In this document: one piece after another, positions 1-64,000 of the stretch
Numbering within the stretch: position 1 is the first letter of the stretch
Layout: each line of letters starts with the position of its first letter
Source: Candidatus Micrarchaeota archaeon
Lineage (GTDB): Archaea; Micrarchaeota; Micrarchaeia; Micrarchaeales; CABMGC01
Direction of reading: 5' to 3'
NCBI GenBank assembly: GCA_021851065.1
Contig: JAJZJQ010000002.1
Span: 4,750-68,749, forward strand
Length of the DNA stretch: 64,000 nt
Notes under the pieces: model-generated
What the model was told of the DNA's origin: nothing
What the model saw: the letters and a program-made list of their open reading frames with translations, nothing else
The model's database searches: none
Translations under genes and position numbers: made by a program

Positions 1-657
1 GCGGCGTTCATAGCTCTTGCGGCCACGTTTGCAAGAGTGTGGCTGGCCTTCCTTGTCACACTGGCAATAGCGGTGCCAGTATGCGTCTATATAGTCTTTA
101 TGTCAAAGCGCACGTCACAGTACATGCTTCTCTTTCAGATAGTGGCATCTGTGCCTGCAACAGTTCTGCTGCCTGCAATAGCTCTCGCCATTGGAGGAGG
201 CGCCCTCCATGGAGAGGTAGTAGCATTCATAATATTCCTCCTTAGCGGCATATGGTACGTCATATTCAGCGTTGTGGCCAGCGTGAAAACACTGCCGTCC
301 AACATATTCGAGGCACAGAAGACTTTCGGCATAAAGGGTTGGAACGCATGGAAGAACATCTATCTAAAGGCCATAGTTCCAGGGCTCATAACAGGAGCAA
401 TGACAGGCATAGCTGCCGAATGGAATGCAAGCATAGTTGCCGAGTACTTCACAAGTACAGGAATAACAGGCTCTACAAATATACTTAGCAGTGTTGGGAT
501 AGGGATAGGCAAACTGCTGGACCTCTCACTTGCCGCCGGAAACTCAGGGTTAGGCCTCATGGTGATTGCCCTTTTAAACCTTGTAGTGATGATATTGTTA
601 GTGAATACGTTCGTGTGGAAGAGATTCTACAACAGGATTGCAAGTGTATATAGGTAG
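1..657 (+). CDS. ABC transporter permease (NitT/TauT nitrate/sulfonate/taurine-like), 5' truncated by window edge
   Basis: Frame is open from nt 1. Multi-TM protein with a BPD_transp_1-like EAA region (FEAQKTFGIKGWNAWKNIYLKAIVPGLITG). Directly followed by the cognate ATPase gene. Confidence 0.75.
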   Translation, partial: AAFIALAATFARVWLAFLVTLAIAVPVCVYIVFMSKRTSQYMLLFQIVASVPATVLLPAIALAIGGGALHGEVVAFIIFLLSGIWYVIFSVVASVKTLPSNIFEAQKTFGIKGWNAWKNIYLKAIVPGLITGAMTGIAAEWNASIVAEYFTSTGITGSTNILSSVGIGIGKLLDLSLAAGNSGLGLMVIALLNLVVMILLVNTFVWKRFYNRIASVYR

Positions 658-666
658 GGTAAGCAG

Positions 667-1413
667 ATGAGAATGCTATCTGTAGAAAATGTTTCTTTCC
701 TTTACGAGAACAGCGCGCAGGAAATAATGAGCAAGGTCTCTTTCACAGCTGAGAAAGGGGAGTTCGTCTCCATAGTCGGGCCTTCTGGATGCGGCAAGAG
801 CACGCTGCTAAGAATAATAGCAGGGCTGGTTCAGCCGTCGTCAGGCAGAGTATTGTTCATGGATAAGAAGGTTGAAGGCCCTAACAGCAAGATGTCATTC
901 GTCTTCCAGGACTTCGCCCTCCTTCCATGGCTCACCAACCAGGATAACGTGAAGATGGGGCTTTCAATGACGGATCTTGATGATGACAGCAAAGAGGCAA
1001 AAGCAGCGGAGCTTCTGGACAGATTCGGTCTTGGAGGGTTCGAGAAATATTACCCCAATGTGCTAAGCGGAGGAATGAAGCAGCGCGTTGGCATTGCAAG
1101 GGCAATAGCGTCAGATCCGCAGGTCCTGCTTATGGATGAGCCGTTCAGTTCACTTGACGAGCTTACCGCAGAGACCCTCAGATCTGATATAATATACATG
1201 CTGGAGAACAAAAACATATCGGTAAATTCAGTGGTGATGGTAACACACAATGTGGAGGAGGCAGTAGAGCTGTCTGATAAGATAATCGTTCTATCTAACA
1301 AGCCGACTCACGTGAAGAGGATAATAAAGGTGCTGTGGAAGAGGCCCAGAGACAAGAGATCATCGCGATTTACAGACATAATGGATCAGATCTATGCAGC
1401 GCTTGCCCAGTAG
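667..1413 (+). CDS. ABC transporter ATP-binding protein (NitT/TauT family-like)
   Basis: Walker A GPSGCGKST, ABC signature LSGGMKQRV, Walker B LLMDEPFS, H-loop VTHN. Confidence 0.9.
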   Translation: MRMLSVENVSFLYENSAQEIMSKVSFTAEKGEFVSIVGPSGCGKSTLLRIIAGLVQPSSGRVLFMDKKVEGPNSKMSFVFQDFALLPWLTNQDNVKMGLSMTDLDDDSKEAKAAELLDRFGLGGFEKYYPNVLSGGMKQRVGIARAIASDPQVLLMDEPFSSLDELTAETLRSDIIYMLENKNISVNSVVMVTHNVEEAVELSDKIIVLSNKPTHVKRIIKVLWKRPRDKRSSRFTDIMDQIYAALAQ

Positions 1414-1440
1414 CGGGCTGCGCGCATTGTGCACTGCAGC

Positions 1441-1935
1441 TTACTTTGAATTTCTCTTGGCGCACCAACTGTCGTTTTCTATATCGTAGGCCAGCAGCTT
1501 GCTCCTGACGCCCCACCTTAGAAGGAGCTTCTTCATCTGCTGGCTGTTAACAATCTCGTCCTCATGAAGGCTTATGCCCTTGGATCTGAGGGTCGAGAGC
1601 AGGTCTGCAGTGCTAACCTTGCCGTCTCCGACTATCAGCAGCACGCTTTTGAACGGCTCTGTGCTTGCGAGCCCTTCACGTATTGTCTTTGAGAAGTTTG
1701 AGAATGCCAGAGCATTGCCCTTCCTGGTGAGTTTCAGCTCAGACTTGTTGACAGTAACAAGACCCAGGAGCTTGCATGCTTCTATAAGCGGCAGCAGGTC
1801 GTCTATGTCTTCCTCTGATTCCTCAGCCAGATCGGACATGCCTGCATGCCCTCCCCTCTCTTTTACTATGCTTATAATGGCCCTGACACGGCTTATGCCG
1901 GTGCCTAGGGGAAACATACCCTCCATAGCAGTCAT
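1441..1935 (-). CDS. Hypothetical protein resembling the stand-alone 'AAA-associated C-terminal domain' of NitT/TauT ABC ATPases
   Basis: 164 aa. Pattern ISRVRAIISIVKERGGHAGMSDLAEE..DIDDLLPLIEACKLLGLVTV..LKLTRKG recalls that domain. Convergent with the ABC ATPase gene. Assignment is from memory only. Confidence 0.4.
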   Translation of the reverse strand: MTAMEGMFPLGTGISRVRAIISIVKERGGHAGMSDLAEESEEDIDDLLPLIEACKLLGLVTVNKSELKLTRKGNALAFSNFSKTIREGLASTEPFKSVLLIVGDGKVSTADLLSTLRSKGISLHEDEIVNSQQMKKLLLRWGVRSKLLAYDIENDSWCAKRNSK

Positions 1936-1978
1936 TATACATAATAAAGCTTTTATTTATATGCAGCCAACGACAGGT

Positions 1979-2500
1979 TTACAAACCAGCCGCTCTACGT
2001 TGCCTCTTTTTGCGTGATGCCGGCAGCCTGCCAAGATAGTAATAGATCATGCCTGTGTTGATGGCGATCATGGCAAGCACTATCCACAACTGGTAAATGC
2101 CTATGGCAGTTACTATTCCAAGCGCCTCAAAGGCATTAATGCCTAAGAATAGTAGGATCGAAGTAAGCAGCGGCAGGGCGCAGGCGCATCCTGCCACTAT
2201 GCCGCCCATGGAAGGCAGCAGGACTCCCATTATGCCTCCTTCAACCCCAAGCCTTCTTGAGGCAGCAGAGTATGCAACGGTGAAAACACTTATTGAGAAC
2301 AGTATGCCTGAAGTCGCAACAAGCAGATATATCAGGTATATTGGCATCAGAACCAGAAAGACGCCGTAGTTGTCAGAAACCACAAGGTAATAAAATACAT
2401 AGTAGAAGACAAGGGCGCTTGCAGCGGCAATGGCTATGTAGGCCTTGCGGCTGAAGATGGCTGCAAAGACCCCTATCCTCCCTGTGCCTAACTGTCGCAC
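1979..2500 (-). CDS. Multi-pass membrane protein with intramembrane CxC motif (GCACALP)
   Basis: 173 aa with 4-5 predicted hydrophobic helices and a basic C-tail. Lies 7 nt downstream of the DUF929 gene on the same strand. Confidence 0.5.
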   Translation of the reverse strand: MRQLGTGRIGVFAAIFSRKAYIAIAAASALVFYYVFYYLVVSDNYGVFLVLMPIYLIYLLVATSGILFSISVFTVAYSAASRRLGVEGGIMGVLLPSMGGIVAGCACALPLLTSILLFLGINAFEALGIVTAIGIYQLWIVLAMIAINTGMIYYYLGRLPASRKKRQRRAAGL

Positions 2501-2506
2501 TTAGAG

Positions 2507-3586
2507 TCACGTCAGCTTGGCTTCAATGCCCTGTATTGCCGGCAGTGTGCACACGCTTGCAGTGTTATTAAGCGACTTGCACAGGGCTGCAGTATATACG
2601 TCGGCAGCTGCGTATTCGGTCCATCCGAATTGGTCGTTAGGTCTGGCAAGCTCGCCAAGTACCTGGCCATGCGTCATGAGCGATAGGTAAGGCAGGCCGG
2701 TGGCTGTAGCAGACTGGTTGGGGTTGCCAAAGTCAGCTGCGTCTGCGCCGTTGAATTGGTAGCGGCCCCAGATAGTATATGGTGTGCCGGCAAAAGCCGT
2801 AGTAGTGTTGCTGCTAAGGTTCAGTATGTAGTTGAATGCAGATAGGTCTGTTTTGTTGCCGATGCTCACGAGGTTTGACAGGATAGTCTGCAGCGGGTTG
2901 AGCTTGAATCCGCCCGTTATAGGGTTGATATCCTCAATTGAGACGAAGTTTATGTAATTGCTGGTGTAGTAGTTGTGCACGTCGTCGGTTGATGAGTTGT
3001 ATGGCTCTGCGGCCCAGTACAGTGTTGGCACATCGCCATCCCCGAATGATGAGTATCCGGTGAACAGCTGCGAGAATGTACCGAACCTTGACAGTGCTAG
3101 CGCCATGGCCCATCTGTTCTCCCCGCAGTATATGCACGTTATGGATCCCAGGTAGACTACAGAGGTCTTGTTGTTTGCTACGAATCCGTTCACAGTGTGG
3201 GCGTTTGACCCGAAGGATGGATACCCGAAGATCGGATTCTGTATCGTATCGTTCAGGTACATCTCCCCTGCTGTTTCAAAATAGGCGTTAGGCGCATTGT
3301 TAATTACGGAAAGCGAGGTGCTATTGAGCGGCTGGTTTATGCCGGCAAGTGTTGAGCCTGGCCCACCTGTTCCTGCGACAGTGGTAGTAGGCGAATTAGT
3401 GCTGGTGGGCAACTCTGATGCGAGCAGAATTACAGTAGCCAGGGACGCAAATATTGCGACTATACCCAAGATCAGGGCTGCTGTAGATACTATCTTTAGT
3501 TTCCTTACAGTGGACTCATATTTTGCCACTGGGCTTCTTGCTTGTTGTTGCCTCGGCATACTAATACACTCGTTATTGTTAGCCAT
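2507..3586 (-). CDS. DUF929-family thioredoxin-like protein, N-terminally membrane-anchored, extracytoplasmic
   Basis: N-terminal TM (IVSTAALILGIVAIFASLATVILL), then a T/S/N-rich linker. Hallmark DUF929 motif GSITCIYCGENRWAMALALSRFGTFSQL with CxxC. Confidence 0.65.
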   Translation of the reverse strand: MANNNECISMPRQQQARSPVAKYESTVRKLKIVSTAALILGIVAIFASLATVILLASELPTSTNSPTTTVAGTGGPGSTLAGINQPLNSTSLSVINNAPNAYFETAGEMYLNDTIQNPIFGYPSFGSNAHTVNGFVANNKTSVVYLGSITCIYCGENRWAMALALSRFGTFSQLFTGYSSFGDGDVPTLYWAAEPYNSSTDDVHNYYTSNYINFVSIEDINPITGGFKLNPLQTILSNLVSIGNKTDLSAFNYILNLSSNTTTAFAGTPYTIWGRYQFNGADAADFGNPNQSATATGLPYLSLMTHGQVLGELARPNDQFGWTEYAAADVYTAALCKSLNNTASVCTLPAIQGIEAKLT

Positions 3587-3686
3587 ATATTGGGTTTGGG
3601 ATACTTTATTAGCCTGCTTGCAATAACCGTGTACATTGTTATTGAGGCCAACATAACCCTTTTTAAGTTATGTTGCCAGCTATTAT

Positions 3687-3935
3687 GTGTTGGTTGGAAT
3701 GGCGTCCCTTAAAAATACGATAGCACTTGTTACAGTGCTGCTGTTTATATACAATATATTTTTCACATACATAGTGGTGAACCTTACAGCCGGACCAAGC
3801 AGGGATGTCTTCCTTATATTGCTGTCGCTTGACTATGTCATAATATTCTATTTCATACTGCAGGTAGCACATGAACTGAAATTTACCAAGCCAGGCTCTG
3901 ATGACAGGACAAAGGCAAGAAGACCAAGGAGGTGA
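3687..3935 (+). CDS. Small 2-TM membrane protein, hypothetical
   Basis: 82 aa with two hydrophobic helices and a basic C-tail. Tandem with a similar small ORF. Confidence 0.4.
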   Translation: MLVGMASLKNTIALVTVLLFIYNIFFTYIVVNLTAGPSRDVFLILLSLDYVIIFYFILQVAHELKFTKPGSDDRTKARRPRR

Positions 3936-3941
3936 AAGCCG

Positions 3942-4205
3942 ATGCATTTTGCTACAAAAGTGATAATAATCATAGCAATACTCTATAACGCTTCGCTTGG
4001 CTACTTCGTAACCTTGTCATTTGACCCCCTGATAGTTCTGCTGTTCCTTTCTGTAGACATATTCCTGATATTCTATTATGTGATGCTGCTAATAAGGTAC
4101 AACTACGGAATAGTCAAGTATGGGAAAGAGCATATGGAGCTTATAGAGGATGCCAGGTCTGAGCTTAGGAGATACAGCAAGAGCAAGCAGCAGCAAGGGC
4201 AGTAG
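3942..4205 (+). CDS. Small 2-TM membrane protein, hypothetical (possible paralog of the preceding ORF)
   Basis: 87 aa with the same topology as 3687..3935. Separated from it by 6 nt. Confidence 0.4.
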   Translation: MHFATKVIIIIAILYNASLGYFVTLSFDPLIVLLFLSVDIFLIFYYVMLLIRYNYGIVKYGKEHMELIEDARSELRRYSKSKQQQGQ

Positions 4206-4240
4206 TAATAACACTGATCGCATTTAGCTGAGGAGGTCTT

Positions 4241-5584
4241 ATGTGGTTTGAGGAGATAAGCAAGACTGACCCTGAAATATTCGGGTTTGTAAAGGACGAG
4301 TTGGCAAGGCAAAGAGACGGGCTGGAGATGATACCATCGGAGAACTTCACGAGTCTCGCAGTGATGCAGGCCGTAGGATCTGTACTAACTAACAAGTATT
4401 CTGAGGGATATCCGGGCAAGAGGTACTACGGAGGTAATCAGGTTATAGACAGCGTGGAGCGAATAGCAATAGAGAGGGCGAAGAAGCTTTTTGCCGTGCC
4501 ACATGCCAATGTGCAGCCTTACTCAGGATCCCCTGCAAACCTTGCAGTATACCTTGCAGTATGCAAGCCCGGGGATACCATATGCGGGCAGAGCCTTGCG
4601 GAGGGAGGCCACCTCACCCATGGCGCAAAGACAAGTATGTCAGGGCAGATATTCAACAGCGTCCAGTACGGGGTCAGGGAGGATGGCTACATGGACATTG
4701 AAGGCGCACGCAAGATAATACTTGAAAGCAGGCCAAAGCTAGTATGGGTCGGATCGACAGCGTATGCCAGGGAATTCCCGTTCAGGGAAATAAGCGAGAT
4801 AGCAGATGAGGTAGGGGCATATGTTGCTGCAGACATATCGCATGTTTCAGGACTTGTGGTTGGTGGCGCACACCCAAGCCCAGTTCCATACGCCCATATA
4901 GTGATGACAACCACACACAAGACGCTGAGAGGGCCAAGGGGAGCTATGATAATGGTTACTGACAAGGGGATTAAGAAGGATCCCGGGCTTGCTGAAAAGA
5001 TAGACAAGACTGTATTCCCTGGGCTGCAGGGAGGGCCGCATGACCATGTTACAGCAGGCATAGCAATAGCACTGCTCGAAGCATCGAGGCCAGAGTTCAG
5101 CAAGTATGCAGCGCAGGTAGTTAAAAACGCTAAGGCTCTTGCCAAGGGGCTTGTTTCTCGCAACATAACGCTCGTAACAGGAGGCACGGATAACCACATG
5201 GTGCTCGTGGACCTTACATCATTTGGCAAGGGAAAGGGAGTGTTCGCGCAGGAGGCTCTTGACTTGGTTGGCATAACGGCCAACAGGAATGCAGTGCCAA
5301 GGGATCAGGCTCCGCCTTTCTATCCTAGCGGGCTAAGGCTTGGCACCCCAGCGCTTACCACAAGAGGCATGAAGGAGCCCGAGATGGAGCAGGCTGCAGG
5401 CATGATAGCAGATGTGATAGAGAAGGTAAGTGCATACGAGTTGCCGGATGACAAGGATGCAAGGATAGCTGCTCTGAAGAGATTCAGGAGCGATATAAAG
5501 GCAGATAATGACCTTAAGCTGATAAAGAGCAGGGTAGTTGAGCTAGCATCAAAATTTCCGCTGTACCAGGGCATGCAATCCTAG
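4241..5584 (+). CDS. glyA: Serine hydroxymethyltransferase
   Basis: SENFTSLAVMQAVGSVLTNKYSEGYPGKRYYGG; PLP-lysine motif TTTHKTLRGPRG; full length 447 aa. Confidence 0.95.
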   Translation: MWFEEISKTDPEIFGFVKDELARQRDGLEMIPSENFTSLAVMQAVGSVLTNKYSEGYPGKRYYGGNQVIDSVERIAIERAKKLFAVPHANVQPYSGSPANLAVYLAVCKPGDTICGQSLAEGGHLTHGAKTSMSGQIFNSVQYGVREDGYMDIEGARKIILESRPKLVWVGSTAYAREFPFREISEIADEVGAYVAADISHVSGLVVGGAHPSPVPYAHIVMTTTHKTLRGPRGAMIMVTDKGIKKDPGLAEKIDKTVFPGLQGGPHDHVTAGIAIALLEASRPEFSKYAAQVVKNAKALAKGLVSRNITLVTGGTDNHMVLVDLTSFGKGKGVFAQEALDLVGITANRNAVPRDQAPPFYPSGLRLGTPALTTRGMKEPEMEQAAGMIADVIEKVSAYELPDDKDARIAALKRFRSDIKADNDLKLIKSRVVELASKFPLYQGMQS

Positions 5585-5609
5585 GCACTCTGCAAGTAGC
5601 GTCCCGTTG

Positions 5610-6041
5610 TTAACGAAGCCTGTGCTTAAACCTAAGATACAAGTATGCTGAGATGCCGCCGATTATAAACAGCGCCACGGCAGCTGCGGAATATGTTGCA
5701 TATTGGTCTTCACGCGCTGTAGATAGATTGCCGTAGATGAGCGCCACTACTGCATTGCTCCCAAAGAGAGTGAGATTTACAGTGCATGAGAGCGATCCGC
5801 CGTGCAATTTGAGATCTTGATCCAGGTACCATCTACAAGTTCGTACGGAGCGATGGATACGGATGGAGTGCCGCAAGGGTATGCCGGAGTTTCTACCACA
5901 TATGAGAGCTGCCGCATTAGTTGCGCCTGTAGCAATTGTAGTGTTAGCTGAAACTGCTGTACTTTGGCAGGTTGTGTGCCCTGATTGATGCAAGGGCCTT
6001 TGCGCCCTTGGATAAGCATTTTTATATATCTTAAGAGACAT
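5610..6041 (-). CDS. Doubtful hypothetical protein with C-terminal TM
   Basis: It is the only long ORF in the 455-bp glyA-dcd gap. I trimmed it to an internal ATG because the full ORF (to 6227) overlaps dcd. Its start abuts the dcd start, leaving no promoter space. Confidence 0.25.
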   Translation of the reverse strand: MSLKIYKNAYPRAQRPLHQSGHTTCQSTAVSANTTIATGATNAAALICGRNSGIPLRHSIRIHRSVRTCRWYLDQDLKLHGGSLSCTVNLTLFGSNAVVALIYGNLSTAREDQYATYSAAAVALFIIGGISAYLYLRFKHRLR

Positions 6042-6624
6042 GGTGAAGCGTGGTACAGTGATACTCTCAGACAATGATATTAAGAAGTACATGGACAGCG
6101 GCAAGCTCAGAATAGAGCCGTGCGAGCTGAATGAGCAGCTGCAGTCCATAGGGGTGGACCTTAGGCTTGGCACCACTTTCAAGATATTTAATGTAACGCA
6201 CAAATCGCACGTAGACCTTGCTGACAAGAACTACGAGCCTGACACCGAGACAATCGAGATACCAGAAGGCAAGCCGTTCGTACTGCATCCTGGAGAATTC
6301 GTACTTGGTATAACAAAGGAGCATGTGGAGATACCTGACGACCTTATGGCGCATATAGACGGCAGATCTAGCCTTGGAAGGCTTGGAATAGGCGTGCACT
6401 CTACTGCAGGCCACGCAGATCCAGGATACAAGGGCAGGCTGACTCTCGAGATAAGCAATATCGGCAAGCTGCCAATAGCCATAATACCCGGCATGAGGTT
6501 CTGCTGCCTTATATTCGAGACGCTTTCTTCACCGGTACAACGGGCATATCATGGAAAATATTACGATACAAAGGCCCCAAGCACATCGAAAATAGGCGAG
6601 GAGTTCACAGGCGCGCAGAAATAG
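6040..6624 (+). CDS. dcd: dCTP deaminase (possibly bifunctional dCTP deaminase/dUTPase)
   Basis: ILSDNDIKKY, GVDLRLG and HIDGRSSLGRLGI..H.TAG..DPGYKG.LTLE motifs. An alternative GTG start at 6055 would give the (M)ILSDNDI N-terminus typical of Dcd. Confidence 0.9.
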   Translation: MVKRGTVILSDNDIKKYMDSGKLRIEPCELNEQLQSIGVDLRLGTTFKIFNVTHKSHVDLADKNYEPDTETIEIPEGKPFVLHPGEFVLGITKEHVEIPDDLMAHIDGRSSLGRLGIGVHSTAGHADPGYKGRLTLEISNIGKLPIAIIPGMRFCCLIFETLSSPVQRAYHGKYYDTKAPSTSKIGEEFTGAQK

Positions 6625-6627
6625 CAA

Positions 6628-7203
6628 TCAATTCTGCTGTTCCTTCTTATCTGCGCTGACTCTTCCGCCTTGCCATTGGCCCTGGTAGGCCCGGCTAAGG
6701 TCCCCAACCACCACATGGAACACTATGTTGACAAATCTTGCGCCCAGCTCTAGCCTGAAGTTAGACGGACCCAGGTTGGCCATTGCGAACGTAAGCTCGC
6801 CGCTGTACCCGGGATCCGTCTTTGTTCCTCTAAAATAAATCCCTGCCCTCTGCAGGGTGCTGCGCGGATGGGCATCGGCCATCAGGAACGATGGCGCTAG
6901 ACCAGGTTCTATAATTATCTTCTCAGGTGGAAGGTTTACCTTTTCGATCGTCTTGACCAGTACGAACTGGCCTGGCTTTATTGCTACCTCCTTGTCTCCG
7001 TCCTTTATGTCTGCGATTTTCTTTGCTTGCGGGGTCTTGCGCTCGCTTTCGCCTAGAAAGCCTTCGCCTTCTATTGTGAATACCTCACCGGCCCTAAGGT
7101 CAAGGCCTACGCCCTCGGGATTGCTCTTCTCTCTTTCCGAGAGGTTTTCCACCAGATTGTATTTCTGGTTAAGTTCCAGTATCTTCTTTGCAGATAGTAT
7201 CAT
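6628..7203 (-). CDS. Second dCTP deaminase/dUTPase-superfamily protein (archaeal Dut-like paralog)
   Basis: MILSAKKILE N-terminus, GLDLRAGEVF, HPRSTLQRAGI..TKTDPGYSGELTFAMANLG. Start trimmed to the ATG at 7203; the track ORF extends to 7239. Lies 4 nt downstream of thyX. Confidence 0.75.
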   Translation of the reverse strand: MILSAKKILELNQKYNLVENLSEREKSNPEGVGLDLRAGEVFTIEGEGFLGESERKTPQAKKIADIKDGDKEVAIKPGQFVLVKTIEKVNLPPEKIIIEPGLAPSFLMADAHPRSTLQRAGIYFRGTKTDPGYSGELTFAMANLGPSNFRLELGARFVNIVFHVVVGDLSRAYQGQWQGGRVSADKKEQQN

Positions 7204-7207
7204 GCAA

Positions 7208-8830
7208 TCACGTTTTTGCTTTCTTGTCAAGCTCCTCAAGCTTCTTGTCTATCCTCTTCTCGCTGTCCATTCTTGCAAGTGCATAGTCGTTCATGTCGAC
7301 CTGTATGAACTCGAGCAGGGCAGGATGCACTTTCTCCACTTCCTTCTTCATGCTTTGCGCTATCTTCCTGTAGTCAGGATGGCCCTGCTTGCTCGACCTG
7401 AGCTCGGTGAGATGATACACTTCCCTAAGGTTCATCTTCATGTAGTAGCGCATGTGGTATGATCTTGGTACAAGGTACTGCGCCTCGATTGGCATCTCCC
7501 CCTCTATCTGCTGCTGTACCTGGGCCACATCCTCCATTAACTGTGCATACTCCTTGTCAAGCCCCACTGCCACAAGGTCCTGGGGCAGATCGTATCCAAA
7601 GCGCGTGGTGAGCCTTTGCTTGTCAAGAGTGAGCACCCTGTGCCTGTGCAGGTCCCTGAACATGCCGTAGTTGGAAAGTATCTCGAAAGTATAATAGGTG
7701 CTCTCAAGAGCCCTGCCCGGCTTATCCCTCCTGTTCCTCCTCTTGGATAGATAAGCTGTCACAAGCTCCTTGCGTCTATTCTCCGGCATGGCCTTTACTG
7801 TCTCCTTTAGGCTGTCCATTGATGCAGATGAATAACGATATAGCATGGCTGCAAGAACCCTGGCCTCGGCATCGCTATCGTATTCCGCAAGCTTTACATA
7901 TGCTTCCAACTGCCCGGATTCAGATGGAGGCATTACAGTCTTGCTTGCGAACTCAGCCATTGCTTCCCTTGTACCTATCAGATACTCTGAAGGCTGCGAC
8001 CTTCTCACGAAAGCAGGCATTATCTTGGCTAGCTCGGCATGCAACTGCCCTGCAAGCTGCACGCCCTCTGCAAGTTCTGATGAGTATAGCTTGGTTATGA
8101 GATACTCGAAGGCCCTGCCGTTGCCAAATAGCCCGACATTCGTGAGCCTTCCTGCAGTAAACATGTTCTTTAGCACGTCCAATGCCTTTGCGCGCGTTGC
8201 GCTCTCATATGCCCTTGGAGTCGTATCCTCTGCCCTGGGATTGTTCTCCTTCACGTACGATATCACCGTTGGGAGCCATTTGCAGTATAGATCGAATATC
8301 ATATCGTTGGTGCGCTCGTACAGGTCTGCGAATCTAGACCCCATGATCTTGGGGGAACGATACCAGAGATACTTGCCTGCGATTTTCTTGTCGAATGGTA
8401 TGTAGCGTGCAGACTTCTCAAGCGGAGAAATGCCAAGCCTTGAATCAGTCAGCAGGTCGCCTGCAAGGCTGGATACATTTTCGCATGCGATGTGGGCTCC
8501 TGCAAGCTCTGCCACTGAATCATCCCCATAACCAACCAATACCCTCTGGTAGAAATCTTCGGCCCTGCTTACTGCAATGCCTGATTCCGCTTTCTCCTTG
8601 TTCATGCTGCTTTCTATAATATCAGATATGTCCTTGTTAGGGATGAACTCATCCAGGAGCAGCCTTCTGGCACTCTTATCAGACCTGCTGTACCTTGAGA
8701 AGAGCGTACCCATAACCACTTCTGGAAGGTTCTTGAGCCCGAAGACGTGGCTGTCGGTATTGGTGAAGAATGGTTTTGCGATCTCCTTCTCCTTGTCGCT
8801 AAGGTCCACAGGGAAGGGTTCATCCGTCAT
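7208..8830 (-). CDS. thyX: Flavin-dependent thymidylate synthase, long (about 540 aa, two Thy1-like halves) form
   Basis: ThyX-like signatures LFSRYSRS, FRDLHRHR and YHLTELRSSKQGHPDYRKIAQ. Length is about twice that of canonical ThyX. The track ORF starts at a TTG (8860); the ATG at 8830 lies about 30 nt below a TATA-like TTTATACC. Confidence 0.7.
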   Translation of the reverse strand: MTDEPFPVDLSDKEKEIAKPFFTNTDSHVFGLKNLPEVVMGTLFSRYSRSDKSARRLLLDEFIPNKDISDIIESSMNKEKAESGIAVSRAEDFYQRVLVGYGDDSVAELAGAHIACENVSSLAGDLLTDSRLGISPLEKSARYIPFDKKIAGKYLWYRSPKIMGSRFADLYERTNDMIFDLYCKWLPTVISYVKENNPRAEDTTPRAYESATRAKALDVLKNMFTAGRLTNVGLFGNGRAFEYLITKLYSSELAEGVQLAGQLHAELAKIMPAFVRRSQPSEYLIGTREAMAEFASKTVMPPSESGQLEAYVKLAEYDSDAEARVLAAMLYRYSSASMDSLKETVKAMPENRRKELVTAYLSKRRNRRDKPGRALESTYYTFEILSNYGMFRDLHRHRVLTLDKQRLTTRFGYDLPQDLVAVGLDKEYAQLMEDVAQVQQQIEGEMPIEAQYLVPRSYHMRYYMKMNLREVYHLTELRSSKQGHPDYRKIAQSMKKEVEKVHPALLEFIQVDMNDYALARMDSEKRIDKKLEELDKKAKT

Positions 8831-8940
8831 AAAATAGCCCCGCATATACTTTTCCAGCAAAGGTATAAATACGCAAACTCCTTACATATCAAGCAATATT
8901 GAATAGAACTTTTCAATAAAAAGTTGAAAGAAAGCAAATA

Positions 8941-8948
8941 TTTATATA
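8941..8948 (+). promoter_or_regulatory. TATA-box-like element for the wHTH-grpE-dnaK-dnaJ operon
   Basis: TTTATATA lies 30 nt upstream of the ATG at 8978 in an AT-rich divergent intergenic region. The spacing would give a short or absent leader. Confidence 0.4.
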
Positions 8949-8977
8949 TTAGTTTGGCCATAATATGAAAAGATAGC

Positions 8978-9403
8978 ATGGCATCGGAGGAGAAGATCGT
9001 TCTCAAGGCCGTGACAAAACCATCCAGAGACGACGTTGATGAGCTAACAAATTGGTTCTGCAAGGTCTTCGGACTTGGTGAAAAGGAACTTGAGCCTGCC
9101 ATGCTTAAGGAGATTATAGAGAATACCACAGGTGGGTCAGGAACTACAAGCAAGGATTTGAACAGGAAGCTTGACGTGCCGCGCACCACGGTGATATACC
9201 ACCTAAACAGGTTTATCTATTCGGGAATAGTAGTGAGGAAGGGAAGGAGGTACTACCTGAGATCGGAGGATATGGAAAGCACGATAGAAGAGCTGCAGGC
9301 AGACATGGAAAGGGAGTTCGGCAGGATGATGGAATTCGCCCAGAAGATGGACGAGCTTATAGAAAGTGACATGCATGGCAGAAGAAGAACAAGAAAGAGA
9401 TAA
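8978..9403 (+). CDS. Small winged-helix transcriptional regulator at the head of the dnaK operon
   Basis: 141 aa. wHTH-like TTSKDLNRKLDVPRTTVIYHLNRFIYSGIVVRKGRRYYL. Overlaps the grpE start. Confidence 0.6.
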   Translation: MASEEKIVLKAVTKPSRDDVDELTNWFCKVFGLGEKELEPAMLKEIIENTTGGSGTTSKDLNRKLDVPRTTVIYHLNRFIYSGIVVRKGRRYYLRSEDMESTIEELQADMEREFGRMMEFAQKMDELIESDMHGRRRTRKR

Positions 9404-9926
9404 TGGCAACGCGAACAGGGAGGCGCAGGGCAAGGAGCAGCTTGATGAGGCTGCTGCAGATCCGCACAATGAAGTTGCAGAGCTTAAGGACAGGCTGCTA
9501 AGGATGGCGGCTGAGTTCGACAACTACAAGAAAAGAGTTGCAAAGGACATAGACAGTTCCAAGGCCATTGGAAGGGCAGATGCGATAACCAGGCTCCTTC
9601 CTACGCTTGATGAGTTCGAGCTTGCCATGAAGGCATACGCAGACAATGAGGATGATAGGATGAAGGGCATGGCGCTAGTGTACTCTAACTTCGTCGCAGC
9701 GCTAAAGGGCATGGGGCTAAGAGAGATAGCTGTCGATGGGAAGTTCGATCCATACAAGCATGAGATAGTGCTTGCGCAGGGAAGCGACATGGAGGAAGGA
9801 TCGATAATAGAGGTTGTCAGGAAGGGATACATGCTTAACGAGATAATGCTAAGGCCGGCTTCAGTGATAGTATCAAAGAAGGAGGCAGGAAAAGAGAACA
9901 AGGAAAAAGAGAAAAAAGGTGAATGA
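9366..9926 (+). CDS. grpE: Nucleotide exchange factor GrpE
   Basis: Acidic N-terminus, [13 protein letters not shown] motif and GrpE C-terminal beta domain ([14 protein letters not shown]). The start could be the ATG at 9375. Confidence 0.9.
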
Positions 9927-11782
9927 ATATGGCAAAAATACTAGGAATAGACCTGGGCACATCTAACAGTGCCGCTGCAGTGCTTGAAGGAGGAAGACCT
10001 ACGCTAATACCGAGCGCAGAAGGCACATCGCTTTACGGAAAATCTTTCCCAAGCTACGTGGCCTTTACAAAGGACGGTGACAGGCTTATTGGCGAGCCTG
10101 CGAAAAGGCAGGCTGTAGCAAATCCTGATGGGACGCTAAGCGCGTTCAAGAGGAAGATGGGCACTGACTTCAAGTACAAGGTGCTTGGCAAGAGCTACAC
10201 CCCGCAGGAGCTCTCGGCAATGCTGCTGCAGAAGATAAAGAAGGATGCGGAGGCATTTCTTGGGGAGGAGGTGAAGGAGGTGGTGATAACTGTGCCAGCC
10301 TACTTCAATGACAACCAGAGACAGGCCACCAAGGATGCCGGAGAGATTGCAGGGCTTAAGGTCGTCAGGCTGGTCAATGAGCCAACGGCGGCTGCGCTGG
10401 CATTTGGCGTAGATAAGGTAGGCAAGGATATGAAGATACTTGTCTACGATCTTGGCGGAGGCACCCTTGATGTTACAATAATGGAATTCGGGCACGGAGT
10501 ATTCGAGGTGAAATCCACCAATGGGGATACGCAGCTAGGAGGCACAGATATGGATAATGCCATAGTAGGCTTCCTGCTCGATGAAGTGAAGAGGAGTTCG
10601 GGAGTGGATGTATCAAGGGACAACCAGGCAGTACAGAGGATAAGGGAAGCTGGCGAAAAGTCTAAGATAGAACTTTCGACTACGCTGACAAGCGAGATAA
10701 ATCTGCCGTTCCTAACAATGGGGCCTGGGAACGCTCCTGTGCACTTCACTTACAAGATGACAAGGGCAAAGCTTGAGGAGATAGTGCTGCCTATAGTCGA
10801 GAGGACTGTCAAGCCCGTGACAAATGCCCTTAAGGACGCAAAGCTTGAGCCAGGGCAGATAGACAAGGTGATACTGGTTGGCGGACCTACCCGCATGCCC
10901 ATAGTGCAAAGGTACGTGGAGCAGCTGCTCGGCAAGAAGATCGAGAGGGGAGTTGACCCCATGGAAGCAGTTGCATTCGGAGCCGCAATACAGGCAGGGG
11001 TGCTCACAGGCGAGGTGAAGGATATCGTGCTGCTTGATGTGACGCCGCTCTCGCTTGGGCTAGAGACCCTTGGAGGAGTGATGACTAGGCTCATAGACAG
11101 GAACACCACCATCCCGATAAAGAAATCGCAGGTCTTCACTACTGCAGCTGACAACCAGCCTGCGGTGGACATAAACATACTGCAGGGGGAGAGGCCGCTT
11201 GCCAAGGATAACGTTGCGCTTGGAAGATTCGAGCTTGTGGGGATACCTCCTGCGCCAAGAGGCATGCCTCAGGTAGAGGTTACATTTGACATAGATGCAA
11301 ACGGCATACTGCACGTTCATGCAAAGGACAAGGCAACTGGAAAGGAGCAGAGCATGCAGGTAATAGCGCCTAACAAGATGAGCAAGGATGACCTTGACAG
11401 GAAGGTCAAGGAGGCAGAGCAGTATGCCGAGGAGGACAAGAAGACGCTTGACAGGATACAGACAAAGAACGAGGCTGAGAGCGTCCTGTATACCACAGAA
11501 AAGACCCTCAAGGATTTTAAAGATAAGATACCAAAGGAGGTGTACGACAAGGTCGATGCGGCCAAAAAGGAGCTTGAGGAGGCTGCCAAGGGAGATGACA
11601 CAGCAAAGATAAGGTCCGCGCTGGACAGGCTCAGCGAGGTGCTGCAGGAGATAGGCTCGAGCATGTATGGCAAAGGGGCGCAGGCAGGGCAGGATGGTGC
11701 GCAGGGGCCTGAAGCCCCGCAGGGAGGGGATGGAGGCCAGAGCGGAGACACTGTCAATGCCGATTTCAAGGTAGAGAAGTAG
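9923..11782 (+). CDS. dnaK: Hsp70 chaperone DnaK
   Basis: [18 protein letters not shown], full-length 619 aa Hsp70. ATGA overlap with the grpE stop. Confidence 0.97.
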
Positions 11783-11786
11783 TACG

Positions 11787-12890
11787 ATGGTAGATTACTA
11801 TTCTGTTCTTGGAGTGGCCAAGGATGCCACCCAGGAGCAGATAAAGGAGGCCTACAGGAAGGGCGTGCTCAAGTACCACCCGGATGTCAACAAGAGCCCG
11901 GATGCAGAGACTAAGATGCGCGAACTCAACGAAGCCTACGCAGTGCTCAGCGATGAGAGTAAGAGGAAGCAGTATGATGCGTACGGCCCTGAGGGCTTCA
12001 ATCGCAGGTTCTCAGAGGAGGACATATTCAAGGGCTCGGATATAGAGGACATACTGCGGCAGATGGGAATAAACATAAACTTCGGAGGCTTCGGATTCGG
12101 TGATATGTTCGGAGGAGGCGGGAGGGAACAGGATAGAGGGCAGAGCATACTCTACAGGGTGGATGTGACGCTGCAGGACGTAGCGAATGGAGCCACTAAG
12201 GAGATAAACATAAAGCACGTGAAGCAATGCGACGCGTGCAGTGGCAGCGGAGGGGAGCCAGGGTCAAAGCAAGTTAGGTGCACAGAGTGCAGGGGCAGCG
12301 GATATGTGACCATGGTAAGCAGCTCTTTCTTCGGAAGAATACAGACAACGCAGCAGTGCAGCAGGTGCGCAGGGGCCGGAAAGATATATGAGAGGAAGTG
12401 CAGGCGCTGCAACGGGAAAGGAGGGATAGTGGCGACAGAGAAAGCGAAGGTGACAATACCTGCAGGCGTAAGCAGCGGAATGAGGCTGAGGCTTGCAGGC
12501 ATGGGGGACTATGGGAGGGATGGGAGCGGGGATCTTTATATAGAGATGAATGAGCTAAAGGACAGGACGTTCACCCGTGAAGGAGACGATATAATAGCCA
12601 AGGTGGCAGTCCCATTCTACACAGCGATACTTGGAGGCGATGTGAAGGTGCCATCGCTTGACGGCACAAAGACCATAGCAATATCGCAGGGTACTGCGCC
12701 TGGGACGCGGGTGGTGGTGCACGGCGCTGGGATAAAGAGGCTGAACAGCGCACACAGGGGAGATGAGATAGTCGTTATAGATGTGGAGATACCTAAGAGC
12801 CTGTCGCACAATGAACGCGAGCTTATGGAACAGTTCAGATCCATAAACGAAGGTCCTGGGGCAGGGAAGAAGATATTTGGAGTATTCTGA
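11787..12890 (+). CDS. dnaJ: Hsp40 co-chaperone DnaJ
   Basis: J domain ([13 protein letters not shown]), G/F-rich region and four CxxCxGxG zinc-finger repeats. Confidence 0.95.
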
Positions 12891-12957
12891 TTATTCTGGC
12901 AGAATTCAGGGGAGGAGAGAGCAGCAGATATCATTGTTGCATTATGCGCGCTGCCTG

Positions 12958-13557
12958 CTATGAAGCTATGGTGGTAACGGTGGATGTCGTAGGTATACTA
13001 TATGTGCTCAGGTATGGGGCAGTAAACGAAGCAGCCTCCTCGATCTGAGGGGCGTATCCTGGCACGCTGTAATTGATCCACAGATATCCGGTAAATGTGG
13101 AGCCCAGGTTGCCATAGGCGCGCGCGTTGCCTGCCTTGTAGCAGTATGCAGACACTATAGCATATGTTCCCAGATAGACAACATTGCCAGGGGAGTAGTA
13201 TACCGTAGGGTAATATTCGCCCAGGGAGTTTACTGCAGTGTTGCCGTATGCAGGATTATTACCGGTAGAGCTCTGCCTTGATGAGCATGCAACTCCGTTT
13301 ATTGTTATCTGCGACCCTAGGGATTGTGATAGTTTTACCACCACTGCGCCGCTAGTGTTTAGCCCTATGAAATCCATTGTGAGCCCCGGAGGCGAGGTAT
13401 ATGCGATGTCTGCCGGAGGGTTTAGGGCCACATTGATAACAACTATCAGAGCGGCAGTTATTATCACAAGTGCCACACCATAGGAGGTTAGGAAGTCCAT
13501 GGCGGACTGAAGCTTCAGCCGCCTTCCTACGCGGGGACGCTGTGGTTTCCTGAGCAA
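12958..13557 (-). CDS. Archaeal type IV pilin-like protein with class III signal peptide
   Basis: Basic N-terminus followed by KLQSAMDFLTSYGVALVIITAALIV (QxSxE/D-F/Y-L...G plus hydrophobic helix), then an S/T/N/Y-rich ectodomain. Confidence 0.65.
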   Translation of the reverse strand: MLRKPQRPRVGRRLKLQSAMDFLTSYGVALVIITAALIVVINVALNPPADIAYTSPPGLTMDFIGLNTSGAVVVKLSQSLGSQITINGVACSSRQSSTGNNPAYGNTAVNSLGEYYPTVYYSPGNVVYLGTYAIVSAYCYKAGNARAYGNLGSTFTGYLWINYSVPGYAPQIEEAASFTAPYLSTYSIPTTSTVTTIAS

Positions 13558-14181
13558 TTACTTCGCCTTCATCTCCATCTTCGCTTCGAAGTCGGAGACC
13601 TTGTAATTGAACTCCTCGTTAGATTTTATTAAACCTTTCTCCTTCAGGAACTCGCGTGCCAGCAGCATGTACATAAGAGCTAGCGACTTTCTGCCCTTGT
13701 TGTTGCACGGCACTACCAGATCAACGAATTTTATCCAGTTGTCAGTATCGCAAAGCGCGATTATTGGGATGCTGGTGGAACTGGCCTCCTTTACAGCCTG
13801 CCTCTCGTTGCGCGTATCGCTCAATAGGGCTATCGAAGGCTCGGTGTAGTCGCTGCGGTTGGGGTTGGTGAATATGCCAGGTACTACCCTTCCGCTGATC
13901 AGCTTTGCGCCGATTATCTCGGCAAATTTAGCTGCAGAGGCTATTGCGTAGATTCTTGATGCCGTCACAACTATGTTCTTTGGCTCGTACTGTGCCAGGA
14001 GCTTTGCAGCCTGGCGTATCTTCTGGTCTATTGTGGACAGTTCTAGGAGATACAAGCCGTCCTCCCTTACCTTGTATATGTACCTTTTCATGCCCGGCGT
14101 CTTTACCTTTGTGCCTATGTGCACACCGACTTCAAGGTACGTTGCCTGATCTATCAGCAGTTCGTTTGCCATGATTATCAC
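13558..14181 (-). CDS. rps2: 30S ribosomal protein uS2
   Basis: LLIDQATYLEVGVHIGTK...; typical archaeal uS2 length and motifs. Confidence 0.93.
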   Translation of the reverse strand: MIIMANELLIDQATYLEVGVHIGTKVKTPGMKRYIYKVREDGLYLLELSTIDQKIRQAAKLLAQYEPKNIVVTASRIYAIASAAKFAEIIGAKLISGRVVPGIFTNPNRSDYTEPSIALLSDTRNERQAVKEASSTSIPIIALCDTDNWIKFVDLVVPCNNKGRKSLALMYMLLAREFLKEKGLIKSNEEFNYKVSDFEAKMEMKAK

Positions 14182-14186
14182 AAGTT

Positions 14187-14281
14187 CGGGGTCGCCGCGA
14201 TTTTCATAAGCGAAGGCTTATTTTGAACGCGGGTCTTATGCTCCCTAAGCACAGAGCCTAACCAAGCTAGCAGACGACCCC
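14187..14281 (-). tRNA. tRNA, Pro-like (anticodon loop UUAGGGA = AGG), with a 21-nt BHB intron in the T-loop (59/60)
   Basis: Acceptor GGGGUCG/CGACCCC, D-loop AGCUUGGUUA, anticodon stem UGUGC/GCAUA, T-stem CCGCG/CGCGG. The T-stems enclose 28 nt that fold as helix UUCA/UGAA flanked by 3-nt bulges AAA and AAU plus inner hairpin UAAGC-CUUC-GCUUA. Removing 21 nt restores UUCAAAU and a 74-nt tRNA. Weak point: U10-U25 mismatch. Confidence 0.65.
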
Positions 14282-14341
14282 GCGTCTTATATCTAGCATT
14301 GGTTATTTTTAAATGTTTACCTGCATTCATCTTACCGCCAA

Positions 14342-14542
14342 TCACTTCCTGCTGTAGTTGATTATGTCATCAATCAGGTCCACATGGCCAAGAAGCATCC
14401 TTCTGCAGCAGTACCGTTTAACCTTAAGTCTGCTGAGCACTGCGCTCGGATCCTCCTTCTTCACCTGAGTAGCCTCCTTGAACTCTTCCCATTTGTCCCC
14501 CACGACCTGGCCGCATGAGAAACACCTAACAGGTATCATCAT
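14342..14542 (-). CDS. rpoN: DNA-directed RNA polymerase subunit N (Rpo10)
   Basis: [17 protein letters not shown]....[16 protein letters not shown], 66 aa. Confidence 0.9.
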
Positions 14543-14557
14543 AGTATCAACTTAGCA

Positions 14558-15115
14558 TCATCTGTAAGATTTCTGGAACCTTGCCCTTGCCTTTGGACCC
14601 TTGAATTTCTTCGGCTCGACTTCCCTGGTGTCGTCCACCAGCATGTGGCGGTCATAGCTCATGTAGAAGCTGCGCAGTGCATCTGGGGCCGCTGATGCCT
14701 TGACTATTGCCTTTGCTATTGCAGTTCTTGCTGCCTGGGCCTGGCCGCTGAATCCTCCGCCGTACACCAGGACGCTTATATCAGATGACTTTGCAACATC
14801 CGCAGCTGCGCTGGTGGAATTGATAGGTTCAAGTATGAGCTCCCTTATCTCACTAGGCTCCATGAGCTTTATGTCCCTGCCATTTATCGTAAGCTTGCCG
14901 TTCCCCCCGGGTATCAGGGATACCCTGGCCACAGCCCGCTTCCTCTTGCCCTTTGCAAGTACTGGTTTCTTGGTTGTCTTCTTCTTTGCAGCGCCTTTTG
15001 CTGCGCTGCGCCTTGCCTGTGGTTTTGCCTGAACTGCCTTTGGCTGGTAGAGGTTCTCAAGTTCTTTGTCTAGGTTCGATGTTCCTTTCTGTTCATTTGC
15101 CATGAATATCAGCAT
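14558..15115 (-). CDS. rps9: 30S ribosomal protein uS9 with a K/A-rich N-terminal extension of about 55 aa
   Basis: Core GKRKRAVARVSLIPGGNGKLTINGR ... KKFKGPKARARFQKSYR. The N-terminal extension is rich in K, A and Q. Confidence 0.9.
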   Translation of the reverse strand: MLIFMANEQKGTSNLDKELENLYQPKAVQAKPQARRSAAKGAAKKKTTKKPVLAKGKRKRAVARVSLIPGGNGKLTINGRDIKLMEPSEIRELILEPINSTSAAADVAKSSDISVLVYGGGFSGQAQAARTAIAKAIVKASAAPDALRSFYMSYDRHMLVDDTREVEPKKFKGPKARARFQKSYR

Positions 15116-15174
15116 TTTTTACCATATATCCGGATTCTGGAATCATATGAAGCGGCCTCGTAGTAACCATATAA

Positions 15175-15600
15175 TCATACCTTGTAACCGAGCTTCTCGG
15201 TTAACTCTTTTATGGTAATCACGTTCTCGAATATCTGCGCTGAAGGTTTTGACTTCACGTCGAACTTCTCACCTTTTATTCCGGCAGGGGAGCCCACGTA
15301 GACCCTAAGTTTCTTGAACGCGGCCTTGCCCTTTGGCTTTTTGTAGGGCAGCATGCCCCTTATGACCCTCTTGACGAACATATCCGGCCTGCGAGGCCAG
15401 TATGGAGAGTGTTCTGGATTTGCCTTGTCCTTGAGCTCAAGTAGCCTCTTGTATTTGCCGGATATGCCATGCTCATGCCCACTTATGACCATCTTCTCGG
15501 AGTTTATCACGCTTACAGTATTGTCATTGAGCAGCAGCTTGGCTACCTGGCTTGCTGCCCTTCCAAGCACCTTGTCCGATCCGTCAACAATGTATTCCAT
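15175..15600 (-). CDS. rpl13: 50S ribosomal protein uL13
   Basis: VDGSDKVLGRAASQVAKLLL, 141 aa, conserved position next to uS9. Confidence 0.9.
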   Translation of the reverse strand: MEYIVDGSDKVLGRAASQVAKLLLNDNTVSVINSEKMVISGHEHGISGKYKRLLELKDKANPEHSPYWPRRPDMFVKRVIRGMLPYKKPKGKAAFKKLRVYVGSPAGIKGEKFDVKSKPSAQIFENVITIKELTEKLGYKV

Positions 15601-15605
15601 GATTA

Positions 15606-15959
15606 TCAGATTATTATCCTGGCAGGCTTGCCTGAGAGCATGTCATTTATATCCACTATATCGCATTTTGCCGTCTTCAGTTTCTCGACAGCGCTGCCTG
15701 AGAAGTCGATTGCGGTTATTCTTATACTCTTGCTTATCTTCCCGTAGCCAAGAACCTTTCCAGGCACTATGATGCTGTCCTTCTCATTGGCGTACCGATT
15801 GAGCTTGTCAAGGTTGACGCTAACCCTCTGCCTCTTGGGCTTTGAAGACAATTTTATGAGGTATGAAAGCAGCTTGGGATTCTTGGAGCCGGCTTTGGCC
15901 TTCTCCAGGGACTCTATCCACTTTCTTATCTGGGTTTTTTCTATTCCTTCCATGAACAT
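15606..15959 (-). CDS. rpl18e: 50S ribosomal protein eL18 (L18e)
   Basis: KNPKLLSYLIKLSSKPKRQRVSVNLDKLNRY. Start trimmed to the ATG at 15959 so it does not overlap tRNA-Leu. Confidence 0.85.
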   Translation of the reverse strand: MFMEGIEKTQIRKWIESLEKAKAGSKNPKLLSYLIKLSSKPKRQRVSVNLDKLNRYANEKDSIIVPGKVLGYGKISKSIRITAIDFSGSAVEKLKTAKCDIVDINDMLSGKPARIII

Positions 15960-15967
15960 CACTTGGA

Positions 15968-16054
15968 TGCGGGGGGTGAGATTTGAACTCACGCAAACAC
16001 TAAAGTTACTGACCCCTCAAGCCAGCGCATTTGACCAGGCTCTGCCACCCCCGC
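15968..16054 (-). tRNA. tRNA-Leu (GAG)
   Basis: Acceptor GCGGGGG/CCCCCGC with A73, anticodon arm CUGGC-UUGAGGG-GUCAG, long variable arm, T-arm GUGAG-UUCAAAU-CUCAC. Sits in the conserved position upstream of L18e. Confidence 0.9.
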
Positions 16055-16066
16055 GCTTGAAGGCCA

Positions 16067-16636
16067 TCACTTCTTGACTTCTTTATGTACATCTTTCAAT
16101 TCACTGCTTATTATACCTAATGCCCTGTGCACTATGTCGATGGGCGGCATCTGGCCATACGTTTCAATGTAAAATTCAAAGGTGTTGTCGTCAACTGCCT
16201 TGTAAGTGACCAGGCCTGGCTGGAACTTCGAACTTTTCATGGCATTGCTGAATATGGCCTTGCCATCGACCTTGAGCTTCTGGCCCTCGGCTAGCTTTAT
16301 TATTGGTATATTGTCATTTGCCACCCCAATGCCCTTGGAGGTGCTTACCAGTTCCTTGGAGAGCACAGTCACAGGGCCCTCTGCAGACAGTGAGAAGACT
16401 ACCTCGTCATCCTCGCCATAGTCCTTTGGAGTCCTTATTGGTATTAACCCGATCCTGTGGGCTATGTATTCGTCGAACATTGCGCTGGAATTCTCGTAGA
16501 ACGTAACCTTGTCTATAGCCAGGCAGCCTACTGCGTTCATCATCGTCCTCCTGAAAGCGTTGGCAAATGAGAAGTTGGTTCCCTCAAGCCTGAAGCTCGC
16601 CGAAGTCTCGTCGCTGCTCAGAATCGTCAATTTCAT
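16067..16636 (-). CDS. rpoD: DNA-directed RNA polymerase subunit D (Rpo3), short form (189 aa)
   Basis: FANAFRRTMMNAVGCLAIDKVTFYENSSAMFDEYIAHRIGLIPI. No cysteine cluster is visible. Confidence 0.85.
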   Translation of the reverse strand: MKLTILSSDETSASFRLEGTNFSFANAFRRTMMNAVGCLAIDKVTFYENSSAMFDEYIAHRIGLIPIRTPKDYGEDDEVVFSLSAEGPVTVLSKELVSTSKGIGVANDNIPIIKLAEGQKLKVDGKAIFSNAMKSSKFQPGLVTYKAVDDNTFEFYIETYGQMPPIDIVHRALGIISSELKDVHKEVKK

Positions 16637-16813
16637 CGAAAAAGCCTTGCTAAAACTAGCTTATTAGTAAAGGAGATTTAGACGTTAACCTTTATAAATA
16701 TTGGCAACAAGTGGAATCGCAGGCTCGGCCAGCTGCCTGGGTGCGCAGCCTGGCAGTTTAAGAGGATATGGGCACTTCGCTCGCCATCCTGCGCAGGGCA
16801 GCAGAACACCCCA

Positions 16814-17464
16814 TTGGAGCAAGGGGCGGCGCTTATAGATATATTAGCTTTGGTGCGCTATACTGTGATGGTGATTGCGCTGGACATGTGGGGCATATAT
16901 CTCAAGAGGAATCTCTCTTCTTTCGGCAGTGGAAGGCTCAGGCTTGCCACGGCGGACAGGCAGCATGCTTCACTGGCCCAGATAGCGGATAGGTCAGTTA
17001 CCCTGGAACCTAACGCGGCGCTGCTGCTGCATTATGCGCCGGAGCACAGATATGCGCTGTGCAAGGATCTTACTTACGACATGCTGATAAGCGTATACGG
17101 CGTTGACACGCGCTCTGCAGTGGTGCTTAGGATAAGCAAGGAGCTAAGCCAGAAGGACATTCTTAAGATGGGCAGCTGGACAACCAGGCTGCGCGACAGT
17201 AACCTCGAATTCAGGGCAATAGGGTTGCAGGATGGTTATATTGGAGCTGCAAGGGATATAGAGCAGCTGCGGCGCAGGGTGAGGTCTAGGCTTATGGAAA
17301 TAGACTTATTTGGCACAGACATACGCCATATAGCCATAGATCTGAAGACAGGAGTGCCTTACAACCTTCTTGTCATTGATAGGATATACAGGCCGGGAGA
17401 GCTTGCATGCCAGGTGAAGAAGGAGGATTTCATAGCGAAGGCTTCAGAACTTTCTTTCGTATAA
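16814..17464 (+). CDS. Hypothetical protein
   Basis: 216-aa ORF with coding-like composition and no recognisable motif. Start uncertain. Its 3' end overlaps the convergent thpR by 21 nt. Confidence 0.4.
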   Translation: MEQGAALIDILALVRYTVMVIALDMWGIYLKRNLSSFGSGRLRLATADRQHASLAQIADRSVTLEPNAALLLHYAPEHRYALCKDLTYDMLISVYGVDTRSAVVLRISKELSQKDILKMGSWTTRLRDSNLEFRAIGLQDGYIGAARDIEQLRRRVRSRLMEIDLFGTDIRHIAIDLKTGVPYNLLVIDRIYRPGELACQVKKEDFIAKASELSFV

Positions 17465-17971
17465 GGTTTCGTATACCGGACCGTGGCTTGAGGGCGTACT
17501 CTTTTTAACTGCAATGCAGCTTACTTCAAAACTGCCGAACTTTGTAGCAGCATGTCTTGAAATAAAATCTTCCAGACCGCAAGCAGGATGTTTTACCCTT
17601 GCCATTGTTATGTGCGGCACGAACTTGCGGCTATCTATAGACTCGATGCCAATTGCAGCAAGTCTCACTGATATCTGCGAGTACAGGTATGCTATCCTTG
17701 AGTCGTCGGCCACATTGGCGAATATGACTCGCGCAGGCTTGCCAAAATATGAGACGCCATAGACAGATACCAGGAAGGGTGTTGAATTTACGGCCTTTAT
17801 GGTATTTTCTATATCAATTAGCTGTGCCTTGCTCTTCTCCCCAAGGAATTGCAGCGTTATGTGGAGATTGTTCTGCGCGACGGTTGTTACACCGCTATGA
17901 AGTTCTGCCGAAGCCGCATATACTCTCTCCTTGATTTCCTCTGGGAGATCTATTGCTATAAACGTGCGCAT
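17444..17971 (-). CDS. thpR: RNA 2',3'-cyclic phosphodiesterase (2H phosphoesterase, LigT/ThpR)
   Basis: Two HxT motifs (HITLQFLG and HITMARV) at the expected spacing, 175 aa. Confidence 0.85.
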   Translation of the reverse strand: MRTFIAIDLPEEIKERVYAASAELHSGVTTVAQNNLHITLQFLGEKSKAQLIDIENTIKAVNSTPFLVSVYGVSYFGKPARVIFANVADDSRIAYLYSQISVRLAAIGIESIDSRKFVPHITMARVKHPACGLEDFISRHAATKFGSFEVSCIAVKKSTPSSHGPVYETLYERKF

Positions 17972-18011
17972 GTTTTATTATAGCTCTTATCCATTTATTT
18001 AACGTGGCTTT

Positions 18012-18344
18012 ATGGTCAGCATAGACTCTTTTCTGGCGCTTGACTTGAGAGTGGGAAAGGTGCTTGAGGTTGAGGAGCATGCAGGAGCGCGTAAGCCCAT
18101 GTATAAGCTTATTGTAGACCTTGGGCCTGAGATTGGCAGGCGGCAGGTAATAGCAGGCATACGTGCTTCGTATACCAAGGATGAGATCGTAGGTAAGATG
18201 GTTGTGTGCATAGCCAACCTCGATGCCAAAATGATAGCAGGATTGGAATCGCAAGGCATGCTGCTTGCAGCAGGCGAGTCTGAAACAGAAATATCGCTGC
18301 TCACTCCGGACAGGGATGCGCAGCCTGGGAGCAAAGTGCACTAG
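18012..18344 (+). CDS. csaA: tRNA-binding domain protein (CsaA/Trbp111-like OB fold)
   Basis: FLALDLRVGKVLEVEEH..A.KPMYKLIVDLG...RQVIAGI...Y....IVGKMVVCIANLDAKMIAG.ESQGMLLAA. Confidence 0.85.
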   Translation: MVSIDSFLALDLRVGKVLEVEEHAGARKPMYKLIVDLGPEIGRRQVIAGIRASYTKDEIVGKMVVCIANLDAKMIAGLESQGMLLAAGESETEISLLTPDRDAQPGSKVH

Positions 18345-18351
18345 TGATGTG

Positions 18352-18942
18352 ATGAGGGGTAAGATAGTTGTAATAGTAGTGGGCCTGCCTGGCTCTGGCA
18401 AGAGCACAGCGGCGCAGATACTTAAAAGCATGGACTTTAAGGTAATAGAACTTGGAGATATATGGCGAGAACTGCTAAAGAAGAGTGCTGTAGCGCGCAA
18501 TGATCCAGTTGCAACGCGCGAATTCACAAGACAGTTGAGGGAAAGGGAGGGGAAAGATGTCTATGCCAGGTATGCATACAGGAGCATACGCAGGAGCAGG
18601 GAGATGGTTGCAATAATGGGAGTACGCAGTACATATGAGATGGATTATTTCAAGAAGAGGATGCCGCAGCTGCGCATAATCGCCCTTCTAGCGCCGTTCA
18701 GTGTGAGGTTTGAGAGAGTCATGGCACGCAGCAAGCCTGAGGATCACCGCACTCTCAAGTGGTTCAAGTGGCAGGAACAGAGGGAGAAGCAGGGATTCAT
18801 GGATAAAAAATCTGAGGAGAAGCACGGTGTCATGCGTGTAATCGATAATGCAGATTATGCAATTGCTAACGTATCCACAGTTGCGAGATTCAGGCACGAC
18901 ATGCGCAAAGTGGTCAGTGCAATAAAGGCCCGGAACAGCTGA
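18352..18942 (+). CDS. P-loop nucleotide/nucleoside kinase-like protein (UPF0200/dephospho-CoA-kinase-like family)
   Basis: Walker A VVGLPGSGKST. About 196 aa counted from the ATG at 18352, just after the csaA stop. The track ORF start at 18265 overlaps csaA. Confidence 0.7.
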   Translation: MRGKIVVIVVGLPGSGKSTAAQILKSMDFKVIELGDIWRELLKKSAVARNDPVATREFTRQLREREGKDVYARYAYRSIRRSREMVAIMGVRSTYEMDYFKKRMPQLRIIALLAPFSVRFERVMARSKPEDHRTLKWFKWQEQREKQGFMDKKSEEKHGVMRVIDNADYAIANVSTVARFRHDMRKVVSAIKARNS

Positions 18943-19016
18943 CTGAACATAATGGCTGCAGGGCGCATGTGCACCCAGCAGCCCAATCCCAAGACCCGCA
19001 TCCAACCGGCTTAACA

Positions 19017-19394
19017 TCAAGTGCTGAGCTGCAGCTGGACCATGCCATACTGCCTGTTCTGCACTGCGACCACCCTGCTCCTTATGATCTTCATACCAAG
19101 CTCAGTGAGGCCCAGTGGTTTGGGCCCCTCCCCCTTCTCGGTGAAGTCCACAATGCCCACCTTCTTGAGCTTCTTTAGCGTGTACCACACACCGCTCTTC
19201 GAGGCCTTGTACTTCTCGCTTGTGTAGTCCACGAAATCAGTTGCCGTAGGTATCAGGTTGAGCCCGATTTCATACATTAAAGTGAGCTCCTTTTCAGTAA
19301 CGCGCAGCTGACCGACATTTTCAATACTAGTTGTTTGTATAGGCATAAGAGCACCACCAGAAAGAGATTGGACTTTTTTGCTCTTATGCTGCAA
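19017..19394 (-). CDS. Winged-helix DNA-binding protein (MarR/ArsR-like), hypothetical regulator
   Basis: SGVWYTLKKLKKVGIVDFTEKGEG..PLGLTELG resembles a wHTH wing. Start possibly at 19346. Confidence 0.55.
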   Translation of the reverse strand: MQHKSKKVQSLSGGALMPIQTTSIENVGQLRVTEKELTLMYEIGLNLIPTATDFVDYTSEKYKASKSGVWYTLKKLKKVGIVDFTEKGEGPKPLGLTELGMKIIRSRVVAVQNRQYGMVQLQLST

Positions 19395-19548
19395 ACTTGT
19401 GATTGCATGAATTCATTCCGTATATGGCTATTACTGCTGTAGCTATGGTCGGCGTCAATGCCCTATCGAGCTTTGCGAACCATTGTGCCATATGCAACCC
19501 TTCAATCCTTACAATGGTTAGTCTGCAGGACACATATTTAAATCTTTC

Positions 19549-20421
19549 GTGCAAAAATCTTGTGTTTCAATGACAGGGTATACTCTCCTGAGCATCTCAG
19601 TCCTTCTGATAGTGGCAGCGGTATATGCCTTGTTTGACGTGCTCAATAAGCGCACGGTGCCAAACAAGTTCGCATTTCTGACCATCGTCATTGGAGTTGC
19701 GGTAGCTTTGCTCAATGGAAGTTATGAGCTTACTTTTGGCCTTGCATTTGCCATAGGCCTGCTCAGCTACGTGCTCTATAGGGTTGGTATGGTTGGCGGT
19801 GGAGATGTATTCGAGTTCGTCTTCGTGACACTCGCAATGCCGGTGTGGCAGCAGCCAGTATACGGTGGTTTTCAGTTCTTCATACCGTTTATAATATCAG
19901 TATTCATAGCTGCTGGGTACGCTTCGCTGCTTTTCATACCCATTTATTATCTCGTTATAAAGAAGCGCACAAAAATTGCTGACGGACCAAACAGGGAGAG
20001 CATCACCCTTGGTCTGGTAATGCTTGTAGGGTACATGATATTTCTGGCTGGGCTGTATGTGCTACTTGGGGTGAAACCCCTTGGCGTGGCGCTTGTTGGC
20101 GTGCTCGCAGTGGCATCCTTTGTAACAATACTGTATCAGAAGAGAGTTTACAACGGTATGGTGACCTTCGTCTATCCAAGGCAGCTGGAGGAGGGGGATA
20201 TGATAGCCACAAACCTAATGTCAAAAAGAGACATACAGCTGTTCAACAGCAAGACCAAGTTTGGCAGGCTTGCCACTGAGAAACTGATAAAGGACCTGAG
20301 GGGCGTGAAGAAGAAGATGCCGGTTTACAAGGACTCCGTTCCATTCTCTGCGTTCATGTTCATAGGCATTGTTGTCTCATTGCTCTTCGGCAACCTTATA
20401 CTGCTCATGGTAGGAGTATAA
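19549..20421 (+). CDS. Archaeal type IV prepilin/preflagellin peptidase (A24 family, PibD/FlaK-like)
   Basis: Polytopic membrane protein with both catalytic Asp contexts: ALFDVLNKRTVPN and GMVGGGDVFEF. Confidence 0.7.
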   Translation: MQKSCVSMTGYTLLSISVLLIVAAVYALFDVLNKRTVPNKFAFLTIVIGVAVALLNGSYELTFGLAFAIGLLSYVLYRVGMVGGGDVFEFVFVTLAMPVWQQPVYGGFQFFIPFIISVFIAAGYASLLFIPIYYLVIKKRTKIADGPNRESITLGLVMLVGYMIFLAGLYVLLGVKPLGVALVGVLAVASFVTILYQKRVYNGMVTFVYPRQLEEGDMIATNLMSKRDIQLFNSKTKFGRLATEKLIKDLRGVKKKMPVYKDSVPFSAFMFIGIVVSLLFGNLILLMVGV

Positions 20422-20431
20422 CTGCGCGGTA

Positions 20432-20480
20432 GCAATTGGGCCGCCTGGATTCTGCGCCACGGTTAATGTCCATCATATTA
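20432..20480. repeat. Possible degenerate distal copy (F) of the island repeat
   Basis: GCAATTG...CGGTTAATGTCC...CATATTA aligns weakly (about half the positions) to repeat A. Sits exactly where GC drops, after the peptidase gene. Confidence 0.25.
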
Positions 20481-20534
20481 TGTGGCATTCGATAAGTATA
20501 TTTAAGACCTCTTTGTTTAATATGGTTTGATAGG

Positions 20535-20870
20535 ATGCCTACGGCAAATGTATATTATGGAGACGGAGAAATCTATTCATCGTTGGTGCCAATAACACAT
20601 AAACTGAAAGAGTACTTAGCTGGAAAACTGACATGCAACGAAATCATACTTGAGGAAAATGAGATAAGCATAAGGTTCGTGGAAACAAATGGCGAAGGCA
20701 TGCTAGGCGACGTAGAATTAGAGATTACTGCTTACGAGTTTCCTGATAGGGTGAAGAAACAGGATGCGATATGCCATGACATAAAACAGTACATAGAACG
20801 GGAATGCCCGGCTGCCGGAGATGTAAGGGTATGGCTAAAACTCTGCAAGCTAGGGCATGATGTTCTATAA
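20535..20870 (+). CDS. Hypothetical protein (Pro-2 N-terminus; tautomerase-superfamily-like is only a guess)
   Basis: 111-aa ORF starting MPTANVYYG. No firm motif. Confidence 0.5.
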   Translation: MPTANVYYGDGEIYSSLVPITHKLKEYLAGKLTCNEIILEENEISIRFVETNGEGMLGDVELEITAYEFPDRVKKQDAICHDIKQYIERECPAAGDVRVWLKLCKLGHDVL

Positions 20871-20923
20871 AATAAGCACTATAGACAGAGGGGTATTTGC
20901 AATGCGCGCTTTTGTAGAGAATG

Positions 20924-21739
20924 TTACACATCATTTGTAATTATATCTACTAAAGAAGTTGTGTTTATGTATTCAGGTTTCCACCCTGCTAACCCAGAAT
21001 TCTGCTCGCCGTGGTCCTCGAAGTAGATATAGGTATTGCCTTTCCATCCGCTAAACTGATAAAATTTGCCTCCATTGGAATATGAAACTATAGACAGAAC
21101 ATAGGCTACTCCGTTTCTAGTGCCGTTTAGCCTTGTTATATTAGTGACTGTAAGGTTAGCTATGGGTATCGCTCGGTTAGAATAGTTGTAACTCATATAT
21201 GTGCTGAGGTCTTCGTTGAATATGCTTTGGGCTTCGCCCGTTTGCACTACGTACTCAAATACAGAAACATCCTTTGAGTAATTTCCTATAATAACAGTAG
21301 AACCGCCAGTAAAGGTAAATCCTTCTGACTGCAGTGTTTGGCCTTCGTAGCTTATGCCCTGTACTGTCAATGATGGAGTCATATTGTAAGTCCCCTGGCC
21401 AATTCCATAATAACTTCTGGCAGTATAGTTGGGGAAAGCGACACCAGTAAACAAGGTTTCTGCCTGGGCCTTGGTTATGCCACCAGTATTATTTGTTGTG
21501 GCAGTTTGCTGTGTTGTAGTTGCTATCGAACCTCCTTGAACTGTGGTAGTTGGATTGGTTGTCGTGGAAATTTTGGGTGAATTTGCCCCAGCCAGGAAAT
21601 AATAACCAGTGCCTAAAACAACCAATACTATGATAATGCCAGCAGCGTATGGAAGTTTGCTTCCTGAGTTGGTGGGTGGATTGGTGGGGGGAGTTCTGAT
21701 CGGCTGATCAAGGGCAGGTTGCTGATAGTTAGGGTCCAT
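20924..21739 (-). CDS. Hypothetical membrane-anchored extracellular protein
   Basis: P/T-rich N-terminus, one TM (YAAGIIIVLVVLGTGYYFLAG), a T-rich linker, then a domain of about 190 aa with NxS/T sequons. Confidence 0.55.
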   Translation of the reverse strand: MDPNYQQPALDQPIRTPPTNPPTNSGSKLPYAAGIIIVLVVLGTGYYFLAGANSPKISTTTNPTTTVQGGSIATTTQQTATTNNTGGITKAQAETLFTGVAFPNYTARSYYGIGQGTYNMTPSLTVQGISYEGQTLQSEGFTFTGGSTVIIGNYSKDVSVFEYVVQTGEAQSIFNEDLSTYMSYNYSNRAIPIANLTVTNITRLNGTRNGVAYVLSIVSYSNGGKFYQFSGWKGNTYIYFEDHGEQNSGLAGWKPEYINTTSLVDIITNDV

Positions 21740-21870
21740 TTACTCACGGCAGATTATTAGGGTAAGGAGATATTTATAAAACTTTAGGGGGATTTGCTCC
21801 CACCACTAATGCGCGGTCCTATGTACAATTATGCCATCATGTAGCTTCGGAAGTCGGACATGCCTAAGGC

Positions 21871-21927
21871 GACAAGCGTAACTGCTCCCATCGGAAGATG
21901 CAATCCGGTTAAGTGCCTACCGGATAT
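21871..21927. repeat. Island repeat A (tRNA-Glu 3'-end-derived)
   Basis: GACAAGCGTAACTGCTCCCATCGGAAGATGCAATCCGGTTAAGTGCCTACCGGATATT. Shares the core and also the flank CAAGCG-AA-TGCTCCC with the sequence next to the tRNA (GGCAAGCGCAATTGCTCCC). Confidence 0.6.
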
Positions 21928-21999
21928 TAATATCGTAACGGTCTTGGCTTTTGTCCCTTTACTTATGGTTTTTTATATTGTGTTAGCCATATTAGCCCC

Positions 22000-22299
22000 A
22001 TGGTAAATGTACAGGCGGGCAGCCCTATAATCAAAAGGAGGATGAACCCGCTCGTGTTTTTGTTGACATGCGTTCTTGGTTATGTGGCTATCTTTGTTCT
22101 TTTTGTTGTACTATCTTTTTGGATTTTCTTGTTGTGGTTTATTGTTATATTTGCTACTATACCAATATACATCAAGGCAGTTAGATCCACCTCGCCAACT
22201 GCATACGTCTTTGCTTATGTGTTTACTTCTTCTTTTATGGGAGGGCCCATAACCAACGTTATTGCGGCTTTGGTTTTAGGTAGGCACGGATTGCTTTGA
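22000..22299 (+). CDS. Small multi-TM membrane protein, hypothetical
   Basis: 99 aa with 3 hydrophobic helices. It is the sole ORF between repeats A and B. Confidence 0.45.
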   Translation: MVNVQAGSPIIKRRMNPLVFLLTCVLGYVAIFVLFVVLSFWIFLLWFIVIFATIPIYIKAVRSTSPTAYVFAYVFTSSFMGGPITNVIAALVLGRHGLL

Positions 22300-22304
22300 A
22301 GTCA

Positions 22305-22347
22305 TGCTCCATCGGGAATATACCTTCCAGTTAAATGCCCGCCGTAC
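22305..22347. repeat. Island repeat B
   Basis: TGCTCC-ATCGGGAATATACCTTCCAGTTAAATGCCCGCCGTA. About 40/43 identical to repeat C. Confidence 0.7.
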
Positions 22348-22400
22348 GTCCTGCATTATTAAGTTCTAATACCATAAATGCTGCAATCTTGACATCCGAC

Positions 22401-23096
22401 CTAAGTTTTCATGCATTTGTAGACTATGTTCGGAGCCACTTTGGTTTCGTCCAACCAACCTTTTCCCTTGGCTAAGGGGTACGACGCCTTGACAAGTTTG
22501 AAACCAGCCTGTGAGATGGCCCTGTGGTAATCCTGCTCAGTCCAATATGTGTCCTTTATCGTAAAAGAGGGCCTACCATTTATCACGGTGTCAACTCTGT
22601 CTCCGCTTTTTAGGCCTTTTTTTCTCTTGGTATAACCTACCTTATATTCATGTCCAAGAGCTTTAGGATTAGAGGTGACTATCACTAGGGTAGAGCTCGG
22701 CTTTAGCACCCTATAAATCTCAGTAAGCACGGCTAACATCTCCTTTGTGGTCCTTGATTCCACGAGCATGTGAGCAGTAAAAGCGGAGTCGAAATAGCTA
22801 TCTCTGAAAGGGATCCGCCCAGTAACGTTATAAAACGCGAGTCCGTGGCTGTTGTATTTCTTCTTCGCCAAGCGTATCATTTCTTTGTTTATATCGGCAC
22901 CTATTACTGTCCTTGCCCCTAGCGCCTTCACGAACATCGTTGACCTACCAGCGCCACAACCGAAGTCAAGTACTGCCTTGCCTCTAAGCGAGTTGCTGAA
23001 CATTCTGGCGGCGCACCTGAAGGCAGGTTCAGTAGTAGTGTTTACTATGCCAAGAGCAGCAAACGATTCGACTTGCGAGCTTGAATATTTGTGCAT
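22401..23096 (-). CDS. Class I SAM-dependent methyltransferase
   Basis: Motif I VLDFGCGAGRST, followed by the usual acidic post-I residue (GADIN) and a Methyltransf_11/25-like core. Confidence 0.85.
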   Translation of the reverse strand: MHKYSSSQVESFAALGIVNTTTEPAFRCAARMFSNSLRGKAVLDFGCGAGRSTMFVKALGARTVIGADINKEMIRLAKKKYNSHGLAFYNVTGRIPFRDSYFDSAFTAHMLVESRTTKEMLAVLTEIYRVLKPSSTLVIVTSNPKALGHEYKVGYTKRKKGLKSGDRVDTVINGRPSFTIKDTYWTEQDYHRAISQAGFKLVKASYPLAKGKGWLDETKVAPNIVYKCMKT

Positions 23097-23102
23097 AATT
23101 AA

Positions 23103-23302
23103 TCATTGGACATAAAGTTCAAAAACCATATAGATGATTCTGTACTGCCCCACTTCATCTACAAAGAATAAGCTCTTCTTTAAGTGCCGCTTGCTGGGAT
23201 GAGTTAGTATCTTATTAATCTTTTGGCCACTCGCTCTTTTACGATGTTGTCCAAATCCTGGAAGTAACTAGGCCATTCCTGGTCGTACTTCGCTTTGTAC
23301 AT
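23103..23302 (-). pseudogene. Frameshifted, C-terminally short RelE/ParE-family toxin remnant
   Basis: The ATG lies 5 nt after the RHH stop. Frame 0 gives MYKAKYDQEWPSYFQDLDNIVKERVAKRLIRY-stop. The -1 frame continues KINKILTHPSKRHLKKSLFFVDEVGQYRIIYMVFELYVQ-stop, which has the RelE-like G-YRIIY core. The shift is near an A-run (CCAAAAGA). Confidence 0.5.
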
Positions 23303-23307
23303 GGCTA

Positions 23308-23550
23308 TCAATTTACGTACTTGGCATAGGTACCCAGAGCTTCCTTGCTATTTAGAGTCTTTCTCTTTCCTTCTCTGATCTCCTTGTTGATCCTATCTAA
23401 CTTCTTCTTGACCATGGTCTCTTCAACATTGTGCTGCTCTCCGAAGGTAAGTATCGCAAGCCGTATAGCTTCCGACTTGGTATTGGCGTATCCTTCTGAA
23501 ATCATATCTTCAAGCATCTGGTGCACTTTGCCTCTTAGAATAACATTCAT
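23308..23550 (-). CDS. Ribbon-helix-helix (CopG/ParD-like) antitoxin or regulator
   Basis: 80 aa. MNVILRGKVHQMLEDMISEGYANTKSEAIRLAI fits an RHH fold. Sits upstream of the RelE-like remnant. Confidence 0.75.
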   Translation of the reverse strand: MNVILRGKVHQMLEDMISEGYANTKSEAIRLAILTFGEQHNVEETMVKKKLDRINKEIREGKRKTLNSKEALGTYAKYVN

Positions 23551-23648
23551 GTCATTACCTAGAGTATATTATGTATTCCATGATTTAAATATGTTCCGTT
23601 TATGTACCATTATAGCACATAAAACACGTAGTTCTAACATTATCCTGG

Positions 23649-23691
23649 TGCTCCCATCGGGAATATACCTTCCAGTTAAGTGCCCACCGTA
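23649..23691. repeat. Island repeat C
   Basis: TGCTCCCATCGGGAATATACCTTCCAGTTAAGTGCCCACCGTA. Its first 14 nt are identical to the tRNA-Glu 3' end (25893..25906). Confidence 0.7.
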
Positions 23692-23749
23692 TATCTGGGA
23701 GTATATGAAGATATGCGTTTCTTGGTGATATAGGCACATCGTATGGGTA

Positions 23750-23801
23750 TGTTTCCTGAAGGAAACAATATTTAAATAGTTATGTTTCCTATAGTAAACA
23801 T
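23750..23801. promoter_or_regulatory. Operator-like palindromes around a TATA-like box upstream of the ATPase gene
   Basis: TGTTTCCT-GA-AGGAAACA (23750..23767), then ATATTTAAATA, then ATGTTTCCTATAGTAAACAT (23782..23801). The motif TATGTTTCCT occurs twice. The ATG is at 23802. Confidence 0.3.
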
Positions 23802-25106
23802 ATGATAGAAAGGGATTTGATCAAGAGGGTAGTCTCAGAGGCTCTGCAGTTTACATTGCCTAAAAGCATGCCCAGGGATATAGAGTTAGGCAGCATTTCA
23901 AATAAGATAATAACAATTGCTGGCATCAGGAGAAGTGGCAAAACATACGAGCTCTACAACAAAATAAAGGAACTTGAGAGTAAGGGGGTAAAAAGGCAGA
24001 ACATCTTTTACATTAACTTTGAGGATGAAAGGTTGCGTGGAATTGCAGCGGATGAACTTGACTATATAATTGACTTGTATAAGGAACTATCTGGATTTGA
24101 TAGGAATTCTGCAATATGCCTGTTTTTCGACGAGATACAGAATATAAACGGGTGGGATATGTGGGTGCGCAGACTCTATGAGAGAGGCTACAAAATCTTT
24201 ATAACCGGATCTTCATCGAAGTTGCTAAGCAGAGAAATAAGCACGCATTTGGCTGGAAGGAATCTGACTTACTTGGTGTATCCGTTCTCTTTTGCGGAGT
24301 TTCTGCGCTCTAGGGAAATAAGATATGAGGGGAAGGAGCTTTACTCAAAACCAGGAGAATTCAATAGTTACGTGTCAGAGTATATGGACTTTGGCGGCTT
24401 CCCGGAGGTTGTGGTAGCAGGGTCACAAGAAGAAAAGATCAGGATACTAAAATCATATTATGATGCCATAATTTATAGGGACATAATTGATAGGTATAAA
24501 ATAAAGGACACGGATATGCTTTCCGTAGCGCTTAGGTATGCTATAGGTTCCTATTCGAAACACTTTAGTGCATCAAAGATGCACAATTATTTTGCAAGTA
24601 ACAGGATGAAGATCAGCAAGAAGACGCTTAATGAGATGGCAAAATATGCCGAATCTGTATTTTTATTCTCCACTGTGTACAAGTTTTCACCTAGCTTCAA
24701 GAAGTCGTTCCAGTCACGAAGAAAGCTTTACCTGACAGACACGGGATTTGTTAGGGTGCTGGCTGGCATGCAGGATTATGGCAGATTGCTAGAAGGGATA
24801 GTTTACGTTGAGCTTCTCAGGAGGAAAGAAAGAGCCCAGTCATCAGAAATATTTTATACTGAGAACAAAAAGGGGGAGGTGGACTTCGTAGTTTCGGAAG
24901 GCCTGAAGCCAACAGAACTTATACAGGTAACTTATGACCTGAATAGAGAAAATGAAGAGAGAGAAATCCTGCCTTTACTGGAATCGATGGATGAGTTTGG
25001 ATTGAAAAGCAGCACGATTATTACAATGTCAGAAAACGCACAGAGAAAGGAAGGTAAGAAGACCGTAAACATTGTCTCATTCGCGCGGTGGGCATTAAGT
25101 GTTTGA
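23802..25106 (+). CDS. AAA-family ATPase with DUF4143-type C-terminal domain (COG1373-like archaeal ATPase)
   Basis: Walker A GIRRSGKTY and Walker B LFFDEIQ. The 434-aa size and architecture are typical of this abundant archaeal family. Confidence 0.85.
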   Translation: MIERDLIKRVVSEALQFTLPKSMPRDIELGSISNKIITIAGIRRSGKTYELYNKIKELESKGVKRQNIFYINFEDERLRGIAADELDYIIDLYKELSGFDRNSAICLFFDEIQNINGWDMWVRRLYERGYKIFITGSSSKLLSREISTHLAGRNLTYLVYPFSFAEFLRSREIRYEGKELYSKPGEFNSYVSEYMDFGGFPEVVVAGSQEEKIRILKSYYDAIIYRDIIDRYKIKDTDMLSVALRYAIGSYSKHFSASKMHNYFASNRMKISKKTLNEMAKYAESVFLFSTVYKFSPSFKKSFQSRRKLYLTDTGFVRVLAGMQDYGRLLEGIVYVELLRRKERAQSSEIFYTENKKGEVDFVVSEGLKPTELIQVTYDLNRENEEREILPLLESMDEFGLKSSTIITMSENAQRKEGKKTVNIVSFARWALSV

Positions 25107-25127
25107 TCCCCAAGCTGGCCTTACATT

Positions 25128-25170
25128 AGCCCCATCGGGAAGTTGCATTCTAGTTAAGTGCTCAACAGAT
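25128..25170. repeat. Island repeat D (more diverged)
   Basis: AGCCCCATCGGGAAGTTGCATTCTAGTTAAGTGCTCAACAGAT. Keeps CCCATCGGGAA and TAGTTAAGTGC. Confidence 0.55.
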
Positions 25171-25203
25171 ATTGGCGTATATGCAGTAATGTACGATAAT
25201 ATC

Positions 25204-25824
25204 TTACAGTTTCTTCTGAAGTAAGACATTGAATTTCCTATCCTTGAAATGAAACTTGATAGTGTTGTAGTCCCTAAAAAGGCTTTTGAACTCTTTTTTT
25301 GTAAAGTAATGATAATAATCCCCTCCTTTACCGTGCTGGTAAGTTCCTTTTTCGTTTGTTTTGACCTGACCATAAAACTGTTTTCTTTTCCATACGTATT
25401 GTTGATCGCTTTCAACGTATACATACCCTCCGTTCTTCGTTATCCTATGAATCTCCTTGATATACTTCTTTATTCCTGCTAATCTTGCCTGGTATAATGC
25501 ACGTACTATAATTACAGCATCGAAAAAGTTATTTCTGTAAGGTAACTCGCCTGTTAACTTCAGTAATCTAATGTGCATCTTCCTGTTGGTTTCTTTTTGC
25601 CTTTTTCTTAAAGAGGCTATGGCTGTTTTTGATCTGTCAAAACAATAAACATCAAAACCTTTCTGCGCAAGGAATATTGAATTTCTGCCTGTGCCGCAAT
25701 AAAAATCGAGAAGTTTATCTACATTTTCCTTCTTGAAAAACTTACTTAGATTGTACATACTTGATGATGGCTTGTGCTGTCCTACTCCTCTGCCCTTATA
25801 ATAACGTTCATATGGATCTGGCAT
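25204..25824 (-). CDS. Class I SAM-dependent methyltransferase
   Basis: Motif I LLDFYCGTGRNSIFLAQKGFDVYCFDRS. 206 aa. Confidence 0.8.
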   Translation of the reverse strand: MPDPYERYYKGRGVGQHKPSSSMYNLSKFFKKENVDKLLDFYCGTGRNSIFLAQKGFDVYCFDRSKTAIASLRKRQKETNRKMHIRLLKLTGELPYRNNFFDAVIIVRALYQARLAGIKKYIKEIHRITKNGGYVYVESDQQYVWKRKQFYGQVKTNEKGTYQHGKGGDYYHYFTKKEFKSLFRDYNTIKFHFKDRKFNVLLQKKL

Positions 25825-25892
25825 TGACTTACCTTTTGGTGATCTCTTCCTGCCTTTCGGGATTTTGACCCGCCTCAGACGGCAAGCGCAAT

Positions 25893-25967
25893 TGCTCCCA
25901 TCGGGATTTGAACCCGAGTTGCGGGGTTGAAAGCCCCGCGTCCTTGGCCGGACTAGACGATAGGAGC
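25893..25967 (-). tRNA. tRNA-Glu (UUC)
   Basis: Acceptor GCUCCUA/UGGGAGC with A73, D-arm GUCU..GGAC, anticodon arm CGGGG-CUUUCAA-CCCCG, T-arm UCGGG-UUCAAAU-CCCGA. 75 nt. Confidence 0.92.
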
Positions 25968-26033
25968 GTGGTTATAACTCTGCGCCATTATAAATAAGCT
26001 TATCGCTAATGAACAGCTTGGGCGGATGAAGAG

Positions 26034-26645
26034 ATGGATGGCTTGTTTGTGTGCTTTGAAGGCATAGATGGATCTGGGAAGACAGTTCAGGCCCAGATGC
26101 TCAAAGAAGCGGCTGTGGGGAAGGGTAGAAGATGCATATTGCTATCGTACCCAGATTATGGTTCTGAATACGGCAGGCTTATTGAGCGGTATCTTAAGGG
26201 AGAAGAGAAGAAGGATGTCAGGGAGCTATTCCTTATCTTCCTTGCGGATATGGTCAAGAATGATGCACTTGTGAGGCGGGAGGTAGGAGGCGGTAGCGTG
26301 GTGATAAGCAACCGCTACATGTATTCTACAACTGCATACCAATGCGCAGCTGGTTTTGACTATGACAGCGCAAGGGCAATACAAAAGAGCATAGGTCTTG
26401 AAGTGCCTGATATTGTTTTCTACCTGGATATACCTGCAAAGGTTGCTTACAGCAGGAAAATCGCACAGAAAGGCAGTGCGGACAAATTCGAGAAGGATTC
26501 GGCCTACCTAAACAAAGTCAGGTCTATGTACAATAGGCTTATGGGCGATGGACACATGGGCGAGGAGTGCATTAGTATTGATGGAAGCGCAGCTAAGGAG
26601 CAGATACATGAAGCTGTGATCGGCAAGGTTGGCAGATTGCTTTAG
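26034..26645 (+). CDS. tmk: Thymidylate kinase
   Basis: FVCFEGIDGSGKTVQAQML P-loop, DRY-like NRYMYST. 203 aa. Confidence 0.9.
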   Translation: MDGLFVCFEGIDGSGKTVQAQMLKEAAVGKGRRCILLSYPDYGSEYGRLIERYLKGEEKKDVRELFLIFLADMVKNDALVRREVGGGSVVISNRYMYSTTAYQCAAGFDYDSARAIQKSIGLEVPDIVFYLDIPAKVAYSRKIAQKGSADKFEKDSAYLNKVRSMYNRLMGDGHMGEECISIDGSAAKEQIHEAVIGKVGRLL

Positions 26646-26656
26646 GTTAAGCAAAA

Positions 26657-26935
26657 CTACCTGCCAAGGTCGTCGACTTCCTCCTTTTTCGCTTCCTGGG
26701 CTCCGCCAACCGGAGCAGACACAAGAACCACATCGCTGACGTTCTTTACGTTGCGGTACAGAACGCTCTTGTTCTTGAGCAATCCCTTTGTGTCGCCCTT
26801 GGCATTTTTCCAGGGAACCATAAGCAGCCTGCTGACTTCTCCCTTCTCAAGGTCTATTATAACATCCTGGACCTCGCCAAGGTACTGGCCTGCATCGCTA
26901 TATATGTCCATACGATATATTTCGGAGAGCCTCAT
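26657..26935 (-). CDS. PRC-barrel domain protein
   Basis: IYRMDIYSDAGQYLGEVQDVIIDLEKGEVSRLLM. The start is set at the ATG that forms an ATGA overlap with the upstream ORF's stop. The track ORF extends to 27004. Confidence 0.7.
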   Translation of the reverse strand: MRLSEIYRMDIYSDAGQYLGEVQDVIIDLEKGEVSRLLMVPWKNAKGDTKGLLKNKSVLYRNVKNVSDVVLVSAPVGGAQEAKKEEVDDLGR

Positions 26936-27285
26936 TGAATACGCCTCGTATATATTCGAGGATGCGAATTTATAAAGCTTGCAGATGTCGGCGGGACTTC
27001 CCATATACGATTAACGCATGACTGCAACAGGCACTGCAGGCCACATGTCATGCTGTTTTTGGGCCATGCTGCTTTTGGATAGTATGTCGTACCTATATTC
27101 GTCTTTTGTCTATGATGCCTGTTTAGTTTTAATAGTGGTGCGCGCACCATAACTGGGGTTTTTATGACAAAAATAACTAGAAGCAAAATAGCTACACCAA
27201 CCACTGATGCGATGGGGCCTGTTGCGGCGAAAACGCACATAAGGGATGGGTCTGAAAAATTGAGTGGTGCAAGATCCATGAGCAA
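26932..27285 (-). CDS. Hypothetical small membrane protein
   Basis: 117 aa with one TM (IASVVGVAILLLVIFVI). Its stop overlaps the PRC-barrel ATG (ATGA). The C-terminal half has odd composition. Confidence 0.3.
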   Translation of the reverse strand: MLMDLAPLNFSDPSLMCVFAATGPIASVVGVAILLLVIFVIKTPVMVRAPLLKLNRHHRQKTNIGTTYYPKAAWPKNSMTCGLQCLLQSCVNRIWEVPPTSASFINSHPRIYTRRIQ

Positions 27286-27374
27286 AGCGGCAGGAGAGCT
27301 AGAAGAGCTGTTTGGCCTTTATCGCGCAGGGGAGCTGTTCCAGGTGACCTAACCAGATTGGAGCAGATGGAAAA

Positions 27375-28535
27375 TCATGGCTGCATCCAGTCTATTTCGT
27401 AATAGTTGTTGCGGCTTCCAGCAAGCTTTATCTCCCTCACCACATAATATGTGACTGCAGTTTCCCTGTCAGCTATTGCCAGAACCGGCTCAAGGCCCAG
27501 GGATCTTGCAGCAGAGATTGCAGTGGCAAATTCGCCACCGCCTATGTATTCCTCCTCGCCAAGCGATAGCATGGCATAGCGCGGCTTGGAATTGGATGGA
27601 TTCTGAGTATCCCCGCCCTTCCTGTGGTACAGCACATAGTCTACCCTGGTCCTTGCCGAGCCGTGAATTCCAGGAACAGCCAGTATGAATGTCTTTCTGA
27701 CAGAATGTGCAACCCGTATGGCTCTTGCCCATTCCGATATAAGCAGCTTGGACTCCCTTGGGAACACGTGGATCACGTGCCTTGAATGGACCCACTCCTT
27801 GCTATTTTCCCCGCTGCCTGCTGGCCTGGTTCCTGGAAAATAGAGCCTGAAGTGGGTGCCAAACTTGAACCCTGTCTTCACAACATAGCCCTTGCTGCGC
27901 CAGTCTGCATATACACCGTACATTCTGTCGAAATCCTTGCGCCTTGACCTGGCGAACCTTAGCACATCCTTGCGCGTAGCGTTTTGCAGCTTGAGCACGC
28001 CCTTTGACATGAGAAATATGGTCTCGTATATGTCTAGTTTGTTTAGCCTGCCTCTGCCGGCGGCCTTGTATGAGCCGTATTGCCCAAACCACCAGCGCTC
28101 GTAAAGCGCCTTGCCCATGTCACCGTCTTCCGATATTGTGAGAAGGTCTGATTTGAAGAATGTGCCGCAAAGCCCCTTGCCCCTGGGAAGCGAGGCCTTA
28201 GAGCGCGTGTACTTCTTTGCCTTTTGAATAGCGCCATAGCTTAGTGCATCCGGGCTTCTTGCCACAAGGCCGCGCTCGCGCCAGTCGCGCAAAGTGAAGT
28301 ACCTGGCAGCAAATCTGCCAGACTTCCAGTATCTTGACGCCAGGCTGCTGAAAGTGGCGTCCCCTTTTGGAGTTGCACACACTGCACCCCTGGCATCCAT
28401 AAGGTATAGTGCTTCCTCAGGGAGCAGGATTATATTGGAGCCTGAGCGTTCGCCAAAGAAGCCGTGTCTTAGGGTATCTGCACTGGATGGATCAGTAACA
28501 AGGAACTTTCCATGCAAGTGCTCTATTCGTATCAC
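27375..28535 (-). CDS. endA: tRNA-splicing endonuclease, long three-unit (epsilon-type, ARMAN-like) architecture
   Basis: EndA N-domain-like ILLPEEALYLMDARG. Catalytic-domain motifs GYVVKTGFKFGTHFRLYFPG and WVHSRHVIHVF. An extra C-terminal EndA-like unit is present (KTFILAVPG..VDYVLYHRKGG). At 386 aa it is about twice a homotetrameric EndA. GTG start. Confidence 0.85.
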   Translation of the reverse strand: MIRIEHLHGKFLVTDPSSADTLRHGFFGERSGSNIILLPEEALYLMDARGAVCATPKGDATFSSLASRYWKSGRFAARYFTLRDWRERGLVARSPDALSYGAIQKAKKYTRSKASLPRGKGLCGTFFKSDLLTISEDGDMGKALYERWWFGQYGSYKAAGRGRLNKLDIYETIFLMSKGVLKLQNATRKDVLRFARSRRKDFDRMYGVYADWRSKGYVVKTGFKFGTHFRLYFPGTRPAGSGENSKEWVHSRHVIHVFPRESKLLISEWARAIRVAHSVRKTFILAVPGIHGSARTRVDYVLYHRKGGDTQNPSNSKPRYAMLSLGEEEYIGGGEFATAISAARSLGLEPVLAIADRETAVTYYVVREIKLAGSRNNYYEIDWMQP

Positions 28536-28568
28536 GCGAATACCCCATGCGCAGGCTGGACTATGGAA

Positions 28569-29429
28569 TCATTGTGTAGCTGCCCTGCGGCGCGGCAGCG
28601 TGTGGAAATAGATGTAGTACATTGGCACGGCAAGCTGCATGAAAGTAAATGCCACTATATCTGCTGCAAAAGAGAGTATGAAACCTATCAGCGGTATGAT
28701 GCCAAGCAGACCGCCGATGGCATTAATCACAACAGCCACTATGAAGACGATAACCAAGAATCCTGCGAGCCTCGAGAAATCCTTTTTGCCTATGGCTATG
28801 CTCCTGATGAGCGCTTGAGATGGACCCTTACCATCGAGCACAACTGCAGGGCCCCCCATGGAGAGCATTATGGATGCGACAAGCTGCACTATCAGGTAGA
28901 TTATGCCGAAGACTGCAGCAAGAGCAATAAAGCCCGTTGCTGATGGCCACGATATTGGCATGCCTTCGATATATGGACGCAGGAGAGAGTGGTAACCGAT
29001 ATATGCGACTGGACCCAGCAGCGCAAGAGCGATTATAATCCTGACCACAAGTACAAGAGCGGAATAAATAAGCAGGTCGAAGTATCTTTCAGACGCCCTT
29101 TTTAGCGCAGGGGAAATAGAGGCATTAGAACTGGCCGACTGGGAAGCCAGGGCTATGTATGTGCCATTAACATACGCTCCTGCAAGAAGGCCGGCTACCA
29201 TAACAGTAATGAGGATAGCTGCTGCCAGTGGGAGGTATGCGTGGACAAGGTCCGTGGACGATGTAATTGGAAATGAGATTGCATGCGCTGCAATTCCAGC
29301 GATGACAAGAGCGGCAATTATTGTACCTACTACCAACATGGCTATGTAAATTATAAGGGCAGGGAATAAGAATTTGGGGTGCTTTTTAATTAAACCCAGG
29401 CTATTGCCAACAACTCCGAAGATATCCAT
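28569..29429 (-). CDS. Polytopic membrane protein, hypothetical
   Basis: 286 aa with 6 or more hydrophobic helices. No catalytic motif recognised. Confidence 0.55.
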   Translation of the reverse strand: MDIFGVVGNSLGLIKKHPKFLFPALIIYIAMLVVGTIIAALVIAGIAAHAISFPITSSTDLVHAYLPLAAAILITVMVAGLLAGAYVNGTYIALASQSASSNASISPALKRASERYFDLLIYSALVLVVRIIIALALLGPVAYIGYHSLLRPYIEGMPISWPSATGFIALAAVFGIIYLIVQLVASIMLSMGGPAVVLDGKGPSQALIRSIAIGKKDFSRLAGFLVIVFIVAVVINAIGGLLGIIPLIGFILSFAADIVAFTFMQLAVPMYYIYFHTLPRRRAATQ

Positions 29430-29430
29430 A

Positions 29431-30069
29431 ATGTTTTACGCAGTAGATAGATTAAAAAGCTTTGCAACAGATGAATCTCTTGGGATTAGAATGATAGTAA
29501 TAGATGAATATAAACAGGCATTGAACAGCATAATGCATCCGTCTGCTGCAACATCAAGGCAGATGAGCATAGGCAATGCGCTGCTCTTTTATTACAAGGC
29601 TACGCTTATACCGATGGTGCTGACAGCCATAGAGTTTGCACTGGCTGGCTCTGCGCTTGGAGGATTGGTGGGGTCACTAGTTAAGACTCTTCCTTTTGCA
29701 GGAGGGTTGCTTGGAGCAGGATTTGGAGTGCTGGTAGTGCTTTACTGGATCATATTCATACCTATAGGCCTGTTTGTATGGGCGGCGGTGCTGCATCTGT
29801 TCGGAAAGATACTGCTTAGGTGGTTCAAGGGAAACTACAGCAACACTTTCACAGGGATGGTATATGCGCAGGCTGCCCAGTGGTCCCTTGTGTGGGTGCC
29901 GGTAATAGGGTGGATAATAGGTGCGCTAGCAGGACTCGTAACATCGCTTGTTGGAGTTGCCAACCAGAACAAGACCGAGTGGTGGAGAGTGCTAGTAGCC
30001 GCCATAATTGCTGGAATAGTGGTGTACATAATAGAGTTAATAGTAATAGCAGCAACAGTGCTTGGCTAA
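29431..30069 (+). CDS. Yip1-like/DUF-type polytopic membrane protein (paralog 1)
   Basis: N-terminal region ALNSIMHPSAATSRQMSIGNALLFYYKATLIP parallels that of paralog 2. The start may be the ATG at 29491. Confidence 0.45.
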   Translation: MFYAVDRLKSFATDESLGIRMIVIDEYKQALNSIMHPSAATSRQMSIGNALLFYYKATLIPMVLTAIEFALAGSALGGLVGSLVKTLPFAGGLLGAGFGVLVVLYWIIFIPIGLFVWAAVLHLFGKILLRWFKGNYSNTFTGMVYAQAAQWSLVWVPVIGWIIGALAGLVTSLVGVANQNKTEWWRVLVAAIIAGIVVYIIELIVIAATVLG

Positions 30070-30190
30070 TAAGATGTTCTGGAGCAGGGTCTGCAACGAT
30101 GGACCCTGCACTATTCTTTTTTCTTAGTAAGCAATACCATGACCCTGCACAAAAGCTATTAACCCTTAGCGGTCAAATAGCCACGATGCA

Positions 30191-30799
30191 ATGAACCTTA
30201 TATCCTATACGAAATCAGTCATTGACGCGCTATTAAATCCTGCTGATGGAACCAGAAAGAGGATGAATGCCAGAGATTCTATCCTGATGTATTACAGGGC
30301 TTCCATAATTCCAGGCATATTATATGTGATTCTGGCAGGCGCCTACGGCTTTGTGGAGTTCGGATCTTCGGTAGGGCTTCCAGTTGTGGCCCCTGTAATG
30401 GCAATAGCCGCAGTGATGATGTGGGTGGCTTTTCCTGTCGCAATAGTGGTGCTATCTGCAGTTTATCACGTATTCGCAAAATTGCTTGGTATGAGTGGCG
30501 GTTTTGGGCAGACACTTACTGCCACAGTCTACTCGGCCCTTCCAGCAGTATTCGTCATATGGCTAAGCGCCATACCGTACCTTGGTTCAATATTGCTGCT
30601 AGTTGTTATTGCCTGGGGAGCCTGGGTTTTCTCCAACGCGCTTGCCAACCAGCATGGATCTACAAGACTGAGGGCTTTCGCTGCATGGATCATACCGACA
30701 GCCATAATAGGATACATAGCCTTGTCAGTCCTGTTCGCGTTGGCAGCGGTTCTTGGAACAGCTGGCGCAGCGGGGCTTGGGGCGACGACTACGATTTAG
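30191..30799 (+). CDS. Yip1-like/DUF-type polytopic membrane protein (paralog 2)
   Basis: ALLNPADGTRKRMNARDSILMYYRASIIP followed by 5 TM helices. Same layout as 29431..30069. Confidence 0.45.
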   Translation: MNLISYTKSVIDALLNPADGTRKRMNARDSILMYYRASIIPGILYVILAGAYGFVEFGSSVGLPVVAPVMAIAAVMMWVAFPVAIVVLSAVYHVFAKLLGMSGGFGQTLTATVYSALPAVFVIWLSAIPYLGSILLLVVIAWGAWVFSNALANQHGSTRLRAFAAWIIPTAIIGYIALSVLFALAAVLGTAGAAGLGATTTI

Positions 30800-30836
30800 C
30801 TGCGCGCTGATATGGTTTTTATTCGTGTGCATCGTT

Positions 30837-31880
30837 ATGAGTATGGTTGTAATGCCAAGAGATGGAAAGCGGGCGCAGGCAGTTGCGGAGCAGGTACATG
30901 TGCCAGGGGCGCTTGCTGTGCGCATGGAGAAGCAGGGATACCACTTTGTGGGCAGGCATTCTGCCACAAAGATATGCAATTACACTGCAAGCAGTCTTAA
31001 GAAATCTACGCGCAGCCATACCTGCTATAAGCATAGGTTCTATGGAATAAGGAGCTGGAGGTGCATACAGGCAACACCGGCAATAGGATGCAACCTGGCA
31101 TGCACATTCTGCTGGCGCATAATCCCTGAGGAAGAGGGCTTTAAGTGGAATGAGATAAACTCGCTAAAGGAATGGGATGACCCAGCTGCCATAGTAGACG
31201 GGCTTGTGAAGGAGCATGTGCGCATAATAAGCGGGTACAAGGGACACGGAGATGTTGATATCGAAAGATGGAATGAGGCGCAGCAGCCTGCCCACGTTGC
31301 GCTCAGTCTTACTGGAGAGCCGCTATTCTACCCAAGGATGAACGAGCTTATTTCTGAGTTCCATAAGAGGAAGATAAGCACTTTTGTAGTAACTAATGGC
31401 ACGATGGCGTCTGCGTTGAGGAGGCTTGTGGTGATGCCTACGCAGCTCTATGTTTCGGTTCAGGCGCCCAACAAGGAAGTGTATGAGGAGGTAACAAGGT
31501 CAAAGACGCTTAATGCATGGGACAGTTTTCAGGAGTTCCTAGGCGTATTCTCAGAGCTGGACACTAGAAGAGTGTTCAGGCTTACTCTGATACGTGGAGT
31601 TAACATGATAGACGCGAAGGGCTATGCAGAGCTTATAAGGAAAGGGAAGCCGCATTATGTGGAGGTTAAGGGCTTTTCATACGTCGGAGGTGCACGCGGA
31701 GAGCAGCGCGGCCTTTCCTACAGCCAGATGCCTTCGGCTGATGATATAAGATCCTTTGCGTCCCAGGTAGCCGCAGAGGCAGGATACATTGTTGCCGACT
31801 ATCACGAGAGCAGCAACATAGCCCTTCTGTGCTCCGATGCACAGGCTGCAAAGGAGCGCATCATATCGTTCGAGAAGTAA
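30837..31880 (+). CDS. taw1: tRNA 4-demethylwyosine synthase (radical SAM, Taw1/TYW1)
   Basis: CYKHRFYGIRSWRCIQATPAIGCNLACTFCWR (auxiliary Cys plus CxxxCxxC). About 345 aa. Start chosen after the stop of the preceding gene; ATGs at 30843 and 30852 are alternatives. Confidence 0.85.
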   Translation: MSMVVMPRDGKRAQAVAEQVHVPGALAVRMEKQGYHFVGRHSATKICNYTASSLKKSTRSHTCYKHRFYGIRSWRCIQATPAIGCNLACTFCWRIIPEEEGFKWNEINSLKEWDDPAAIVDGLVKEHVRIISGYKGHGDVDIERWNEAQQPAHVALSLTGEPLFYPRMNELISEFHKRKISTFVVTNGTMASALRRLVVMPTQLYVSVQAPNKEVYEEVTRSKTLNAWDSFQEFLGVFSELDTRRVFRLTLIRGVNMIDAKGYAELIRKGKPHYVEVKGFSYVGGARGEQRGLSYSQMPSADDIRSFASQVAAEAGYIVADYHESSNIALLCSDAQAAKERIISFEK

Positions 31881-32996
31881 ATGCTTATGGCCGATAGGAA
31901 GAACAGCAGAAAGATTGATGGTGTAAAAGGCATAAGGAGCAGGAAGGACTACAGGAAGGCAGTAGCTTCTGCGCGCAAGGCAGTCATAGTTATACTTGGG
32001 CTTAACATTCTCGTGTTCGCTGCGATAATAGGCCTGGTTGCCGCTGATGGAGGACTTGGAAGCATGATGCACGCACTGGAAACCATGAATGCGTGGTATT
32101 TCGCAGCTGCCCTGGCGGTGATCTTCTTCAGCTACTCGATTAGGTATCCGAAATGGTCGCTCTATCTTAGGAGGCTTGGAGTCCACATACGCACGGCAAG
32201 GAGCTACGTCATATATCTCTCGATGTACTCAATGGACATGACCCCGGGCAGGTGGGGCAGGGCTGTGGCATCGTACACGATAAACAGGCTGTCTAATGTG
32301 AAGTTCGCGCGCACTTTCCCTGCAGTAGTGGCAGACATATTCACTGATTTTCTGGGATTTGCAATAGTGACAGATGTTTCTGCCATAATAGTCGGCAAGT
32401 TCATAGTCATCTCTTTCATTCTTACCTTGCTGCTCATGGTGCCCTTCTTCTTCGTGTATGTTGAGCGGCCGTTTATCTACGTCAAGAAGAAATTTTTGCG
32501 CATAAGAAGAAGATTCAGGATTGCGAGGAAGCTGGATACCATATTCTCCACTGCGACGCTGTATTTCGAGCACAACAAGAAGCTTGGGGTAGGCGCTTTC
32601 GCCTATTCTATGCTGCTCACAGTGCCATCGATGTTCCTGAACGGCATGGCCCTTTACCTGACTATGATGGCTTTTGGCGTGCCTCTTGGTCTTTCTGACA
32701 TACCTGTAGTGCTGTTCATATTCTCCTCATCGATAGTAATTGGAATAATAACAGGAATACCTGCGGCAGTAGGTATAACCGATGCTGCGTTGATAGGGCA
32801 GCTGAGTTTCTTCTTCCCAAGCTCCATAAATCTGGGGCTTGCTTCAGTGATAACCATATTTTTCAGGATAGCTAGCATATGGTTTGTGCAGGCATTCGGG
32901 TTCGTTGCGTTCCTCTATACCCTTAGGTACTGGGAGCCGCGCAACCCGATTGAAAGCAGTAGGCAAGGTGCATCCAGTGGATATATGCGTGCTTAA
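31881..32996 (+). CDS. Lysylphosphatidylglycerol-synthase-TM-region/UPF0104 ('flippase-like') membrane protein
   Basis: 371 aa with about 8 TM helices and a basic N-terminus. Typical partner of glycosyltransferase genes. Family assignment is from overall pattern only. Confidence 0.55.
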   Translation: MLMADRKNSRKIDGVKGIRSRKDYRKAVASARKAVIVILGLNILVFAAIIGLVAADGGLGSMMHALETMNAWYFAAALAVIFFSYSIRYPKWSLYLRRLGVHIRTARSYVIYLSMYSMDMTPGRWGRAVASYTINRLSNVKFARTFPAVVADIFTDFLGFAIVTDVSAIIVGKFIVISFILTLLLMVPFFFVYVERPFIYVKKKFLRIRRRFRIARKLDTIFSTATLYFEHNKKLGVGAFAYSMLLTVPSMFLNGMALYLTMMAFGVPLGLSDIPVVLFIFSSSIVIGIITGIPAAVGITDAALIGQLSFFFPSSINLGLASVITIFFRIASIWFVQAFGFVAFLYTLRYWEPRNPIESSRQGASSGYMRA

Positions 32997-34128
32997 TCCC
33001 TATTTCCATCCCCAGTACGGAGGCACAGAGCATGTGCTTTTCGAGATCTACAAAAGGGCAGCAAAGAGACACAATATCACGGTACTTACGTCTTCGCTTA
33101 ACTCCGGCGCAAGGACAGTAGACCACATATACGGGATGAAAGTTGTGAGGATGGAGACCAGGCCGCACAATATACCTGGACTGCCGTTGCCGTTGCTCGA
33201 GATGAAAGGTATCGGAGAGGAGATAGCCAGGGCTGGCGCGGATATATATCATATCAACAACCGTTACCAGTATTTCAACTGGACCGTGAAGGCCATAAAG
33301 CAGACGGGGAAGAAGCTTGCTATAACAATACACAATGCTCTGCCAATTGGCATAGATTTCAGCACAGATACAGTAGGTTTGCTGTATGATGCCGTTTGGG
33401 GCAGGAAGATTATGATGCAGTCTGACCTGATAACTGCCGTGTCTAGGAACACGATGCTGACTACAGTGCCAAAGAACTGCCTAGACAAGACGCACGTGAT
33501 ACCAAATGGTGTTGATTTTGAGAGATTCAGACCGCGGCCAGGAGATAGGAAGGCCAGGGCCATCAGGGAACGCGCTGGCTCAGGCAAGCTGGTGCTAAAT
33601 ACAGCGCGCCTTGTGCGTCAGAAGGGGCAGGTGTACCTTATACGCGCTCTTGCAAAGCTAAATAAAGGCAATGCCGACGGCAACTGCGGGCTTATGATAA
33701 TTGGCAGCGGCCCGCTGCGCGGACTGCTTAAAAGCGAGGCTAAAGCCCAGGGCCTTGATAATGCCTGTACATTGGCAGAGGGTATACAGGATAATGACCT
33801 GCCATATTATTACAATGCCGCAGATGTTTATGCAATGCCTTCGCTATATGAGCCTTCTGGGCTGGCAGTGTTAGAGGCCATGGCGAGCGGCACCCCTGTA
33901 GTTGCTTCAAGCATAGGTGGGCTGCCTGAAATAATAAGGGACGGCGGAAGGTACGTAACCCCAAGGAATGTTGAGGGGCTTGCAGCTGAGATAAAACTGC
34001 TCATGGATAACAAGAAACTCGCTTCGAGGCTCTCCAGGAATGCAAGAAACATAGTGGTAAAACATCATGACTGGGATAGGATAGCTAGGGAGTATGAGAG
34101 GCGCTTTGAAGAAACGATACGCAGCTAG
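32884..34128 (+). CDS. Glycosyltransferase family 4 (GT-B, Glycos_transf_1)
   Basis: PSLYEPSGLAVLEAMASGTPVVASSIGGLPEII. The true start is probably a TTG/GTG around 32950-32977, just before (V)DICVLNPYFHPQYGGTE. The track start overlaps the upstream gene. Confidence 0.85.
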   Translation: MCRHSGSLRSSIPLGTGSRATRLKAVGKVHPVDICVLNPYFHPQYGGTEHVLFEIYKRAAKRHNITVLTSSLNSGARTVDHIYGMKVVRMETRPHNIPGLPLPLLEMKGIGEEIARAGADIYHINNRYQYFNWTVKAIKQTGKKLAITIHNALPIGIDFSTDTVGLLYDAVWGRKIMMQSDLITAVSRNTMLTTVPKNCLDKTHVIPNGVDFERFRPRPGDRKARAIRERAGSGKLVLNTARLVRQKGQVYLIRALAKLNKGNADGNCGLMIIGSGPLRGLLKSEAKAQGLDNACTLAEGIQDNDLPYYYNAADVYAMPSLYEPSGLAVLEAMASGTPVVASSIGGLPEIIRDGGRYVTPRNVEGLAAEIKLLMDNKKLASRLSRNARNIVVKHHDWDRIAREYERRFEETIRS

Positions 34129-34889
34129 AGATTGGATCTGAACTTCTTTGTAGCTGCCTGCTCGGCGAAATTCATCTTTGACGGGAATATGAGGGATGAT
34201 GCCATGCCTTCGCACTTCCTGGAGATGATGGGAAGCTGCGAGAACGCCGTAAGGGCTATATGCTGGTCCGCTTGGCCTACTGCGCTAAGAGAGATGACCG
34301 GTGTTTTGTCTTCTATGATGCGTTTTGAGTCCGCGCTGCATATTGTGGCGTAGGCCTCGTTAAGGCCCATTGGACGCCTGCGCTCCTGTTCTATATCAAG
34401 CAGCACCAGGGTATGCTGGGAATTGGAGAGGTTGCGCCGTATGACGTCCATGAAAGACGCTGGCTTGTATCGCTCGCTCCAGAAAGGCACAGTTGTTGTT
34501 GGCCCGAAGCGGTAGATATCTAGGCCGCTCTCCCCTATCGCTGCAGAGAATATAGAAGGCGCATGGAACACCGCAGTCCCTATGCCTTGGTGCTGCGCTT
34601 CCTCAAGTATTATGCTGTGGGTAGTTGCTATGAGCGGATCGCCTATGACGAGTATCGCCATGGAGCCATGACTGGCCCTTGCAACAGTTGCCTTGAGGTT
34701 GTCCTCAAAGTCGCTGCGCTTGGTGCGCTCGGCAATCTTGCCTGTTTGATCCGTTATGAATTCAAGTGCGCCCTTCCCGGAAAAAGAAGTATAGCTCTCC
34801 GATAGAACTATGTCTGCTGCCTTGATGAATTCAAGGGCCTTTACAGATATGTCCTTTGCATCAAGCCCAATGCCTATTAATGCGAGCAT
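34125..34889 (-). CDS. dphB: Diphthine synthase
   Basis: MLALIGIGLDAKDISVKALEFIKAADIVLSESYTS. Tetrapyrrole-methylase fold. 254 aa. Confidence 0.9.
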   Translation of the reverse strand: MLALIGIGLDAKDISVKALEFIKAADIVLSESYTSFSGKGALEFITDQTGKIAERTKRSDFEDNLKATVARASHGSMAILVIGDPLIATTHSIILEEAQHQGIGTAVFHAPSIFSAAIGESGLDIYRFGPTTTVPFWSERYKPASFMDVIRRNLSNSQHTLVLLDIEQERRRPMGLNEAYATICSADSKRIIEDKTPVISLSAVGQADQHIALTAFSQLPIISRKCEGMASSLIFPSKMNFAEQAATKKFRSNL

Positions 34890-34896
34890 GCAACCG

Positions 34897-35847
34897 TCAG
34901 TCTCTTATCCCGTCTGGGGTTATCTTTATGACTGCCTCCCCTTCCGGCATGTTTGGGGAGTCAACCAGCCTCACTATTCTTTTGTCCTCCTTGCTTTTCC
35001 TCAGATAAAGCCTTGTTGTAGCAGCATGGGCTACTATGTTTCCACCAACAGGAGTTGTGGGGTCACCAAATAGTATTGCGGGATTGTCCATAACCTGGTT
35101 GGTTATGTATACTGCAAGGTCATACGTGTCTGCAAGCTTCTGGAGCTTGTGTATGTGGGAATTGAGTTTCTGCTGCCTCTCTCCAAGGGCCCCTCTGCCA
35201 AGGAACTCGGATCGGAATAAAGACATGAGCGAGTCCACTACTATCAGCTTTATGTTGCTCTCCTTGATCAGTTTGTCCGCGCGCTCTATCGCAAGGATCT
35301 GCTGGTCGGTTGAGGTGGCTCTCACAACCAGTATGTTGTCAAGAATCTCTTTTGGGTCAAGCCCGGAAGCCTTCGCATCCTGCTCTATCCTGTCAGGCCT
35401 GAAAGTGCCTTCTGTGTCTATGAAAAGCACCTTGCCGCCAAGCCCCCCGCTCTCTACAGGCCTTTGGACATTGATAGACAGCTGGAATCCCAACTGGGTC
35501 TTACCAGAAGCAAACTTGCCGTATGCCTCGGTTATGGCATTGGCCTCTACCCCTCCACCAAGCATCTCGTCTAGCCCTTTTGACCCAGTAAGTATCCTGC
35601 CAAGCGCCTTCCTTTTCTCGTATACCTGGTTTGCAGTAGAGTAGTCTACAGTGGTTGCCTGCTTGGCCGCATCTACGGCCTTCTTGGCGTTGTCCACGCT
35701 CATGCCAGTTAGTTCAGCAAGCTCATGGGGCGATGATGTAGCTATCTTCTCTATGGAATCGTATCCTGACTGCTTTAGTTTTTCAGCGGTTGTAGGACCT
35801 ATCCCCGGAAGATCCTCGAGCTCCTTTACGCCTTTTTCTTTAGCCAT
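34897..35847 (-). CDS. radA: DNA repair and recombination protein RadA
   Basis: N-terminal HhH (LEDLPGIGPTTAEKL), Walker A GKFASGKTQ, Walker B LIVVDS. ATG at 35847. Confidence 0.95.
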   Translation of the reverse strand: MAKEKGVKELEDLPGIGPTTAEKLKQSGYDSIEKIATSSPHELAELTGMSVDNAKKAVDAAKQATTVDYSTANQVYEKRKALGRILTGSKGLDEMLGGGVEANAITEAYGKFASGKTQLGFQLSINVQRPVESGGLGGKVLFIDTEGTFRPDRIEQDAKASGLDPKEILDNILVVRATSTDQQILAIERADKLIKESNIKLIVVDSLMSLFRSEFLGRGALGERQQKLNSHIHKLQKLADTYDLAVYITNQVMDNPAILFGDPTTPVGGNIVAHAATTRLYLRKSKEDKRIVRLVDSPNMPEGEAVIKITPDGIRD

Positions 35848-36162
35848 TATCGCACACCACAAACTAGGAATTAAGCTTAATTATACCGCAGTAAAAGAAT
35901 ATAAAACCCCTAGAAAGGGGCCATGCGTCAATGCTGCATCTCTTGATTTATAGGTAAATAGGAAGAGGCCAGCGGGCGCAGATGCGCACGCGCTGGCAAG
36001 GCGACCAGTTATACTCCTCCATTATAGAGAACTCGTAATACTATCATTACAAACGCATTTAAAAGGCTTTCTTATTAGTGGAAGTGAGCATGTTTCCATT
36101 GTTTTGGAATCTGGTTGCTATTGCCGGCCGTATTTAAATGTTTGACTGTGTACATATCTATC

Positions 36163-36831
36163 ATGGCATCACTTTTCACCCTTGATATAGGAGGCACACT
36201 ACTTGCCGTGCTGTTCGGGATTGCACTTATCTACTTCGGGCTTTCTATGTGGTGGCTCTTCCTTGCTGTGATGGTTGATTTCTTGGTCCTGTCCTCCATA
36301 GTCACAAAAGCAGGAGATGACGAGAAATCCAAGATAAGGGGCTATGAAAAGGTAAGAGGGTGGAAGAACGTTGTTGCCAACGGAATAGTGCCTGTTGCAA
36401 TAGCAGCGCTGTACTTTGTAGACAGTACATATGGTTTCTTCCCTGTGAAGATACTTGTATTCGCATTCATAGCTAGCATATGCTCAATAACCGCTGACAA
36501 ATTTGCAAGCGAGTTCGGAGTGCTTGCTGGGGATCCTATAGGGATTTTTGATTTTAAGAGGAAAAGGAAGGGCACCTCAGGTGCCATAACCCCGTTTGGC
36601 ACAGGCATGGGTGTCGTTGCTTCCATACTGGTTGGGGCAGCATATTTTGCAATAGGAAGCTCGCTGCTCATATTCCTTGTGATTGTAGTTTCCGGAGTAT
36701 TTGGAAATTTCGTTGATTCTGTTCTTGGCCATTTCGAAGAGAAGGGGATTGGGAGCAAGTACACGTCAAATCTTTTGTGCTCGCTTGCAGGAGCACTGCT
36801 GTGCGCAGCTGTGCTTGCTTACATACTTTAG
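36163..36831 (+). CDS. DUF92/TMEM19-family integral membrane protein
   Basis: SSIVTKAG..K......RGWKNVVANG, ADKFASEFG, GTSGAITPFGTG, VDSVLG. All match the family pattern. Confidence 0.7.
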   Translation: MASLFTLDIGGTLLAVLFGIALIYFGLSMWWLFLAVMVDFLVLSSIVTKAGDDEKSKIRGYEKVRGWKNVVANGIVPVAIAALYFVDSTYGFFPVKILVFAFIASICSITADKFASEFGVLAGDPIGIFDFKRKRKGTSGAITPFGTGMGVVASILVGAAYFAIGSSLLIFLVIVVSGVFGNFVDSVLGHFEEKGIGSKYTSNLLCSLAGALLCAAVLAYIL

Positions 36832-37748
36832 GATTTGATGTAGCTAAGCCAAGCAGTGAATCTCCTGTCCTCGCCACGCACCGCGCGCGAGTATTTAGAC
36901 GCTAGCGAGGTAGCCAGTCGCCCGGGAACCCCATCCCCAACGATGCGCGAGTCAACGGAGATTATCGGGGTTATCTCGGCGGCTGTGCCGGCAAAGAAAA
37001 CTTCGTCGCTAGTATAAAGCTCCTCCTTCCTTATGTCCCTTTCTACGGCTTTTATTCCTTCGGCCTTGGCAAGGCGCAGGATTGAATCCCTTGTTATGCC
37101 CAGCAGTATGTTTGCAGATTTGGGCGGGGTGATGAGTATGTTGTCCTGCACTATAAATATGTTTTCGCCAGGACCCTCGGCCACAAGACCAGATTCTGCC
37201 ATTAGTATGGCCTCGTCATAGCCTGAGTCGTTTGCCTCTTTAGAGGCGAGTATTGAATTTATGTAGTTGCCGCTTGCCTTGGCCGCAGCAGGAATTGCCG
37301 ATGAATTTATCCGGAGCCACGTGGATGTTTTGCATCTTATGCCTTTGTTGTGCCCTGCGAACAGGCTTACGAAACGCAGCGCCATCATTGCTATGCTTGT
37401 GGACTTGCCCCGCACGTTGAAGCCTATGCCGGCGTCAGGATAGAATGCAAAGGGCCTTATGTAGGCATCTGGAAGGTTGTTCTTTGATATCGTAGACAGC
37501 GCGGCTTCCTCAAGCTGGCGCTGCGTGAACTTTGGAACCATGCCGTATATCTTCATGCTTTGCATGAATCGGCACATGTGCTCGCGCAGCCTGAATATTG
37601 CAGGGCCTTTCTTCGTGTTGTAACACCTTATTCCCTCGAACACGCCGCTGCCGTATTGCAGCGAGTGGGTTAGCAGATGCACTTTTGCATCGCCCCAATT
37701 AACGAATTTGCCGTCAAGCCACACATATCCGGATGCCTGCTTTGCCAT
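36828..37748 (-). CDS. ilvE: Branched-chain amino acid aminotransferase
   Basis: YVWLDGKFVNWGDAKVHLLTHSLQYGSGVFEGIRCY, fold-type IV PLP enzyme, 306 aa. Confidence 0.9.
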   Translation of the reverse strand: MAKQASGYVWLDGKFVNWGDAKVHLLTHSLQYGSGVFEGIRCYNTKKGPAIFRLREHMCRFMQSMKIYGMVPKFTQRQLEEAALSTISKNNLPDAYIRPFAFYPDAGIGFNVRGKSTSIAMMALRFVSLFAGHNKGIRCKTSTWLRINSSAIPAAAKASGNYINSILASKEANDSGYDEAILMAESGLVAEGPGENIFIVQDNILITPPKSANILLGITRDSILRLAKAEGIKAVERDIRKEELYTSDEVFFAGTAAEITPIISVDSRIVGDGVPGRLATSLASKYSRAVRGEDRRFTAWLSYIKS

Positions 37749-37795
37749 ACAATCACAGCATGGTGTGGTATTGGCGCCTTTGGATTTAAAAAAGA

Positions 37796-37882
37796 TGCGC
37801 CAGCCGGGATTTGAACCCGGGTTACAGCCTGTTTCCTTGGAAAATGGGAAGGCCGTGTCCTACCAGCCTAGACTACTAGCGC
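37796..37882 (-). tRNA. tRNA-Gly (CCC) with 14-nt canonical intron (37/38)
   Basis: Acceptor GCGCUAG/CUGGCGC with A73, D-arm GUCU..GGAC, anticodon stem CGGCC/GGCUG interrupted as UUCCCA[UUUUCCAAGGAAAC]A, T-arm CCGGG-UUCAAAU-CCCGG. 87 nt, 73 after splicing. Confidence 0.85.
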
Positions 37883-37938
37883 GCTTACAGGGTATTTGTG
37901 CTCCCAGTATTATATAGTTTGCCGCGCATTTTGCATGC

Positions 37939-39654
37939 ATGAAGGCAGTTGCAGTTGTGGCTATCGCGATTTTAGCAGGCGCACTGCATGCATACCAGAT
38001 CCTGGGGCCCGGATATTACCTGTACAATAATGTTTCTGTGGGGGGCGCAGGGGCAATAATAGCCGGAGTAGATACTAACAGCAGCATAGATCTTGTAGTC
38101 ATTCCGGCACCGGATTTTGGCAGTTTTGCAGGGGGGCATAACACAGCCGACATCTACAATGCCACAGTTGGGTCAGGGGTATACAAGATACCCGCGCCAA
38201 GTGGCAGATATACAGTTATATTCGAGTCGGTGCGTAGCACTCGGCTTGCAGTTGGCGCTGTCCCGTACAGCACGGCAGGAGCAAGGCTTGTTAATCTGAA
38301 CGGAACGTATTCGTACAGCTTTGCTACGTCTAACTACAGCTACGTGAATATTACCGTGCTCTCTTCTGCAGACTTCCGCAGCCATCCGCTTATAGTCAAT
38401 GTATCTGGGGTAAGCACTTACATAAACTCAGACGCAGTAGTAGAATACCTTAATCTGACCGAAGGGAGCGGAGTGCACAGCATTCAGCTGAGTTCCCAGT
38501 ACCCCGAGCAAGTATTTGCGCTTGTATCGTCATCGGGCGCCATAGTCAACCCAGTGGAACTGCTTGGCAGCAACGCGTCTTACCCTGTAGGTGTTGCAAG
38601 CTATGGTGTGGATAATATATCCGGCGAACTTATACCATATGTGGTGCGCACAGGGGAGGTGGTTGGGGTAGCGAACATATCTGCGCTTAATGCGACAAGC
38701 GGAAACTTCTCTGAGCTAAACATCTCCAGGTACGGAGCTAGCCTGCAGCTTAACCTGCAGCTTCTCACCCACAGCGCAGGCAAAATGCAGGTATACTGGC
38801 TGCAGAATGTGGCTGACTTCAACACGAGCGCAAGAAGCATGTATTTCGTGGACAATATATGGAACAACACGCTGCCTGGAGCGAACCTGAGCAACGCTAC
38901 ACTGCTGGGAAGAGGAAATGTGACTGGATGCGGCATCTGCGGCCAGTCGTTCTATGCGTACGTATACCCGTATTATGGCATGAACTATACTCTTCCGCTT
39001 GACCTCAAGCTTGTTGTTGCGCAGGGGCAGACCGCAAACGGTACGCAGGTGTCCTTTGGGTACCAGTTGCTTGGGGCAGGGGAGTCTGGGACGAAACCGC
39101 TGGTTTATTATGATACGGTGCTTATCCCAGGAACTTATAATTCCACCATAATCGTCACGCCATATATGACAACCCCGTCAGGCAAAGGAAAGTACGGGAA
39201 CAACTATTACGATGCAGAACTGGTGTTTGCAGGGCAGTCGAATGGAGCCGATGCGTTATTCACGGAGCTTAATGCGTCCATGTGGATCTACTATCTGGAC
39301 AACGGCGCGCTCAGGCCTTTCACGTCGGCATATACCTTCGGCATGAACACACAGGAGAGTGCAACAAACGTGCGCGTTGGCCCCGGTGTAGGTGGAGCCG
39401 TAGCAACCCCAGGGCCCACCAACTACAGCGCGCAGATAATAGTGTCTAACGCGTTGTATGCCTACGCGCATTATATAGCTAACGAATCGCAGTATACCGC
39501 TCCACCTACAACAATCTCAAGTGCATACCAGCAGGGCGTGAGATCTGCCGTCTCGCTTTCAATAGCTGGAATTGTGCCATACTTAATGCTTGGGTCCATA
39601 GTGGTGGCAGTATTGGTGTTCGTTAGGTTCACAATAAGGAAGCTCTTTGGATAA
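37939..39654 (+). CDS. Secreted, heavily sequon-rich surface protein with C-terminal TM anchor; thermopsin (peptidase A5)-like region
   Basis: Signal-like N-terminus. YPVGVASYGV..., GASLQLNLQL, YWLQNVADFNT and FVDNIWNNT resemble the thermopsin family. Many NxS/T sites. C-terminal TM. Confidence 0.5.
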   Translation: MKAVAVVAIAILAGALHAYQILGPGYYLYNNVSVGGAGAIIAGVDTNSSIDLVVIPAPDFGSFAGGHNTADIYNATVGSGVYKIPAPSGRYTVIFESVRSTRLAVGAVPYSTAGARLVNLNGTYSYSFATSNYSYVNITVLSSADFRSHPLIVNVSGVSTYINSDAVVEYLNLTEGSGVHSIQLSSQYPEQVFALVSSSGAIVNPVELLGSNASYPVGVASYGVDNISGELIPYVVRTGEVVGVANISALNATSGNFSELNISRYGASLQLNLQLLTHSAGKMQVYWLQNVADFNTSARSMYFVDNIWNNTLPGANLSNATLLGRGNVTGCGICGQSFYAYVYPYYGMNYTLPLDLKLVVAQGQTANGTQVSFGYQLLGAGESGTKPLVYYDTVLIPGTYNSTIIVTPYMTTPSGKGKYGNNYYDAELVFAGQSNGADALFTELNASMWIYYLDNGALRPFTSAYTFGMNTQESATNVRVGPGVGGAVATPGPTNYSAQIIVSNALYAYAHYIANESQYTAPPTTISSAYQQGVRSAVSLSIAGIVPYLMLGSIVVAVLVFVRFTIRKLFG

Positions 39655-39659
39655 GAACG

Positions 39660-40418
39660 CTAGCGTATATATGGAAAGTTCTCTGTGGGGCGCCCCGGTT
39701 CAGCCTGGGTCTTTGCAGATTCCTCCAGCTCGCGTATAAGCTTGTCTGTCTCGTTCTTTATCTTGGTCATGTTCTCCAGGTTTACCTTGACGCCTATCAG
39801 GTCCCTCAATACTTCAAGAACTGCGCGTGCTGCATTTGCATCGATCTCGAGGACGCTGGTCTCGCCCATTACGCATGCGGCGGAGATTTTGTGCTTCTTT
39901 GCAAATTCTACTATCAGTCCGGCTGCCCCCCAGATTGCTCCGGATGCTGTACCAAAAATGACCCCTTTCTTTGAAAGCTCTTTCTTGACGTCGGGGTTGC
40001 TGGCTACGCCAAATACCTTTGGAGTCTGTATGTAGTGGCTCCCGGAACTGTATCCGCCTATAGTGTATATGCGTTTGCCCCCGAGCATCTTGAAGAACTT
40101 AACTATCTTCTCGTCAACCTCATATTGCCCCTCTGGGGTTGCTGCCTGTGTGTCGCCCAGAAGTATGATTAGCGTGTTGTTCTTGAGCTCCTTGTAGTAG
40201 AACCTGTTGCTTATCAGCCTGGTATATCCGCTCTTTAGCATTATGGTCTGATGTATGAAGTGTGGGGAATAGAGGGAAGCGAATTTCTTGGCCTCAAGCT
40301 CGGTTTTAAGATGCTCGCCGACAAGTGCACCTACGCTGCCTATGCCGGGCAAGCCCACCACAAGCACCGGGTTTCTGAACTTGAGTTTCCTGTTGTAAAA
40401 TATCTTGGTCTTGTTCAC
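39660..40418 (-). CDS. Proteasome assembly chaperone (PAC2) family protein
   Basis: FRNPVLVVGLPGIGSVGALVGEHL. 252 aa. Conserved position after aIF2-alpha. Confidence 0.75.
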   Translation of the reverse strand: MNKTKIFYNRKLKFRNPVLVVGLPGIGSVGALVGEHLKTELEAKKFASLYSPHFIHQTIMLKSGYTRLISNRFYYKELKNNTLIILLGDTQAATPEGQYEVDEKIVKFFKMLGGKRIYTIGGYSSGSHYIQTPKVFGVASNPDVKKELSKKGVIFGTASGAIWGAAGLIVEFAKKHKISAACVMGETSVLEIDANAARAVLEVLRDLIGVKVNLENMTKIKNETDKLIRELEESAKTQAEPGRPTENFPYIR

Positions 40419-41176
40419 GCCTGCACCTTGCCGCTTTTCATGCTGAAATCTATCCCTTTGTATCCTTCCAGTATCTTGTTTGCTTTCTTTATCCTCTCCT
40501 CCGCCTTCAGGTAGCTTGAGTCTGTAGCCACGAGCCTGTAGCGGGGCGCGCCAAGGTATTGCACTACGATGCCTTCCTTTTCCACGTTACCGAAGGCCTC
40601 CTTTATCGTGCCTATTCCGCTGCGGGTGTCGCTGGTGGTAAGTTCAACATTGTATGCAACAGTATATATCTTTGGTTTTATGGTCTTTGCAACTATCGAG
40701 TAGAGGGCTTCCTTGAAGGCGTTGTCCTTGAATCCGGATAGTGGGTCCCGCCCTTCGAAAATGTCGTTGACAAGATCCATATAGGTCTTTGAGTATTCAG
40801 ATACATCGATTGCAAGTTGTGCGCGCCTGTCTGCGGCACCTGACGCTTCAACTGCCTTGTTGAAGATGCCTTCGGCGTGCTTCTCAAGGCTGTATTCGTT
40901 TATCTTGTCTTTCTTGTTCTTGCTTGTCGCCTTCTTCAGCGATACGTCAACAGATCTCTTTTCCCTATCAACGAATATGACCTTTGCGACATCCTGCTGG
41001 CCCTCCTTTACGAATTCGTGGATGTTTTTTATCCAGCCTGAGGAGACCTCGGATATTGGCAGGTATGCGTCCATGTTGTATTCGGACAGCCGGCAGTATG
41101 CCCCGTGGGGCATGATCTTGGTTATCTTTATTATTACGAATTCCCCAACTTCCGGCATTTGCTTTGGTATTATCAA
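40415..41176 (-). CDS. eif2a: Translation initiation factor 2 subunit alpha
   Basis: S1 domain PEVGEFVIIKITKIMPHGAYCRLSEYN.DAYLPISEVSSGWIKNI. 253 aa. Confidence 0.9.
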   Translation of the reverse strand: MIIPKQMPEVGEFVIIKITKIMPHGAYCRLSEYNMDAYLPISEVSSGWIKNIHEFVKEGQQDVAKVIFVDREKRSVDVSLKKATSKNKKDKINEYSLEKHAEGIFNKAVEASGAADRRAQLAIDVSEYSKTYMDLVNDIFEGRDPLSGFKDNAFKEALYSIVAKTIKPKIYTVAYNVELTTSDTRSGIGTIKEAFGNVEKEGIVVQYLGAPRYRLVATDSSYLKAEERIKKANKILEGYKGIDFSMKSGKVQA

Positions 41177-41180
41177 CTTC

Positions 41181-41471
41181 TTACCTCCCTATCTCTATCT
41201 TTTTCTTTGTCCTCATGCCCACTACGCGCTCGCTTGTCTTCTTGCACTGTGCGCATTCTACCATTACCTTCTGCTTCTTGCCAAGCTTTTTTGGGTGAAT
41301 TTTGGGCTCTATGCTGCCAACATATCCGCGTATTGCGCGGTTGTGCCTCCTGGTTCCGAGGCTGAGGCCTCTTTGTGGCTTTTTGTTGTATGTGCGCACA
41401 ACATGCTTTGTGTGTTTATTGCAGAACCTGCAGTATGACATTATCTCCTTGCTTATTTTCATCTTTATCAC
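41181..41471 (-). CDS. rpl44e: 50S ribosomal protein eL42 (L44e)
   Basis: YCRFCNKHTKHVV ... ECAQCKK zinc ribbon. Basic, 96 aa. Confidence 0.85.
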   Translation of the reverse strand: MIKMKISKEIMSYCRFCNKHTKHVVRTYNKKPQRGLSLGTRRHNRAIRGYVGSIEPKIHPKKLGKKQKVMVECAQCKKTSERVVGMRTKKKIEIGR

Positions 41472-41475
41472 TTCG

Positions 41476-41937
41476 TTAATCAGTTATCTCTCCCAGTTTG
41501 TTGTCTATTATGAATTTGATGTCTGAGATTTCGGACAGGTATATTAGTTGGTTTTGTTCGTATGGGCCCAGCTTGCTGCCTGTTGGAGTTACTATCTGCG
41601 GTATCGTCTTTGTTACCTTCAGTTTTGTTGTCTTTATATCCCCGCCGCTTCTATTCAATACTTTCTTTATCTGAATATATAAAGCTTCCTCCTCTGCCGG
41701 CATGGGATGAGGCATTGCCTTGTTGTATGCCAGGTATACGAGCAGTTTTTGCGTTCTTAGCTCTTTTATCTGCAAGCCCAGCTTTGATATGTTTCTCCTT
41801 TCATCTGAATTGTCAGCGGCTAGGTTAACGGCCTTTGTTATAAGCGCATAAAAATCTTGCGGCTGGGCTGTGAGTTCTCCGGTCTTTCTTTCGTTTTTGA
41901 GTATCCCGAGTAAAAAATTTACTGTTATATCTTCCAT
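41476..41937 (-). CDS. GINS complex subunit (Gins51-like)
   Basis: A-domain pattern L..ER....L..QPQDFY ... ELRTQKLLVYLA, then AEEEALYIQI. B-domain KTIPQIVTPTGSKLGPYEQNQLIYLSEISDIKFIIDNKLGEI. Confidence 0.55.
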   Translation of the reverse strand: MEDITVNFLLGILKNERKTGELTAQPQDFYALITKAVNLAADNSDERRNISKLGLQIKELRTQKLLVYLAYNKAMPHPMPAEEEALYIQIKKVLNRSGGDIKTTKLKVTKTIPQIVTPTGSKLGPYEQNQLIYLSEISDIKFIIDNKLGEITD

Positions 41938-41951
41938 AGTATCAACAGGGT

Positions 41952-42055
41952 ACAGTTCCGGTATTATTTTTGTTGTTTTTTTACCCGTATTCCTATCTTA
42001 TTAGGTCTTAGTATTATGATATAATATAATACCAGGACACGAATACTGGAACTGT
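41952..42055. other. 14-bp inverted repeat (ORB-like) flanking a 76-bp AT-rich spacer; candidate origin or regulatory element
   Basis: ACAGTTCCGGTATT (41952..41965) matches the reverse complement of AATACTGGAACTGT (42042..42055) at 13/14 positions. The right copy continues into GGGG. The spacer is very AT-rich. Confidence 0.35.
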
Positions 42056-42069
42056 GGGGTGTATATTAA

Positions 42070-42144
42070 TAGCGAGGGGTGGATTTGGACCACCGATCTC
42101 CGGGTTATGAGCCCGGCGGGCACTCCAGGCTACCCTACCTCGCT
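42070..42144 (-). tRNA. Initiator tRNA-Met (CAU)
   Basis: A1:U72 acceptor AGCGAGG/CCUCGCU with A73, anticodon arm CCGGG-CUCAUAA-CCCGG (three G:C pairs next to the loop), T-arm GGUGG-UCCAAAU-CCACC. Confidence 0.9.
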
Positions 42145-42224
42145 ACGTATTTTAGAATTTGGAGCGCAAGATATAAATAAGGAAGATTGCGGCTTCCCAG
42201 CTTCTCCTGCGCTGACGCCAGCCA

Positions 42225-42953
42225 TCAGGATACTGAGCTAACCTTTGCCTGGGCCGGTGACACTGCCTCTTTAAAGAGGTCCTCAACCTCGCTCCTATTC
42301 ATTATGGTGAGCATTTCTCCGCACCCGCATCTGAAACCCACTTCAAAAGCAGAATCGAACGGAAGTATGGTTTTATTGGTGCTGTAACATGTCTTGCATA
42401 CAAAAAAATCATTGCAGTTTGCAGGGAAAGACGGCGCTGACGCCGCCGAAGGTCTGTCTATGTTCGATATGTACTCGCCAAGCTTTTCGCCGTCTATCTT
42501 CCATGTAAATATGAGCCATCCCTTGCTGTCCTTGTTGACATCATATTTAACTATACTATATCCATTCATCACATTAAGCATCCTTCTAACATCATTAACC
42601 TTTACATTAAGCTGCCCTGCAAGTGCCTCGTCCGTTTTGTGGCTTTTTGAGAGAGACACTAGTATATCTACCGCATTGCTGCCTACCTTGGTGCTTATGT
42701 TGGCTAGGAACGATTTATTACCAAGAAGCTCAACAACTTTGCTCATGTCTTCCACAACAAGCGTGTTGCCGCTGGCTTTATTTTTTTGATTTTTGGCTGC
42801 AGTCTTGTTGCTGGCAGGGCGCACCTCAAGGGAAGCCTTCGCACCGTGTTTCTGGTTAGAATGCTTGCGCGCCGGCCTAGATGCCTTCTTTTTATTTGCA
42901 GAATCCGCCTTTGCTACGCTAATCCTATTGTTTTTCTTTTTTGGAGACAACAC
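42225..42953 (-). CDS. tfe: Transcription factor E (TFE-alpha), possibly with a K-rich N-terminal extension
   Basis: wH domain (TDEALAGQLNVKVNDVRRMLNVMNGYSIVKY...GWLIFTW) and Zn ribbon (CKTC...CGCG). The core starts at ATG 42746. An in-frame GTG at 42953 lies about 50 nt below the TATA. Confidence 0.75.
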   Translation of the reverse strand: MLSPKKKNNRISVAKADSANKKKASRPARKHSNQKHGAKASLEVRPASNKTAAKNQKNKASGNTLVVEDMSKVVELLGNKSFLANISTKVGSNAVDILVSLSKSHKTDEALAGQLNVKVNDVRRMLNVMNGYSIVKYDVNKDSKGWLIFTWKIDGEKLGEYISNIDRPSAASAPSFPANCNDFFVCKTCYSTNKTILPFDSAFEVGFRCGCGEMLTIMNRSEVEDLFKEAVSPAQAKVSSVS

Positions 42954-43003
42954 GATAATACCTTGGGCCTGGGTGGGCACAGTATATATTATAGCATAAC
43001 AGG

Positions 43004-43011
43004 TATATAAA
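43004..43011 (-). promoter_or_regulatory. TATA-box-like element upstream of tfe
   Basis: Minus-strand TTTATATA sits inside the 5' end of the track ORF. This argues that the annotated 43040 start is not used. Confidence 0.4.
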
Positions 43012-43074
43012 TGTAGCAATTTCTGCCAACAACACAACAATTCCTGTTATTTTGCATCATGCCGTAAACAGCAG

Positions 43075-43149
43075 CGGACCCGGTGGGATTTGAACCCACG
43101 ACTTGCTGGTTAAGAGCCAGCCACTCTGACCAATCTGAGTTACGGGTCC
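43075..43149 (-). tRNA. tRNA-Lys (CUU)
   Basis: Acceptor GGACCCG/CGGGUCC with G73, D-arm ACUC..GAGU, anticodon arm GCUGG-CUCUUAA-CCAGC, T-arm GUGGG-UUCAAAU-CCCAC. Confidence 0.92.
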
Positions 43150-43185
43150 AGGCAAGGATGAATATGCCTGCGCACCTATAAAAGC

Positions 43186-44523
43186 CTACTTCTTTATCTT
43201 GGCAACCAGCGCCTTCAGCGCGTTGTCCAGTATCTCATCCCGTGGCCTGAGTTCGTATGACACCTGCACAAGCGGCTTATTTATGTTCACCAGGCGCTTG
43301 AGGTCCGTTGGGGTTGCGGAAAGCACAACGTCGGCTTCGGCCAGGTTTATTGTGTCTTCAAGATCCTTAACCTGCTTTGGGCTATATCCCATGGCGGGCA
43401 ACTCGCTTCCAAGCCTGGGGTATCTGGCATACGTGTCCTTTATGGTGCCGCGCGCATACGGCTTCGCGTTAACTATCTGCGCAACACCAAACTCCTTGGC
43501 AGCAACTGTCGCTGCCCCAAAAGCCATGCCCCCATGCGTTATTGTAGGTCCGTCCTCTATAAGCAGGGCTTTCTTTCCTTTTATCAGGTTTTTGTTGCCC
43601 ACAGACACAACAGAATCAGCCAGAGCGATCCTCGCTTTGGGGTTTATAGACCTAAGATCGGACCTCACTCTTTCCAACTCGCCGGGGCTTGCCGAATTAA
43701 CCTTGTTTATTATGAGTATGTCTGACATCCTGGCAACGGTTTCGCCAGGGTAATACGTAAGCTCGCTGCCCGCTCTAAGCGGGTCGGCTATTCCTATAAG
43801 CAGGTCTGTGCTGTAGAAAGGAGCGTCATTATTTCCTCCATCCCAGATTATGACATCGGCTTCTTTCTCTGCGGCTCTTAATATCGCACCATAATCCACG
43901 CCGGCGTAAACTACGAACCTGTTCCTTATATGGGGCTCGTAGTCTTCTCTCTCCTCTATGGTGGCCTTGTATTTGTCCAGATCCTGCAGCCTGGCGAACC
44001 TCTCCACCACCTCATCCTTAAGTATGCCGTACGGCATCGGGTGCCTTATGATGACTACCCTAAGCCCGCGGCCCCTCAGGAATTTAGATACGTATCTTGC
44101 AGTCTGGCTCTTTCCAACTCCTGTCCTTACCCCACATATCCCCACAAGCGGCTTTGTCGACTTGACCATGGCTTTCTCAGGAGCGATAAGCCAGAAATCA
44201 GCACCACAGGAATTCACAAGGCTTGCCTTATGCATCACGGTCTCGTACTGCAGGTCGCTATATGCAAGCACACACACGTCGGCCTTCTTCTGCTTTATCA
44301 GTCCCTGCAGTTCCCCCTCATCATATATCTTTATCCCCTTGGGATACAGCCTTCCGCTGAGCACCGGAGGGTATAGCCTGTCAGATATGAACGGTATCTG
44401 GGCCGCGGTAAATGCGACAACCTCGAATTCCTGGCTCTCCCTGAAAAGCACATTGAATATGTGAAAGTCGCGCCCGGCTGCGCCTATTATGATAACCCTC
44501 TTTTTTTCCATTTTTATACCCAA
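43186..44523 (-). CDS. COG2403-family predicted GTPase / cyclic 2,3-diphosphoglycerate synthetase-like protein
   Basis: KRVIIIGAAGRDFHIFNVLFRE..FEVVAFTAAQIPFISDRLYP and internal P-loop GVRTGVGKSQT. 445 aa. Confidence 0.6.
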   Translation of the reverse strand: MGIKMEKKRVIIIGAAGRDFHIFNVLFRESQEFEVVAFTAAQIPFISDRLYPPVLSGRLYPKGIKIYDEGELQGLIKQKKADVCVLAYSDLQYETVMHKASLVNSCGADFWLIAPEKAMVKSTKPLVGICGVRTGVGKSQTARYVSKFLRGRGLRVVIIRHPMPYGILKDEVVERFARLQDLDKYKATIEEREDYEPHIRNRFVVYAGVDYGAILRAAEKEADVIIWDGGNNDAPFYSTDLLIGIADPLRAGSELTYYPGETVARMSDILIINKVNSASPGELERVRSDLRSINPKARIALADSVVSVGNKNLIKGKKALLIEDGPTITHGGMAFGAATVAAKEFGVAQIVNAKPYARGTIKDTYARYPRLGSELPAMGYSPKQVKDLEDTINLAEADVVLSATPTDLKRLVNINKPLVQVSYELRPRDEILDNALKALVAKIKK

Positions 44524-44660
44524 ATCTAACCTCTCAAGAACAACTTAAAAACCCATATCCAAGGCACAGCGGCACGACGTAAATATTGCGACGACAAAAT
44601 GGCTCAAGAAGCTTTATATTCCTTTAACGGGACTATAAATAGCCAACATCACTGATTTAC

Positions 44661-46574
44661 ATGCCAGACGACCAGGAAATCTACGACGCCTCAAAAATAA
44701 TGGTCCTCGAAGGCGCTCAGGGCATAAGGAAGAGGCCATCTATGTATATAGGCTCCACCGGCGCCGCGGGCGTCATACATCTGCTATATGAGGTAATAGA
44801 CAATGCAGTGGACGAGGCTGCCGCAGGCTACTGCAAGAACATAGCAATCAGGCTGTCCCAGGATTCTGACGGCGACATAGCAGAAGTCAGCGACGATGGC
44901 AGGGGAATACCCGTAGGCATGATGGAAAAGTACAATAAAAGCGCGCTTGAAATAATCATGACTACGCTGCACAAAGGCGCCAAATTCAACCATGACGTTT
45001 ACAAGGTATCCGGCGGCCTTCACGGCGTGGGTCTCACCGTGGTCAATGCGCTTTCGGTATATACTGAAGTAATTGTAAAGAGGGATGGCCACATATACAA
45101 GCAGACATTCAGCAAAGGCCACCCAACATCGGGGCTCGAAACCATCGGGGGCACCAACGAAACTGGCACTTCAATCCGCTTCAAGCCGGACAAGGAAATA
45201 TTCAGCGTGCTGACATTTGATTCCGCCATGCTTAAAGAGCGGCTAAGATACACTTCGTTTCTAAATCCCAAGCTGAACATAACTGTAGTAGACGACAGGT
45301 TCGCCGCGCACGAGGAGACAAAGTACGATTCCAACCAGGGGCTGTCCGACTTCATAAAATTCATGAACACCGGGGCCAACGCACTCACTCCTATAATATG
45401 GGCAAGGAAGGAGGAAGAACAGACTGTTGTAGAATTCGCCCTGCAATACACCGATGCGTATGAGGAAAAGACAGAGTCGTTTGTAAACAACATCAAGACA
45501 GGCGAGGGAGGCACTCACCTCTCGGGGTTCTACTCCGGGGTCACGCGCGCAGTCCTAAATTACATAGACAAGAACAAGCTGAACTCCAAATCGCAGATCA
45601 AGATAACAGGGGACGACACGCGCGAGGGCCTTACGGCAGTCATAAGCGTGATGGTGCAGAATCCTGAATTTGAGGGCCAGACAAAAGAGAAGCTTGGCAA
45701 CGGCTATGTCAAAGGCGTGGTAGAGGCCCAGGTATATTCGTTCCTTTCAAGGTATTTCGAAGAGCATCCTTCAGAATCAAGATCTCTTGTAGAGAAGATC
45801 TACTCGGCAGCTAACGCCAGGGAAAGCGCAAGGAAGGCAAGGGAGATGGCAAGGAAGAAGAGCATCTTCGACAGCGCCGTTCTTCCTGGCAAGCTCGCAG
45901 ATTGCATACTCGCAGACCCAGACAAGACCGAACTGTTCATTGTCGAGGGCCAGAGCGCAGGCGGGTCAAGCAAGCAAGGAAGGGACAAGAATATACAGGC
46001 TATACTTCCGCTCAGGGGGAAGATACTCAACGTGGAGAAGGCCAGCCTTGAGAAGATATTTGACAACGCCGAGATCAAGACCATGATAACTGCGTTCGGC
46101 ACAGGGATAAACGAAACTTTCAATGCCGATGCGATAAGATACAAGAAGATAATAATAATGACTGACGCCGACGTTGACGGCAGCCACATACGCACCCTGC
46201 TTTTGACTTTCTTCTACCGGTATATGCGCAAAATAATAGAGCAGGGGTACGTATATGCGGCCATACCGCCACTATACAAAGTAACAAAGGGCAAATCCAT
46301 GTACTACTGCTACAGCGATGCAGAGCTCGAGGCCAAGCGCAAGGAGCTTGGAGAACTGGACGGACTGCAGAGGTACAAAGGTCTTGGCGAGATGAATGAA
46401 TCCCAGCTATGGGAGACCACGATGAACCCACAGAACAGGAAGCTTAAAAGAATAACTATCTCTGATGCCCAGAGGGCCGAGGAACTATTCAAGGTCCTAA
46501 TGGGCCAGGAGGTCCTGCCCAGAAGGAAATTCCTGCACGAGCACGCAGAGCAAGTGCGGTCTCTTGATGTGTGA
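44661..46574 (+). CDS. gyrB: DNA gyrase subunit B
   Basis: GHKL ATPase ([18 protein letters not shown]), Toprim ([30 protein letters not shown]) and the GyrB tail. 637 aa. Confidence 0.97.
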
Positions 46575-48988
46575 ACATGCAGGAAATAATACCCACGCGC
46601 CTTGAGGACGAGCTGCAATCAAGCTACATCGATTACGCCATGAGCGTGATAATAGGCAGGGCCATACCTGATGCAAGAGACGGCCTAAAGCCAGTGCAGC
46701 GCAGGATACTCTATGCAATGTACAACCTCAAGAACTTCCACGACCAGCCTACGAAGAAGAGCGCTAGGATTGTCGGAGAGACGCTTGGAAAGTACCACCC
46801 CCACGGCGACCTTGCAGTCTACGACGCGCTTGCAAGGATGGCGCAGAGTTTCTCCATGAACCACCTTCTTGTGGATGGGCAGGGCAACTTCGGATCCGTA
46901 GACGGGGATCCTCCGGCCGCGCAAAGGTATACCGAGGTAAGACTTACCCGGCTTTCTGAGGACATACTAGAAGACCTTGACAAGGAGACTGTGGATTTCG
47001 TGCCAAACTTCGACGACACGGAAAAAGAACCGCTGATACTTCCATCCAAGATCCCAAACCTTCTGCTGAATGGGGCAACTGGCATAGCCGTGGGTGTTGC
47101 AACGAGCATACCTCCACACAACCTTGGCGAGATCTGCGATGCAATTGCTCTAAGGCTGGGTAAGAGCGAATGCACCGTGGAAGACATCCTTGGCGTTATA
47201 AAAGGCCCCGACTTCCCAACGGGCGGCATAGCCGTCATATCGCAGAACTCCATAAACGGATACAAGTATGGCAGAGGGCAGCTGAGCGTTAAGGCAAAGG
47301 CCGAAATAAACGACAACCAGAAAAAGATAATAATAACCGAGATTCCATACAACGTCAACAAATCCAACCTCATGCAGAACATGGCCCAGTTGGCCAGGGA
47401 CAAAGTGATAAACGGGCTAAGGGACATAAGGGACGAGAGCGACAAGAGCGGAATAAGGATAGTGGTGGACTACAAGGACGAAGGAAGCGGGGAGCAGATA
47501 CTTAACATGCTCTATAGGCACACCCAGCTCCAGACAACCTTCCCTGTGATAAACCTTGCGGTCATCGGCAAGAGCCTAAAGAGCCTAAATGTGCTGCAGA
47601 TGATAGACACCTTCCTAAACCACAGGAGGGAGGTGGTGCTAAGGCGCTCCAAGCACGAACTCAGCGTAGCGCAGGCAAGGCTTCACATTGTTGAAGGGCT
47701 CCTAGTGGCCATAGACAGGATAGATGCGGTAATAGCAACCATAAAGTCCAGCAGCGAGGTCTCAGAGGCCAGGACAAAGCTCATGGCCGGATTTGGCTTA
47801 ACCGAGAAGCAGTCCAACGCAATACTTGATATGAAGCTGAGCAGGCTGACGCATCTTGAGAACAACTCTCTTAACGACGAGAAGAAGGAACTAGGGGAGA
47901 AAGTAGGATATTACAACAACGTCATATCAAAACCAAGCGAAATAGACCGCATAATAGGCGAAGAGACCGCAGAAATAAAGAAGAAGTATTCAAGGCCGAG
48001 GAGAACAGAGATAGTGCACTCCGAAGAAGAGGGGGAGATAACCGACGAGGATATCATAACAAACGAAAAGATAACCATAATACTCACGAATAACGGGTAT
48101 GTGAAGAGGATGGGCCTGCAGAACTACCGGGAGCAGAGCAGGGGAGGGAAGGGCATAATATCCATAAACCTCAAGGAGGGAGACTACGCCAAGCAGATAC
48201 TTACCTGCAATAACAAGGATTTCGTGATATGTCTTACAAACGTCGGAAGGGCATACTGGATAAAGGCATACAACGTTCCCGAGAGCGGCAGATACTCGGA
48301 AGGAAAGGCAATAGTCAACCTGGTGGACATGAAAGACGAAAAGATAATAAAAGTGCTCAATGTGAACGAGTTCACCAATTCAAAAATAGCATTCCTAACA
48401 CTGCGAGGCACAATAAAGAAGGTAAAAGCAGCGCTATTCTCGCGCCCAAGAAGCAACGGAATCAGGGCAATAAAGCTGAATCCGGGAGACCAGATAGCCG
48501 ACGTTATCATGTACTCTGCAGAGAAAAACCTGATAATAGCCACCAAGCAGGGCCAGGCCATAAAGTTCGAGGAGAGCGATCTCAGGTACATAGGGCGCAA
48601 TGCAGCAGGTGTCAGGGGCATAAGGCTCAGGGACGGAGACGAAGCTAGGAACATGATAGCGGCTAGCGACAGCGGCAGCATACTCTCGATAACGGAGAAT
48701 GGATACGGCAAGATAACAGACATAAACGAATACAGGCTCCAGAGCAGGGGAGGCAGCGGGGTGATAAACCTCAAAGTCAACGAGAAGACCGGCAAGGTGC
48801 AAAAATGCATCTACCTGGGCGGGGATGACAAAGTCGTGCTTATAAACTCTCTAGGGGTCAGCATAACCTTCCCAACCAGCGAGGTGAGGGTGACCGGCAG
48901 GGCGGCGAGCGGGGTAAGGCTAATGCATCTTGGGCAAGGCCAGAAAGTTGTGGACGCCATACTGCTTGGTTCGGAGATACAGGCATAG
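46571..48988 (+). CDS. gyrA: DNA gyrase subunit A
   Basis: [19 protein letters not shown], active-site region [11 protein letters not shown]-terminal beta-pinwheel repeats. 4-nt overlap with gyrB. Confidence 0.97.
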
Positions 48989-49045
48989 GCCCTACACCTC
49001 AAATATCCTTGCCATGCCCTGCCACGCCGGCACACGGCCACACTG

Positions 49046-51802
49046 TCAATCTATATTCCAAAACTTCCTGTTCTTTATGAAATTCTTCTGTGCTTCTATG
49101 ACGTCGACGAAAAACATCCTATAGTCGCTCCTCACATATTTCAGCAGACGCGCAGCCGTCTCTATTCCGATGCCATATACTGACAAAGCCACAAGCGCCC
49201 TTGATCCGTACGCATCAACAAGGCTTGCCTCCCTCATCATGTCCCTGTATATTTTATTATCCTGCACAGTCATGGATTTCTTCGATGCCCGTTTTGCCAC
49301 TATTCTCTCATAAGGCTCCTTGTATTTTGCCACAAGCGGGCTCTTGCATGAAGGGCAGAAGATCTTATGCTCATCCTTGAGCTGTACTTTCTGCGTGAAT
49401 ACGCGCGAGCAGAAGGTGCACAGCATCCTGATGCCCCTGCCTTCATATTTATCAAGCAGTTTCTCTATGACTCCCTGTCTTTCCGGGGTAGCGAGCAGCT
49501 CCCCATACCTGTAAAGGGATTCAAGGATGACTTTTGAGAGCGGTGAAGGAGTCTTGCTTGCAAGTTCGATGCCGATCTCCCCGGACCTAAGCCCTAAAAC
49601 AAGTTTCCTTGCAGTATCTATGTCAAAGTAGTTCTTGTACAGGTCCCTTACTGTTTCATCATATATTGGAGAGCTCTCATAGAAGCTGATAAGCCGGCTT
49701 ACCACTCCCTTTGTAACTTCCGCTCCCTTATCAACCACCCCAAACAGCTTTGCTGCCTGCACGAATTTGTACCTGAAAAGCTCTGAATCCAAAGCAAAGC
49801 TCCTGTTGTCCAAGTCTATGTTCTTAAGCATTCCAAATACACGTGCCGTATCCGGTCTCCTGACAACCATGCTGTAGTCAAGGATTATGGCATACGGGGT
49901 GGCCTTGGCGTTTACCCTGCCTCCTGCCTGCGACGACGCTATTGCAGATATTGCTCTTGAGAGAAATTCGTTTGCAAGCTTGCCCATTGGCATGTAAGCT
50001 ATTGCAGCATTCTCAAGTTCCTCAATTGTTATGGTATGGTCGTCAATTCTCATCGACTTCATGTTGCTGTCTATGAACTGCGTTGCCAGTGCCAGGGTGC
50101 CTCCATCCATCTTAGCCTTTTCGGGAGCCAGGCCTTTTGCAAGGTACCTCCATACCATGGCGGAGATATGCCTTGATACCGGCAGATCCTCACCTTCCCA
50201 GTCGGGCACCGCAGCGCTTATATCATCGCTGCGCTCTACGAATACTGTACCTTCCTCAACACTCACAACCTTCCAAGGCAGACCCTTGGTTATGAACACG
50301 GCCCCCTCCTCTATGTGGCTATAGACGAACTCCTCGTCAAGGGTAGATATTATCCTGTTCTCTATTGCATCCTTCACCACAAACCTCATCGAGTCAGGTA
50401 TCACGCTTATGGCCCCTACGAAATACTTCCTTGCTCTTGGGGCATACTCGATCATGTTTGAGTAGGTTTTAACTAGCCTGAGCTCAACAAGCAGCCCAAG
50501 AACCCCATCAAAACTCCTCGCGTCAAGCCCGCTGAATATGTATGACCTGCTAATTATGCCGATTAGCTTGTCTTTCTCTATCCTGCCATACTCCATTACC
50601 ATTGCGCATATCTGGTTAGCCAGCACATCCAGGGCGTTTCTCTCAGCGCTCCTCCTCTCAAGCCCTCCGGCAAGGGCATATTCTACTATTGCAGCCGCTT
50701 CTATGCAATCGAGCTCGCTGTGCACTATTACCTTTCCAACTGATGTCTGCGCATGCCTGTGGCCTCCTCTTCCTATCCTCTGCACAAGCCTTGTAGCCTG
50801 CTTTGGGGATCCGTACTGCACCACAAGGTCTATGCTGCCTACATCTATCCCAAGCTCAAGGGAGCTTGTAGCCACAAGGGCCTTTATCCCGCCGTTCTTG
50901 AACGAGTTCTCAATGGCTATCCTTTCCTCCTTGTCTATAGAGCTATGGTGTATGCCCACATTGCCAAAACTCTCTGTGCGGTTTAGCACTATAAGTTTGC
51001 TCCCAAGCGACTCCACGGCCTGTCTTGTATTGGCGAACACTATGGCAGCCCTCGAATCTCTTATCAGCTCAGCCACCCTTGTTATCCTGGCATATGCCTG
51101 CGCATCAAGCCCGAAAGCCAGCCGGAAATCCTTATTGTCAGCTGTCGGGCTTACTGGCATCTCTATTGTTATATCCATGTTCTTTTGCATGGGCGCCTGT
51201 ATTATCCCATGCTTCCTCCCGGCGAATAGGAAGTTGGCGGCTTCCTGTGCATCTCCTATGGTGGCGCTTATTCCTATCCTTTGGAAGCCCATGGAGATTT
51301 CTTCAAGCCTCTCAAGCGCCACAGAAAGCTGCGCACCCCTCTTGTTGTAGTACAGCTCATGCAGCTCATCGACCATGACGAACCTAAGGTTTTTAAGCGA
51401 GCTGCGCAGGCCGCGAGAAAGGAACAGGTTCTGCACTGTCTCAGGGGTAGTTATAAGCAGCTGCGGCGGCACCAGCACCTGCTTTCTTCTCTGGCTTGCA
51501 GGGGTGTCTCCATGCCTAACTTCTATGCGCACCCCGAGCTCTCTTCCAAGCCACTCAAGCCTTTTTACAAGATCCCTGTTTAATGCCCGAAGCGGAGTTA
51601 TATAGAGCGCCGAAATTCCCTCGCTGCTTCTCGACTTTACTATCCTGTTAAGCACAGGGAGTATTGCAGCCTCTGTCTTGCCGCTGCCAGTAGGTGCAAT
51701 GAGCAGGCAGTTCTCCCCCTGCTCTATCGGCCCCATAGAAAGCTTCTGTATTTGGGTAAGGTCATTGAACCTGGTTAGGAATAATTCATATGGGCTTTGC
51801 AT
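49046..51802 (-). CDS. lhr: Lhr-like ATP-dependent DExH helicase with C-terminal Zn ribbon
   Basis: Motif I APTGSGKTEAA, motif II VMVDELHE, motif VI QRIGRGGH, long DEAD-associated C-terminal region, CTFC..CPSC. 918 aa. Confidence 0.85.
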   Translation of the reverse strand: MQSPYELFLTRFNDLTQIQKLSMGPIEQGENCLLIAPTGSGKTEAAILPVLNRIVKSRSSEGISALYITPLRALNRDLVKRLEWLGRELGVRIEVRHGDTPASQRRKQVLVPPQLLITTPETVQNLFLSRGLRSSLKNLRFVMVDELHELYYNKRGAQLSVALERLEEISMGFQRIGISATIGDAQEAANFLFAGRKHGIIQAPMQKNMDITIEMPVSPTADNKDFRLAFGLDAQAYARITRVAELIRDSRAAIVFANTRQAVESLGSKLIVLNRTESFGNVGIHHSSIDKEERIAIENSFKNGGIKALVATSSLELGIDVGSIDLVVQYGSPKQATRLVQRIGRGGHRHAQTSVGKVIVHSELDCIEAAAIVEYALAGGLERRSAERNALDVLANQICAMVMEYGRIEKDKLIGIISRSYIFSGLDARSFDGVLGLLVELRLVKTYSNMIEYAPRARKYFVGAISVIPDSMRFVVKDAIENRIISTLDEEFVYSHIEEGAVFITKGLPWKVVSVEEGTVFVERSDDISAAVPDWEGEDLPVSRHISAMVWRYLAKGLAPEKAKMDGGTLALATQFIDSNMKSMRIDDHTITIEELENAAIAYMPMGKLANEFLSRAISAIASSQAGGRVNAKATPYAIILDYSMVVRRPDTARVFGMLKNIDLDNRSFALDSELFRYKFVQAAKLFGVVDKGAEVTKGVVSRLISFYESSPIYDETVRDLYKNYFDIDTARKLVLGLRSGEIGIELASKTPSPLSKVILESLYRYGELLATPERQGVIEKLLDKYEGRGIRMLCTFCSRVFTQKVQLKDEHKIFCPSCKSPLVAKYKEPYERIVAKRASKKSMTVQDNKIYRDMMREASLVDAYGSRALVALSVYGIGIETAARLLKYVRSDYRMFFVDVIEAQKNFIKNRKFWNID

Positions 51803-51818
51803 AAAGATGATGCATGGG

Positions 51819-53402
51819 TTATACTATGTAGGCGTAGCCGTTCGAAGTAATCGTCTTGTTGTCTGCAATGTAATGCAGGTCGAGCCCGAACGTGGATCCA
51901 AGTATGGCGCCTGTTATTACATTGCCATCCACGTAGCATGGGGTGGACATGTTGACAGAGTTTCCAGGGGAAAGAACCATCCCATCCAGCTGCGTGGCTT
52001 CCCCTGCCCCTGATCCGACGCATTCAATGCTGCTTAATGTTATGCTGTTTGCATACGTGTTCTTGAGTCTTAAGCTAAGCGCATTGTGTGTGAATGTAGA
52101 GTTGCTGCAAATCACGTTGCTGTCTATGTAACACGTGTTGGAATAGGAGAACCCTGACACAAAACCTATCTTCTGCCCGGTAAAGTTGTAGCCAGCATTA
52201 ATCCCTTGGTCTGTATTTATGCTGTTCTGCAGTTCATTCTCAGAAGAGAGCGACCACACGCTTATGTTGTAGCTGCCTACCAGCCTCTCATACTTCACGA
52301 GCACGGAGTTTGACACCCCTTCATAGAATGCTCCGCAGTAAGATGAATTATCTATCCTGTATACGGTGCCCCAGCATACATTGCTGAAGTTCGGCCCAGA
52401 CATCAGGCTCCTGTACACAAAAGAGCTGTTCCTAATGCTTATGTCCCCTGCGTAGCTTATGTTGCTGTAGAAGCCCGAATAGCTGAGTATTGACGTATTC
52501 ACATCTTTGAGCCTGGCGTATAACGGCGAAGTGTATGTATAACTGTAGGTCCTGTTGTAAACCATGGTGCAGCTTTCATTTCCCACCACGGCAAGGCTCT
52601 TTATCCATCCCTGCGAGTACCAGCTGCACATGGTGGTGTTGTACCCCAGGTTAATGACTGTGAGGTTGCCCTGCGTTGTGGCATTTAGGCTCTTCCCTAG
52701 TGCCGCATTGTATATTGCTGAAGGCATCAGGTACCCTTCAATCCACATTGACACCAGATATGTCTTGTTGTAGTAAGCATGCGCAATCGAAACCTGGTGT
52801 ATATATGGCGCATATACGTCCAGCATCGGGTAAAGGAAGTTGTTTAGCGGATGCGAAGCTGTGAGTTCAAGTTTGTCAGCGCTGAAGTTATTGTAGAGAT
52901 ACGATGCCATCGTGTACCCTGCAGCGCTAAGGTTGAAAGAGTCAGAGCTGATCAGGCCTTCAGGGTTCACCGCCGAGTATGGGTCTGCCCTGCTGGCCTG
53001 CATCACCTGCACCACGGTGCTGCTGTGGGTTTGCTGCCTGTCTGTAATATCGTACAGCCTGCCCGGATCTGCCACGACTGATATGTTATAGCTCCCGCTC
53101 TCCGTGGGCGTATAATTGAAGTAGATTGTCGCCTGCTTGCCGGCTGGTATCGAAGCCTTATAAACCCTGGACACGTTGCCGTTTATGTAAAGCCCAAGGG
53201 ACAGGTTGCTGAACGATGCGCTTCCAGTATTGGTTATTGTTATTGGTATGGAGAGCAGCTGGTAAGGGTACAGGCTGCGCACACCGCTGCCCACGCTCAC
53301 GTTCAGTGACAGGCTTGGCTGGTAGTAGAACCTAAAGTATGAAGCAACAGCTATCACTATTATTGCGAACGCAATCCAAATGTAAGTTTCCCTTACCCTC
53401 AT
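51819..53402 (-). CDS. Membrane-anchored extracellular protein with CARDB-like domain, sequon-rich
   Basis: N-terminal TM (IWIAFAIIVIAVASYF). CARDB-like SIPITITNTGSASFSNLSLGLYINGN...AGKQATIYFNYTPTESGSYNISVVADP. Many NxS/T sites. Confidence 0.55.
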   Translation of the reverse strand: MRVRETYIWIAFAIIVIAVASYFRFYYQPSLSLNVSVGSGVRSLYPYQLLSIPITITNTGSASFSNLSLGLYINGNVSRVYKASIPAGKQATIYFNYTPTESGSYNISVVADPGRLYDITDRQQTHSSTVVQVMQASRADPYSAVNPEGLISSDSFNLSAAGYTMASYLYNNFSADKLELTASHPLNNFLYPMLDVYAPYIHQVSIAHAYYNKTYLVSMWIEGYLMPSAIYNAALGKSLNATTQGNLTVINLGYNTTMCSWYSQGWIKSLAVVGNESCTMVYNRTYSYTYTSPLYARLKDVNTSILSYSGFYSNISYAGDISIRNSSFVYRSLMSGPNFSNVCWGTVYRIDNSSYCGAFYEGVSNSVLVKYERLVGSYNISVWSLSSENELQNSINTDQGINAGYNFTGQKIGFVSGFSYSNTCYIDSNVICSNSTFTHNALSLRLKNTYANSITLSSIECVGSGAGEATQLDGMVLSPGNSVNMSTPCYVDGNVITGAILGSTFGLDLHYIADNKTITSNGYAYIV

Positions 53403-53878
53403 ACTACACCTGCCTTGCTCTTTACCTCCCTTATTACTTGCCCTATCTTGCCTGCTATGTCGCTGTAGTTCGAATCGAAGATGTGCTGCGCCCAGTTTGA
53501 CGGGTCAAACCTGTCTCCTGTTCCAGGCGGGCTGAAATAGAACCGCCCTCCAGAATTCTCAACAAATCCCATCTTCTTCATCCTAAGCAGGTGGTATCGC
53601 AGTGTTTTCTCGTTTATCTGCTCCCAGTTTGCATTTATATAATCGGAGAGATCCTTGACTGTGGGGTCGGTGCCTTTGACGAACTGGAAATGTATGAGGG
53701 AGTCAAGCACTGCAAGCGATCCAAGCCTCGATTCCCCTGGGTTTATTATGCCCAAGGATAGCGCCAACCACCTTATGGCAGAGCGGCGCGTCTCAAGCAC
53801 CTCCGAGGTGAGCCTGAGGTTCCTGAGCGTTATCTCATTTTCTATGAGGGAGGCTTCATTTAGTTCCAAAGCTATCAC
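53399..53878 (-). CDS. Winged-helix protein, hypothetical regulator
   Basis: TLRYHLLRMKKMGFVENSGGRFYF is wHTH-like. 4-nt overlap with the downstream surface-protein gene. Confidence 0.5.
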   Translation of the reverse strand: MIALELNEASLIENEITLRNLRLTSEVLETRRSAIRWLALSLGIINPGESRLGSLAVLDSLIHFQFVKGTDPTVKDLSDYINANWEQINEKTLRYHLLRMKKMGFVENSGGRFYFSPPGTGDRFDPSNWAQHIFDSNYSDIAGKIGQVIREVKSKAGVV

Positions 53879-53958
53879 GCGGCAAATAACGTTATAATAC
53901 TGTAACTTATAAGATATATGATATAGACTACTTAAAATTAATATAGTGATGTGATATC

Positions 53959-54327
53959 ATGCCAACACAGCAGCCAAGCGAACAGGATGTGGAAAAGATG
54001 CTCAGGGAATACCAGCAGGTGCAGGAGCAGCTGCGCATGTTTGCAATACAGCTGGACCAGCTAAAGGCGCAGAAGGCAGAGTTCGATAGGGCCAACCAGG
54101 AGGTAGGCAACTCAACCGGCAAGGTATACGTGAGTGTGGGCGGAGTCATAGTGGAGACCACAAAGCAGAAGGCACTTGACGACCTCAAGGACCGCGCTGA
54201 GCTGTCAGAGACGAGGATCCAGTCCATAACAAAGCAGTATGACCAGCTAAGGTCCAGGGAGAAGCAGCTCAACGAGCAGATCACCGCAATATATAAGTCA
54301 TCGCAGGCTCCCAATGGCGCCCAGTAA
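53959..54327 (+). CDS. pfdB: Prefoldin subunit beta
   Basis: Coiled coil, beta hairpin, coiled coil: QQVQEQLRMFAIQLDQLKAQ...VYVSVGGVIVETTKQKALDDLKDR...QYDQLRSREKQL. Confidence 0.85.
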   Translation: MPTQQPSEQDVEKMLREYQQVQEQLRMFAIQLDQLKAQKAEFDRANQEVGNSTGKVYVSVGGVIVETTKQKALDDLKDRAELSETRIQSITKQYDQLRSREKQLNEQITAIYKSSQAPNGAQ

Positions 54328-54356
54328 CCCCGGTTTGTGCTGATGTAGCAAGCGGT

Positions 54357-54857
54357 GTGCCAATGAAGCCTTTCGACATAGCTGCATTTGAGGTCGGCGC
54401 AGATCTTCAGAAGAGGCTGGGATTCGCCCGGATATACTCAACCGCCAAGGACATCTCCATATCGCAAAGGTCTTCAGGCGCACATATGCCGACAATAGTA
54501 TCCAGCATGGATCCTGGCGCACTAATAACCGCAGCAAGGGAACCTGAAGTCATAGGCATAATGCCGCAAGGCCCAGAGCCCAGCAGAAAGGCCATAGAGA
54601 AAGCAGCCGAGTACGGCAAGACCATATTCATACCTGTCGGGGGGTTTACTGAAACCGGCACAGCGCAAAGGCAGCTCATTTTGCGCAGCATGCGTAAAAC
54701 ATTCTTCGCTGCACACTCGCTCAAGGCCAGGGCGTGCATAATATCGCTGGCTGCCTCAAAAAACCAGCTGCTTTCTGCAGGGCAGTTAAAGGGGATAGCA
54801 AACCTGATATCAACCCAGCAAGGCAGGCCTGCAATACTCGAGAACAGGATTACATGA
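54357..54857 (+). CDS. rnp3: Probable RNase P protein component 3 (Rpp30-like), short
   Basis: The position immediately upstream of Pop5, overlapping it (ATGA), is the conserved rnp3-rnp2 arrangement. The sequence itself is weakly diagnostic, and 166 aa is shorter than usual. Confidence 0.5.
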   Translation: MPMKPFDIAAFEVGADLQKRLGFARIYSTAKDISISQRSSGAHMPTIVSSMDPGALITAAREPEVIGIMPQGPEPSRKAIEKAAEYGKTIFIPVGGFTETGTAQRQLILRSMRKTFFAAHSLKARACIISLAASKNQLLSAGQLKGIANLISTQQGRPAILENRIT

Positions 54858-55198
54858 TAACAAAACACAAGAATCGGTATATCCTGATGGAGACGTCAGA
54901 ACCTGTAGACACTAGGAGCCAGGCAACGGCACGCGCAATAGCCGACGCCCTAAGCGCAGAGATGGGGAAGACCGGTTTTTTGAAGGCAAACCCCAAGATA
55001 GTTCTCAGTGTAGGCGAATCGTCGTTCATAATCCGGGTTAACCGCGGCTCGCAGGACGATCTTGTGCTAGCCAGCGCTTTCGTAAAGAACATCTCCGGCA
55101 GACCGCTAAGCCTGTATACTGTGGGCGTCTCTGGAACCATAAGAAAGCTGCTCGATACCGCCAGGTCTCTTCACATTCTGCAACAAAATTGGCCATAG
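54854..55198 (+). CDS. rnp2: RNase P protein component 2 (Pop5)
   Basis: KNRYILMETS... FIIRVNRGSQDDLVLASAF... VGVSGTIRKL matches the Pop5 pattern. Start at ATG 54854. Confidence 0.75.
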   Translation: MITKHKNRYILMETSEPVDTRSQATARAIADALSAEMGKTGFLKANPKIVLSVGESSFIIRVNRGSQDDLVLASAFVKNISGRPLSLYTVGVSGTIRKLLDTARSLHILQQNWP

Positions 55199-55256
55199 GC
55201 AAAGCAAAAAGGTTAATATAGGTTACACATTATAACTTATACCGCTCAGTGATTTT

Positions 55257-55610
55257 ATGAAAATAAGCGATCTAAAGGCGGGAGCGAGCGATGTTGAGGT
55301 TGAAGCTACTGTAGTGGAAAAGCAGGAGCCCAGAGAAGTCATAACTAAGTATGGCAAGAGACTTAATGTTGCTAGTGCTACCCTAAAGGACGACACAGGG
55401 ACAATAACCATGTCTCTTTGGGGCAAGGACATAGAGCTTGTAAACCAAGGCGACAGGATAAAGGTCTCCAAGGGATATGTGAGCGAATTCAAGGGGAATC
55501 CGCAGCTCTCAGCCGGGAAATACGGCAAGATAGAAGTTCTTGGCAAGTCAGACATGCCTGCCTCAGGCAGCGAAGACGAAGTCTCGGATCTCGACGAAGA
55601 AGCAGAGTGA
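55257..55610 (+). CDS. ssb: Single-OB-fold ssDNA-binding protein with acidic C-terminal tail
   Basis: MKISDLKAG..DVEVEATVV...R.........VASATLKDDTGTITMSLWG...GD.I....GYVSEFKGNPQLS.GKYG.IEV, followed by the DEVSDLDEEAE tail. Confidence 0.8.
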   Translation: MKISDLKAGASDVEVEATVVEKQEPREVITKYGKRLNVASATLKDDTGTITMSLWGKDIELVNQGDRIKVSKGYVSEFKGNPQLSAGKYGKIEVLGKSDMPASGSEDEVSDLDEEAE

Positions 55611-55625
55611 GGCTCGCCAGCCTCA
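55608..55625 (+). terminator. Stem-loop overlapping the ssb stop codon
   Basis: TGAGGCT-CGCC-AGCCTCA (7-bp stem). Function unproven: archaeal termination usually uses T-tracts and none follows directly. Confidence 0.25.
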
Positions 55626-55760
55626 CGTCCTTGCGCAGGAGCGCATGCCGCATCTACCAATGCAGCCCTGCCTTGAACAGAAAGCATCATGCCCAATGCT
55701 GCTAAACAAGAACTGCCAGCTGCCAAAAGCCCAAAGCCCGGATACGGTATATCCTGCTGT

Positions 55761-56657
55761 TCAATTAATTACCCTTATCAGTTTCTCTAGTTCTGCTTTT
55801 ATCTCATCAGCACGCGCCGCAGCATCCTTATTCGCCTTCGAATCGCGTAGTGGGGCCACAAGAATGCTGCCTGCCCGTGTCAAATATATGTTTTCTATAT
55901 TGCCATACAACCGTCTTGCATCATCACTATTTACCTCGAACATCCCATTCTTTTTTACCAGTATGTACGTATCTTCTAGCGGGACATAGAACCCACCTAC
56001 CATCAAAATGGCACTGCCATCAGAAATATTGCCGTTTGCCAATATTGCAGGCAGGGGGTTAACGCCGGTATAAGCGGGTATTACATTGGAAAGGTAAATT
56101 AAATATTTCCCCTCACTAGTTACTCCCCCCACGAACTGTGTAATATCCTGTTTTACCAGGTTGACTAGAAGCTGCCCATCCCTGTTAATTTCTGTAGCAA
56201 CCCTATCCATCCCCACGTCCCACTTTCCAAACGGGTCTGCAATAAATTCGTTAAGTGTCTTTGCAAGAGCCATAAAGCCGTACAGCTGTGATGCCTCTGT
56301 ATCGACGAGAGTAACTGTTTTTGGTCTTTTGCCCATGGTAACAAGCAATTCTATATTCTGGTTCCCTCCGCCGCATATTCCAATATAAGCATCCATGCCA
56401 TGCGAAGTGATCTCCCTTAGCCTGCGTCCAAATTCCAGACTGTATACCTCATTGCTCCTAGTAAAGTCCCTCAAATACACTGGAGCATCAAGCACGCCTT
56501 CACCTAACGCTACCCTGATCCCACGCCCAGACGGCACACACAGCCTCTCATCCAGCCGCTCAGCACTGCCATCTCCCTTGATATTATCCACTTGAGCCAT
56601 CCACGCTTCCCAAGCTTCTGGACTACGTGCAGGCCTTCTTCTTAAACCCCTTGGCAT
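55761..56657 (-). CDS. Hypothetical protein (possible Rossmann-like core)
   Basis: 298 aa. AYIGICGGGNQNIELL hints at a nucleotide or SAM-binding loop. No family recognised. Confidence 0.45.
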   Translation of the reverse strand: MPRGLRRRPARSPEAWEAWMAQVDNIKGDGSAERLDERLCVPSGRGIRVALGEGVLDAPVYLRDFTRSNEVYSLEFGRRLREITSHGMDAYIGICGGGNQNIELLVTMGKRPKTVTLVDTEASQLYGFMALAKTLNEFIADPFGKWDVGMDRVATEINRDGQLLVNLVKQDITQFVGGVTSEGKYLIYLSNVIPAYTGVNPLPAILANGNISDGSAILMVGGFYVPLEDTYILVKKNGMFEVNSDDARRLYGNIENIYLTRAGSILVAPLRDSKANKDAAARADEIKAELEKLIRVIN

Positions 56658-56832
56658 GTTACCACTGATTAATTAGTGAAATTCTTGATATTAACCTTTT
56701 TCTGGCAGGTTAGACAGCCCCTCATCAAGCTCACAAGATATAAATATCACTGGTTTAATGCCATTCTGATTTGCCTGTGCCTAACCGCAGGACAATTGCC
56801 CATATTGCCTGTCAAGACGGGCTGCAAAGCTG

Positions 56833-58104
56833 CTAGAACTCCACACTGACAGTCTCCCCTACTTTTGGGGCGACAGCATCAAAGCCTTCTCCCTTGAGGT
56901 CTGCAACAAGGGCCGCAGTGCTCTCATCGCTTCCATGCACGCATATTACCTTCTCAGGGCTGCTCTCCCTGATGAACTTGTGCAGGTCAGTCTTGCCTGC
57001 ATGCGCAGAGAAATCGTACACAGAAAAAGGATTATGCACTCTGAATTCCCTGCCGTCTATCTCAAGCGGCTTGCCTTCCATAAGCCTTCTTCCATTCGTG
57101 CCTTCAGCCTGGTAACCTGTAAGGAAAATCTTCGAATTCTTGTTAAGGCGAGTTATATAATCCAGCACAGGCCCTCCATTTAGCATGCCTGATGTGGTGA
57201 GTATAACGCTACCTCCTTCCAGTGCATGCTTCCTGTTGCGCGGATTCTCCACCCACATTGCCTTGTTTATGGCCCCCTTAAGGAGATCGACATTCTTCAC
57301 GTAGTCCGGATACATATCCACTATCTCAGTGGCGGCCTTCGCCATGCCATCGAAGAAAGTTCTCTGTATCAGGCCGAACCTGTTCATGAGCGCAAGCATC
57401 TCCTGCGCCCTGCCCACTGCAAATACCGGCACTAGCGCAATACCGCCGTTGTCCACCACTTCCCTTATCTCATCCACGAACCGTTTCATCATTTCCTCCC
57501 TTGCAGGATGGTCTTTCAGGGCATACGTGGACTCCGTTATCAGTATGTCGCTCTTTACTGCTTCTGCGCCCCACTCCAGCAGCTGTTTCTCCACCTTGAG
57601 GTCTCCGGTATATGCCAGCTTCCTGCCGTTGCCAAGGTTCTCTATCAGCGAGATGGCGCTGCCGCAGATATGCCCGGCATCGTGCATAGATATGCTATAC
57701 TCGCCAAATTCATACTGCTTCCCATATTCGCAAGGGGTGTACCTGTTAAGCATCGATTTCAAATCGTTCCTGTGGAAATGCGGATTCATATGCTTCTTCT
57801 TATGCACTTTTATTGAGTCTTCTATGAGCAACTCGGCTAGCGCCATTGTCGGTTCTGTCGCAAACATTGCAGGAAAGGCATGCCCAAACAGCGACGGCGT
57901 AAAGCCGCTGTGGTCAAGATGCGCATGGCTGAGTATGCACGCATCAACCCTACCTGCATCGCTCGGGTATTCCGTTACACTATCTATCTTTATGCCATAA
58001 TCGAGCAGTATCCTCCTATGGCCTTCAAGCAGAAAGCCAGATCTACCTACTTCTCCGGCGCCGCCAAGGAATTTTATGTCCAATAAACCACTACCAAAAC
58101 GCAT
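56833..58104 (-). CDS. Metallo-beta-lactamase/beta-CASP ribonuclease (aCPSF2-like, no KH domains)
   Basis: HAHLDHSG motif, beta-CASP region and C-terminal motif C (VHGS). About 423 aa from ATG 58104. Confidence 0.85.
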   Translation of the reverse strand: MRFGSGLLDIKFLGGAGEVGRSGFLLEGHRRILLDYGIKIDSVTEYPSDAGRVDACILSHAHLDHSGFTPSLFGHAFPAMFATEPTMALAELLIEDSIKVHKKKHMNPHFHRNDLKSMLNRYTPCEYGKQYEFGEYSISMHDAGHICGSAISLIENLGNGRKLAYTGDLKVEKQLLEWGAEAVKSDILITESTYALKDHPAREEMMKRFVDEIREVVDNGGIALVPVFAVGRAQEMLALMNRFGLIQRTFFDGMAKAATEIVDMYPDYVKNVDLLKGAINKAMWVENPRNRKHALEGGSVILTTSGMLNGGPVLDYITRLNKNSKIFLTGYQAEGTNGRRLMEGKPLEIDGREFRVHNPFSVYDFSAHAGKTDLHKFIRESSPEKVICVHGSDESTAALVADLKGEGFDAVAPKVGETVSVEF

Positions 58105-58149
58105 AACTGTTGCAAACAATGTTTTTATTAATTATCCTTCAATAATCTC

Positions 58150-58887
58150 TTGACCAGTATGCCCGACGAAGTCACATTCATGGACCTTGCCACGCTCTCG
58201 CGCATAACCCCAGAAACCACGCTAGAGAAACTGGGCAGCGCGATAAATGCAAGCATCTACGATGCATCCAATATAGCCGGATCGCTAAAACAGAAGGGGC
58301 TTATAGATTTCTCTGCATACTATCCGGGCCCAACGACAGTCACCATAACTGACAGTGGAAAGGCGCTCCTCGCAGAAGCGCAAGCCAAGGCAACAGAACC
58401 ATTCGACAACCTGGATAGCGAGATATTGATGCAGCTTTCAGGCGGCAAGCGGATTCCCATAGACCTTCAGAACTCCCTAAATCTACGCCCAAGGGACCTC
58501 GCGCTAAGGCTATCAAAACTCTCAAAGCAGGGGTTCCTCTCGTATAACCTGAAGAGCGGAGGCGCGGACATATCTCTCACCGAGGCAGGTTTCCTTAAGG
58601 CCAAGACGTCAGGAATACCAATCCCCCAGCCTCCTACAGCCACGCAGCCCAACACAACTTCATTTAAGCCACAGCAGCCTGCCTTGCAGCAGCCTGCTCC
58701 TGTCGCTACGCCACAACAGCAACTGCAGAGCCCGGCCCAGCCCCAGCAGCCCCAGGCACAACCGCAAACAAATCTCAAGACACATCCAGGCCTTGGCATG
58801 CCTGCCAAGATCCTAATAATAATGTTACTGGCAGCTGCAGTCCTGCTCCTTGGCTACGGCCTTGGGGTCCTGCCCAGGGGAATATGA
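58150..58887 (+). CDS. Membrane-anchored protein with two wH-like modules and a Q/P-rich linker, hypothetical
   Basis: Repeated ...LKQKGLIDFS... and ...LSKQGFLSYN... modules, a PQQP/QPQ low-complexity region, and a C-terminal TM ILIIMLLAAAVLLLGYGLGVL. Confidence 0.45.
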   Translation: MTSMPDEVTFMDLATLSRITPETTLEKLGSAINASIYDASNIAGSLKQKGLIDFSAYYPGPTTVTITDSGKALLAEAQAKATEPFDNLDSEILMQLSGGKRIPIDLQNSLNLRPRDLALRLSKLSKQGFLSYNLKSGGADISLTEAGFLKAKTSGIPIPQPPTATQPNTTSFKPQQPALQQPAPVATPQQQLQSPAQPQQPQAQPQTNLKTHPGLGMPAKILIIMLLAAAVLLLGYGLGVLPRGI

Positions 58888-59504
58888 TGGAGCTACTCGA
58901 CTATTTCGATGGAAAGAGGCTCCTTGACAAGCATGGCATAAAGAGCGTCGAGAGCAGGTACGTATCCTCGGCACAAGATGCCGTGGCATTTGCCGCAGCC
59001 TCCCCGATAGTCCTCAAGCTCATCTCGGGAAAGGCACTGCACAAGTCCAAAGCAGGCCTTGTAAAGCTGGATCTCAAGGGGCCTGACATAAGCAAAGCCT
59101 ATTCCGAGCTGGTTTCAAAGGGCAGGCTGCTTAAACCATACCGCATTATAGCCCAGAAGATGGCAAAAAATGGCGTCGAGATAATCATAGGCGGGCGCAC
59201 CGACGAGCAGTTTGGGAAACTGATACTCATAGGTCTTGGGGGCATTTACGTAAATATCTTCAAGGATTTTGCCCTTAGGGTGTGCCCAATAAAACAGGAA
59301 GATGCACAGGAGATGATTGACCAGCTTAAGTCGCGCGACATAGTCACCTTCGGCGGAAAGAACAGGAAGATTCTCGTGAAGCTGCTCATGGATGTCAACT
59401 CGCTGCTGGTTGAAAACCGCAGCATATCAGAGCTGGACCTGAATCCTGTGGTGGCCCGGGCAGACGGATATGTGGCAGTAGACATACGGATGCTTATGCA
59501 GTGA
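58884..59504 (+). CDS. acdB: ADP-forming acetyl-CoA synthetase, beta (ATP-grasp) subunit
   Basis: LLDKHGIKSVESRYV..PIVLKLIS....HKSKAGLVKLDL. ATP-grasp_5-like. 206 aa. Confidence 0.8.
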   Translation: MMELLDYFDGKRLLDKHGIKSVESRYVSSAQDAVAFAAASPIVLKLISGKALHKSKAGLVKLDLKGPDISKAYSELVSKGRLLKPYRIIAQKMAKNGVEIIIGGRTDEQFGKLILIGLGGIYVNIFKDFALRVCPIKQEDAQEMIDQLKSRDIVTFGGKNRKILVKLLMDVNSLLVENRSISELDLNPVVARADGYVAVDIRMLMQ

Positions 59505-60895
59505 TTTTAATGAAAAAGATGGATCTTACTCCAATGCTCAAGCCAAAATCAGTGGCCATAATAGGCGCATCCAGGGATCCTGACAAAGTGGGCCATGTTA
59601 TATTGCAGAACTACATAAATGCCGGATACTCGGGCAGGCTTTATGCGGTAAACAAGAACGCAGACGCAGACATAATGGGCGTCAAGACCGTCCGCAGCAT
59701 ACTTGATATAAAGGAAAAAATAGACCTTGCAGTGGTGGCAATACCTGCCCAGTACGTACCAATGGCCCTTGAGGAATGCGGCAGATCGGGAGCAAAGACA
59801 GCCGTTGTTGTAAGCGGCGGATTTGCCGAAATAGGCAACACAAAGCTGCAGGAAGATCTTGTCAGCGTCGCCGAGAAATACGGCATGCCCACCCTCGGCC
59901 CAAATTGCCTGGGGGTCATGGATCCGCGCTCGCGCATAGACACCTTATTTCTCCCCACCTACAAGCTCAGCAGGCCTGAAGTCGGCGGGGTAAGCTTCGT
60001 GTGCCAGAGCGGGGCCGTAGGCAGCACGGTGCTCGACCTAATCTCAGGGGAAGGGTTCGGGCTTTCCAAGTTCATATCCTATGGCAATGCGGCCCACGTA
60101 GACGAGGTCGATATACTCAACTACCTCATGGACGACGAGGAGACCAAGGTCGTGATAATGTATGTTGAAGGGATAAAGCGCGGAAAGGAATTCATAGAGA
60201 TTGCAAGGAAGATAACAAAGAAAAAGCCCGTGGTGGTGCTCAAAGCAGGCAGGACAGCGGCAGGCTCCGCGGCTGCGCATTCACACACTGCTGCTCTTGC
60301 AGGGAGCTACGAAGCCCACGAAGCGCTGTTCAGGCAGTACGGTTTCACCATTGCTGACGACCTAAGCGACCTGCTCAATTACGCCAAGATACTCGACTCC
60401 TGCGATTTCCCTAAAGGGAACAGGGTTGCCATAATTACCAACGGAGGCGGAACCGGGGTCCTCAGCGCGGATGCAATCGGCATCACGGAATCGCTGCAGC
60501 TTGCCGAGTTCTCCCCAAGCATAGCATCTTCCCTCAGGAAGCAGCTGCCTCCGCTTGTCAACATCCGCATACCTCTTGATCTTGCAGGAGATGCAGACGA
60601 CAAAAGATACGAGATCGCACTCAACGCAGTCACCTCAGACAGCAATATAGATATGGTGCTTGCAATAGTGCTGTTCCAGACTCCTGGAGCAGATTCAAAG
60701 CTGGCTGCCAAGCTGGTGAGCCTAAAGGAGCGCATGAACAAGCCTCTCATCGTGCTGTCTGTAGGTGCAGAATACACCGCCATGCACACTAAGATGATGG
60801 AGAGCGCAGGCCTGCCTGTCTACGAATCTCCCACGGCTGCTGTAAGGTCGCTTGCAGCGCTGCTCAAATACGCCAGATACAGGGGCATGAAGTAG
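59501..60895 (+). CDS. acdA: ADP-forming acetyl-CoA synthetase, alpha subunit (CoA-binding plus ligase-CoA domains)
   Basis: PKSVAIIGASRDPDKVGHVILQN, GPNCLGVM, and phosphohistidine region AAHSHTAALAG. Confidence 0.85.
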   Translation: MILMKKMDLTPMLKPKSVAIIGASRDPDKVGHVILQNYINAGYSGRLYAVNKNADADIMGVKTVRSILDIKEKIDLAVVAIPAQYVPMALEECGRSGAKTAVVVSGGFAEIGNTKLQEDLVSVAEKYGMPTLGPNCLGVMDPRSRIDTLFLPTYKLSRPEVGGVSFVCQSGAVGSTVLDLISGEGFGLSKFISYGNAAHVDEVDILNYLMDDEETKVVIMYVEGIKRGKEFIEIARKITKKKPVVVLKAGRTAAGSAAAHSHTAALAGSYEAHEALFRQYGFTIADDLSDLLNYAKILDSCDFPKGNRVAIITNGGGTGVLSADAIGITESLQLAEFSPSIASSLRKQLPPLVNIRIPLDLAGDADDKRYEIALNAVTSDSNIDMVLAIVLFQTPGADSKLAAKLVSLKERMNKPLIVLSVGAEYTAMHTKMMESAGLPVYESPTAAVRSLAALLKYARYRGMK

Positions 60896-60897
60896 CA

Positions 60898-62094
60898 CTA
60901 CTTAAGCAGCTCTTCCATAACCTTTTTCACTATCTTGTCCTTGCCCATGTCCGAGCCGAGCATCTCAAGCAGGTCAACCGGGCCAACGCGCCCTGTGTCG
61001 ACTCCCTGCTGCTTAAGGTTCTCAAGGAAGATCCCCATCCCTATGTCCTTGACCGACATCTTTTCGAAAGTCACTTTCCCCTGTGCAGATGCAGCGCGCA
61101 AAGACTCCTCCTCGATACCTGCTCTTGATATCTCCACTACAGCCTTGCCGTCGTATTTCCTTGGCATGTCGTTTAGGTATGTCTCAATGCTCGAGCCGCG
61201 CGGCACCTTCCCCTCCATGACAACCCTTATGACAGGCCTGTCGTTCGAGGCATTAATCATGCTCTCTATTCCCTCCTCTACCGCAGAGACTATTGTGCCT
61301 TCACCAAGCTTGCTCACATCAACCTTCTGCAGCACGAACCTCCTCGAGTTTATCTTTACGTGTTCGTATGCTCCAGACTTGGTGTCATATACGTAGAATC
61401 CCTTTCTCTCCTGTTCGGTCTCCCTTAGCTGCGTAAGCACAGTGCTGCCAGGTATCAGCAGCTTCTTTCCGTGCACATTGCCTTCCACCCTGCCGTGTAT
61501 GTGGCCGCACACGTAGAGATCGAAGCCTCCCGGCAGTTCCTCCATTCGCATGAACTGCTCGTTGAATGGCAGCAATTCGTAGAGGGATTCGTGGAACATG
61601 AATACATTGAACACGCCCTCAAGCGGTCTGGGATTCTGTTCAGATACTACCTGCCCAAAGCGCTCGTCAGCAATGCCCCCTATGCCGCGTACGGCAACGC
61701 GCTCGCCCCCTGCTTCTATGACAGCTGTTGCGTTGCTGGCGTCTACGAGCAGTCCGGCGAGACCGAGCAGGTCCACCGGATCAGCGTCATCCTGCGCCCT
61801 CCTCTCATGGGTTCCGGGTATCGCTATTATCGGCACATCTGTGTAATGCGATCCGTCACCAACGAAATCCACCACACGTGCATTCCACTTCCTCCTAGAG
61901 AGGTTCCTGAATAGGTTTATCGCCTCAGCTATAACATCTGGCCTTGGTGTTCTGCCATCGAATATATCTCCTGGTATGAGCATTGCATCTGCAAGCTCTG
62001 CAGCCCTGCCAAGAGCCTCTTCGGCCTGCCTGAAAGCATCCTCCCTGAATCTCTCGTATCCAAGATGAAAGTCCGAGAGTATGGCTATCCTCAC
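60898..62094 (-). CDS. mre11: Mre11-like DNA double-strand break repair nuclease (calcineurin-like phosphoesterase)
   Basis: Motifs SDFHLG, GDIFD, GTHE (usual GNHD), MFHE, GHIHGR. 398 aa. GTG start overlaps the orc1/cdc6 stop (GTGA). Confidence 0.75.
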   Translation of the reverse strand: MRIAILSDFHLGYERFREDAFRQAEEALGRAAELADAMLIPGDIFDGRTPRPDVIAEAINLFRNLSRRKWNARVVDFVGDGSHYTDVPIIAIPGTHERRAQDDADPVDLLGLAGLLVDASNATAVIEAGGERVAVRGIGGIADERFGQVVSEQNPRPLEGVFNVFMFHESLYELLPFNEQFMRMEELPGGFDLYVCGHIHGRVEGNVHGKKLLIPGSTVLTQLRETEQERKGFYVYDTKSGAYEHVKINSRRFVLQKVDVSKLGEGTIVSAVEEGIESMINASNDRPVIRVVMEGKVPRGSSIETYLNDMPRKYDGKAVVEISRAGIEEESLRAASAQGKVTFEKMSVKDIGMGIFLENLKQQGVDTGRVGPVDLLEMLGSDMGKDKIVKKVMEELLK

Positions 62095-63293
62095 AGTTCC
62101 GCCTCCTTGGCGAGCGTCTTCTCTATTGTATCTTTTATCTTTTCCGGAAGATACGAGAGCTTTACCAGTTTTGTATGCCCGCGCACACCTTTTCCTGATT
62201 CATACGAGACTATTATGCCCTGCATGTCCAGATCCACCATATACTTCCTGTACCACCTGGAGCTCTTCGGCTCCCTGTGCAGGGAATTCGCTATGGCAAC
62301 ATACTTGTCGTAAATGTCCCCGCTGAAAAGGTAAGTGTCACCTCCATCGCTGAGCCTCTTGTATCTGCTGCCCTGCAGCGACAGCAGGGCTATCGCATAG
62401 ACGATGAGCTTCTGGTGCTCGGGCAGTGTATTTATGAGCTCGTAAGCTATGTCCTCCTCTGCGAACCTGGCTGCCTCTCCAACCTGGTCTGGCCCGACCA
62501 TTTCACCTCCCTTCTCCTCTGTTATTTCTCCCGCCTTGGTAAGTATCTTCAGCGCAAGCCTGGCATCCCCGCTATCCTTGGCAGCAAGTGCCGATGCAAG
62601 GTTTATCGCAGCCTGGTCTACCACTCCCTTCCTGAACCCGCTCTCAACACGCTCCTTAAGTATCTGCGCAAGCTCGTTGGAGTTGTATGGCGGGAACACA
62701 AGCTCGTTCTCATACAACGTCGAAAGGCTTCTCGGATCGAGATTCTCCTTGAAGCTAACATTATTGGATATGCCAAGTATGGTTATGCCCCCGGATTTTA
62801 TGTCGCTATTGGCCCTTGTGAGCGTGTATACAAGATCGTCAAGATCCTTCACGACATCTATCTCGTCAAGTGCCACAACCAGCACCTTCCCATCCTCCTC
62901 TATCCATCCTATTATCTTCTCGTATATGTCGACCATCCCAAAGCCGCGCTTGGCATACAGGGGAAGGTAGTCGCTCACTATCTTCTGCAGAACCCTGTAC
63001 CTGGAGTTGTATATCCTGCAGTTTATGTAGGATATGCGGGCTTTTGACACAGGCAGGTTCCTGACGCGCTCTATAACATTCTTAACGCACGAAGTCTTTC
63101 CTGTACCAGTCTTGCCATATACGAATATGTTGCGCCCCCTGTCCCCCCTGAGCGAGGGCGTGAGGAACTTGGCAATTTCCTGTATCTGCCTGTCCCTGAA
63201 GATTAGATTATGGGGCATATAATGCGGTGAGAGCACCTCGCGGTTTGAGAAGATCTTTGATTCCTTGAACATGTCCTCGAAGGGTTCTCCCAC
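62091..63293 (-). CDS. cdc6: Orc1/Cdc6 replication initiator
   Basis: Walker A YGKTGTGKTS, Walker B LVVALDEID, sensor regions and a C-terminal winged helix. 400 aa. Confidence 0.93.
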   Translation of the reverse strand: MGEPFEDMFKESKIFSNREVLSPHYMPHNLIFRDRQIQEIAKFLTPSLRGDRGRNIFVYGKTGTGKTSCVKNVIERVRNLPVSKARISYINCRIYNSRYRVLQKIVSDYLPLYAKRGFGMVDIYEKIIGWIEEDGKVLVVALDEIDVVKDLDDLVYTLTRANSDIKSGGITILGISNNVSFKENLDPRSLSTLYENELVFPPYNSNELAQILKERVESGFRKGVVDQAAINLASALAAKDSGDARLALKILTKAGEITEEKGGEMVGPDQVGEAARFAEEDIAYELINTLPEHQKLIVYAIALLSLQGSRYKRLSDGGDTYLFSGDIYDKYVAIANSLHREPKSSRWYRKYMVDLDMQGIIVSYESGKGVRGHTKLVKLSYLPEKIKDTIEKTLAKEAEL

Positions 63294-63306
63294 ATCACCA
63301 CCGCGC

Positions 63307-64000
63307 CTAACCAGTTATTCTCTTAAGTATACTTATAAACTCTTCTCTTATCTTTCCGTCCTCGTTGACTGGTATCTTGTTAGCATCGCTCAGCTCACCC
63401 AATTTCTCGTCCAGGCTGATGGTGCCAAGCACATCGCATCCAAGCGCATCGGCAACCTGCTTTGCTCCAGTCGGGGTTCCCCTGGACATATTTTCCACTA
63501 CTCCAAGCACTGCAACTCCAAGCCTCTTTGCCATCATCCCAGATCTTATCGTATTGACTGAGGCTATGCGCTGGGGCGTAGTGACCAGTACGAAGCCGTC
63601 AAGGTCCAGAAGCTGGATTATGGAGAGCGGCGCATCGCTAGTGCCTGGCGATAAGTCTATTATCAGGTAATCAAGCTCTCCCCACTGGGCATTCTCAAGG
63701 AATTCCCTAACCATCTTGCCTACCAGCGGCCCTCTCCATATAATCGGCTTCTTCTCATCATCCACATACATCGCAGTCGACAGCACCTTTATGCCGTCCT
63801 TCTCATAAGGCTTCAGGGGGTACTCGTCAGAGAATGTGCCGCTAATGCCAAGGAACAGGGCGACATTCGGGCAGTCTATGTCTGCATCAAGCAGTCCTAC
63901 CTTGTAGCCCATATTCCTGAGCGTGTACGCTGTATTAACTGCCACTGTTGTCTTCCCAACGCCTCCCTTGGCGCTGTATATGCCTATCTTGTGCTTTATG
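63307..64000 (-). CDS. Mrp/NBP35 (ApbC-like) iron-sulfur cluster carrier ATPase, 5' end beyond the window
   Basis: Frame is open to nt 64000. Deviant Walker A KGGVGKTT lies at the window edge, followed by LLDADIDCPN and DYLIIDLSPGTSD. Confidence 0.85.
   Translation of the reverse strand, partial: IKHKIGIYSAKGGVGKTTVAVNTAYTLRNMGYKVGLLDADIDCPNVALFLGISGTFSDEYPLKPYEKDGIKVLSTAMYVDDEKKPIIWRGPLVGKMVREFLENAQWGELDYLIIDLSPGTSDAPLSIIQLLDLDGFVLVTTPQRIASVNTIRSGMMAKRLGVAVLGVVENMSRGTPTGAKQVADALGCDVLGTISLDEKLGELSDANKIPVNEDGKIREEFISILKRITG

Follow-up and report, generated by a model that had tools for sequence, protein, structure and literature searches.

A tRNA-Pro(AGG) gene of Micrarchaeota with a bulge–helix–bulge intron at 59/60 in its T-loop

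The closest described relative of the gene considered here is that for the pre-tRNA-Pro of ARMAN-2, which has introns at both 53/54 and 59/60 (Fujishima et al. 2011, NAR 39:9695, Fig. 1C; PMC3239211). Cleavage of a 59/60 intron in vitro by the ε2 splicing endonuclease (EndA) of the same organism has been shown for the ARMAN-2 pre-tRNA-Cys(GCA), whose intron is of 13 nt and whose motif is a relaxed hBH (Fujishima et al. 2011, PMC3239211; PMC3488258). Mutagenesis or crystallography has shown the importance of the enzyme's catalytic triad, its bulge clamp and the pair Y160-K161, with K161 being responsible for broad specificity. The RNA crystallized with it had a 2'-deoxy substitution on the second bulge nucleotide, which we read as blocking the cut after that nucleotide. 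Further afield, the non-canonical intron sites known in Thermoproteales and Nanoarchaeota include 20/21, 29/30, 53/54, 56/57 and 59/60 (PMC4090602). As to the anticodon, tRNA-Pro(AGG) has been noted in ARMAN-4 and ARMAN-5, not in the ARMAN-2 lineage, and ARMAN-4 and ARMAN-5 also have tRNA-Leu(AAG) (Fujishima et al. 2011, PMC3239211).

How does the present locus, which lies in a stretch of 64,000 nt (hereafter the window) from a Candidatus Micrarchaeota archaeon, a very small acidophile, compare with these? It is like the ARMAN-2 pre-tRNA-Pro in phylum, amino acid, 59/60 site, strict hBHBh' motif and type of endonuclease, and differs in having the anticodon AGG rather than GGG and in having no 53/54 intron; the EndA proteins of the two, ~60% identical as judged by eye in their alignment, mark different lineages. 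With the ARMAN-2 tRNA-Cys(GCA) it shares insertion site and enzyme family, and 13 of its orthologues have the same type of intron, though there the tRNA is another one and the motif relaxed, whereas the window's intron is strict, its inner helix being of 5 bp and closed by a tetraloop. BHB class, a listed non-canonical site and a broad-specificity endonuclease are common ground with Thermoproteales and Nanoarchaeota, where, however, the enzymes are (αβ)2 and there are signs of recent intron transposition, in contrast to the conservation at one site seen here. A wobble A in an archaeal tRNA-Pro is shared with ARMAN-4 and ARMAN-5, but those have α4-type enzymes while the clade of the window has an ε2 EndA and its tRNA-Leu is still GAG. 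Within the window, the tRNA-Gly(CCC) gene at 37796–37882 has a canonical 37/38 intron of identical geometry, but in the anticodon loop, and unlike the tRNA-Pro(AGG) gene it is detected by ordinary finders in intron mode. The 59/60 tRNA-Pro intron is already known from the ARMAN-2 ortholog and adds no new mechanism; what is most unusual in it is the A34 anticodon of the gene.

The locus and its bulge–helix–bulge motif

The precursor is of 95 nt and is encoded on the minus strand from 14281 to 14187. An earlier note on this DNA had placed a tRNA at these same coordinates, a location that stands, and had left the strand unstated and the AGG anticodon unmentioned. In the RNA sense the 5' part (from 14281) reads GGGGUCG UC UGCU AGCUUGGUUA GGCU C UGUGC UUAGGGA GCAUA AGAC CCGCG, and the 3' part (to 14187) UUCA AAA UAAGC CUUC GCUUA UGAA AAU CGCGG CGACCCC G, the T-stem strands CCGCG and CGCGG enclosing 28 nt. 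Its components, and the putative promoter element upstream, are as follows.

14187–14281, minus strand: whole pre-tRNA-Pro(AGG), 95 nt, with G1 at 14281 and the discriminator G at 14187, as given by ARAGORN on the spliced form and by 70 orthologues
14222–14281, minus strand: 5' exon, RNA positions 1–60, ending ...CCGCG UUCAAA, its last base being standard position 59
14201–14221, minus strand: intron AUAAGCCUUCGCUUAUGAAAA at 59/60, 21 nt, exactly absent from two related genes, L045 and L074
14187–14200, minus strand: 3' exon, with U60, the T-stem 3' strand CGCGG, the acceptor 3' strand CGACCCC and the discriminator G
14224–14227, minus strand: 5' strand UUCA of the central helix H (T-loop 54–57), with 100% of cells paired in the alignment
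14203–14206, minus strand: 3' strand UGAA of the central helix H, intronic, its only variants being UGGA and UGAG, where G·U keeps the pairing
14221–14223, minus strand: 5' bulge, A58 A59 then A, with a cut predicted after 14222 from the BHB geometry
14200–14202, minus strand: 3' bulge, A A then U60, with a cut predicted after 14201 from the BHB geometry
14207–14220, minus strand: inner hairpin h', UAAGC and GCUUA with the loop CUUC, with compensatory changes in 5/5 pairs and found independently by RNAalifold
14244–14246, minus strand: anticodon AGG (A34 G35 G36), followed by G37, in a loop that is YUAGGGN in 70/70 orthologues
14304–14313, minus strand: TATA-like box TTTAAAAATA, centred ~27 nt upstream of G1

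No CCA is encoded by the gene. The surrounding order, a cluster conserved in Archaea and here all on the minus strand, is rpoD – tRNA-Leu(GAG) – L18e – L13 – S9 – rpoN – tRNA-Pro – S2, with the neighbouring genes being confirmed by Pfam assignments on identical public contigs. The exact L13 sequence is found in metagenome assemblies of ENA (ERZ27236985, ERZ27237183, ERZ27236973) and JGI (3300033990). The tRNA starts 60 nt after rpoN, and the start of S2 is 5–14 nt beyond it on the same strand (the gap from the tRNA end being 6 nt to the earliest in-frame GTG of S2 and 15 nt to the ATG of the public gene calls). The close relatives of the window's S2 protein are all from Micrarchaeota MAGs.

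The strict hBHBh' motif that had been described at the locus is confirmed, with every pairing and bulge as originally given: the 3-nt bulges AAA and AAU are on opposite strands with exactly 4 bp (UUCA/UGAA) between them, and the flanking helices, h being the 5-bp T-stem and h' the 5-bp UAAGC/GCUUA, are both present and both covary. The T-arm is in this respect equivalent to the anticodon arm, with 54–57 corresponding to 32–35, 58–59 to 36–37 and 60 to 38. If both bulges are cut just behind their second base, 21 nt (14221–14201) are lost and a 74-nt RNA with the T-loop UUCAAAU remains; the earlier claim to this effect is borne out by ARAGORN, which on in-silico splicing returns a tRNA-Pro(AGG) cloverleaf for the 74-nt RNA. 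The predicted junction is ...CCGCGUUCAAAUCGCGG... when spliced and ...UUCAAAAUAAGCC... when unspliced. The spliced form has U8, G18G19, U33, G35 G36, G37, G53:C61 and U54-U55-C56-A57-A58 within the T-loop. Its D-stem is weak, with U10 and U25 mismatched in the window's gene (8 of the 15 distinct sequences aligned) and G10·U25 in other species. With AAA closing the 5' exon and AAAA closing the intron, cuts 1–3 nt upstream would give an identical mature sequence, so that the label 59/60 rests on the BHB rule and not on sequence alone.

Chance is excluded as the source of such a structure by shuffling, by a control scan and by the 69 orthologues with an insert at the same site. When the 21 intron bases are shuffled, a strict BHB arises in 4e-4 of trials if 3 bp or more are asked of the inner helix, and in 3e-5 if 5 bp are. 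The suspicion that a standard scan could miss the gene proved justified, as the unspliced locus gives no ARAGORN call, with or without -i, and no Rfam match at the gathering score, nor at E ≤ 10 on a 700-nt stretch; this is expected and is not evidence against the gene. The BHB-aware check that had been proposed was carried out as a SPLITS-like scan of the window, in which each 11–70-nt segment fitting the 4-bp/3-nt-bulge rule was removed before ARAGORN was applied. It finds the tRNA-Pro(AGG) gene, while the controls, eight strand scans in which the sequence had been reversed or shuffled, gave no match in ~600,000 candidate splices.

The only other new match of the scan, a tRNA-Val(GAC) at 42376–42483 on the plus strand whose 32-nt intron would follow base 8, was rejected: its acceptor and T-stems are mismatched, it has no G18G19 and it is inside a 271-aa ORF. 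The remaining matches are partial deletions of already known tRNAs.

Thermodynamic folding of the precursor gives a different picture of the T-arm. At -12.2 kcal/mol the BHB fold is 1.8 kcal/mol above the optimum of -14.0, a 6-bp hairpin containing a 6x6 internal loop, and has ~4% of the ensemble probability; its central helix was returned neither by single-sequence folding nor by RNAalifold. Energy folding commonly misses BHB motifs because their 3-nt bulges are heavily penalised.

Orthologues, covariation and intron-less alleles

The comparison set was of 79 Micrarchaeota genomes with a related S2 gene. In 70 of the 79 there is an orthologous tRNA just upstream of S2, and each of these was resolved into its acceptor stem, its T-stem and the sequence in between. 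Identity of the window's 5' exon to these 70 Micrarchaeota loci is 88–100%, and upstream, at positions -32 to -26, A/T makes up 90–100% across 71 orthologous regions. Two genomes, L032 and L051, have rpoN followed directly by S2 with no tRNA between them.

An insert at the same 59/60 site is present in 69 of the 70 orthologues, which with the window copy gives 70 intron-bearing sequences containing 63 distinct bulge/intron sequences of 11–33 nt. Through all this drift the central helix has 4/4 bp in 70/70, the intron strand being UGAA, UGGA or UGAG, i.e. the variation is of A→G only, these being the changes compatible with pairing via U·G. The inner hairpin has been less sacrosanct: it is missing in many species, and 13 orthologues, L034 and L037 among them, have 13-nt introns that are loop only.

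Where the inner hairpin is retained at the length found in the window, its pairing can be followed base by base. An alignment of the 16 sequences with a 21-nt intron (15 distinct, the window's among them) has compensatory double changes in 5/5 pairs of the inner helix, with 98% of cells paired compared to 37–46% once partners are displaced by 1–3 columns, and a covariation score reached by none of 500 shuffles. Two T-stem pairs also covary in it, by C:G↔A:U in six distinct sequences and by C:G↔U:A in one. Other stems compensate too, as in GGGGCUG/CGGCCCC of the acceptor and UUCU/GGAU of the D-stem. The intron base U76 pairs with A57 in 15/15 distinct sequences, while the rival pairing with intron base 1, which the minimum-energy fold contains, fails in 3 of 16; on comparative grounds the BHB register is thus preferred to the extended hairpin, in keeping with the register first described.

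There are also natural intron-less alleles. L045, which has A34, and L074, which has G34, both have a T-loop that is exactly UUCAAAU, so the very junction predicted for the window copy occurs naturally without splicing. A second intron, at 53/54, is found in 20 genes (18 of the A34 orthologues plus L067 and L074) and is absent from the window copy; it has a CCCG/CGGG helix and the bulges AG|A and AA|U. The two-intron architecture, 53/54 together with 59/60, is that of L067 and 17 A34 orthologues. An intron at one site in one gene of at least 70 species points to old vertical inheritance.

The endonuclease, the proposed pathway and the rival explanations

27375–28535, minus strand: ε2-type (three-unit) EndA, 386 aa, the predicted enzyme for the tRNA-Pro intron

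The presence in the window of a gene for such an endonuclease had been asserted and is amply upheld. Its residues 10–386 align with 13–387 of PDB 4FZ2, the ARMAN-2 EndA, at E = 2e-129, and it has the Pfam domains tRNA_int_endo and tRNA_int_endo_N. Its exact sequence matched no public record, probably owing to a different choice of start codon there. The active site is intact, the catalytic triad Y232, H250 and K281 corresponding to Y236, H251 and K282 of ARMAN-2, and the bulge clamp R274 and W383 to R275 and W384. In the ARMAN-type specific loop GSYKA (Y156-K157) aligns with GTYKV (Y160-K161), and the lysine that confers broad specificity is thus conserved. These correspondences support an assignment of the protein to the broad-specificity ε2 type.

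A strict 3-4-3 BHB is probably also a substrate for an EndA of narrow specificity. The link that had been drawn between the T-loop intron and a broad-specificity enzyme accordingly holds for the enzyme, which is there, and not for the need: the strict tRNA-Pro motif of the window probably does not require it. It is the 13-nt loop-only introns of the orthologues that should require a broad-specificity ε2 enzyme.

We are highly confident of the overall explanation, namely that this is a functional tRNA-Pro(AGG) gene with its own promoter and with a 59/60 BHB intron that is cut by the ε2 EndA to yield a 74-nt tRNA. Transcription would start from the gene's own TATA-box promoter, between rpoN and S2. 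In the transcript U54–A57 would pair with the UGAA that lies close to the intron's 3' end, and with the T-stem as the outer and UAAGC/GCUUA as the inner helix this would present a strict 3-4-3 BHB. The homodimeric ε2 EndA, encoded 13 kb away, would then cut after A59 and before U60, leaving a 2',3'-cyclic phosphate and a 5'-OH. The exons would be joined by an RtcB-type ligase, such a ligase being standard in Archaea (PMC4090602); no RtcB ligase gene was found among the 10 scanned of the window's 20 ORFs of at least 330 aa. Since no CCA is encoded, the CCA enzyme would complete the 3' end, and the outcome would be a tRNA of 74 nt whose T-loop is the canonical UUCAAAU. That this RNA is transcribed, cut in vivo, ligated, aminoacylated and used in decoding is what we infer.

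Of the other explanations, one with some claim to attention, even if improbable, is that the main role of the element is as a processing signal in an rpoN–S2 operon transcript, with cuts by RNase P, RNase Z and EndA separating the mRNAs and with decoding being secondary or absent. The tight same-strand spacing to rpoN on one side and S2 on the other is what such a role would lead one to expect, and rpoN followed by S2 without a tRNA in L032 and L051 may be taken in the same sense. Yet U33, NGG, G37, the acceptor stem and the bases for tertiary interactions are conserved as in a working tRNA, and the gene has a conserved TATA box of its own. In any event a processing role is compatible with tRNA function.

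A dead gene, in which the T-loop was broken by an insertion, the 21 nt always stay in the RNA and a different tRNA-Pro serves instead, is very improbable. Rejection of the locus by the standard finders, the U10·U25 mismatch and an A34 that is unusual for an archaeon would all suit it, but exons that are 88–100% conserved over 70 species with compensatory stem changes, and a conserved promoter, would not. The 4-bp T-loop helix and the two 3-nt bulges are always kept while the insert drifts in length and sequence, and a pseudogene would not persist over a divergence at which S2 identity is down to 46–65%. Scarcely credible is the proposition that the insert is no intron and is retained as an expanded T-arm, be it a structural extension or an arm for protein binding. 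Its one attraction is that the minimum-energy fold is a simple extended T-stem hairpin, the register that comparison does not favour. Retention would cost the invariant U54–A58 their part in the D-loop/T-loop tertiary interaction; moreover the length range of 11–33 nt, the many species with no hairpin, and L045 and L074, which have no insert and an exactly canonical T-loop, are hard to reconcile with an arm having a function of its own. The functional tRNA gene with a spliced 59/60 intron is accommodated by the syntenic slot, the 70 orthologues, the TATA box and the cloverleaf seen after splicing, on which the earlier identification of a tRNA here can now also rest.

The wobble adenosine and what it may mean

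The A34 is in the window copy and in 70/70 close orthologues, and falls outside the wobble rule of G, U or C at this position. More distant Micrarchaeota have G34: L067 (loop UUGGGGU), L074, L065 and L068. In L067, and in L074 once its own anticodon-loop intron is removed, the G34 is in the same loop register; in L065 and L068 the tRNA-Pro(GGG) genes are intron-less and are nearby on the opposite strand. Archaea have been stated to lack A34 tRNA genes, and an unmodified A34 tRNA with the anticodon AGG has been found to read CCU and CCC almost equally, at 12.9% and 10.3% (PMC11066159, 2024). With such near equality a replacement of G34 by A34 is plausible without a deaminase.

It is possible, and we put it forward tentatively, that in a large clade of Micrarchaeota, one that takes in the window and 70 species representatives, the tRNA-Pro between rpoN and S2 switched from G34 to A34, and that the intron is the older of the two features. 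The 59/60 intron would predate the switch because relatives with G34, such as L067 and ARMAN-2, carry it. Among the window's ORFs of 150 aa or more, none was found to have a deaminase motif of the TadA/ADAT kind (H[AS]E…PCxxC). Proline codon usage in 56 long ORFs, with CCU at 182 and CCC at 107, is compatible with an A34 reader; it is given no weight because among leucine codons CUU also exceeds CUC, though the tRNA-Leu is GAG.

If there is no GGG gene elsewhere in these genomes, CCU and CCC would both be read by the A34 tRNA. The A34 would then either be unmodified or be deaminated by an as yet unknown archaeal enzyme, and the textbook claim that Archaea have no A34 tRNAs would be contradicted. 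The intron would in turn be a rare well-documented case of one that is non-canonical, ancient and vertically inherited, with drift over 11–33 nt and selection for the BHB only.

In annotation, the proline codon box of the organism is incomplete without the tRNA-Pro(AGG) gene. As ARAGORN, and Infernal with Rfam, miss it, checks of MAG quality that count tRNAs under-count in Micrarchaeota. The comparative series, with its 70 intron-bearing sequences, two intron-less alleles and 20 genes with the 53/54 intron, is a clean natural experiment on BHB selection: what selection keeps is the 4-bp helix and the bulges, while the sequence of the intron, its length and the inner hairpin are free. The series also bears on intron gain and loss, and the clade-wide A34 on the evolution of wobble decoding in Archaea.

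A second intron in the tRNA-Pro orthologues

In 20 of the orthologues of the window's tRNA-Pro, taken from Micrarchaeota loci (L-numbers) that carry a related gene for ribosomal protein S2, there is an additional intron of 11–20 nt at 53/54, about 50–130 nt upstream of S2 (L046, L078, L072, L071, L069, L044, L041, L027, L020, L016, L012, L073, L052, L040, L038, L018, L055, L045, L067 and L074). Its motif consists of a CCCG/CGGG helix with the bulges AG|A and AA|U. Most of these 20 genes therefore have two introns no more than 6 nt apart, and the published tRNA-Pro of the related archaeon ARMAN-2 likewise has the two-intron arrangement; L045 and L074 have the 53/54 intron only.

Six loci with a Micrarchaeota-type S2 gene and a tRNA-Pro (L019, L015, L008, L040, L042 and L062) are on contigs filed under the names ‘Saccharimonadales bacterium’, ‘bacterium’ or ‘Marsarchaeota archaeon’, and the MAGs in question have probably been binned or labelled wrongly.

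Anticodon and D-stem

14244-14246, minus strand: anticodon AGG (A34) of the tRNA-Pro
14272 / 14255, minus strand: first D-stem pair, RNA positions 10 and 27

The AGG anticodon is shared by every one of the 70 close orthologues. In less closely related Micrarchaeota (L067, L074, L065 and L068) it is GGG instead, as was published for the ARMAN-2 tRNA-Pro (PMC3239211). The usual statement is that A34 tRNA genes are absent from Archaea (PMC11066159). At the first D-stem pair, a U·U mismatch is present in the window's gene and those most closely related to it, with G·U in others; very weak D-arms were described for other ARMAN-2 tRNA-Pro genes by Fujishima et al. (PMC3239211).

Loci that differ upstream of S2, and other tRNA calls

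S2 follows rpoN directly in two genomes (L032 and L051; the stretch before position 2501), with the tRNA gene absent between them. Directly upstream of S2 there is, in L068 (2440-2480) and L065 (2450-2485), what appears to be a tRNA 3′ end only, ...UGGAAAU CUGGG CGGCCCG and AAAU CCCGG UGGCCCA respectively, and a search within each locus for a matching 5′ acceptor strand did not find one. In both loci an intact, intron-less tRNA-Pro(GGG) is encoded on the other strand, at a distance of about 200–250 nt. The 3′ ends could be a remnant, part of a split tRNA or the sign of a very long intron.

37796-37882, minus strand: tRNA-Gly(CCC), interrupted at the canonical 37/38 position by a 14-nt intron
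37939-39654, plus strand: gene for an acid protease of the thermopsin family (Pfam E = 1.5e-62)

The tRNA-Gly(CCC), labelled ‘tRNA-???’ with anticodon ‘attt’ in a default ARAGORN run, has an intron with UUCC/GGAA pairing and an inner part that is loop only; since it too is interrupted, at least two of the six tRNA genes in the window contain introns. At 42376-42483 on the plus strand, the bulge-helix-bulge splice scan called a tRNA-Val(GAC) containing a 32-nt intron. This candidate has poor structure and is enclosed by an ORF of 271 aa on the opposite strand; we regard it as a false positive. The thermopsin-family gene fits an acidophilic habitat of the source organism.

Promoter and junction with S2

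14304-14313, minus strand: A/T-rich, TATA-like box, lying ~27 nt before the first base of the tRNA
13558-14181, minus strand: S2, mechanical ORF call

The mechanical S2 call starts at a GTG 6 nt past the tRNA 3′ end, and public gene calls give a protein of 204 aa starting at the ATG at 14172 (MANEL...); with either start codon tRNA and S2 are almost contiguous. Because the TATA-like box recurs at the matching position in nearly all orthologues, its conservation implies that tRNA-Pro would have a promoter of its own within the ribosomal-protein cluster.

Follow-up and report, generated by a model that had tools for sequence, protein, structure and literature searches.

The question raised by this locus is how a string of small, AT-shifted gene units came to be stacked against the 3' end of a single tRNA gene. 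The window, by which we mean the whole 64,000-nt stretch of DNA that was analyzed, comes from a population of Micrarchaeota, which belong to the DPANN archaea. DPANN archaea are host-dependent and have tiny genomes; to our knowledge, their acquisition of accessory genes is poorly documented. The tRNA-Glu(UUC) gene that serves as the integration target lies on the minus strand at 25893-25967 (ARAGORN; Rfam tRNA, 59.4 bits), and nothing else between 19000 and 27000 matched Rfam at E<=1. The island adjoins its 3' end, and the adjacency of tRNA-Glu to tmk is kept in the relatives L022, L023, L024, and L028.

The island is partitioned by a ~45-nt repeat in four same-strand copies, starting at 21884, 22306, 23650, and 25129, in which the last 13-14 nt of tRNA-Glu(UUC) are followed by ~32 nt foreign to the tRNA. 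This core (TGCTCCCATCGGGA, plus strand, 25893-25906), the sole portion common to the tRNA and the repeats, is presumed to be the crossover region, and in all repeat copies from three genomes the identity to the tRNA ends after GGGA. The pattern CCATCGGN{0,1}AANNNNNNNTCNNGTTAANTGC matched four times, always on the plus strand, at 21888, 22309, 23654, and 25132, with no match in shuffles or elsewhere in the 64 kb, and the copies scored 48-59 bits with a sequence-only covariance model (E 1e-14 to 1e-17). Copy A occupies 21879-21932 (R1, 50.8 bits, E 9e-15), copy B 22300-22354 (48.2 bits), copy C 23646-23700 (59.2 bits), and copy D 25122-25178 (52.6 bits), all on the plus strand. The first-pass annotation, made from the letters alone, had described tRNA-Glu 3'-end repeats situated in intergenic gaps, and both points are borne out by the pattern search and the ORF map. 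Its statement that the 13-14-nt core recurs in three copies, and with mismatches in a fourth, needs qualifying: the exact 13-nt core is kept in copy C alone, the cores of A and B have each lost 1 nt, and that of D departs by two substitutions. The weak fifth copy that it had placed at 20432-20480 lacks support, as there was no model match at E<=10 and the best local alignment with the consensus was equaled by 14% of random window segments. The flank that copy A shares with the tRNA side proved longer than first noted, extending over 49 nt at 78% identity (21846-21894 versus 25856-25904). It comprises a left, P-type arm adjoining copy A (21846-21883, plus strand, 78% identity to 25856-25892) and its counterpart at the tRNA-proximal junction (25856-25892, plus strand), between the start of the 206-aa methyltransferase gene and the tRNA. 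A string at 21793-21806 on the plus strand, GATTTGCTCCCACC, equals the junction between integrase and tRNA in the variant strain L004 and weakly suggests a relic of a second att type; a chance match was estimated at ~1e-3, and a generic alignment test was nonsignificant.

The units bounded by these repeats carry unrelated cargo. Unit 1 (21933-22299, plus strand, from the ORF map) encodes a 99-aa membrane protein (22000-22299) without a Pfam or PHROG match, and core B begins 6 nt past its stop codon. Unit 2 (22355-23645, minus strand) contains the gene of a 231-aa SAM methyltransferase (22401-23096; Pfam Methyltransf_11, E 8e-17) together with a 35-aa RelE-like N-terminal remnant (23204-23311) and an 80-aa RHH-like ORF (23308-23550), both also on the minus strand. 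The latter two had been assigned at first sight and still look right by eye but have no Pfam match; judged by eye, they may represent a decayed toxin-antitoxin pair with a truncated RelE-like toxin gene. Unit 3 (23701-25121, plus strand) codes for a 434-aa ATPase with AAA_14 and DUF4143 domains (23802-25106; Pfam E 4e-37 and 2e-19), whose ORF is set off from the repeat by ~100 nt of upstream sequence of its own, and unit 4 (25179-25855, minus strand) for a 206-aa SAM methyltransferase (25204-25824; Pfam; GC 0.35). On the far side of copy A, the segment 20422-21845 (GC 0.43), which holds a 111-aa and a 271-aa ORF, belongs to the island by composition; it has no homology to genes at the same position in relatives, and no repeat was detectable at its left edge, including at 20432-20480. 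The GC and codon check proposed earlier showed the island to be AT-shifted, with unit GC of 0.37-0.43 versus 0.497 and unit GC3 of 0.38-0.52 versus 0.49-0.63 in the remaining window. Gene orientations across the units are mixed (+, -, -, +, -), only 6-100 nt separate a cargo ORF from the next core, and Pfam domains of integrases, resolvases, or transposases were found neither among the scanned window ORFs nor among the precomputed annotations of 9570-36645.

The same repeat recurs beside tRNA-Glu in two other MAGs, where it again bounds single-gene units with unrelated cargo. Three loci were matched among 185,579 species-representative genomes (GTDB), of which two are genuine, both beside tRNA-Glu. 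In L019/L028, the repeat bounds a NUDIX unit, and an alcohol dehydrogenase unit lies between the repeat and a partial tRNA, with a host GC of ~0.60 versus ~0.43 in the units; in L021, it bounds an HhH-GPD glycosylase, and in a partial copy the arm is truncated at the cargo gene's stop codon. The repeat is 75-93% conserved across hosts whose GC ranges from ~0.40 to ~0.60, and unit GC stays at ~0.37-0.46 irrespective of host GC. The seven repeat-bounded units of the three genomes are 0.4-1.5 kb long and hold intact, unrelated genes, and neither an integrase domain nor a fragment of one was found in them (scanned ORFs and precomputed Pfam); mutations have accumulated in six of the eight cores. 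No unit or cargo is common to any of the three arrays, and the closest homologs of two cargo genes (75%, 67% and 60%, 59% identity) have no flanking repeat. Within the window population, the unit order is identical in 13 contigs from several assemblies and samples, and the search for cassette polymorphism that had been suggested at the outset revealed no unit-level polymorphism among these contigs and no free form.

The tRNA is, however, not devoid of integrase elements in this group. In L028, a ~7-kb element, E2, is of the SSV type, with a split integrase and an att site inside the int ORF: its Phage_integrase ORF reads through the 3' part of the tRNA, and 58 nt of the tRNA recur as a partial copy at the opposite end of the element. 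Contig L004, which represents a variant strain within the population of the window, joins 23 nt to a tRNA that has two SNPs, and these 23 nt show 18/24 identity to the start of the C-terminal part of the E2 integrase; the variant strain carries a relative of that integrase abutting the window's tRNA-Glu. The initial remark that no recombinase was in sight is true of the window but misleading for the population. These elements make tRNA-Glu a proven integration target. The att site of E2 differs from the repeat, as it consists of 58 nt of tRNA plus GGGTTCAAA arm motifs that are absent from the repeat. A cognate integrase for the repeat was found neither in the window nor in L019/L028 or L021, and pattern scans of genome, metagenome, and viral sequences yielded no autonomous element combining the repeat with an integrase.

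The explanation we favor, with a probability of roughly 55%, is that the island is largely a fossil accretion array created by serial site-specific integration at a tRNA-Glu(UUC) hot spot next to tmk, and serial integration at a tRNA hot spot is a known archaeal phenomenon. As we infer the mechanism and the order of events, small related integrative elements would have recombined successively with the 13-14 nt at the 3' end of the tRNA. Their common attP would have comprised a core identical to that end and a conserved right arm of ~32-70 nt, with a left arm also present in some; a tyrosine recombinase is the likeliest enzyme. With each event, the tRNA would have been rebuilt, older units would have been displaced deeper into the island, and a junction of attL type, composed of core and element arm, would have remained distal to the newcomer. 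What is seen is that copies of the tRNA 3' end, repeated directly in the orientation of the tRNA and on its 3' side, bound compositionally foreign DNA, and that every internal junction consists of the core and the same right arm. The left arm of copy A matches the tRNA-adjacent arm, as expected of the arrangement P(previous)-core-P'(next) in tandem integration. The integrase might have been deleted in a streamlined, deletion-prone genome or might never have been present in some units. Having delivered its accessory genes, the array would now be largely fossil because most cores are mutated; the truncated RelE-like gene and the cut-off arm of the partial L021 copy are further signs of decay. 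Serial integration followed by decay was one of the two origins initially put forward, and it fits the attL-type junctions, the degenerate cores, the truncated toxin gene, the SSV-type element at the same tRNA, and the precedents in archaea and bacteria.

Some observations count against a fossil array: integrase traces are absent from all seven units, the packing is tighter than random deletion would be expected to leave, the conservation of the repeat is odd for supposedly nonfunctional debris, the island shows no detectable distal-most junction at its left edge, where one would be expected, and no autonomous element pairing the repeat with an integrase was found in the genome, metagenome, and viral scans, the att of E2 being different. 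A possible, though doubtful, alternative is that the units are integrase-less cassettes, or mini-elements, that move in trans as one- or two-gene circles with the 45-nt repeat as an att-like site, and that a recombinase from elsewhere in the genome or from a co-resident element inserts them at the tRNA-Glu 3' end, in the manner of an integron, a CIME, or a satellite. That the seven units, 0.42-1.5 kb in length and spread over three genomes, hold intact, unrelated genes and no integrase trace would agree with such cassettes, as would the 6 nt left between the 99-aa ORF and core B, the sharp left boundary of the repeat exactly at the tRNA end, its conservation across hosts of very different GC, the constant GC of the units, and the visits of integrase-bearing elements to the same tRNA. 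The arrays, however, have no unit in common, the nearest homologs of two cargo genes stand without a flanking repeat, most cores bear indels or substitutions, no candidate recombinase is linked to the repeat, and the genes are in mixed orientation in units that apparently have their own upstream regions. The units resemble CIMEs in being att-bounded and free of recombinase genes, but the mobility of a CIME, visible as polymorphism or as a unit residing in different arrays, was seen neither in the 13 contigs, which all have the same order, nor among the three arrays. The integron-like array envisaged in the first-pass annotation keeps its small units with intact genes and no integrase trace but loses attC, IntI, uniform orientation, and any common unit. 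Integrons and CALINs themselves were rejected: there is no IntI next to an attI, given that Phage_integrase is missing from the scanned window ORFs and from the Pfam annotations of 9570-36645; the attC hairpin R''-L''...L'-R' is lacking; and the cassettes are not promoterless and co-oriented, as is evident from the mixed orientations and the ~100 nt upstream of the ATPase gene.

The repeat itself contains a short inverted repeat, GGAA-N6-TTCC (3-4-bp stem), and an AT-rich tail. These might point to a generic element or signal that has no bearing on integration, whether a MITE, a terminator, a regulatory RNA, or a split-tRNA exon. The consensus folds at just -2.3 kcal/mol with five pairs and no compensatory changes, so the conserved hairpin once suspected did not materialize; there is no T-run and no Rfam family match, gene orientation relative to the repeat is mixed, and the string GTTAAGT fits GTTRRRY but its partner RYYYAAC is not conserved. 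Scattering of the repeat at unrelated sites had been named as grounds for abandoning cassette capture, but no copy exists outside the island within 64 kb, the many copies with terminal inverted repeats typical of a MITE were not found, and the two genuine loci of the genome survey are both beside tRNA-Glu. The tRNA-derived part is mutated in most copies and therefore cannot serve as a tRNA exon, and a generic element is accordingly very improbable. We regard as equally improbable that the arm is the remnant of an SSV-type integrase gene spanning its own att site and conserved as coding sequence. The neighboring E2 is exactly such an element, one frame in the tRNA sense is open through all copies (…HLTG..PDGS), and in the left arm four of the nine codons changed between copy A and the tRNA junction are synonymous. 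Substitutions among seven copies nevertheless fall on the codon positions without 3-base periodicity (6, 7, 8), the copies differ by 1-nt indels, the peptides upstream of the frame are unrelated, and in-frame stops lie 7-9 codons upstream in two copies, one without a start in between and the other with only a possible TTG; the left-arm pattern of 2:4:6 is nonsignificant. An att site inside an int ORF with flanking intN/intC parts was found for E2 but not for the repeat units. As a coding remnant of an integrase, the right arm is largely refuted by the missing periodicity, the stops, and the indels. The repeat is without convincing structure, is noncoding, and is not an integron attC.

Tandem integration, or "gene capture," at archaeal tRNA genes was reportedly described by She et al. 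in 2001 (cited in PMC8371274). In the archaeal cases that involve SSV-type and other tyrosine integrases (PMC8371274; PMC7253208), as in the window, integration is aimed at the 3' part of a tRNA gene, tRNA-derived direct repeats bound compositionally foreign segments, and several elements are stacked at a single locus; loss of the integrase after integration has been described (PMC8371274), and SSV-type elements occupy the window's very tRNA in L028 and in L004. The window differs in that the tRNA-identical part is only 13-14 nt and is followed by an arm of 32 or more nt conserved across genomes, that intN or intC fragments do not flank the units, that the units (0.4-1.5 kb) are far below the size of described archaeal integrated elements, and that the host is a DPANN archaeon. 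Tycheposon islands of Prochlorococcus (10.1101/2020.12.28.424599) likewise arise by serial integrations at one tRNA that push earlier elements inward, leaving partial tRNAs and degenerate remnants scattered among material that is mostly no recognizable element now, but they are bacterial, have integrase and replication modules, and are described without a common non-tRNA arm bounding single genes. CIMEs and ICE-IME accretion arrays (PMC5704250, PMC7563491) share with the window tandem att-flanked units that lack recombination genes at a site-specific locus and are in principle movable by the integrase of an incoming element, whereas they are bacterial, linked to conjugation, and have an att in common with an identified autonomous partner, for which the window repeat has no known equivalent. 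In integrons, including those reported from archaea (PMC9668308), small units that differ in cargo are likewise arrayed, with one conserved recombination-type repeat per unit, and CALINs, which are attC clusters without an integrase, parallel the absence of an adjacent integrase; the window array, in contrast, has no IntI and no paired R''/L''-L'/R' inverted repeats, is anchored at a tRNA end rather than at attI, and has mixed gene orientation.

If the units are fossil, as in the accretion array that we favor, the locus offers a clean example of how serial integration and deletion make a compact array of accessory genes from mobile elements. If they are mobilized in trans, it would represent an archaeal cassette system independent of integrons. 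One might speculate, at still somewhat lower confidence than for trans mobilization at this locus, that Micrarchaeota and perhaps other DPANN archaea possess a non-integron cassette-capture system in which recombinase-less circles of one or two genes, with an att site of ~45-80 nt mimicking the tRNA end, are stacked at the 3' end of tRNA-Glu by a recombinase acting in trans; through such a system, genome-reduced symbionts would have a dedicated docking site where accessory genes from a common pool of ~40% GC could be taken up. The tRNA-Glu/tmk junction serves Micrarchaeota as a recurrent landing pad: SSV-type integrase elements occupy it in one MAG and one variant strain, and in three genomes it holds single-gene units bounded by the repeat.

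The 3' end of tRNA-Glu(UUC) (25893-25967, minus strand; called by ARAGORN and Rfam) faces an AT-shifted segment of about 5.5 kb, the GC content of which is 0.40-0.44 in 1-kb windows against about 0.50 on both sides. The first-pass annotation had supposed such a drop, and both composition and codon usage agree with it, given that GC per unit, that is, per cargo segment between repeats, is 0.37-0.43 compared with 0.497 in the remaining window, and GC3 is lowered (0.38-0.52 versus 0.49-0.63). The four repeat copies that the same annotation had described as starting with the tRNA end, A to D, proved to be real: a degenerate pattern derived from its consensus matched four times in the whole 64 kb, always on the plus strand (21888, 22309, 23654, and 25132), with no match in the rest of the window and 0 in the shuffled sequences used as the control, and R1, a covariance model of the repeat that uses sequence only, scored the copies at 48-59 bits. 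All four are intergenic in the ORF map, as had been claimed, while a weak fifth copy proposed at 20432-20480 found no support because it is not matched by R1 and its alignment is no better than that reached by 14% of random segments. Each copy starts with a core, the antisense of the last 13-14 nt of the tRNA (TGCTCCCATCGGGA), and continues into a right arm of about 32 nt that is common to the copies but absent from the tRNA (A-N6-TTCCAGTTAAGTGCCCACCGTATAT). The exact core is kept in copy C only; A and B have each suffered a 1-nt deletion, and D carries two substitutions. The resemblance noticed between the left flank of copy A and the sequence beside the tRNA extends over 49 nt at 78% identity. 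Moreover, a second conserved block (AATATACGA) lies about 31 nt beyond the right arm, at fixed spacing, in three copies, which suggests that the arm is composite and not just a minimal core site.

Several other identities of the repeat were considered and rejected. The right arm is not an integrase coding remnant, since it lacks codon periodicity (the three codon positions carry 6, 7, and 8 of the substitutions seen among seven copies) and its ORFs are inconsistent: 1-nt indels separate the copies, stops stand just upstream in two of them, in one with no intervening start codon, and the peptides upstream of the copies are unrelated to each other. A structured RNA or attC is contradicted by a fold of only -2.3 kcal/mol with neither compensatory change or covariation nor an Rfam match, and the GGAA/TTCC hairpin pointed out previously comes down to a recurring stem of 3-4 bp. 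Nor is it a generic dispersed repeat, the scatter of which had been raised as an alternative: the window has no copy outside the island, and a pattern scan over 185,579 species-representative genomes gave three loci, comprising one chance match and two real ones. The archaeal integrons described in PMC9668308 are classical attC/IntI systems, whereas three integron traits, namely IntI, an attC architecture, and cassettes in a common orientation, were looked for here and none was found, so the locus stands outside the integron family. The integron-like array imagined earlier, with its recombinase encoded elsewhere, is weighed below as the mobilization of cassettes in trans.

The cargo of the units consists of a 99-aa membrane protein; a 231-aa SAM methyltransferase accompanied by an 80-aa RHH-like ORF and a 35-aa RelE-like remnant; an AAA_14/DUF4143 ATPase; and a 206-aa SAM methyltransferase. 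Upstream of the last gene, its frame continues without a stop (25825-25920, minus strand) across the left arm and as far as the 3' end of the tRNA (…PDGSNCACRLRRVKIPKGRKRSPKGKS-MPDP…); because no obvious TATA box lies between the tRNA and this gene, its transcription may depend on read-through from the promoter of the tRNA. Two palindromic repeats of 20-25 nt (ATGTTTCCTGAAGGAAACA and TGTTTCCTATAGTAAACATA; 23743-23802) directly upstream of the ATPase start may constitute an operator. Several independent assemblies have contig ends inside the ATPase gene (24464, 24467, and 24607), which suggests a near-identical paralog or strain variant in those communities.

Exact-protein look-ups found this sequence again in assemblies from ENA, JGI, Logan, and NCBI, among them GCA_027345505.1; overlapping contigs are 99.9-100% identical, and the unit order is unchanged across 13 contigs. 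One contig, L004 (JGI 3300033990), represents a variant strain that equals the window from the tRNA rightwards, apart from SNPs in the tRNA and its left flank. When L004:1-110 is compared with 25869-25967 of the window, the 3' part of the tRNA shows two SNPs, 25901 T>C and 25923 G>A, both of which give G-U pairs, and the flank at its 3' end differs over 23 nt. This flank resembles the start of the C-terminal part of the integrase of E2, an element described below (18/24 identical; NQIFDDKL versus NAICEDKL), so an E2-family integrase element is inserted at this tRNA in a subpopulation. Several assemblies also break within tRNA-Glu (Logan contigs at 25920 and 25941), and, together with the L004 flank, this marks the site as a live hot spot. 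The earlier statement that no recombinase is in sight is thus right for the window, where neither the scanned ORFs nor the precomputed annotations contain integrase, resolvase, or transposase domains, but not for the population.

The two real loci elsewhere also adjoin tRNA-Glu. In the Micrarchaeota MAG DBS2-1.bin97 (contigs L019/L028; host GC about 0.60), the order from the host core gene Ham1 inward is repeat, 165-aa NUDIX gene, repeat, 337-aa Zn-dependent alcohol dehydrogenase, 58-nt partial tRNA-Glu, E2, intact tRNA-Glu, and the thymidylate kinase gene tmk. E2 (L028:2838-9990, corresponding to L019 5641-8000 and beyond; about 7 kb, about 35% GC) looks like a defense island because it encodes PemK, a MazG-like protein, a PadR-type HTH protein, and an SLFN/DUF2075-type helicase in addition to a Phage_integrase protein. 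The integrase ORF runs across the 3' part of the tRNA, and its N-terminal piece, located at the far end of E2, continues into the partial tRNA; this arrangement is of the SSV type ("suicidal"), as described previously (PMC7253208, PMC8371274). The repeat is not the att site of E2, which has 58 nt of the tRNA in duplicate and bears five T-arm-like GGGTTCAAA motifs on both arms, whereas the repeat lacks GGGTTCAAA. The left arm showed no convincing homology to the start of the C-terminal part of the E2 integrase, and TATGTAC/ATATACG are too frequent in the window to count as arm motifs. Among viral contigs, the E2 integrase had one weak match, where the repeat is absent. In the second locus, L021, from a MAG labeled "bacterium" the tRNA-Glu(CUC) of which is archaeal-type, two repeats, one full and one truncated, both in inverted orientation with respect to the tRNA, bound a lone HhH-GPD glycosylase gene; they lie within a 3.4-kb segment that has the tRNA on one side and a copy of the 3' half of the tRNA on the other and adjoins an IS630-type transposase. 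Two paralogous small-ORF modules flank the glycosylase unit (L021:5486-5766 and 6990-7329), each with a basic HTH-like ORF of about 45 aa (…KKKIKEGK…) and an ORF of 49-68 aa, and TGTCGTCG motifs, known from the E2 ends, occur twice directly downstream of the tRNA.

The closest named relatives of the tmk of the window are from Candidatus Micrarchaeota, and relatives with tmk at 46-50% identity keep the order A24-like membrane protein, variable gap, tRNA-Glu(UUC), tmk. In these syntenic relatives (L022-L024), the tRNA-Glu/tmk adjacency is kept, the repeat is absent, and the gap is filled by other genes, no empty site being recovered. The closest homologs of the L019 alcohol dehydrogenase unit are 59-60% identical and have maf directly after them; in another contig (L030:5614-7390), the homolog comes right after an intact tRNA-Glu(UUC), a position that hints at cargo pickup from the tRNA-Glu neighborhood by imprecise excision.

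We consider a fossil accretion array produced by tandem integration the leading explanation, with a probability of roughly 0.55. Elements with an attP of the form P-core-P' would have recombined successively with the terminal core of the tRNA, such that internal junctions would read P(previous)-core-P'(next), distal ones would keep P', and the tRNA-proximal one would keep P. P' would be the right arm common to the copies, and P the left arm common to copy A and the tRNA junction; the anatomy of the locus is the one that such site-specific integration predicts. The serial integration and decay envisaged in the first-pass annotation thus gains from the junctions, and the array appears old and decayed because the cores are mutated, the RelE-like gene is truncated, the arm of the truncated L021 repeat ends at the cargo stop codon, and the 13 contigs are invariant. 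Tandem integration, post-integration integrase loss, and gene capture at tRNAs are established in archaea (PMC8371274), and island building by serial integration is well described for tycheposons (10.1101/2020.12.28.424599). The locus belongs to this broad class of tRNA-anchored arrays but differs from known members in its very small, integrase-less units, its att composed of a short tRNA core and a long conserved non-tRNA arm, and its DPANN host.

Another possibility, tentative and placed second, is that some or even all of the units are cassettes that lack an integrase and are moved in trans, like CIMEs, satellites, or integron cassettes. This would explain more easily why the seven repeat-bounded units of the three genomes are all 0.42-1.5 kb, contain one intact gene or two, oriented either way and only 6-100 nt from the neighboring repeats, and bear no integrase trace (0/7), and why the repeat is 75-93% conserved and unit GC stays at about 37-46% across hosts of about 40%, 50%, and about 60% GC. 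The arrays, however, have no unit in common; the exact ATPase protein has no genomic context other than that of the window, and the repeat is absent from the inspected contexts of the closest homologs of two cargo genes, the ATPase and the alcohol dehydrogenase. No free or master element emerged from the pattern scans of genomes, viruses, and metagenomes, where three viral scans and the metagenome collections gave only a chance match within a gene (L018), and BLAST of the repeat against phage and plasmid collections gave no match. The fossil array is ranked higher because no positive evidence was obtained for such cassettes.

Elsewhere in the window, a second, mild GC dip (0.43-0.46; 41000-43150) surrounds tRNA-Met (42069-42145) and tRNA-Lys (43074-43149) and contains a 153-aa ORF with no assigned function and a TFIIE-alpha-like 271-aa ORF, but no copy of the repeat. 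A tRNA called by ARAGORN with a 4-base anticodon (attt) at 37796-37882 is probably intron-containing or otherwise noncanonical; the tRNA splicing endonuclease at 27375-28535, a long (341-386 aa) protein of two domains, would fit this. RadA is 316-321 aa in the window, and the 750-aa RadA/Rad51 of a related Micrarchaeota MAG (GCA_028866995.1; L023:14437-16689) carries an intein (Intein_splicing, LAGLIDADG).
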